Shown one piece after another: positions 1-28,672 of a stretch of DNA of 28,672 nucleotides. The stretch covers positions 1-28,672 of the forward strand of contig JAZNAB010000164.1 of NCBI GenBank assembly GCA_045586285.1. The letters run 5' to 3'. Every line of letters starts with the position of its first letter. Within the stretch, counting starts at the first letter, position 1. The DNA comes from Candidatus Flemingiibacterium sp. GTDB taxonomy: Bacteria; Bacillota; Clostridia; Oscillospirales; CAG-272. A program made the translations under genes and the position numbers. The notes below the pieces were generated by a model. The model did not search any database. It was not told the origin of the DNA and saw only the letters and a list, made by a program, of their open reading frames with translations.

Positions 1-550
1 AAACGTCAATAAATGCATTGAGCGCATTTATAATAAGCATAAAGAGAAGTATACCCATAGTACCGATAGCGGCAACAATCTGATTTTCTGTAAGAGCCGA
101 AATGAAAAGACCGATTGCAATAAACGCCGCACCAATGAAAAGAATTCCAACTGAGCAGCTTATAAGAGATGCTGTATTTGGAGTGCCGTAAACGTAAAGT
201 AAAGAAAAATTAATAAGGCTGCCGAAAATAAAAGTTCCGCCGAACATTGTATATGCAGCGAGAAACTTTCCGAAAACCATTCCCATAAGGCTTATGGGCG
301 ACGTCAAAAGCAGTTGTTCTGTACGCAATTTTTTCTCTTCACTGAAGGTTTTCATCGTGAGCATTGGAACGAGAATTATAAATATAAACATAATTATGGA
401 AAAATAAGAGGAAACGCTGCTGTTTACAGTCTGAAGGAGTGTGAAAAAACTAAATAGAAAGGCATTTACCGTCAAAAAAACAGCAATAAAAACGTAACCG
501 ATAGGAGAGGTGAGATAGGCTTTCATCTCACGTTTATATATAGCTAACAT
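1..550 (-). CDS. ABC-2 type transporter permease, GldF-like (runs off the window edge; not in the ORF track)
   Basis: Manual minus-strand translation from ATG 550: MLAIYKREMKAYLTSPIGYVFIAVFLTVNAFLFSFF...MLTMKTFSEEKKLRTEQLLLTSPISLMGMVFGKFLAAY. The start overlaps the upstream ATPase stop (TGATG). Confidence 0.9.
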   Translation of the reverse strand, partial: MLAIYKREMKAYLTSPIGYVFIAVFLTVNAFLFSFFTLLQTVNSSVSSYFSIIMFIFIILVPMLTMKTFSEEKKLRTEQLLLTSPISLMGMVFGKFLAAYTMFGGTFIFGSLINFSLLYVYGTPNTASLISCSVGILFIGAAFIAIGLFISALTENQIVAAIGTMGILLFMLIINALNAFIDV

Positions 551-1581
551 CAGTTTGTTTCCTCCTTACTTGGAATTTCTTTGTTGTCAACAGGTGCTTT
601 TATATCAAATTTCGGCAAATCCTTTGCCTTTTTTTCGGGTTTTCTTGCTTTATCCACAAGCGATATGTATACATCCTCAAGGCTTGTTCCTTGCTGAGTA
701 AGCTCAATCAGAGGCCAACTGTTTTTAGCAAGCATAAAGAATAACGGTTTTCTGATATCAACGCCGGAAGAGCTTTCAATTGCGAAAAGGTAGCTGTCAT
801 TTTCACGTTCACCGATAATTTCCGCACGGATAACCTCTCCGAGATTTTTGATTTCTCTCAGGACTTCTCTTTGCGGGCCGCAAATACGTGCATTATAACG
901 ACGGCTTTCATCAAGAATGTTGTTTAAGCTTTCGGATTTTTCGTCAGCTATAAGCTTTCCTGAATTTATAACAATAATTCTGTCGCAAACAGCCTGAACC
1001 TCCGACAAAATATGGGTTGAAAGAATAACGGTATGGTTTTTGCCGAGCGCTCTTATAAGGGTGCGTATTTCAATTATTTCCTTAGGGTCAAGGCCTACTG
1101 TCGGTTCGTCAAGAATTATTACTTTTGGATTTCCCACAAGAGCTTGTGCAATGCCGACTCTCTGTCTGTATCCTTTTGAAAGGTTTTTAATTAAACGGTT
1201 CTTTTTATAGTCATCAAGAATTTTTACAACTGTGCATATTTCTTCAAGATGCTTTTTTCTGTTAAGCTTACAGCCTTTAAGCTCATACACGAAGTTTAAG
1301 TATTCTTTTATGGTCATATCGAGATAAAGCGGCGGCTGTTCCGGTAAATATCCGATAAGTTTTTTTGCATCTGTAGGATTTTCAAGAATATCATATCCGC
1401 CAACCGAAGCTGTGCCGGAAGTTGAGGACATATATCCTGTAATTACGTTCATAGTTGTGGATTTACCCGCACCGTTAGGGCCGAGGAAGCCGACGATTTC
1501 CCCTTCTCCGATAGAGAAGCTGATATCATCAACAGCATATTTGTTTCCGAAACGTTTAACAAGGTTAGTGACTTGTATCAT
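550..1581 (-). CDS. ABC transporter ATP-binding protein, GldA-like
   Basis: Walker A GPNGAGKS, signature LSKGYRQR, Walker B IILDEPT, H-loop STH; C-terminal extension typical of GldA-like ATPases. Confidence 0.95.
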   Translation of the reverse strand: MIQVTNLVKRFGNKYAVDDISFSIGEGEIVGFLGPNGAGKSTTMNVITGYMSSTSGTASVGGYDILENPTDAKKLIGYLPEQPPLYLDMTIKEYLNFVYELKGCKLNRKKHLEEICTVVKILDDYKKNRLIKNLSKGYRQRVGIAQALVGNPKVIILDEPTVGLDPKEIIEIRTLIRALGKNHTVILSTHILSEVQAVCDRIIVINSGKLIADEKSESLNNILDESRRYNARICGPQREVLREIKNLGEVIRAEIIGERENDSYLFAIESSSGVDIRKPLFFMLAKNSWPLIELTQQGTSLEDVYISLVDKARKPEKKAKDLPKFDIKAPVDNKEIPSKEETN

Positions 1582-1658
1582 AATAATCTCCGTTCTGCCT
1601 GCGCAAAGGCGGCATAAAATTCAAATTGGGAGTAATACCTTACAAAAATATCAATAAC

Positions 1659-1693
1659 AGTATAACACACTTTTTTGAACATACTTTGAACAT
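1659..1693 (-). promoter_or_regulatory. Extended -10 promoter (TGTTATACT) with tandem TGTTCAAA direct repeats in place of a -35
   Basis: Minus TATACT at 1664-1659 preceded by TGT; plus TTTGAACAT at 1674-1682 and 1685-1693 (11-bp period). Confidence 0.5.
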
Positions 1694-1713
1694 TTTACAT
1701 CTATATAAAAATA

Positions 1714-1736
1714 ACGCAAAAGATTTACTTTTGCGT
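1714..1736 (-). terminator. Intrinsic terminator of the rbfA-pgeF operon
   Basis: 9-bp stem ACGCAAAAG/CTTTTGCGT, 5-nt loop, followed on the minus strand by TATTTTT. Confidence 0.7.
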
Positions 1737-1766
1737 CACTTATATTACATTTTCATCACATATCAG

Positions 1767-2567
1767 TCACATAGAAATAATTGACAGCATAGTACCCCTT
1801 AGCCCTTTTGAATATCTGTGAGAATAAAAAAGTCTGGGATTACAGCAGGTACAGTAACTGCAAACGTCAATGTTATCTTGCCTGATACCGACTTCTTTTA
1901 AAAAGTCTATGTTCATACCGACAATATCAGCAAAAAAATTCCCGTCCTTTTTAAAAATAAAGCGGTCTGCAAAGCTAGTCCCCGCAATTTCCGAAACCGA
2001 TTCTATAAAGTCCTCTTTTACTTCAAAACAACAACTGTGAATTGAAGGCCCGATGGCGATCTTAATATCTGATTTACAAGCGCCAAGCTTTTCCATTTCG
2101 GCAACGCATTTTGCGGCTATGCCAAAAACAGTGCCTCTCCAGCCGGCGTGAGCTGCGCCTACGATTCCAGCAGTATTATCGGCAAACAAAATCGGTACGC
2201 AATCGGCGGTTTTGACGCCGAGTGTTATGCCCTTTTTGCCTGTAACATATCCGTCTGCAAAGTTTTCGCTTTTTACAAAATACCCTCTGCCGCACATTTG
2301 CTCAGATACTTCTAAAACCTTATCGCTGTGGACTTGCTTTAAACTGATGACGCTCTCCGGACAAACGCCTGCTGCCTCACAGAAAAGTGAAAGATTGTGA
2401 AGCACAGTCTTGTCGCTGTCCCCTCTGTCAAAAGCTAGGTTTAAAGAGGCAGTATGATTTGTTTCGAAATCTCCGCCTATACGTGTTGAAAAACCGTGGT
2501 TAAAGGGGATTTTATCTGATTTTAGAAAATTAACGCCGTTTTTTGCCCTTATTATTTCAAATGACAT
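1767..2567 (-). CDS. pgeF: PgeF/YfiH-family (laccase-domain) purine nucleoside phosphorylase / peptidoglycan editing factor
   Basis: HGFSTRIGG, SLNL, QVHS, DG, TADCVPILF, AAHAGWRG, IGPSI, CTCC..FYSHR motifs. Confidence 0.92.
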   Translation of the reverse strand: MSFEIIRAKNGVNFLKSDKIPFNHGFSTRIGGDFETNHTASLNLAFDRGDSDKTVLHNLSLFCEAAGVCPESVISLKQVHSDKVLEVSEQMCGRGYFVKSENFADGYVTGKKGITLGVKTADCVPILFADNTAGIVGAAHAGWRGTVFGIAAKCVAEMEKLGACKSDIKIAIGPSIHSCCFEVKEDFIESVSEIAGTSFADRFIFKKDGNFFADIVGMNIDFLKEVGIRQDNIDVCSYCTCCNPRLFYSHRYSKGLRGTMLSIISM

Positions 2568-2585
2568 TAAAACTCCTTTAAATTC

Positions 2586-3488
2586 TCATAATACGAATAG
2601 TTTAATTGCCTTAATAGCACTTCCGCCGGGAAAATCCATAACCTTTCCGAGCCCGAAAAAGCCGTCTGCGCCGTGGAGATTTACAATTTCACCAGTACTG
2701 AAGCTTGTTTCAATTTTCTTTTGATATATTTCATTTCCGCTTCTTGAGAGTTTTTCGAAAAATGGCGGAAGCTTTACTGTGGGAAGGTCCGAAAACAAAT
2801 CCTCGACAGGTTTTAGCAGATTAATGCGATTTTCTAAAGAAAGTGCTTCAAGCTCCTCGAAGCTTACGGCATCTGAAAGACGGAAATTCCCGCTTTCAAT
2901 TCTCGTAAGAGAGCTCATTGCACCCCCGCAGCCCAGCTTTGCGCCGATGTCAGCACAAAGCGTACGGATATATGTTCCCTTTGAGCAATGCACGTCAATA
3001 ATGTAGTCAGTATTGGTCTGTCCTTTGCTTACCTCAATCTCGTAAACTGAGATTTTTCTTGCTTGTCTTTCAACAGTAATTCCACGTCTTGCAAGGTCTA
3101 CAAGCTTTTGCCCGTTTACTTTCAGCGCACTGTACATTGGGGGAATTTGGTTAATTTCTCCAACAAATTCACGGCACACTGAAATAACCTCATCATAGCT
3201 TGGAATTTTGTCAGAGGTTGTTAAAACAGTTCCGGTTGTGTCCTCGGTATCGGTTGTTAACCCGAGCTTTAAGCCGGCTCTGTATCTTTTGTTGTCACTG
3301 ATAAGTAAGTCTGCCGCCTTTGCGGCTCTTCCGACAAGAACAGGCAAAACTCCCGTTGCCATAGGGTCAAGTGTGCCTGTATGACCGACTTTTTTTGTCA
3401 TAAAAAGCTTTCGCACTTTATAAACACAGTCGTGAGATGTAATTCCTGCTGGCTTGTTTATTAAGATAACTCCCGATGGCTCTGACAT
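2586..3488 (-). CDS. truB: tRNA pseudouridine(55) synthase TruB
   Basis: INKPAGITSHD, KVGHTGTLDPMATGVL, QIPPMYSALK, CSKGTYIRTL. Confidence 0.98.
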   Translation of the reverse strand: MSEPSGVILINKPAGITSHDCVYKVRKLFMTKKVGHTGTLDPMATGVLPVLVGRAAKAADLLISDNKRYRAGLKLGLTTDTEDTTGTVLTTSDKIPSYDEVISVCREFVGEINQIPPMYSALKVNGQKLVDLARRGITVERQARKISVYEIEVSKGQTNTDYIIDVHCSKGTYIRTLCADIGAKLGCGGAMSSLTRIESGNFRLSDAVSFEELEALSLENRINLLKPVEDLFSDLPTVKLPPFFEKLSRSGNEIYQKKIETSFSTGEIVNLHGADGFFGLGKVMDFPGGSAIKAIKLFVL

Positions 3489-3511
3489 AGTATAATTCCT
3501 TTCCCTTACTG

Positions 3512-4549
3512 TCAGTCTATATTGTCAAAAGCGTGAGCTTTATCGAGCTCTTTCAGCTCTTTTTCGATTTGGTCAATGAGAAGCTTTTCGGCTTCAAACT
3601 CATCTTTTGCATTTATTGTAGCTCCACTTGCACGTTTGTGACCGCCGCCGCCGAATACACCGCAAATTTTCGACACGTCAACTACTCGGTTAGAACGAAG
3701 TGAGATTTTAAAAAGCGTTAAGTCCTCGTCATTTTGCTTAATTGACACTCCGATTTCAACACCCTCTATTGAACGGGTGAGGTTTATTATATCATCGATA
3801 TCCTCTCTTGTCAGATTTTCACTTTTCATCATCTCGTTTGTGAAGTTTATTACGGCAATTCTGTTGTTATCATAAAAATGAAGATTGTTAAGGGCAACCT
3901 TATTTGCCATAACCTGCGAAATCGGGTGAGAATCATAGAGCCGTCTTGCGATTTCTGCGTGGTTTATTCCGGTTGAAAGTAACTTTGCTGCTCGGCGATG
4001 TGTATGTTCCGTAACACTGTCAAACTTGAAGCTTCCCGTATCCGAGCAAATTGCGGCATATAGTGCCGAAGCTGCCTTTTCTGTAAGGCATATTCCCCGA
4101 CGTACTTCAAATTCCTCATATATGTCCGCCATAATCTCGCCCATAGCACCGACGTTGCCGACATATGTCTTTTTTGCAAAGGGAGTACCTGATGCGTGAT
4201 GGTCAAGAGCAAGGTCGGTATCTTTTGCATATTTTTCTTCAAGCTCACCAAGAAGTTTTGAAGCAGAAACGTCAACGGATACTATAAATTCGGGGATAAA
4301 ATCAGACGGCAAATCCGAGAGGGTTATACTCTCCTTGCCGTATAAAAATTGCAGTCTTTTCGGGATTGTGGAGTCGCTGTTTACAATATATGCTTTTTTG
4401 TCGAGAGCAGTCAAAAGCTCCGAAAGTGCAAGGGCGCTTCCGAGCGTGTCTGCATCAGGCCGCATATGCGTTAAAATCAGTACGTTTTGTGCGCCCTCAA
4501 GCGCATTGCAGACTTCACTGAATGTTATATTTGAAAGTTCATTAATCAT
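3512..4549 (-). CDS. nrnA: DHH/DHHA1 phosphoesterase, bifunctional oligoribonuclease/pAp phosphatase NrnA
   Basis: HMRPDADT, DHH, DTGSF, GGGGH motifs; canonical position between rbfA and truB. Start trimmed to ATG 4549 (MINELS), overlapping the rbfA end. Confidence 0.9.
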   Translation of the reverse strand: MINELSNITFSEVCNALEGAQNVLILTHMRPDADTLGSALALSELLTALDKKAYIVNSDSTIPKRLQFLYGKESITLSDLPSDFIPEFIVSVDVSASKLLGELEEKYAKDTDLALDHHASGTPFAKKTYVGNVGAMGEIMADIYEEFEVRRGICLTEKAASALYAAICSDTGSFKFDSVTEHTHRRAAKLLSTGINHAEIARRLYDSHPISQVMANKVALNNLHFYDNNRIAVINFTNEMMKSENLTREDIDDIINLTRSIEGVEIGVSIKQNDEDLTLFKISLRSNRVVDVSKICGVFGGGGHKRASGATINAKDEFEAEKLLIDQIEKELKELDKAHAFDNID

Positions 4550-4913
4550 CTGACTCTTCCTCTGTTGAAATATCGGTAATTTCGATTTTTCCAAGAAGCT
4601 CATTTATGTGAGCACCATATTCAATAGAATCGTCAGGAACAAACATAAGCTCAGGGGTTATACGGAAATTGAGCATTTCCGCAAGACGTTTCCTGATATA
4701 TCCCGATGCGCCGACAAGTCCTTTTTTAACTGTACTCTTGTCGCCGCCCATAACCGAAAAATAAACTTTTGCAAACTTGAGGTCGGGTGTTACGTCAGCT
4801 GCGGTAATACTAACAAAAGCATCGCTTACACGGGGGTCTTTTACCTCTCTCAAAATTTCGCAAAGAGCCTTTGCGGTTTCTTCGTTAATTCTTCCTCGTC
4901 TGTATTTAGCCAT
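4542..4913 (-). CDS. rbfA: 30S ribosome-binding factor RbfA
   Basis: MAKYRRGRINEE...VKDPRV...VTPDLKFAKVY...GYIRKRLA...RITPELMFVPDDSIEYG; start trimmed to ATG 4913. Confidence 0.97.
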   Translation of the reverse strand: MAKYRRGRINEETAKALCEILREVKDPRVSDAFVSITAADVTPDLKFAKVYFSVMGGDKSTVKKGLVGASGYIRKRLAEMLNFRITPELMFVPDDSIEYGAHINELLGKIEITDISTEEESDD

Positions 4914-4971
4914 AATTGTGTCCGTTCCTTTCCACAAAACCGGTTTAAAAAAATCAAACTTATATATTTAT

Positions 4972-5000
4972 ATTCTATCATATTTCGGGTTAAATATAAA
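4972..5000 (-). promoter_or_regulatory. Putative sigma-A promoter of rbfA
   Basis: TTTATA-17-TAGAAT with an extended TG. Confidence 0.5.
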
Positions 5001-5048
5001 GAGCCTTTTGTAAATTTATTTATTTAAAGAGAAAATTTTTGTAAACTG

Positions 5049-5077
5049 TTGAAATTTCGGTCAATTCGTGATATCAT
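5049..5077 (+). promoter_or_regulatory. Putative sigma-A promoter of the hydratase operon
   Basis: TTGAAA-17-TATCAT with an extended TG. Confidence 0.55.
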
Positions 5078-5123
5078 ATAAAATGTAATATTATGCGATT
5101 TTCAAAAAGAAAGGACACAGAAA

Positions 5124-7412
5124 ATGGTAGAACTTATCAGAAACGGTGTGTATCTCGTAAATGGGAATAAAATTGTCGAGGACAGCGCAAACGCCAAAGA
5201 GCAGTTAAAAGCTCTCGGTGTTGAAAACACATCAGCACAAACGGCTAAAAAAGGCACAATTGCCTATGGAATTCTTTCGGCACACAATACCGAAAAGAGT
5301 GAAAATGAACTAAGATTAAAATTTGATGCGATGGCATCTCACGATATTACATACGTTGGTATTATTCAAACTGCACGTGCAAGCGGACTTGAAAAATTCC
5401 CTGTGCCGTACGTTCTTACAAACTGCCATAACAGCCTTTGCGCTGTAGGCGGCACTATCAACGAAGACGACCACGTTTTTGGCTTGTCGGCTGCCCGTAA
5501 ATACGGTGGAATATACGTTCCCGCACATATTGCTGTTATCCACTCTTATATGAGAGAAATGATGAGCGGCTGCGGAAAAATGATTCTCGGTTCAGACAGT
5601 CATACCCGTTACGGCGCACTCGGCACTATGGCAATCGGTGAGGGCGGTCCTGAGCTTGTAAAGCAGCTTCTTTCCCGTACATATGATATTAAGCGCCCCG
5701 AAGTTGTAATGGTATATCTGACAGGAAATGTCAAGAAGGGTGTTGGACCGCAGGACGTTGCTCTTGCAATTATCGGAGCGGTGTTTAAAGATGGATTTGT
5801 TAAAAACAAAGTGCTTGAATTTGTTGGTGACGGCATTGAAAATCTGCCTATTGAATTCAGAAACGGCATTGACGTTATGACAACCGAAACCACTTGTCTT
5901 TCTTCGGTTTGGGTTACTGATGACGAAACAAAGCGCTATTTTGACCGTCACGGACGTCCCGACGCATACAAAAAACTTGCTCCGTCAAGTGTAGCTTACT
6001 ATGACGGTGCAGTAGTTGTTGACTTGTCAAAGGTTGAACCTATGATTGCTCTTCCGTTCCATCCAAGCAATACATTTACCGTAAGAACGCTCATAGACAA
6101 TGCTTCGGACATTTTAAGAGATGTTGAAAAGAGCGTGGCGGAACAGCTTGATAACCCAAATATTTCACTTAAGTTGACGGATAAAATTGCAAAAGAGGGT
6201 ATCAGAGTTGACCAAGGCGTTATAGCAGGCTGTGCAGGTGGTACATTCGACAATCTGGTTGCTGCTGCGGATATTCTTTCCGGATATTCAACCGGCGACG
6301 GTGCATTCAGCTTGTCCGCTTACCCTGCAAGTCAACCTGCATATATTGAGCTTGTAAGAAACGGCTCTGCCGCAAAGCTTATGGAAGCCGGCGTTACACT
6401 CAGAACAGCATTCTGCGGTCCTTGCTTCGGTGCGGGAGATGTACCTGCAAACGGCGGACTTTCTATTCGCCACTCTACAAGAAACTTCCCAAATAGAGAG
6501 GGCTCAAAGCCAAGCAATAATCAGATTGCCGCAGTAGCACTTATGGACGCACGTTCAATTGCCGCAACTGCAAGAAACGGCGGAATTCTTACTCCTGCTA
6601 CTGAAATTGACGTTGATTACACAACTCCAGAATATAATTTTGACAATACGGTTTATAATCACAGAGTGTATAACGGATTTGGAAAAGCAGATCCGCAGGA
6701 GCAGCTTAAAATTGGCCCGAATATTGCAGACTGGCCTGTAATGTCACCGCTTGCAGATGATATGCTTCTTGGAGTTGCATCTGTAATAACCGATGATGTA
6801 ACAACAACAGATGAACTTATCCCGTCGGGTGAAACTTCTTCTTACCGTTCAAATCCCCTGAAGCTTTCCGAATTTGCTCTTTCAAGAAAAGATCCGCAGT
6901 ATGTAGGTCGTGCAAAGGAAATTCAGAAATTTGAAAAGGCCCGTGTTAACGGAGAAGATACAACTAAGGGGGATCTTGCAGACGTATTTGCGAAAATTAA
7001 AGAGATTAATCCTGCAATTTGTCCAAAGAACGTTGGTATTGGAAGCGTAGTTTATGCAAACAAGCCGGGTGACGGTTCTGCTCGTGAGCAGGCTGCTTCT
7101 TGCCAGAAGGTGCTTGGCGGTGCGGCAAATATTGCCATTGAATATGCAACAAAAAGATACAGAAGCAATCTCATCAACTGGGGTATGTTGCCGTTCCTTT
7201 ACGACAATGCGGATTTTACAGTCGGCGATTATATTTACGTTCCGAATATTAAATCTGCAATTGAGAACTCTAAATATACCTTTGATGCATATGTAATAAA
7301 GGCTGACGGAACTGTAAAGGATATTACTCTCAGAATGGGTGAGCTTACCGATGATGAGCGCACAATTATCCTTTGCGGCTGCCTTATTAATTACTATAAG
7401 GCAGGTAACTGA
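5124..7412 (+). CDS. ybhJ: YbhJ-type aconitase-family [4Fe-4S] hydratase
   Basis: [81 protein letters not shown]. Confidence 0.85.
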
Positions 7413-7458
7413 TAATATTTAACAGAAAGGCGGCTTCTTGGTAAGTCGGATTTAGAAA

Positions 7459-9138
7459 ATGAAATTTAAGGATATGCCTTACGAGCGAATAGACCTTGAA
7501 GACCTTGGTAAAAAGCTTGATGCTCTTGCAAAAAGAGTAGAGAATGCAAAAAATGCCGATGAAGTTATCAAGGCGGTTAAAGAACAGGAAAAATTAAGTA
7601 TTCACGCACAAACTATGGTTTCTCTTGTTCACGTTCGGAATTCAATTGACACCCGTGACGAATTTTATTGTAAGGAAAAAGAGTTTTACGATACAAATTT
7701 GCCTAAATTTGAGGAACACGCACAGAATTTTGCAATGGCGATTTTTAACTCCCCTTTCCGAAAAGAGATTTCAGAGGTTGTGGGCGAGCTTATGTTTGTA
7801 AACCTTGAGATGTCACTTAAGACATTCTCCCCCACGGTTATTGACCTTTTGGGACGTGAAAACAAGCTTGTTTCGGATTATCAAAAGCTTATCGCTTCCG
7901 CAAAAATTGATTTTGACGGCAAAAAGCTTAATATTTCACAGCTTGGAGCATATAAGGAAAATGCGGACAGAGATGTCCGCCACAGAGCTTATAAGGCGGA
8001 GAGTGCTTTCTATATGTCACACGCTAAAGAACTTGACGATATATTTGACGAGCTTGTGAAAATCAGGACTGAAATTGCTCATAAACTTGGCTTCAAGAGC
8101 TTTACGGAACTTGCATATATGCGCCGCACACGAAACTGCTATAATCCCGAAATGGTAGCAAACTTTCGCAGACAGGTTGTGCTTGACCTCGTGCCGATAG
8201 TAAAGGAGCTTAAAGCACGTCAGGCAGAAAGAATAGGTATTCCCGTAAGCGAAATGCGCATATACGATGACCCCTTTGGCTTTAAGGAGGGAAACCCTAA
8301 GCCTTGTGGTACTGCCGAAGATATTATGGCGGCAGGAAAGCGTATGTATGAAGAAATGTCACGGGAAACAGGCGAGTTTATCAATTTTATGTATGATAAT
8401 GAGCTTCTTGATCTTATTGCAAAAGAGGGGAAAGCTGTTGGCGGGTATTGTACGGAATTCCCAGAATACAAAGCGCCGTTTATTTTCTCAAACTTTAACG
8501 GAACAAGCGGAGATGTTGATGTTTTGACACACGAGGCGGGACACGCCTTTGCGGCTTATACTACAAGAGATTTTGAGTTTATGGATATGGCTCAGCCTAC
8601 TATGGAATCCTGCGAATGTCACTCTATGTCAATGGAATTTTTCGCTTGGAAATGGCTTGACCTTTTCTACGGCGATGATGTCGAAAGGGCAAAGTATATG
8701 CACCTTGAAGCAGCTCTTGTTTTTATTCCTTACGGTTGTATGGTTGACCACTTCCAGCATATAGTTTATGATAATCCGGAAATGACACCGGAAGAACGGA
8801 ACGAGGCTTGGCTGAAGCTTGAAGCTGAATACCGCCCGTATATGAACTTCGGCGATGTTGAATTTTACCGTGATGGAAGGGGTTGGCAGCGTCAGCTTCA
8901 CATTTACCATTATCCTTTCTACTATATTGATTATTGTCTAGCACAGACAGTATCTCTTGAATTTTGGAGCTTGTCCCGAAAGGATTACCGGAATGCTTGG
9001 GAGCGCTACTATAAATTTGTCTGCGAGGGAGGCAAAAAGACTTTTGTTGGCCTCTGTGAAACTGCGGATATTATCGTTCCTTTTGAAGACGGAGCGCTTA
9101 AGAGCATATCGGAAACTGCTTTAGAATATTTGAAATGA
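7459..9138 (+). CDS. M3 family oligoendopeptidase (PepF-related)
   Basis: HEXXH (THEAGH), ESCECHSMSME, WQRQLHIYHYPFYYIDY. Confidence 0.93.
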   Translation: MKFKDMPYERIDLEDLGKKLDALAKRVENAKNADEVIKAVKEQEKLSIHAQTMVSLVHVRNSIDTRDEFYCKEKEFYDTNLPKFEEHAQNFAMAIFNSPFRKEISEVVGELMFVNLEMSLKTFSPTVIDLLGRENKLVSDYQKLIASAKIDFDGKKLNISQLGAYKENADRDVRHRAYKAESAFYMSHAKELDDIFDELVKIRTEIAHKLGFKSFTELAYMRRTRNCYNPEMVANFRRQVVLDLVPIVKELKARQAERIGIPVSEMRIYDDPFGFKEGNPKPCGTAEDIMAAGKRMYEEMSRETGEFINFMYDNELLDLIAKEGKAVGGYCTEFPEYKAPFIFSNFNGTSGDVDVLTHEAGHAFAAYTTRDFEFMDMAQPTMESCECHSMSMEFFAWKWLDLFYGDDVERAKYMHLEAALVFIPYGCMVDHFQHIVYDNPEMTPEERNEAWLKLEAEYRPYMNFGDVEFYRDGRGWQRQLHIYHYPFYYIDYCLAQTVSLEFWSLSRKDYRNAWERYYKFVCEGGKKTFVGLCETADIIVPFEDGALKSISETALEYLK

Positions 9139-9176
9139 TTCAAAATTCATAAAGACATATATTTTGGAGGGAGATT

Positions 9177-10085
9177 ATGTTTATTGACATTCATGCCCAC
9201 GCATACCGATTAAAACCTGCGTTTATGCCGAATTTTTGTCAGCCGACGGAGCTTTTGAAAAAATATGATGAGCTTGGAATAGAAAAGGGCGTTCTTCTAC
9301 CAATCGTAAACCCTGAGGTTTATGAGCCTCAGGCAAACGAGGATATTATAGAAATGGCGGAGATGTATCCCGATAGATTTATCCCCTTTTGCAATATCGA
9401 CCCGAGAATAGTATCAAATGATCCGAAATCGCCTATTGACTATCTTTTGGAGCGTTACAAGAACCGTGGCTGCAGGGGTATTGGCGAAGTTATGCCTAAA
9501 ATGGATTTCCTTGATCCTATGCTTCAGAATTTATTTGAATCAGCAGAAAGAGTCGGACTTCCCGTGACATTTGATGCACAGCCCTCAAAAACACAGGGCT
9601 TCGGCCTTTACGATGATCCCGGACTTCCCGGACTTGAAACAACTCTTATGCGTTTCCCAAATCTGATTATATTCGGTCACGGCCCAATGTTCTGGTCGGA
9701 GATAGGCAAGCTCGATACGCTTGGCGCAAGGGGATTTGTACAGTATATTAAAGACGACAAGGTTTTCACAGCAGGCTATGTGCCCACAGGGCCTATCAAG
9801 GAAGAAGGAACTGTACCGAAGCTGTTCAGACGTTACCCAAATTTGCTTGGAGATCTTTCGGATTTTACAGCGGCAAATGCAATTTCCCGAGATCCTGACT
9901 ACGCCTCGGCATTCCTGACTGAGTTCCAGGACAGACTTTTCTTTGGTACAGACATAATAAGTCCAAAAATGGAAGTGCCGCAGGTTGATATTCTCCTTGA
10001 TTACAGAAAGAAAGGTGTAATCAGCGAGGAGGTATTCCAAAAAATTGCAAGAGAAAATGCCATTAAATTCTTTGGCCTTGAATAA
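9177..10085 (+). CDS. Amidohydrolase-family TIM-barrel metallohydrolase
   Basis: N-terminal IDIHAH, GIGE, IFGHG, FFGTD, C-terminal ENAIKFF. Confidence 0.85.
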   Translation: MFIDIHAHAYRLKPAFMPNFCQPTELLKKYDELGIEKGVLLPIVNPEVYEPQANEDIIEMAEMYPDRFIPFCNIDPRIVSNDPKSPIDYLLERYKNRGCRGIGEVMPKMDFLDPMLQNLFESAERVGLPVTFDAQPSKTQGFGLYDDPGLPGLETTLMRFPNLIIFGHGPMFWSEIGKLDTLGARGFVQYIKDDKVFTAGYVPTGPIKEEGTVPKLFRRYPNLLGDLSDFTAANAISRDPDYASAFLTEFQDRLFFGTDIISPKMEVPQVDILLDYRKKGVISEEVFQKIARENAIKFFGLE

Positions 10086-10094
10086 AATCAAATT

Positions 10095-10122
10095 AAAGCC
10101 GACGTTTAAATGTCGGCTTTTT
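10095..10122 (+). terminator. Intrinsic terminator after the amidohydrolase
   Basis: Stem AAAGCCGAC/GTCGGCTTT followed by a T-tract. Confidence 0.8.
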
Positions 10123-10146
10123 ATTTTTCTAGGATAATGCTGCATA

Positions 10147-10175
10147 TTGACATTATCTTTAATTTATGCTACAAT
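10147..10175 (+). promoter_or_regulatory. Near-consensus sigma-A promoter of the TerB/ATPase/helicase operon
   Basis: TTGACA-17-TACAAT with an extended TG. Confidence 0.75.
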
Positions 10176-10210
10176 AAAATGATACGATAATGTAAAATGG
10201 GGGGAAGATT

Positions 10211-11881
10211 ATGAGCGATAAACCGAAAAATCTATCGGATATAGACAATTTTTGGGATCTTAATAGTTTGCTCCCTCAAAAAAGGCCTATTGCTGTGCCT
10301 TCACGCTATGTAAATACAGAAGCTGTGGAGGTGATTGCAAAGAGTGATTCAGATAGAGGCGCAGGATCTATACCAATTCCGGAAAGAAGCGAACAAAGGC
10401 GTATTCTTGACCCTTATCTCATTTATACCCCCAAAAACAAATATATAAGCAGAGTTGAAATATCAAAATGGGATTCAAGGTATAATTTTTATGAAAATTT
10501 CCGCGATGATGCAAAACGGCTTTGGTCAAAGAACGGTGAAAAATGTGATAGAATCCCCTTCTTTTCCTACGTTCCGCAGTACAGTCAGCTTAAATATCCG
10601 CAGCTTAAATGGTATCTTTGGTGGCGTACGAACGTAAGGCACGGAGAATTTGAGGCAACAGATTTTTGCTATGTTTTACTTTATATTTACGAAATACTTA
10701 ACTGCCCTGAGTTGATTTGCGCAAAAGAGGGGTTGAGGCTGCTTTCTGATATTTGGATAAACTACAGAGAAGCACACCCAAGGCTTGATGCATATTTGTC
10801 CGAATGGATTTGTGACTATTGCCTTATAAATCAGCTTGAGTTTCCGACTGAGCTTTTTTATAAACTTCCGGCAAAAGCATTTGAGGGAGCGGCTATTCGT
10901 GAATTCTACTATACTGCGGGCGAAAACAGGGATGAGATTATCGGTATGTTATACAGCGCATCTGATTATGATTACAGAAAATCCAGATATGCGGTTGGCG
11001 CAAATGCAGAGCTGTTTAAAAAGCATATTGAAAATGCATTTGTTCAGGTTTATCAAGAGGTTTTTGCAAATACAAATAAAAAATTGCAGGCGGTGAACCC
11101 CACATACAATATGTCCTGCAATACGTATGAAAATACCGCACGGGAGTATAGACTTGAAAGAAGCGCATACGAGGGAGCTCTGTGTGCATACGATATTAAG
11201 CGGACGATTGCCGTTGAATATATATCATATATGCGCTCTCCGAGGTTTAAATTTTTAGTTACGGATATTGTAAAATACAGTGAAAACCGTATCAGAATAG
11301 CAATCGGAGTCAGGGCAAGACTTAAGGTTGTCGCTCTCGACGAAGCTGTGAGGGTACCTATTGACAGATATTTTGATGAACATTTGCCCATTCCGAAAAA
11401 GCGCAGGGCTGTTTCAGAGGCAGAAGAGCGTGAGAGAATAGAATATGAAAAGCTTTATGAGCCTGCAACAACAGAGTTCAACCTTGACAGAGCTATTCAA
11501 ATTGAAGAAAAATCCTGGGGGACAACTGAGGTGCTGGTGTCTGCCTTTGATGGCTATGGGGATTTTATATCTGAAACGCCAAAGGCTTTGCCGCTCAAAG
11601 TTCCCGAAAAGACTGAAGCTCCAATAGACGCCGACGAATTTTGCCTGTTTGTCAGCGCCCTTGGCGACTTGGAAAAAGAGGCGCTTTCGGGACTTTTGCT
11701 TGGCGATGAAAAGGCGGTTGAATTTGCGGCGAAAAAAAGCGGAACACTTACAGATGCATTTGCTGACAGGATTAATGAAGCTGCTTTTGATATTATTGGC
11801 GACGGTGTTATAGAGATGACAGAAAAGGGCTATCATATTATAAATGAATACAGGGGAGATTTGTCGAAATGGCTGAAATAA
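10211..11881 (+). CDS. TerB-N / TerB-C domain protein
   Basis: FFSYVPQYSQL..QLKWYLWWRTNVR..YVLLYIYEILN resembles TerB_N; C-terminal DAFADRINEAAFDIIGDGVIE resembles TerB_C; context with ATPase and helicase. Confidence 0.8.
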   Translation: MSDKPKNLSDIDNFWDLNSLLPQKRPIAVPSRYVNTEAVEVIAKSDSDRGAGSIPIPERSEQRRILDPYLIYTPKNKYISRVEISKWDSRYNFYENFRDDAKRLWSKNGEKCDRIPFFSYVPQYSQLKYPQLKWYLWWRTNVRHGEFEATDFCYVLLYIYEILNCPELICAKEGLRLLSDIWINYREAHPRLDAYLSEWICDYCLINQLEFPTELFYKLPAKAFEGAAIREFYYTAGENRDEIIGMLYSASDYDYRKSRYAVGANAELFKKHIENAFVQVYQEVFANTNKKLQAVNPTYNMSCNTYENTAREYRLERSAYEGALCAYDIKRTIAVEYISYMRSPRFKFLVTDIVKYSENRIRIAIGVRARLKVVALDEAVRVPIDRYFDEHLPIPKKRRAVSEAEERERIEYEKLYEPATTEFNLDRAIQIEEKSWGTTEVLVSAFDGYGDFISETPKALPLKVPEKTEAPIDADEFCLFVSALGDLEKEALSGLLLGDEKAVEFAAKKSGTLTDAFADRINEAAFDIIGDGVIEMTEKGYHIINEYRGDLSKWLK

Positions 11882-13245
11882 ATGAAAACGCAAGAAAAAT
11901 ACCGAGGCGAATTTTATCAAGTTTGCTTTCATCTATATCTGCAGGTGTTGTTCCGAGAATGGGCGCACCCTATATTGCAATTGGACGAGGCGAAGAAATC
12001 GAAGCACTTTTGGGCGACCTTGAAACTGTTTCGGAGGGCGGCGGCTCTATGCGCTTTATTATAGGCAAATACGGCAGCGGAAAGAGCTTTTTAATTCAGC
12101 TTGTCAGAGGCTTTTGTCTTGAGAGAGGTTTTATCTGCGCTGATGCGGATTTATCGCCTGAACGGAGAATTTGCGGCGCTAAAGGGGTGGGAATTGCCAC
12201 CTATAAGGAGCTTATGAAGAACCTTTCGTCCAAGGCTTCTCTTGACGGCGGTGCACTTGGCGGTATAATTGCAAAATGGCTGTCAGAACTTCAAAGTGAG
12301 GTCGCAAGTACAGGAGTTTTGCCCGGCAGTGAGGAATTTTACGGGCTTATGAATTCAAAAATATATGCTATTACAAGAGAGCTTGAAGCGGAAGTCGGCG
12401 GTTTTGATTTTGCATCGGTGCTTGTAAGTTATTATAATGCCTACATTGAAGAAAATGAAGAACAAAAATCCGCTTGTATTCGTTGGCTTCGTGGAGAATA
12501 CACCACTAAAACCGAGGCAAAGGGCGCAATGGGACGCCATATAGGCGGTATAATTGACGATGATAATTGGTATGAGTATATTAAGCTTTGGGCTGTATTC
12601 TTCAGGAAAATCGGTTACAGAGGTTTTGTGGTTTTTATAGACGAATGTGTTAACCTCTACAAAATTTCCAACCGCATATCAAGAGAAAATAATTATGAAA
12701 AAATACTGTCTATGTTTAATGATACTCTCCAAGGTAAAGCACAGGGACTTGCCCTTATATTTGGAGGAACTCCCCAATTCCTTGAAGACAGCCGGCGCGG
12801 GCTTTTCAGCTATGAAGCACTTAAGAGCCGTCTTTCCGACGGAAAATTTCAAAAAGAGGGATACAAAAACTTAATCGGACCGGTTATCAGATTAAGACGT
12901 TTGTCAGATGAGGAGCTTTTTGCCCTTGTATCAAGAATAACATTGCTTCACGGGCAGAATTACAATTGGACACCGAGGGTTACAAACGAGGATATGGCAA
13001 ACTTTTTGAAAATTTGCCTTGAAAGAGCGGGAGCAGATTCACTTATAACTCCACGAGAAATAATAAGGGATTATATGACGGTTCTTAATATTTTATATCA
13101 AAATCCCGAAACGGATTTTGCGGCAATAGTTAAAAGCCCTGTTGTAAGTTTATCTCACGGTGATAATGACGACGATAAGATTATAGAAACGAAGGAAGAA
13201 GCTAAAAACGCTTTTGGTATCAGCTTTGAGGATATTGAAATATAA
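11869..13245 (+). CDS. DUF2791 / BrxD-like P-loop ATPase
   Basis: AGVVPR..IAIGR..E, Walker A GKYGSGKS, Walker B VVFIDE, RGLFSYEALKSRL; 13-nt overlap with the upstream gene. Confidence 0.85.
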   Translation: MAEINENARKIPRRILSSLLSSISAGVVPRMGAPYIAIGRGEEIEALLGDLETVSEGGGSMRFIIGKYGSGKSFLIQLVRGFCLERGFICADADLSPERRICGAKGVGIATYKELMKNLSSKASLDGGALGGIIAKWLSELQSEVASTGVLPGSEEFYGLMNSKIYAITRELEAEVGGFDFASVLVSYYNAYIEENEEQKSACIRWLRGEYTTKTEAKGAMGRHIGGIIDDDNWYEYIKLWAVFFRKIGYRGFVVFIDECVNLYKISNRISRENNYEKILSMFNDTLQGKAQGLALIFGGTPQFLEDSRRGLFSYEALKSRLSDGKFQKEGYKNLIGPVIRLRRLSDEELFALVSRITLLHGQNYNWTPRVTNEDMANFLKICLERAGADSLITPREIIRDYMTVLNILYQNPETDFAAIVKSPVVSLSHGDNDDDKIIETKEEAKNAFGISFEDIEI

Positions 13246-13262
13246 CTAAAAAGGGGTACATT

Positions 13263-15497
13263 ATGACGGATAAGGATATTTTTTATAGGTTTTCTCCTTT
13301 TATTCAGGAATATATCTATAATAACGGCTGGCAGGAGCTAAGGGAAGTACAAGCCTTAGCTGCTAAGGTTATTTTTGAGTCAGATGACAACCTACTTTTG
13401 ACTTCCGGAACGGCATCGGGAAAAACCGAGGCGGCGTTTTTTCCTATTATTTCAGAACTTTACGAGAATATGCCGAGCAGTATAGGAGTTTTGTATATAG
13501 CCCCTCTTAAGAGCCTTATAAATGACCAATTTTCAAGACTTGATGAGATTCTTGACCTTTCGGGAATACCTGTGTTCCATTGGCACGGCGATGTTGCAGC
13601 GTCACACAAAAATAAGCTTCTTAAAAATCCTTCCGGTATACTTCAGATTACACCTGAATCGCTTGAGAGTATGCTTATGAATCGCTCTAACGATATTGTA
13701 AGGCTTTTCGGGGATTTGCGGTATGTTGTCATAGATGAGATACATACAATGACAGGTACGGACAGAGGAAATCAAATTATCTGTCAGCTTGTACGTATTG
13801 CAAGACTTATCGGTCACGAACCGAGGCGCATCGGACTTTCGGCAACTGTTGGTGACAGAGAGATTGCAGCTCAGTTTTTAGGAGGAGGTACAAACAGACA
13901 GACGGTTGCTCCAGAAACTTCTGAGGGGGTTGTCAAATGGAAGCTTGGGATAGAGCATTTTTACCTTGATGGTGGACAAGCAGAAGACATATGTTTACCC
14001 CCCAAAAATGCTTCTTTGCCTTATAAAACAGAAATTGATCCGAGATATGAATATATCTATGAATGTGTAAAAAACAAAAAAGCCATTATTTTCTCAAATT
14101 CCCGTGAGGAAACAGAGTATGTAACGGCTACTATGCGCCAAATTGCCGAAAACAGAGGCGATGAGGACAGATTTTTAATACATCACGGCAACCTTTCCGC
14201 ATCTATCAGAGAGGAAACTGAGCTGAAGATGAAAGATGACGAGCACAAAGAGGTTGCTTGTGCTACTGTAACAATGGAGCTTGGTATTGATATCGGACGG
14301 CTTGAAAGGGTTATACAAAACGATGCACCAAACTCGGTGTCAGGTTTTTTGCAGAGGCTTGGTAGGTCGGGAAGACGTGGCGCTCCGCCCGAAATGATGA
14401 TGGTGTTCGGCGAGGAAAATCCTATTCCGAATACACCGCTTCCAGAGCTTATACCCTGGGGACTTTTACGGGCGATCGCTATAGTGCAGCTTTATCTTGA
14501 AGAAAAATTTATAGAGCCGCCATTTACCAAAAAGCTACCATACAGCCTTGCTTTTCAGCAAACTCTGAGTATTCTTGCATCATCCGGAGAGCTTATGCCA
14601 AAGGTACTTGCCGAGAGGGTTTTGAGTTTGCCGCCTTTTTTGCATATTCCAAAAGAGGATTACAAGGCTATGCTTGTAAGTATGCTAAAAAATGAATTTC
14701 TTGAGCTTACCGAGGACGGCGGAATTATTATCGGTCTTCGTGGCGAGAAGCTTATAAACAGCTTTAAATTTTATGCTGTTTTCAAGGACAGTGAGGACTA
14801 TACAGTCCGGTGTGAGTCGGACGAAATCGGCACTATAACCGCACCGCTGCCTATTGGTGACCGTTTTGCCCTTGCAGGCAGAGTGTGGGAAGTTTCAGAG
14901 CTTGACATTCCAAGGCATCTTATTTATGTTAAATCCGTAAAGGGTAAGATGGAAGTATCTTGGCCAGGCGATTTTGGTGAAATTCACACACGTATTCTTG
15001 AGCGTATGCGGGATATTCTCTCTGAGGATACTGTTTATCCCTACCTCAAGCCCAATGCAAAAAACAGGATTCAAGCTACTCGTGCACTTGCTAAAAGCAC
15101 GGGAATTGCCGGTCATTCTCTTGTGTGCCTTGGCGGGTATACATGGTGCTTGTTCCCTTGGCTTGGCACACGGTCATTCCGCACCATGCGTAAGTTTATT
15201 TTAAGTAATGCTCACCGATTCGGAATTTCGGGTATGGAATTTGAAGGCTGTTATTATATGACATTTAAAATGGAATATGCAAATGGGAAAGAGCTTATAT
15301 CTGCTCTTTGCGATATTGTACGGCGTGAGGGAGTGGACTGCACTCGTCTTGTTGGGAAAAGTGAAGCTCCTGCATTTGAAAAATATGACGATTATCTTCC
15401 CTCGGAGCTTTTACGGCGGCAGTATTATACAGACAAGCTTCGCCCCGATGAAGTTGAAAAGCGGCTTTTTGATATATTAAACGAATTCAAAGATTAA
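13263..15497 (+). CDS. Lhr-like SF2 DEAD/DEAH helicase (BrxHI-like)
   Basis: SGTASGKT, YIAPLKSLINDQ, TPESLE, DEIH, LSAT, HHGNLS, TMELGID, QRLGRSGR. Confidence 0.9.
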   Translation: MTDKDIFYRFSPFIQEYIYNNGWQELREVQALAAKVIFESDDNLLLTSGTASGKTEAAFFPIISELYENMPSSIGVLYIAPLKSLINDQFSRLDEILDLSGIPVFHWHGDVAASHKNKLLKNPSGILQITPESLESMLMNRSNDIVRLFGDLRYVVIDEIHTMTGTDRGNQIICQLVRIARLIGHEPRRIGLSATVGDREIAAQFLGGGTNRQTVAPETSEGVVKWKLGIEHFYLDGGQAEDICLPPKNASLPYKTEIDPRYEYIYECVKNKKAIIFSNSREETEYVTATMRQIAENRGDEDRFLIHHGNLSASIREETELKMKDDEHKEVACATVTMELGIDIGRLERVIQNDAPNSVSGFLQRLGRSGRRGAPPEMMMVFGEENPIPNTPLPELIPWGLLRAIAIVQLYLEEKFIEPPFTKKLPYSLAFQQTLSILASSGELMPKVLAERVLSLPPFLHIPKEDYKAMLVSMLKNEFLELTEDGGIIIGLRGEKLINSFKFYAVFKDSEDYTVRCESDEIGTITAPLPIGDRFALAGRVWEVSELDIPRHLIYVKSVKGKMEVSWPGDFGEIHTRILERMRDILSEDTVYPYLKPNAKNRIQATRALAKSTGIAGHSLVCLGGYTWCLFPWLGTRSFRTMRKFILSNAHRFGISGMEFEGCYYMTFKMEYANGKELISALCDIVRREGVDCTRLVGKSEAPAFEKYDDYLPSELLRRQYYTDKLRPDEVEKRLFDILNEFKD

Positions 15498-15742
15498 TCC
15501 CCTCTTTTTTTCTCTCTGGCGGCTATATCGAAAAGTAGCGCACCGCCTACGATAAGTAAAAGGGACATTGCAAAATGCTCCATCATATAGCTGAATTGAA
15601 GGCTCAGCCTGGCGGCGTCGTATTCTCTGAGTCCCGCTCTGTAGGCTACTATGTATATTAACATTATTGTTACTGCTGCAAGTCCCCATTTCAGAATTTT
15701 TAGTGAAACGGGCGACAGCTTGTTTATTTTATTCTTTTTCAT
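15494..15742 (-). CDS. Small hypothetical two-TM membrane protein
   Basis: SD AGGAG, basic N-terminus, two hydrophobic segments; own TGG-TATAAT at 15781-15773. Confidence 0.7.
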   Translation of the reverse strand: MKKNKINKLSPVSLKILKWGLAAVTIMLIYIVAYRAGLREYDAARLSLQFSYMMEHFAMSLLLIVGGALLFDIAAREKKRGD

Positions 15743-15827
15743 CTTTATTCTCCTGACCTTTTTTCTATAATAATTATACCATAACCTATCTGATTTTTCA
15801 TCAATCGCTTTTTGGTAAATAGGGAGA

Positions 15828-16715
15828 TTGTTGGAAGAAACGCTTTATGAAAGGGTGACTTTTAAGTTGAATAATTCCAGGCTTGGTATGTCAAGTGCAT
15901 GTTTTTATCCGGATGAAACGCTTGAGGCTGTTAAGCACTGTATAGATCTTGGGTTTGAAAACATCGAAATATTTATAAATACGTTCTCAGAACTTGAAAA
16001 ACCGTATCTTGATAAAATTTCAAGGTGCTGTTTAGAATCGGGAACCCGTGTTGTAGCAATTCACCCTTTTACATCGGGTTTTGAGTACTTATTTTTCTTT
16101 TCGGCATATAAAAAAAGAGCAAAAGAGTCGGCGGAGTTGTATAGAAAGTATTTTCACGCTGCTGCATACCTTGGGGCAGATTACAGTATTTTGCACGGCG
16201 ATGCTCTTAAAGCTCCCTTTTTCGGACTTGATAATTACTGCGAAGTGTTGGAAATGCTTTCGCAAACAGCTAAGGAGGAGGGGGTTATGTTGATTCACGA
16301 GAACGTATCTACTGCCAGAGCAGGCAATCCTGAATTTATGAAAGCTCTTCGTGAAAAAATCGGTAAGGGAAAGCTTAAATATGCTTTTGACATAAAGCAG
16401 GCTGCAAGAGGCGGATATTCTCCTTTTGATATGCTTGAGGCGATGGGTGATGATATTGTTCACGTTCATATTAATGATTGGCTTGACGGGGAATGTAAAC
16501 TTGCATATGCCGGAGGACTTGACCTTGACGGTATTATTTCAAGACTTGAGGGCGGCGGATATTCGGGCAAGTATATTGTGGAAGTTTACAAAAAGAATTT
16601 TTCAAGGGACGATGAAATTTCTGTTTGCAAGAAAAAAATTGAAGAAAAACTTTTGAAGATTAAGGCAAATTTTATACAAAAAGAAACGCAAAATATCAGC
16701 AATATTACCAATTGA
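15828..16715 (+). CDS. Sugar phosphate isomerase/epimerase (xylose-isomerase-like/AP endonuclease 2 TIM barrel)
   Basis: Metal-site pattern EIF...HENV...FDIKQA...HVHIND...IVEVY; SD GGGAG before a TTG start. Confidence 0.8.
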   Translation: MLEETLYERVTFKLNNSRLGMSSACFYPDETLEAVKHCIDLGFENIEIFINTFSELEKPYLDKISRCCLESGTRVVAIHPFTSGFEYLFFFSAYKKRAKESAELYRKYFHAAAYLGADYSILHGDALKAPFFGLDNYCEVLEMLSQTAKEEGVMLIHENVSTARAGNPEFMKALREKIGKGKLKYAFDIKQAARGGYSPFDMLEAMGDDIVHVHINDWLDGECKLAYAGGLDLDGIISRLEGGGYSGKYIVEVYKKNFSRDDEISVCKKKIEEKLLKIKANFIQKETQNISNITN

Positions 16716-16740
16716 CTTTTGGATACAAATGATATATAAT
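16712..16740 (+). promoter_or_regulatory. Sigma-A promoter of nrdD
   Basis: TTGACT-17-TATAAT. Confidence 0.75.
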
Positions 16741-16753
16741 AAAATATGCTACA

Positions 16754-16801
16754 ATACTATATGTAGTGTTGTGTAATAAAATAAACCACTATATTTTGTG
16801 G
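16754..16801 (+). promoter_or_regulatory. Tandem NrdR boxes
   Basis: ATACTATATGTAGTGT (16754-16769) and CCACTATATTTTGTGG (16786-16801) match acaCwAtATaTwGtgt, with starts 32 bp apart. Confidence 0.85.
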
Positions 16802-16897
16802 TTTTGGATATTTTTGGCAGACAGCAGATTTGCCCGAAACTGTAAGACTGCCGGTATTTTATTTATAGACAGCTATGATGCTATACGGAGGAATAGT

Positions 16898-19234
16898 ATG
16901 ATTACAAAAATCATTAAGAGAGATGGCAGAGAAGTGCCATTTAACATTGAAAAAATTGCGGGAGCAATATATAAGGCTGCACAGGCTTTGGGTGGCCACG
17001 ATTACGGCACAGCTATGGATCTTGCCTGCAACGTTGCAAGTGAGCTTGAAGCTCAGTGCGGTGTTGGCGGCATACCAACCGTTGAACAGATTCAGGATAC
17101 TGTGGAAAAGGTGCTTGTAAACAGCGGACACGCACGTACGGCAAAGGAATATATTCTTTACCGTGCTGAGCGTACACGTATTCGTGAAATGAATACTAAG
17201 CTTATGAAGATTTACGAAGACCTTACCTTTAAAGCAGCTAAGGACTCGGATATCAAACGTGAGAATGCCAACATCAACGGCGATACTGCTATGGGTACAA
17301 TGCTCAAGTACGGCTCTGAGGGCGCAAAGCAGTTCTACGAAATGTATATTCTTGACCCTGTACATTCCAAAGCTCACAATGAGGGCGATATCCATATTCA
17401 CGATATGGACTTTTTAACACTTACAACCACCTGCTGTCAGATTGATATTATCAAGCTTTTTGAGAATGGATTTTCTACAGGACACGGATTCCTTCGCACA
17501 CCGAAAGATATAGCAAGTTATTCAGCTCTTGCTTGTATTGCTATTCAGTCAAATCAAAACGACCAACACGGCGGACAGAGTATTCCAAACTTCGAATACG
17601 GTATGGCTCCCGGTGTTAAGAAAACATATTGTAAGCTATATAAGAAAAATCTTGCCAAATCACTTGAACTTATCGCAGGAGTTGAAAATTCCGATGCGGT
17701 GGCTGAGGAAATTATATCAAAGCTTTCAAACACCCCCACACTTGCGAATGAGAACGGATTTGTAACAGAAATCAAGAGTGCTCTTACAGCTGCATATGGC
17801 AGTGAAAATACGGAAAAAATACTTAGCTTTACACGCAAATATGCTTTATCTGAAACCGAAAGGGCAACATATCAGGCAATGGAAGCCCTCATTCACAATC
17901 TCAATACTATGCATTCCCGTGCAGGAGCGCAGATCCCATTTAGTTCTCTTAACTATGGACTTGATACATCTGCAGAGGGAAGACTTGTAATCAAGTCGAT
18001 TCTTCTCGCCACTGATTCTGGCCTTGGAAACGGTGAAACACCTATATTCCCAATTCAGATATTTAAGGTAAAAGACGGTATTAACTATAATCCGGGTGAT
18101 CCTAACTATGACCTCTTTAAGCTTGCTTGTAAAGTATCAGCTAAGCGGCTTTTCCCCAACTTCTCGTTTATAGATGCACCGTATAATCTCCGCTACTATC
18201 AGCCCGGCAAACCCGAAACTGAAGTTGCATATATGGGTTGCCGTACAAGAGTTGTTGCAAATACATATGATCCTGACCGTGAAATTGTAAACGGCAGAGG
18301 AAACTTGAGCTTTACTTCCATAAATCTTCCAAGACTTGCAATTAATGCACAGGGAAATATAGATAAATTCTTTGAAGATCTTGACAGAAAGATTACTATT
18401 GTAATTGATCAGCTTCTTGACCGATTCAAGATTCAGAGTGAAAAAACTGTAAGAAACTATCCTTTCCTTATGGGACAGGGTATTTGGATTGATTCAGACA
18501 AGCTTAAGATAGACGATAAGGTTGGAGAAGTATTAAAGCACGGTACGCTTACTGTTGGATTTATAGGACTTGCAGAATGTTTAAAGGCTCTTATCGGCAA
18601 GCACCACGGTGAGTCTAAAGATGCTCAAAATCTTGGACTTGAAATTATCGGCTATATGCGTAAGCGCACAGATGAAGCCAGCAAAAAATACGGTCTTAAC
18701 TTCTCGGTAATCGGTACTCCTGCAGAGGGATTATCAGGAAGATTTGTACGTATAGATAAGAAAAAGTATGGTATTATTAAGGGCGTTACCGACAGAGATT
18801 ACTATACAAACTCATTCCATATTCCAGTATATTTCAACATTTCCGCACCGGAAAAGATTAAGCTTGAAGCTCCTTATCACGAGTTAACAAATGGCGGTCA
18901 TATCACATATGTAGAGCTTGACGGCAATCCTTCCGAAAACCTTGATGCATTTGAAGCGGTTATCCGTTGTATGAAGGAAGCGGGAATAGGATACGGTTCA
19001 ATTAACCACCCTGTTGACCGTGACCCTGTATGCGGATACACAGGAATTATCGATAACGAATGCCCGTGCTGCCATCGTACCGAAGATGACGGAAAAGGTA
19101 AGTTTGAGCGTATTCGTAGAATTACCGGTTACCTTGTTGGTACGCTTGATAGCTTTAATAACGCTAAACGTGCAGAGGTTGATGACAGAGTTAAACACTC
19201 GGTTAGAGAATCTGACGGAGATCTTTTTGAGTAA
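16898..19234 (+). CDS. nrdD: Anaerobic (class III) ribonucleoside-triphosphate reductase with ATP cone
   Basis: ATP cone MITKIIKRDGREVPF, TTCCQID, MGCRT, TPAEGLSGRF, CG/CPCC Zn site, glycyl-radical loop RIRRITGYL. Start trimmed to ATG 16898 after SD GGAGG. Confidence 0.97.
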   Translation: MITKIIKRDGREVPFNIEKIAGAIYKAAQALGGHDYGTAMDLACNVASELEAQCGVGGIPTVEQIQDTVEKVLVNSGHARTAKEYILYRAERTRIREMNTKLMKIYEDLTFKAAKDSDIKRENANINGDTAMGTMLKYGSEGAKQFYEMYILDPVHSKAHNEGDIHIHDMDFLTLTTTCCQIDIIKLFENGFSTGHGFLRTPKDIASYSALACIAIQSNQNDQHGGQSIPNFEYGMAPGVKKTYCKLYKKNLAKSLELIAGVENSDAVAEEIISKLSNTPTLANENGFVTEIKSALTAAYGSENTEKILSFTRKYALSETERATYQAMEALIHNLNTMHSRAGAQIPFSSLNYGLDTSAEGRLVIKSILLATDSGLGNGETPIFPIQIFKVKDGINYNPGDPNYDLFKLACKVSAKRLFPNFSFIDAPYNLRYYQPGKPETEVAYMGCRTRVVANTYDPDREIVNGRGNLSFTSINLPRLAINAQGNIDKFFEDLDRKITIVIDQLLDRFKIQSEKTVRNYPFLMGQGIWIDSDKLKIDDKVGEVLKHGTLTVGFIGLAECLKALIGKHHGESKDAQNLGLEIIGYMRKRTDEASKKYGLNFSVIGTPAEGLSGRFVRIDKKKYGIIKGVTDRDYYTNSFHIPVYFNISAPEKIKLEAPYHELTNGGHITYVELDGNPSENLDAFEAVIRCMKEAGIGYGSINHPVDRDPVCGYTGIIDNECPCCHRTEDDGKGKFERIRRITGYLVGTLDSFNNAKRAEVDDRVKHSVRESDGDLFE

Positions 19235-19242
19235 AATTGATT

Positions 19243-19279
19243 TAGAGCGCAGCAGAAATGCTGCGCTCTATGTTTTTTT
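19243..19279 (+). terminator. Intrinsic terminator after nrdD
   Basis: 12-bp perfect stem TAGAGCGCAGCA-GAAA-TGCTGCGCTCTA plus T-tract. Confidence 0.85.
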
Positions 19280-19289
19280 GAAAAGGGGG

Positions 19290-19318
19290 TTGACAAATTC
19301 CCTTGTTTGTGGTATAAT
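19290..19318 (+). promoter_or_regulatory. Consensus sigma-A promoter of tRNA-Glu
   Basis: TTGACA-17-TATAAT with an extended TG. Confidence 0.85.
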
Positions 19319-19335
19319 GTCTATGCTGAAAATAA

Positions 19336-19410
19336 GGCCTGTTGGTCAAGCGGCTAAGACGCCGCCCTCTCAAGGCGGAATCATGGGTTCGATTCCCGTA
19401 CGGGTCACCA
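19336..19410 (+). tRNA. trnE: tRNA-Glu (anticodon CTC)
   Basis: Cloverleaf: acceptor GGCCTGT/ACGGGTC, D-arm GTC/GAC, anticodon stem CCGCC/GGCGG with loop CT-CTC-AA, T-loop TTCGATT, encoded CCA. Confidence 0.97.
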
Positions 19411-19411
19411 C

Positions 19412-19450
19412 AAAAGAAAAGTACCATCGTCAGATGGTGCTTTTTCTTTT
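19412..19450 (+). terminator. Terminator after tRNA-Glu (possibly bidirectional)
   Basis: AAAAGAAAA-GTACCATC-GTCA-GATGGTGC-TTTTTCTTTT. Confidence 0.8.
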
Positions 19451-19644
19451 GCCGATGTGTAGGTGGAACTAACCCTGCGAATTGCGGGTGAAATGGGTAA
19501 CCAAGCGCCATATCGCCGAACAAAGCAACGTTCCATAGGGACGCTATTTTGTTTTTCTAAACTTCTACATTTAAACAAGAGCAGACCGCTCTACATTGTA
19601 TTGTTGAATACAATATTGGCATAATATACTTTTCAAAGGAAAAG

Positions 19645-19681
19645 CAAGAAAAAGGGTTATCGCATTTCCGCCATAACCCTT
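19645..19681 (-). terminator. Terminator of the minus-strand ABC operon
   Basis: Stem AAGGGTTAT/ATAACCCTT, inner GAAA loop, followed by TTTCTTGCTTTT on the minus strand. Confidence 0.65.
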
Positions 19682-19852
19682 CTAATCAATAAAACGAGTT
19701 GTTAAAAAAGGTTATTCAATTTCAATACTAAACCGACAATCATTCCAACAACAGAAACAACAATTAAAGCAATCAAAAAAGCCTTTACTTCGTCAACATT
19801 TGCATTAAGATTGTTTTTTATATAGTAATGTACAAATTGATGACAACCTCAA

Positions 19853-20584
19853 TTACCCTTTTCTCATTTGATTTAAAAAAAGCATAATAGCAATCAAAAT
19901 AGCGGCAATTGCATAGCAGATTACCCATAAAAAATGAGGTAATATAACTTCAAAATCCCCTCTGATAATTGCCTTTTCAAGCTGAACGGCGTGATAAAAA
20001 GGCAGCATATCCGCAATTTTTTTGAAAACGCCGCCTACAAGCTCAAGATCAAACCAGATTCCTGAAAGCCAAGCTGTAAGGTTGGTAAGAAGCGCACCGC
20101 ATATTCCCCCTGCTTGTTTTTGGCTGAGAATACTTCCAAACAAAAGCCCAAGGGCAATGAAAAAAAGCGAAATCGGAATGATAAATAAGATGGCGTACAA
20201 AATATTAATCGTTATCTTCATACCCAAAATAAAACCGATTATATAACAGAACATACTTTGTGCGATTGCTATTGGAAGTATTGGCAGGGTATACCCAAGA
20301 ATAAAATCCAAAGCTTTCATTGGCGAGGCATACAGCCTCATAAGAAACGCACTTTCTCTGTCTTTTGCAATTAAGGTTGCCGAAAAAAGCGTCATAAATG
20401 AAAGCCCAAATATTGTCATACCCGGCACAAGACTATTAATTTCAAACAGGCTGACGGGGATATTTGCTTGAATAGCAGAGAGGAGCAAAATAAGCACACC
20501 CGGGAATCCAAGCCCGAAAAATAGAGTTAAAGGATCACGCAATATTTCTTTAAACGTTCTTTTGGAAAAGGCTAATATTTTCAT
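19853..20584 (-). CDS. ABC-2 type exporter permease
   Basis: KEILRDPLTLFFGLGFP, LIAKDRESAFLMRLYASP, six TM segments, LPFYHAV. Confidence 0.92.
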   Translation of the reverse strand: MKILAFSKRTFKEILRDPLTLFFGLGFPGVLILLLSAIQANIPVSLFEINSLVPGMTIFGLSFMTLFSATLIAKDRESAFLMRLYASPMKALDFILGYTLPILPIAIAQSMFCYIIGFILGMKITINILYAILFIIPISLFFIALGLLFGSILSQKQAGGICGALLTNLTAWLSGIWFDLELVGGVFKKIADMLPFYHAVQLEKAIIRGDFEVILPHFLWVICYAIAAILIAIMLFLNQMRKG

Positions 20585-20675
20585 TTTTATGATTACAGCT
20601 TTCAGGAACGAAAGCTTCCTTTCTGGGTAATTAGAGCTGATTTACTGAGCTTAGTCTTAACTATTGAAAACACAC

Positions 20676-21404
20676 TCAAATATCAGCTCCTTTTATAATT
20701 GATATAAATGCATCTTCAAATTTTTCTTTTCCGGATTGATTTTTCAGCTCATCTGCTGTTCCGAGAGCAATTAAGCTTCCGTTTTTCATAATTCCGATGC
20801 GGTCTGACAGAGCTTCGGTTTCCTCAAGGTAATGGGTGGTTAAAATAATGGTCGCTTTTCCCTTCATAGAGAGTATGGTATTCCACAGTTCACTCCGGGC
20901 AATTACATCAAGTCCAAGTGTCGGTTCGTCAAGAAACAGGATTTTCGGCTCTCCGACAAGTGCCATAGCTATACTTAGCCGTCTTTGCCAACCGCCAGAC
21001 AGCTTCCCGGCTTTTTTATTTAATATTGTTGATAAATCAAACTCTTTTACTAAATAGTTGATTTTTTCTGCTGCTTTTTTGCTGTCAAAACCGTATACAC
21101 CGCACATAAGCTCAAGGTTTTCAAGAACGGTAAGCCCAGGTGCAACGGCAGTTTCCTGAGGGGAAATGCCTATAATTCTTTTAACATCTTTTGGTTCAGT
21201 TACAATGCTTTTGTTAAGTAAAAACGCATCTCCGTCGGTAGATTTAACAAGGCACGAAAGCATTTTTATTAAAGTGGTTTTTCCTGCACCGTTTACTCCG
21301 AGTAAGGAAAACAACTCTCCGTCGGCTATTTCAAGATTCAATTTATCTACAGCCGTGATATCCTTGTATTTTTTGGTGAGATTAGTAATTCTTATGGCTG
21401 ACAT
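20676..21404 (-). CDS. ABC exporter ATP-binding protein
   Basis: GVNGAGKT, LSGGWQRR, LFLDEPT, TTHY. Confidence 0.95.
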   Translation of the reverse strand: MSAIRITNLTKKYKDITAVDKLNLEIADGELFSLLGVNGAGKTTLIKMLSCLVKSTDGDAFLLNKSIVTEPKDVKRIIGISPQETAVAPGLTVLENLELMCGVYGFDSKKAAEKINYLVKEFDLSTILNKKAGKLSGGWQRRLSIAMALVGEPKILFLDEPTLGLDVIARSELWNTILSMKGKATIILTTHYLEETEALSDRIGIMKNGSLIALGTADELKNQSGKEKFEDAFISIIKGADI

Positions 21405-21619
21405 TATTCTTTATCCTCGTCATTTTCAAAAACTTTTTTCGAAAACATATCAAACATTTTTCTTGGCGGAATGGCAAGCCCACGGTCTTCATCTCCCAAA
21501 AGTATTAAAGTGTCGCCCGGGTTGATATTAAAAACCTCACGGGCTTGTTTTGGAATAACGATTTGTCCTTTTTCTCCGACTGTTACTGACCAAGCGTACT
21601 TGCCTTTAGGAAAACTCAT
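21404..21619 (-). CDS. AbrB/MazE/SpoVT-family DNA-binding protein
   Basis: VTVGEKGQIVIPKQAREVFNINPGDTL; start trimmed to ATG 21619 after SD AAAGGAG; TAATG coupling to the ATPase. Confidence 0.92.
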   Translation of the reverse strand: MSFPKGKYAWSVTVGEKGQIVIPKQAREVFNINPGDTLILLGDEDRGLAIPPRKMFDMFSKKVFENDEDKE

Positions 21620-21635
21620 AATATTATCTCCTTTG

Positions 21636-21691
21636 GTATGAAAAGTATGATTTGTATAACTAATTATACCACGGAACATATAACTTGTCAA
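21636..21691 (-). promoter_or_regulatory. Consensus promoter of the AbrB-ABC operon with a triple direct repeat downstream of the -10
   Basis: TTGACA(21691-21686)-17-TGG TATAAT(21668-21663); plus-strand GTATGA 21636, GTATGA 21645, GTATAA 21654. Confidence 0.75.
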
Positions 21692-21709
21692 GTTTTTACG
21701 CAAATAAAT

Positions 21710-21733
21710 AACGCCGCATTATATAGCGGCGTT
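21710..21733 (-). terminator. Hairpin after ktrA, probable terminator
   Basis: 8-bp stem AACGCCGC/GCGGCGTT, followed by ATTTATTT on the minus strand. Confidence 0.55.
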
Positions 21734-21788
21734 GCTTTATATATTATATTGCTGTTATATTGCGAATAAGTTTATAAAAACACACAAA

Positions 21789-22469
21789 TTACTTTTTCTC
21801 AACCCAATCTGTCAGACGGTTCAGATTGTTTTTGCTGCCCGAAACAAATAGAATATCTCCCTCTTTAAAGGTGTAATCAGGTTGGATTGTGTCAATAAGT
21901 GTTCTGCCATTTTCAACAGCTATGATGTTAACCCCGTATTCACGTCTTAAATTAATTTCAAGTACGGTTTTTCCGATAATCTTTTTTGGGATTATAAGCT
22001 TTGAAATATTTAACTTCTCACTTAGTTGTACATAATCAAGCATTTTTGAAGTTTCAAGGCGGTGAGCTAAACGTATTGCCATATCACGCTCCGGATAAAC
22101 TACCTCAGCGCCAAGCTTTTCAAGTATTTCACCGTGTTCGACACTTGCGGATTTTGATATAACGTGAGGTATCCCGAGGCTTACGAGATTTAAGGTAGTC
22201 AAAATTGAAGTATCCATATGTTCTCCGATGCAGACAACCGCAACATCGCAGTTTTGAATACCTGTTTCCATAAGTGTTTTTTTATCAAGACCTTTTACAA
22301 CAAAGGCATTTTCGGTGTAATCTCTTATTTCACGTATTTTTTCTTCATCTCTGTCAATTACCATAAAATCAGCGCCGGACTGTGCAAGTTCCATAGCAAG
22401 TGCATATCCGAATCTGCCAAGTCCTATAATACCGTAGGTGTCCTGATGTTTTTTGCTTTTTTTACTCAT
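21789..22469 (-). CDS. ktrA: KtrA/TrkA potassium uptake NAD-binding (RCK) subunit
   Basis: GIIGLGRFG Rossmann motif, DVAVVCIG, VVYPERDMA, TrkA_C domain. Confidence 0.93.
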   Translation of the reverse strand: MSKKSKKHQDTYGIIGLGRFGYALAMELAQSGADFMVIDRDEEKIREIRDYTENAFVVKGLDKKTLMETGIQNCDVAVVCIGEHMDTSILTTLNLVSLGIPHVISKSASVEHGEILEKLGAEVVYPERDMAIRLAHRLETSKMLDYVQLSEKLNISKLIIPKKIIGKTVLEINLRREYGVNIIAVENGRTLIDTIQPDYTFKEGDILFVSGSKNNLNRLTDWVEKK

Positions 22470-22513
22470 TGTTATAACCTTTCATATAAGTGACATAAAA
22501 ATTATTATAAATA

Positions 22514-23812
22514 TCAACCTATAGCTATATTTCCTTCGGGATAGCTTACACGGTCGCCTTTGGTAAAATACCATAAGGTTGCAATTGTGAGCGGACCCAG
22601 CCTTCCGATAAACATTATCAGAATAGATAGTAACTTGCCTGCAAAGCCTAGTGATGACGTAATTCCTGTAGAAAGTCCCACAGTACCAAGTGCGCTGGTT
22701 ATTTCAAATATTGCATCTAACGGGGCAATGTCGGGCTCAAGTATTAATAATAAATAACTGCAGCAAAGTACAAGACTAAGTCCGATAAGTGTAATAATAG
22801 CCGCCTTTTTAAAAGCTTCGTGAGGCAAAGAATATTTGAAGGCTTTTTCGGATTTATTTGTAGCGGCGGATTTTATACCTTGTATTAAAACAAAAAATGT
22901 GCTTGTTTTGATACCGCCGCCGGTTGAACCGGGGGAAGCGCCGATAAACATTAAAACTATTATAACAATTAGTCCCGCACTTGAAAATTCTCCGATAGGA
23001 TATGAGGAAAATCCGGCTGTTCTTGTTGATGTGGAGATAAAAAATGCGCCAAGCCAGCTTATGTCTTCCGTAAGCTTTATGAGGAGTGTTCCCGCAACCG
23101 TAAGTGCGGCGCTGACGGAAAGCACAACCTTTGAGTGCATAGAGAGCTTTTTCCACCCAAAACGCTTGGATATAACCTCTCGTATAACCAGAAAACCTAT
23201 TCCGCCGAAGAAAATAAGAGCGCAAGTGACCAGGTTCAAAAGAACATTATTCTGATAGGGTATCATATTTTCCATATTTCCGAAAATATCAAACCCCGAA
23301 TTATTAAAAGCAGCTATAGAATGGAAAAGGCTGATTCCGATTGCTTTTGTTAGCGGATACTTCTGTACAAATACTATAAAGCTGAGAAGGGCACCTATAA
23401 ATTCAAATATCAGCGTAGTTAAAAAAACACTTTTTAGAAATTGTACTGTGCCTTTTCCCGAGTTTAAATTCATTGCTTCTTTTACAAGCAAATGGCTTTT
23501 AAGGTCAAACTTTTTGCCCATAGCAAGAATAATTCCTGCACCAACGGAAGTTACTCCAAGACCGCCTATTTGTATAAGCAAAGCAAGGAAAAACTGACCG
23601 AGAGGAGTAAATGTATCTCCTGTATCTACGGCAATAAGTCCCGTTACGCATACGGCGCTTGTTGAGGTATAAAGTGCATCAATATAATTGACAGTGACAC
23701 CCTCACGAATGCTGCAGGGCAGACTCAGAAGGATAGAGCCTATTAAAATCAAAAGTGCAAAACCGAGAGCGATAATCCGCCCGGGAGATAGTTTTTTTAA
23801 AAGTTTACTCAT
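22514..23812 (-). CDS. ktrB: KtrB/TrkH potassium uptake membrane subunit
   Basis: TSTSAVCVTGL, FNNSGF, RTAGF, GASPGSTGGGIKT, SALGTVGLSTG, MFIGRLGPLT. Confidence 0.95.
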   Translation of the reverse strand: MSKLLKKLSPGRIIALGFALLILIGSILLSLPCSIREGVTVNYIDALYTSTSAVCVTGLIAVDTGDTFTPLGQFFLALLIQIGGLGVTSVGAGIILAMGKKFDLKSHLLVKEAMNLNSGKGTVQFLKSVFLTTLIFEFIGALLSFIVFVQKYPLTKAIGISLFHSIAAFNNSGFDIFGNMENMIPYQNNVLLNLVTCALIFFGGIGFLVIREVISKRFGWKKLSMHSKVVLSVSAALTVAGTLLIKLTEDISWLGAFFISTSTRTAGFSSYPIGEFSSAGLIVIIVLMFIGASPGSTGGGIKTSTFFVLIQGIKSAATNKSEKAFKYSLPHEAFKKAAIITLIGLSLVLCCSYLLLILEPDIAPLDAIFEITSALGTVGLSTGITSSLGFAGKLLSILIMFIGRLGPLTIATLWYFTKGDRVSYPEGNIAIG

Positions 23813-23856
23813 TTTTTATCTTTCTTTTGTTTTTTTTAGATATGGTATTTCTGTTT

Positions 23857-24258
23857 TTAGATTCCCCATACTAGCCAAATGTAAACATATCCTGCCAGTA
23901 CTGCAGAGAGTGTAAAGGGAACACCGATGCGAAGAAAATCGCTGAACTTAACTGTTTTACCGCTTTTGCGAAGAATACCGATAGCGGAAATATTGGCAGA
24001 GGCTCCGAAAGTCTTGCGGGCATTTTACTGTTAATAAAGAGTGTTACAATGCCCACTGTACCGGTTATCATTAAAAGGACGTTATAATCAACAGCCAAAA
24101 TGGCGTCTGAAATTGAATAATTATAAACGCCGAAAAGTCCGAGAATTACAAAAAGCGCCGCCCCTGAAAGAGCTATAATAGGGCGATATTTTTGCAGCGA
24201 GAGCATAAGTATATACATAAGTATATATAATTATAAAAATAGATAATGCGAGTACCAT
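23857..24258 (-). pseudogene. ArsB/NhaD/SLC13-type (IT superfamily) permease pseudogene: 5' frameshift plus large internal deletion
   Basis: Three frames: MVLALSIFII from 24258; YILMLSLQKYRPIIAL...DYNVLLMITGTVGIV..SKMPARL; and FGASANISAIGILRKSGKTVKFSDFLRIGVPFTLSAVLAGYVYIWLVWGI-stop at 23857. Confidence 0.85.
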
Positions 24259-24306
24259 ATTTCAATCTTCGTGTAGAAAATTACAAAAAATATTATAGAT
24301 AAACAT

Positions 24307-24675
24307 TTATTTAAAAAGATTATTACTGCAGGAAAATTCAGTGATTTGCTCGATTGTAAGGTGGAGTTCATTTACAAGAGGAGTATCTGCGGCTTTATAG
24401 TAAACTTCTTTTCCATCTCGGCGAGAGGTTATAAGACCGCCTGATTTAAGCTTGTTAAGGTGGTGTGATACAGCGGGACAACTCATATCCATAAGTGAAG
24501 ATATGTTTATAACACATTCTTCCATATGGCAGAGCAGCCAAAAAATACGAACACGGTTTGTATCGCCAAGCTGTTTCATTATCTCAGAGATTTTTTCAAA
24601 ATCTGTTATATTATCGAGCTGAAGCTTCAAATCTTCTGCTTTCATTTCGTTTCCGTGTTTATGTGGCAAACTCAT
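24307..24675 (-). CDS. ArsR/SmtB-family metalloregulator
   Basis: LPHKHG N-terminus, LGDTNRVRIFWLLCHMEEC, AVSHHLNKLKSGGLITSRRDGKEVYY. Confidence 0.93.
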   Translation of the reverse strand: MSLPHKHGNEMKAEDLKLQLDNITDFEKISEIMKQLGDTNRVRIFWLLCHMEECVINISSLMDMSCPAVSHHLNKLKSGGLITSRRDGKEVYYKAADTPLVNELHLTIEQITEFSCSNNLFK

Positions 24676-24700
24676 AAAATCCCCCCTATCTTACACAAAT

Positions 24701-24804
24701 ATTCTACCACAATAATACTTTTTTTGCAATAGTTTTTATAAAACTATTGACAAACAAATAAGAATATAGTATAATACAATTAAACGATTAAGCAAACGCT
24801 TAAT
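24701..24804. promoter_or_regulatory. Back-to-back arsR and HMA/cadA promoters with a putative ArsR operator
   Basis: Minus TTGCAA(24729-24724)-17-TGG TAGAAT; plus TTGACA(24747)-17-TATAAT(24770); inverted repeat ATTAAGC-AAAC-GCTTAAT at 24787-24804. Confidence 0.7.
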
Positions 24805-24838
24805 TGTTGCATTGTTAGTTTTAAAAAAGGAGATTGGC

Positions 24839-25057
24839 GTGAAAAAAACCTATAATATCGAAGTTGACTGTGCAAATTGTGCACTTCTTATGGAAGAAGC
24901 CGCAAACAAACTTGATGGAGTGGTTTCTGTGGCTGTCAGCTTTATGACACTAAAAATGACAGTGGATTTCAAGGACGGTGTTGAAGAAAAAAACGTGATG
25001 AAGCAGGTTTTAAAAGCTTGTCGTAAAATTGAGCCTGACTGCGAGATTTATTTTTGA
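24839..25057 (+). CDS. Stand-alone heavy-metal-associated (HMA) domain protein
   Basis: IEVDCANCA CxxC motif; GTG start at 24839 after SD AAGGAG. Confidence 0.88.
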   Translation: MKKTYNIEVDCANCALLMEEAANKLDGVVSVAVSFMTLKMTVDFKDGVEEKNVMKQVLKACRKIEPDCEIYF

Positions 25058-25071
25058 TTTCGGAGGGTAAC

Positions 25072-26973
25072 GTGACAAAAAAGCAGAAAAAAACAGCTTT
25101 ACGAATTACAGTATCGTCGGTGCTGTTTGTATTATCATTACTTACCGGAAATATATTTGATGGAATTATAACGACGGTAATATCTTGGGTACTTTGCCTT
25201 TTTGCATATGCTTTGATAGGATATGATATTTTATATAAAGCGGTACGGGGTATATTAAATAAGCGGGTTTTTGACGAAAACTTTCTTATGGCGGCGGCTA
25301 CTTTAGGCTGTATTTGTCTTGCGATATATGATGGCAGTTTTGACTTTTCTGAAGCGGTTGCTGTTATGCTTTTCTATCAGGTTGGTGAACTTTTTCAGAG
25401 TTTAGCTGTGGGGAAAAGCAGAAAAAGTATAGGAGCGCTTATGGATATACGTCCGGATTTTGCTTATATAGAAGGTGAAACCGGCAGAGTCAGAGTGTCG
25501 CCCGAGGAGGTGCAAATCGGCAGTATAATCATAGTAAATGCAGGAGAGAAAATTGCCATTGACGGAATGGTTCTTGACGGATCTGCTACTGTTGATATGC
25601 GTTCACTTACTGGAGAAAGCTTACCAAAAGAGGTAACTGTCGGTGACAGTGTTGTAAGCGGTGCAATTAATCTTGACGGGGTTTTAAAAATCAAAACCGT
25701 CAAGACTTTTTCGGAGTCTACAGTATCAAAAATTCTGCTTCTTGTAGAAGCTTCAAGCTTAAAAAAGTCTAAATCGGAGAAATTTATCTCTAAATTTGCA
25801 AGGATATATACACCGATAGTATGTATTCTGGCGCTTTTTATCGGGCTTTTTATACCGACTGTAAGCCTTCTCTTGCGGGGAAGTGCAGATTACGGAGCTT
25901 TTGTTTACAGGGCGCTTACCTTTCTTGTAATCAGCTGCCCCTGTGCTCTTGTAATAAGTATTCCTTTAAGTTTTTTTGCCAGTATCGGCGGTGCAGGCAG
26001 AGAGGGAATACTTATAAAAGGGTCAAATTATATTGAAACACTTTCAAAGATTAAAGCTGTAGTTTTTGATAAAACCGGGACACTTACCGAGGGAGTCTTT
26101 GAGGTTAGCGGTATACACCCTATCAACATTAGCCCGGAGCAATTATTAGAATATGCTGCTTATGCGGAATATTACTCTCCTCACCCAATAAGTAAAAGTA
26201 TAGTTAAAGCTTACGGAAAACCGATTTGTGAATCGGACATCAGTGAATTCCGGGAGAAAACGGGTAAGGGAGTGTTCGCTTTATTTAACGGCGAACAAGT
26301 TTCTGCCGGTAATTCTAAGCTTATGATGGAGCTTGGTATTTCGTCAGATGTTTTGGCGGATACTGGTATAACCAGCGTACATATAGCACTTGGGGAAAAA
26401 TACGCCGGTTTTATAGAAATATCCGATAGAATAAAACCGGCGTCAAGAGCCGCAATTGATGAATTAAAGAAAAATGCTGTTGTACCGTATATGCTTACAG
26501 GCGACAATAAAAATACAGCAAAGGCGGTTGCCGCCGACCTTTTTATAGAAAAATACAAGAGTGAGCTTTTGCCTGACCAAAAGGTTAAGGAACTCGAAGA
26601 GATTATGTCAAGGCAGAGAAAAAATGAAAAGACTGCATTTGTAGGCGACGGCATAAACGATGCACCTGTTTTAATGCGTGCTGACGTTGGAATTGCTATG
26701 GGGGGACTTGGCTCCGATGCGGCAATTGAAGCTGCCGACATAGTTTTAATGGACGATAATCCAAAAAAAATAGCTGATGTAATAAGAATATCCAAAAAAT
26801 GTATAGCTATAGTATATGAGAATATAATTTTTGCTATAGGCGTAAAGATTATTTGCTTGTTTCTTGGGGCTGTCGGAGCAGTTGATATGTGGCTTGCTGT
26901 ATTTGCTGACGTTGGGGTAATGGTTATTGCTGTTTTGAACTCTATTCGGGCTATGTGGACTAAAAAAAGATAA
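25072..26973 (+). CDS. cadA: P1B-type heavy-metal ATPase, Zn/Cd/Pb (P1B-2-like)
   Basis: TGES, SCPCAL, DKTGTLT, HP, TGD, GDGINDAP, TM Lys (AIGVK) and FADVG; GTG start 25072 after GGAGG. Confidence 0.92.
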   Translation: MTKKQKKTALRITVSSVLFVLSLLTGNIFDGIITTVISWVLCLFAYALIGYDILYKAVRGILNKRVFDENFLMAAATLGCICLAIYDGSFDFSEAVAVMLFYQVGELFQSLAVGKSRKSIGALMDIRPDFAYIEGETGRVRVSPEEVQIGSIIIVNAGEKIAIDGMVLDGSATVDMRSLTGESLPKEVTVGDSVVSGAINLDGVLKIKTVKTFSESTVSKILLLVEASSLKKSKSEKFISKFARIYTPIVCILALFIGLFIPTVSLLLRGSADYGAFVYRALTFLVISCPCALVISIPLSFFASIGGAGREGILIKGSNYIETLSKIKAVVFDKTGTLTEGVFEVSGIHPINISPEQLLEYAAYAEYYSPHPISKSIVKAYGKPICESDISEFREKTGKGVFALFNGEQVSAGNSKLMMELGISSDVLADTGITSVHIALGEKYAGFIEISDRIKPASRAAIDELKKNAVVPYMLTGDNKNTAKAVAADLFIEKYKSELLPDQKVKELEEIMSRQRKNEKTAFVGDGINDAPVLMRADVGIAMGGLGSDAAIEAADIVLMDDNPKKIADVIRISKKCIAIVYENIIFAIGVKIICLFLGAVGAVDMWLAVFADVGVMVIAVLNSIRAMWTKKR

Positions 26974-27053
26974 TATATAAGCATATGTTAGCTTCTGATA
27001 ATTGCTGTATTTAATAAAATTATAAAATATTTTATGAAATTTTTAAAAACCTC

Positions 27054-27082
27054 TTGATATTTTATTTTATTTGTGGTATGAT
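27054..27082 (+). promoter_or_regulatory. Sigma-A promoter of rpsT
   Basis: TTGATA-17-TATGAT with an extended TG. Confidence 0.7.
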
Positions 27083-27089
27083 ATAGGGA

Positions 27090-27177
27090 GAAATGTAGTT
27101 TGTTAGATTCCAAGCTCGGCTGCCTCAGGCATTACGCTAACAGTCAAGGCTTGACGCAGACGATTTTGAAGGAGGTG
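27090..27177 (+). ncRNA. Candidate structured 5' leader of rpsT
   Basis: TGTTAG/CTAACA stem, internal TGCC/GGCA hairpin, GTCAA/TTGAC hairpin, and possible TCGGCTGC/GCAGACGA pairing next to the SD. Confidence 0.4.
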
Positions 27178-27183
27178 AACAGT

Positions 27184-27450
27184 TTGCCTAACATTAAATC
27201 CGCTAAAAAGCGTGTTAAGGTTATTGAAAGCAAGACCGCACAGAATAAGATGCTTAAAACAGCACTCAAAACTTCTATGAAGAAGTACGAAGCTGCACTC
27301 GCTTCCGGTGATAAGGCCGCAGCCGCTGAAACATATAAGGCAGCAGTCAAGAAGATTGACCAGGCAGTTTCTCAGGGTCTTCTTCACAAGAATAATGCTG
27401 CAAGAAAAAAGAGCAACTTTACAGTTAAGCTTAACAACCTTGGTGCATAA
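27184..27450 (+). CDS. rpsT: 30S ribosomal protein S20
   Basis: (M)PNIKSAKKRVKVIE...LHKNNAARKKS; TTG start after SD AAGGAGGTG. Confidence 0.98.
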   Translation: MPNIKSAKKRVKVIESKTAQNKMLKTALKTSMKKYEAALASGDKAAAAETYKAAVKKIDQAVSQGLLHKNNAARKKSNFTVKLNNLGA

Positions 27451-27470
27451 GTGCTTTTATATGTAATTTT

Positions 27471-27498
27471 GGTGATGAAAACCTTTCATCACCTTTTT
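27471..27498 (+). terminator. Intrinsic terminator of rpsT
   Basis: 10-bp stem GGTGATGAAA/TTTCATCACC plus TTTTT. Confidence 0.8.
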
Positions 27499-28382
27499 AC
27501 TTTTACGAAGCTCCATATTCTGCCGTAACTGTCGCAGGTACATTCAAACTCATTGCCGCCGTCTGTTATTTTAATCAGTGTATAACCGCAGATTTTTCCT
27601 GCAATTTCACAATCAAAGCTTTTGCTGCCGCTTCGGGTTTGACTGTAAAAGTTTTTTGCATTTTCAAGGGTTTCGGTTTCACTTGCAGTTACTTGCGGCT
27701 CTGATCCGACTCTTATATAAATAAATCTTTCCAGGCTTCCGTCATTTGCGGAAAATTCAAGGTGTACATTGTCCGCTTCGGCTACAAGTTTTCCGTTGTC
27801 ATCTAATAGAGGTTCAAGCTCCAAGCTGTTTTTGAATATTTTTTTGATTGTACTTTTTGCGAGTTTTATATTATAGCTTATGACCTCGTCTGGCACTTGT
27901 GCGGTTGTACTTTGTATTTGTTGTGGCTGCAGAAGCAGTTTATCGCATACTCCGTTTATGGTGCTTGATATAATTTTTGCGGCTTCTTCGGCGGTTTTAT
28001 AATCTGACGCATATAAAAGATAGAAGGTATCTTTTAGGGTTTTGAGAGTGTTTGAATTTGATGCGTATACATCTTTTTTATCGGAAAAGTATTTAAGGGG
28101 AGCTAAATCTGTGCCGGCGGGAAGTCCCGAAATGGCATCATAAAAATCCTCACGGGCATCATTTTGCTGTTTTTTTGAAATTGCCGACTCCCATTTGGAA
28201 AGAGCGGCGGCACACAGTGCTAAATTTTTACGGTAATCTGCTAATTCTTCGGTATGAAGCTTGTTTTCAAGGGCAGATGTTAAGACTGAAAAAATAAAAC
28301 AAGCAACTGTAAAAGCAATTAAAAAGGTATATAATATTCGTATATCAGTCAAATTTTTTTTGTTAGAACGGAAATTTCTCAT
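27489..28382 (-). CDS. Hypothetical membrane-anchored protein, possibly a divergent YpeB/PepSY-like germination protein
   Basis: Long ORF with a single N-terminal TM; start is ATG 28382 or upstream. YpeB resemblance is by eye only, so confidence in the product is much lower than in the gene. Confidence 0.55.
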   Translation of the reverse strand: MRNFRSNKKNLTDIRILYTFLIAFTVACFIFSVLTSALENKLHTEELADYRKNLALCAAALSKWESAISKKQQNDAREDFYDAISGLPAGTDLAPLKYFSDKKDVYASNSNTLKTLKDTFYLLYASDYKTAEEAAKIISSTINGVCDKLLLQPQQIQSTTAQVPDEVISYNIKLAKSTIKKIFKNSLELEPLLDDNGKLVAEADNVHLEFSANDGSLERFIYIRVGSEPQVTASETETLENAKNFYSQTRSGSKSFDCEIAGKICGYTLIKITDGGNEFECTCDSYGRIWSFVKVKR

Positions 28383-28498
28383 AAATAAACCATTCCTCTC
28401 TATCAAAGGATAGAAAAATTGTTTTTCAACTTTTTATTTGGTTTAATTATTATAGCCTATTTTAGTTGAAAAATGTAAAGATAAAAGGATTTTTGAAT

Positions 28499-28672
28499 AT
28501 GTCTACATATAAAAAAAATATAAATATTGTTCTCGTCGAGCCAGAAATACCTCAGAACACAGGTAATATTGCAAGAACCTGTGCAGCAACAGGAGCAAGG
28601 CTGCATATTGTAAAGCCAATGGGTTTTGAAATTGACGACAGAAAATTAAAAAGAGCCGGTCTTGATTACTGG
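28499..28672 (+). CDS. trmL: tRNA (cytidine/uridine(34)-2'-O)-methyltransferase TrmL (runs off the window edge; not in the ORF track)
   Basis: Manual translation [58 protein letters not shown]. Confidence 0.96.

What the first reader, a model, noticed from the sequence alone, without database searches (positions are those of the whole stretch)
10147..15497. Stand-alone TerB-N/C + BrxD-like ATPase + Lhr helicase module: candidate DNA defence or repair system
Seen: a self-contained 5.3 kb unit, insulated upstream by a terminator, with its own near-consensus promoter. It is tightly coupled (13-nt overlap, 17-nt gap) and its Walker A/B and SF2 motifs are intact. Known: DUF2791 ATPases (BrxD) and Lhr-like helicases (BrxHI) occur as a pair in type 2 and type 6 BREX/Pgl systems. 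TerB_N/TerB_C proteins were linked to such ATPase-helicase pairs by comparative genomics of Ter systems. Seen: no pglX, pglZ, methylase or nuclease is present here. Inference: a minimal three-component machine in which TerB-N/C is the sensor or scaffold, the ATPase a loader and the helicase the effector, acting in anti-phage/anti-plasmid defence or DNA-damage response. I know of no experimental characterisation of this stand-alone form. Its housekeeping neighbourhood suggests domestication rather than recent transfer.
Basis: partly seen in the sequence, partly recalled or inferred. Interest (0 to 1): 0.8.

Follow-up and report, generated by a model that had tools for sequence, protein, structure and literature searches.

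The report
Chromosomally fixed Shango anti-phage operon
These three genes are an intact copy of the already named and tested Shango anti-phage system (SngA, SngB, SngC) in an uncultured gut Clostridia bacterium. It is ordinary in kind and unusual only in being inherited like a core gene set in this lineage.

Summary
In detail: three co-directional genes (10211-11881, 11869-13245, 13263-15497) with a 13-nt overlap and a 17-nt gap. They lie behind a TTGACA-17-TGnTACAAT promoter, which follows the upstream gene's terminator. The Walker A/B and DEIH motifs are intact.

The claim that this form is uncharacterised is wrong. All three proteins match the PADLOC models SngA, SngB and SngC over nearly their full length (E 8e-48, 1e-166, 3e-237), far better than BrxD or BrxHI. 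This is Shango, shown to defend E. coli and P. aeruginosa PA14 against phages in 2022-2023. Its mechanism is still unknown.

This scan has already reported Shango on other DNA many times, including "chromosomally fixed" copies in gut Clostridia.

- The operon, with a conserved promoter, sits at a syntenic core-genome site. The helicase was found in 23 of 24 species genomes of the genus (Ca. Flemingiibacterium).
- In a 301-genome draw of the order, SngB and SngC co-occur in 60 genomes, against 2 with each alone.
- In about 13 of those 60 genomes sngC is unlinked from sngAB (103 kb away in one genome). "Helicase-less" pairs are therefore probably split systems.
- Complex prediction gives weak support for a conserved SngA helix (405-443) docking on SngB.

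The parts
10095..10120 (+). Terminator-like hairpin with T-run that ends the upstream amidohydrolase gene and insulates the operon
   Evidence: Pattern scan: 11-pair stem, 5 G-C pairs, T-rich tail; sequence read.
10147..10175 (+). Sigma-70-type promoter with extended -10 (TTGACA, 17 nt, TGcTACAAT)
   Evidence: 11/12 match. An 11/12 promoter of the same form was found within 160 nt upstream of sngA in all 12 genus loci examined.
10199..10207 (+). Ribosome-binding site GGGGGGAAG of sngA
   Evidence: Read directly from the sequence.
10211..11881 (+). sngA: TerB_N/TerB_C protein, 556 aa, no canonical TerB (PF05099) domain. The first ~64 residues are disordered, the body is helical and the C-terminal ~75 residues are winged-helix-like.
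   Evidence: Pfam TerB_N 5.9e-19 and TerB_C 2.7e-8. PADLOC SngA 7.8e-48, residues 77-555 on model positions 81-527 of 528. AF2 model pLDDT 80.4. Only residues 481-555 find structural neighbours, the LysR-type wHTH domains.
11869..13245 (+). sngB: DUF2791/BrxC_BrxD-family P-loop ATPase, 458 aa. Its start overlaps the end of sngA by 13 nt.
   Evidence: PADLOC SngB 1e-166 against BrxD 3.8e-42. Pfam PF10923 5.8e-151. NCBIfam BrxD equivalog 143.7 bits, below the cut-off of 350. Walker A and B intact.
13263..15497 (+). sngC: SF2 DExH helicase with the four-domain Lhr-core fold, 744 aa
   Evidence: PADLOC SngC 2.8e-237 against BrxHI 1.8e-122. Motifs I, II, III and VI intact. AF2 model pLDDT 85.9. Best PDB match is M. 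smegmatis Lhr-core 5v9x, E 5e-30, TM 0.71/0.69 over the whole length.
15494..15742 (-). Convergent 82-codon gene for a small protein with two hydrophobic segments. It overlaps the sngC stop codon. Membership in the system is not shown.
   Evidence: Translation. It has its own promoter-like site at 15801-15773. It was found by tblastn at 35-55% identity in more than 14 genus loci, and in every locus whose coordinates I compared it directly follows sngC, including loci where the next gene is displaced. No significant Pfam family.

Best explanation
The locus is a complete Shango anti-phage defence operon, sngA-sngB-sngC, transcribed from its own conserved promoter.

Shown here:
- Full-length membership of all three proteins in the Shango families.
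- Intact ATPase and helicase motifs.
- An Lhr-core fold for SngC.
- Near-obligate co-occurrence of the three genes across genomes.

Inferred mechanism:
- SngA and SngB form a sensor/switch complex. A conserved SngA helix (residues 405-443) docks beside the SngB P-loop.
- SngA is the fast-evolving, target-facing part. Its TerB_C end is winged-helix-like.
- On sensing infection, probably through a phage nucleic-acid structure or a phage protein, ATP-bound SngB recruits or licenses SngC.
- By analogy with Lhr-core, SngC would be a 3'-to-5' translocase and helicase. It would unwind or strip phage replication or transcription intermediates and so block phage replication.
- No nuclease is encoded, so any killing step must be helicase-driven or use host nucleases.

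In this lineage the system is a long-resident, vertically inherited chromosomal module and not a mobile island.
For: PADLOC matches: SngA 7.8e-48, SngB 1e-166, SngC 2.8e-237. All cover nearly the full length and beat BrxD (3.8e-42) and BrxHI (1.8e-122).

Literature: Shango is a TerB-like protein, an ATPase and a DEAD/DEAH helicase, in that order in PA14. It gave a 10-100-fold drop in efficiency of plating against several phage families (PMC10250203) and was validated independently in E. coli (10.1101/2022.05.11.491447).

Motifs are intact. The SngC model matches Lhr-core 5v9x at TM 0.71.

Co-occurrence in a 301-genome draw of the order: SngB in 62 genomes, SngC in 62, both in 60, and SngA directly upstream of SngB in 60.

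SngA-SngB complex prediction: ipSAE 0.60 against a best control of 0.00, rated 'weak support'. That mark was reached by 58 of 80 solved complexes and 2 of 110 mismatched pairs. The predicted SngA interface holds the invariant residues A428, E432 and T439 and the near-invariant Y416, S435, W436 and L442, inside an otherwise variable linker.

sngA and sngB stay adjacent even where sngC has moved away.

sngA has 3-4 times the non-synonymous divergence of sngB and sngC: median dN 0.33 against 0.12 and 0.09.

Outside this lineage, SngB relatives lie on 686 plasmid records, 540 of them predicted conjugative. In the best hits they lie next to TerB_N and DEAD/DEAH helicase genes. This fits a defence system.
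Against: No phage assay exists for this copy or for any Clostridia copy. The host is an uncultured organism known only from an 80%-complete metagenome-assembled genome.

The mechanism of Shango is unknown in the literature as of 2025 (10.1101/2025.09.30.679545). No relative of SngA or SngB has a solved structure detectable by sequence.

The context is not a defence island. The flanks are an aconitase-family hydratase, an M3 peptidase, an amidohydrolase, NrdD and transporters.

The helicase is present in 23 of 24 species genomes of the genus. That is atypical for a defence system and would also fit a housekeeping DNA or RNA transaction.

The complex prediction is only weak support. Synonymous sites are saturated (dS above 1.4), so the dN/dS values are unreliable.
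Confidence: 0.9

Rival explanations
1. A domesticated Shango-derived module that now serves a housekeeping function, such as DNA repair, replication-transcription conflict resolution or RNA:DNA hybrid removal, rather than or besides phage defence.
For: The helicase was found in 23 of 24 species genomes of the genus. The downstream flank (82-codon gene, TIM-barrel gene, often NrdD) is syntenic across the genus, and family-level synteny exists on the sngA side (TruB/NrnA-like, M3 peptidase). In other genomes the flanks are core genes: HPF, glycerol kinase, UppP, FtsK, MutS2. sngB and sngC diverge only slightly faster than NrdD (70-79% against 79-86% identity). Synonymous sites are saturated, so retention is old. 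sngC can be unlinked by about 103 kb and is still retained. The nearest solved helicases are the repair enzymes Lhr and MrfA.
Against: The trio is missing from about 79% of the genomes sampled in the order and from 7 of 17 other sampled genomes of the same family, all 97-100% complete. It is therefore dispensable. sngA evolves 3-4 times faster than its partners, as expected for an arms-race sensor. Relatives ride on conjugative plasmids elsewhere. The family was validated as anti-phage.
Confidence: 0.07
2. A remnant or accessory module (BrxD plus BrxHI) of a type 2 or type 6 BREX/Pgl system whose core genes lie elsewhere or were lost.
For: Pfam BrxC_BrxD 5.8e-151. The PADLOC BrxD and BrxHI models also match. 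SngC, BrxHI, DruE and DpdJ form one SF2 clade (PMC12278908).
Against: The Shango models score far higher than the BREX models (553 against 143 bits; 788 against 408 bits). The NCBIfam BrxD equivalog scores 143.7 bits, below its cut-off of 350. PglZ was not found in the genome, which holds only one BrxC_BrxD gene. A TerB_N/TerB_C gene is translationally coupled to the ATPase, as in Shango.
Confidence: 0.01
3. An anti-plasmid or anti-conjugation barrier rather than an anti-phage system.
For: No nuclease or abortive-infection toxin is encoded, and helicase-ATPase systems can act on any invading DNA. In E. coli, Shango lies in genomic islands next to the anti-plasmid system ApsAB (PMC11096173).
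Against: Published assays show anti-phage activity, and no plasmid phenotype has been reported in the papers I read. Shango relatives are themselves carried on conjugative plasmids.
Confidence: 0.02

Closest known systems
Shango (SngA/SngB/SngC) of P. aeruginosa PA14 (PA14_RS11735-45; PMC10250203) and E. coli (Millman et al. 2022, 10.1101/2022.05.11.491447)
   Same: Same three families in the same order: a TerB-like protein, an ATPase and a DEAD/DEAH helicase. All three match the Shango HMMs over nearly their full length. No nuclease, methylase or other partner is present.
   Different: Host and context differ. The published copies lie in variable defence hotspots or islands of Proteobacteria. 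This copy lies at a fixed core-genome site of an uncultured gut Clostridia genus. In this genus a conserved small convergent membrane-protein gene abuts sngC. No assay has been done for this copy.
BrxD plus BrxHI of type 2 / type 6 BREX
   Same: A homologous DUF2791 ATPase and a helicase of the same SF2 clade, encoded as neighbours.
   Different: No PglX, PglZ or other BREX core genes. The score lies below the BrxD equivalog cut-off. A TerB_N/TerB_C partner is present instead.
Lhr-core (M. smegmatis Lhr 1-856, PDB 5v9x) and MrfA/YprA (PDB 6znp)
   Same: Whole-length structural match of SngC to Lhr-core: E 5e-30, TM 0.71. The best sequence matches in the PDB are these two helicases. SngC probably shares 3'-to-5' translocation on single strands; this rests on established Lhr biochemistry and is not tested here.
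   Different: Only 21% identity. All NCBIfam Lhr-type equivalogs score far below their cut-offs, for example 203 against 849 bits. SngC lacks the Lhr C-terminal half and the MrfA DUF1998 zinc domain. It is genetically tied to SngA and SngB.
Split or 'helicase-less' Shango pairs noted earlier in this scan (e1-2320006, e1-2110460)
   Same: Same sngAB pair in gut Clostridia. The SngB of G041 shares 37 of 180 short words with the protein of e1-2320006.
   Different: In all five such genomes I tested, a Shango-clade helicase is present elsewhere. In G041 it lies about 103 kb away on the same contig. The pair is therefore probably not helicase-less.

Membership tests
Shango (SngABC) | SngA: TerB_N/TerB_C-type protein matching the SngA model | tested here: met
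   PADLOC PDLC03958 7.8e-48, residues 77-555 on model positions 81-527 of 528. Pfam TerB_N and TerB_C both above their cut-offs.
Shango (SngABC) | SngB: DUF2791-type P-loop ATPase matching the SngB model better than BrxD, with Walker A and B | tested here: met
   PDLC03959 1e-166 (553 bits) against BrxD 3.8e-42 (143 bits). GKYGSGKS and VVFIDE are present.
Shango (SngABC) | SngC: SF2 DEAD/DEAH helicase matching the SngC model, with its motifs intact | tested here: met
   PDLC03960 2.8e-237 (788 bits) against BrxHI 408 bits. Motifs I, II (DEIH), III and VI are present.
Shango (SngABC) | All three genes together in one co-directional cluster in the order A-B-C | tested here: met
   Coordinates: 13-nt overlap and 17-nt gap. 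The PA14 order is TerB-like, ATPase, helicase.
Shango (SngABC) | Protection against phage that depends on the system | not testable with these tools
   Published only for the E. coli and P. aeruginosa copies.
BREX type 2/6 (BrxD, BrxHI accessory pair) | Presence of the core genes PglZ and PglX | tested here: not met
   No PF08665 (PglZ) match in the window's genome, which is 80% complete. None of the annotated flanking genes in the window is a methyltransferase or phosphatase. PglX itself was not searched genome-wide.
BREX type 2/6 (BrxD, BrxHI accessory pair) | ATPase reaches the BrxD equivalog threshold | tested here: not met
   NF033438 scores 143.7 bits against a cut-off of 350.
Lhr / Lhr-core helicases | Four-domain Lhr-core fold (RecA1, RecA2, winged helix, domain 4) | tested here: met
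   Foldseek against 5v9x_A: E 5e-30, TMq 0.71, TMt 0.69, 817 aligned columns.
Lhr / Lhr-core helicases | Sequence membership (NCBIfam equivalogs for Lhr-type and ligase-associated DEXH helicases) | tested here: not met
   NF010338 203 bits against 849; TIGR04121 200 against 850; NF007284 116 against 1496.
Ter (tellurite-resistance) TerB proteins | Canonical TerB domain (PF05099) | tested here: not met
   The Pfam scan at E up to 0.01 returns only TerB_N and TerB_C for gene 1.

The most novel reading that the evidence does not exclude
In this order of gut Clostridia, Shango behaves as an ancient, vertically inherited core-genome module. Its helicase gene can be separated from sngAB by 100 kb or more and still be co-retained. 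If so, many 'helicase-less Shango' pairs and 'orphan Lhr-like helicases' are halves of one split system that co-localisation-based tools (PADLOC, DefenseFinder) would miss. The module may also have acquired a housekeeping nucleic-acid-surveillance role beyond phage defence.
Probability: 0.2. Interest if true: 0.5.

Novelty: new member of a known kind. Interest (0 to 1): 0.2.

Why it matters
As an instance it matters little. It is one more copy of a named defence system, and this scan has reported such copies repeatedly. Three by-products are useful.

1. The near-perfect co-occurrence of sngA, sngB and sngC in a 301-genome sample is strong comparative evidence that the three proteins work as one machine. 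It holds even where sngC is unlinked.

2. Split systems show that detection rules based on co-localisation undercount Shango. They also show that earlier 'helicase-less' readings need re-checking.

3. The predicted docking of a conserved SngA helix (405-443) beside the SngB P-loop, together with the Lhr-core fold of SngC, gives concrete and cheap mutational targets for a system whose mechanism is still unknown.

Tried and rejected
- BREX remnant: rejected. PglZ was not found, the BrxD cut-off is not met and the BREX HMMs score lower.
- Fourth component, first candidate: the downstream xylose-isomerase-like TIM-barrel gene (15828-16715). It is syntenic within the genus only and absent next to the triads of other genera. 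It resembles sugar-phosphate epimerases and dehydratases very weakly. I rejected it as part of the system.
- Fold search of the SngA model against the PDB and AlphaFold/Swiss-Prot: no match for the main body; only the C-terminal winged-helix-like part finds neighbours.
- PDB sequence searches with SngA and SngB: nothing.
- dN/dS among genus members: synonymous sites are saturated (dS 1.4-3.3), so only the dN ratios are usable.
- Phage records: no SngB relative at E up to 1e-20.
- Literature search for a Shango mechanism or structure (2023-2026): none found in the held library.
- Loss of partners in the 'solo' SngC-like helicases: rejected after finding sngAB elsewhere in 5 of 5 such genomes.
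- The SngA-SngB complex prediction passed only as 'weak support' (0.60 against a best control of 0.00). I use it as a lead, not as proof.
Full report
**1. Observation**

The window carries three co-directional ORFs at 10211-11881 (556 aa), 11869-13245 (458 aa) and 13263-15497 (744 aa).

Upstream, a hairpin with a T-run at 10095-10120 ends the amidohydrolase gene. A TTGACA-17-TGcTACAAT promoter lies at 10147-10175, and a GGGGGGAAG ribosome-binding site precedes the ATG. Consensus scans alone are weak evidence: 16 promoter-like sites were found where 14 are expected by chance. However, an 11/12 promoter with the extended -10 lies upstream of sngA in all 12 loci of the genus that I examined, so this promoter is phylogenetically conserved.

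GC content of the operon (0.38-0.43) does not differ from the flanks.

**2. Identity**

- Gene 1: TerB_N and TerB_C.
- Gene 2: BrxC_BrxD/DUF2791, E 5.8e-151.
- Gene 3: DEAD plus Helicase_C.

PADLOC's models give the decisive result:

| Protein | Shango model | BREX model |
|---|---|---|
| Gene 1 | SngA, 7.8e-48, residues 77-555 on model 81-527 of 528 | none |
| Gene 2 | SngB, 1e-166, 553 bits | BrxD, 3.8e-42, 143 bits |
| Gene 3 | SngC, 2.8e-237, 788 bits | BrxHI, 408 bits |

NCBIfam agrees that these are not BREX or Lhr orthologues. The BrxD equivalog scores 143.7 bits against a cut-off of 350, and every Lhr-type equivalog is far below its cut-off.

The catalytic motifs are intact:
- SngB: Walker A GKYGSGKS and Walker B VVFIDE.
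- SngC: motif I GTASGKT, motif II DEIH, motif III SAT and motif VI QRLGRSGR.

The 80%-complete genome holds one copy of each family. PglZ was not found.

**3. What is known**

Shango was named in Millman et al. 2022 (10.1101/2022.05.11.491447) and in Johnson et al. 2023 (PMC10250203).
- In PA14 the genes run TerB-like, ATPase, DEAD/DEAH helicase.
- Expressed in PAO1, the system lowered plating of several phage families 10-100-fold and protected liquid cultures.
- The E. coli copy gave about 10-fold protection against two phages.

The mechanism is still open. A 2025 preprint states that it is unclear how TerB-domain defence proteins act (10.1101/2025.09.30.679545). My literature searches found no structural or mechanistic paper. 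The PDB holds no sequence relative of SngA or SngB.

SngC groups with BrxHI, DruE and DpdJ in one SF2 clade (PMC12278908).

**4. Structure-based additions**

*SngC.* The AlphaFold2 model (pLDDT 85.9) matches M. smegmatis Lhr-core (5v9x) over its whole length: E 5e-30, TM 0.71/0.69. MrfA (6znp) is next. 'Lhr-like' is correct at the level of fold. SngC is not an Lhr orthologue and lacks the Lhr C-terminal half.

*SngA.* The model (pLDDT 80.4) has a disordered first ~64 residues. Its helical body has no convincing neighbour in the PDB or in AlphaFold/Swiss-Prot. The TerB_C end (481-555) resembles LysR-type winged-helix domains. The Pfam scan found no canonical TerB domain.

*SngA-SngB complex.* The prediction for SngA(66-556) with SngB scored ipSAE 0.60 against 0.00 for the best of three controls. 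The tool rates this as weak support: the mark was reached by 58 of 80 solved complexes and 2 of 110 mismatched pairs.
- The predicted SngA interface, residues 405-443, contains the invariant A428, E432 and T439 and the near-invariant Y416, S435, W436 and L442.
- These sit inside an otherwise poorly conserved linker.
- The SngB side lies around the P-loop: residues 33-48, 65-82, 302-309 and 341-356.

I treat this interface as a testable lead.

**5. Evolutionary context**

NCBI record titles of the closest loci place the genome in Candidatus Flemingiibacterium, among uncultured gut and rumen Clostridia.

*Within the genus.*
- SngC was found in 23 of 24 other species genomes, at 71-77% identity.
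- The neighbourhood is syntenic across the genus: sngABC, an 82-codon convergent gene, a xylose-isomerase-like TIM-barrel gene and often NrdD.

*On the sngA side.* Synteny with TruB/NrnA-like genes and with the M3 peptidase extends to other genera of the family.

*Identity to the window's proteins among genus members*:

| Protein | Identity |
|---|---|
| SngB | 74-79% |
| SngC | 70-76% |
| NrdD | 79-87% |
| SngA | 42-50% |

Median dN is 0.33 for sngA, 0.12 for sngB and 0.09 for sngC. Synonymous sites are saturated. The operon is therefore old, vertically inherited and under purifying selection, with sngA the fast-evolving member. It also repeats what earlier reports of this scan said about related genomes.

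*Elsewhere.* SngB relatives lie on 686 plasmid records, 540 of them predicted conjugative. The best hits lie next to TerB_N and DEAD/DEAH helicase genes. No phage record matched.

**6. Co-occurrence and split systems**

In an even draw of 301 genomes (153 genera) of the order, the three models gave the following:

| Model and threshold | Genomes with a match |
|---|---|
| SngB (E up to 1e-80) | 62 |
| SngC (E up to 1e-120) | 62 |
| SngA (E up to 1e-10) | 61 |

| Combination | Genomes |
|---|---|
| SngB and SngC together | 60 |
| SngB without SngC (fragmented assemblies) | 2 |
| SngC without SngB | 2 |
| All three | 58 |

SngA, wherever detected together with SngB, lies directly upstream of it.

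Of the 60 genomes with both SngB and SngC:
- About 43 have the two genes adjacent on one contig.
- About 13 have them on different contigs, spread over four families.
- One has them 8.7 kb apart.
- Four are ambiguous because the genes lie at contig ends.

I first met these cases as about 25 'solo' SngC-like helicases, 63-71% identical to the window's, flanked by unrelated housekeeping genes. On a helicase tree they are nested among triad helicases. All five such genomes that I tested carry an adjacent sngA-sngB pair elsewhere. In G041 both loci lie on one 384,531-bp contig, about 103 kb apart. The pair there sits between HPF and glycerol kinase on one side and UppP, FtsK and MutS2 on the other.

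The SngB of G041 is close to the protein of the earlier report e1-2320006, sharing 37 of 180 short words. That report concluded the helicase was lost. My data suggest that it is unlinked, not lost.

**7. Verdict**

This is an intact Shango operon: a new member of a known kind, and ordinary for this scan.

The most likely mechanism, inferred and not shown, has three steps:
- An SngA-SngB sensor/switch complex detects infection.
- It then licenses the Lhr-core-type SngC helicase.
- SngC acts on phage nucleic acids.

The main rival is a housekeeping role for a domesticated module. The core-like inheritance and the split loci favour it. Three facts argue against it: the trio is missing from most genomes of the order, sngA evolves fast, and relatives are carried on plasmids.

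Interest is low for the instance. Interest is moderate for the split-system observation and for the SngA-SngB interface lead.

Noticed in passing
window 15494-15742 (- strand): An 82-codon convergent gene encodes a small protein with two hydrophobic segments. It overlaps the sngC stop codon by 4 nt and has its own promoter-like site (15801-15773) and ribosome-binding site. It is found at 35-55% identity in more than 14 genus loci and directly follows sngC in those I checked, even where insertions displace the next gene. It matches no Pfam family and was not detected next to the triads of other genera. Whether it works with Shango is unknown.
   Followed up: partly
G041:C7 about 141.2-144.3 kb (sngAB, L100) and about 246.4-248.6 kb (sngC, L071/L099); also G078, G104, G160, G254, G064, G090, G172, G177, G209, G225, G255, G295: Split Shango: sngAB and sngC are unlinked but co-retained in about 13 of the 60 genomes of the order sample that hold both. 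This recurs in four families. Detection tools based on co-localisation would miss these systems, and earlier 'helicase-less Shango' notes may be such cases.
   Followed up: partly
window 13971-14024 (SngC residues 237-254) and the same spot in G002, G018, G020, G022, G023, G024: A disordered surface loop of SngC between the two RecA-like domains (pLDDT below 50). In six genus genomes the match to the window's SngC breaks at this spot while the reading frame stays open and is about 30-100 residues longer overall, which suggests a variable insertion site here.
   Followed up: no
G151:C4:165934-170390 and G287:C52:6354-10800: Tandem second copies of sngC lie directly after the first. The G151 copy is a pseudogene with 8 stop codons and the G287 copy is intact. 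G224 has a partial linked sngC match (model positions 5-359, 369-aa open frame) plus a full-length unlinked copy, possibly an intermediate on the way to a split system.
   Followed up: no
window 10140-10200 and upstream of sngA in L019-L028, L076, L079: Besides the -35 and extended -10 elements, an A/T-rich stretch of the form AATAATATAATA lies directly after the -10 in most genus loci. Some loci have a TTGACA...TGTCAA palindrome over the -35. These could be an operator, but no regulator gene lies in the operon.
   Followed up: no
window 15828-16715: A xylose-isomerase-like TIM-barrel gene (Pfam AP_endonuc_2, 1e-19) lies downstream of sngC throughout the genus but not beside the triads of other genera. 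It has only very weak similarity to sugar-phosphate epimerases and dehydratases. I judge it a syntenic neighbour and not a system part.
   Followed up: partly
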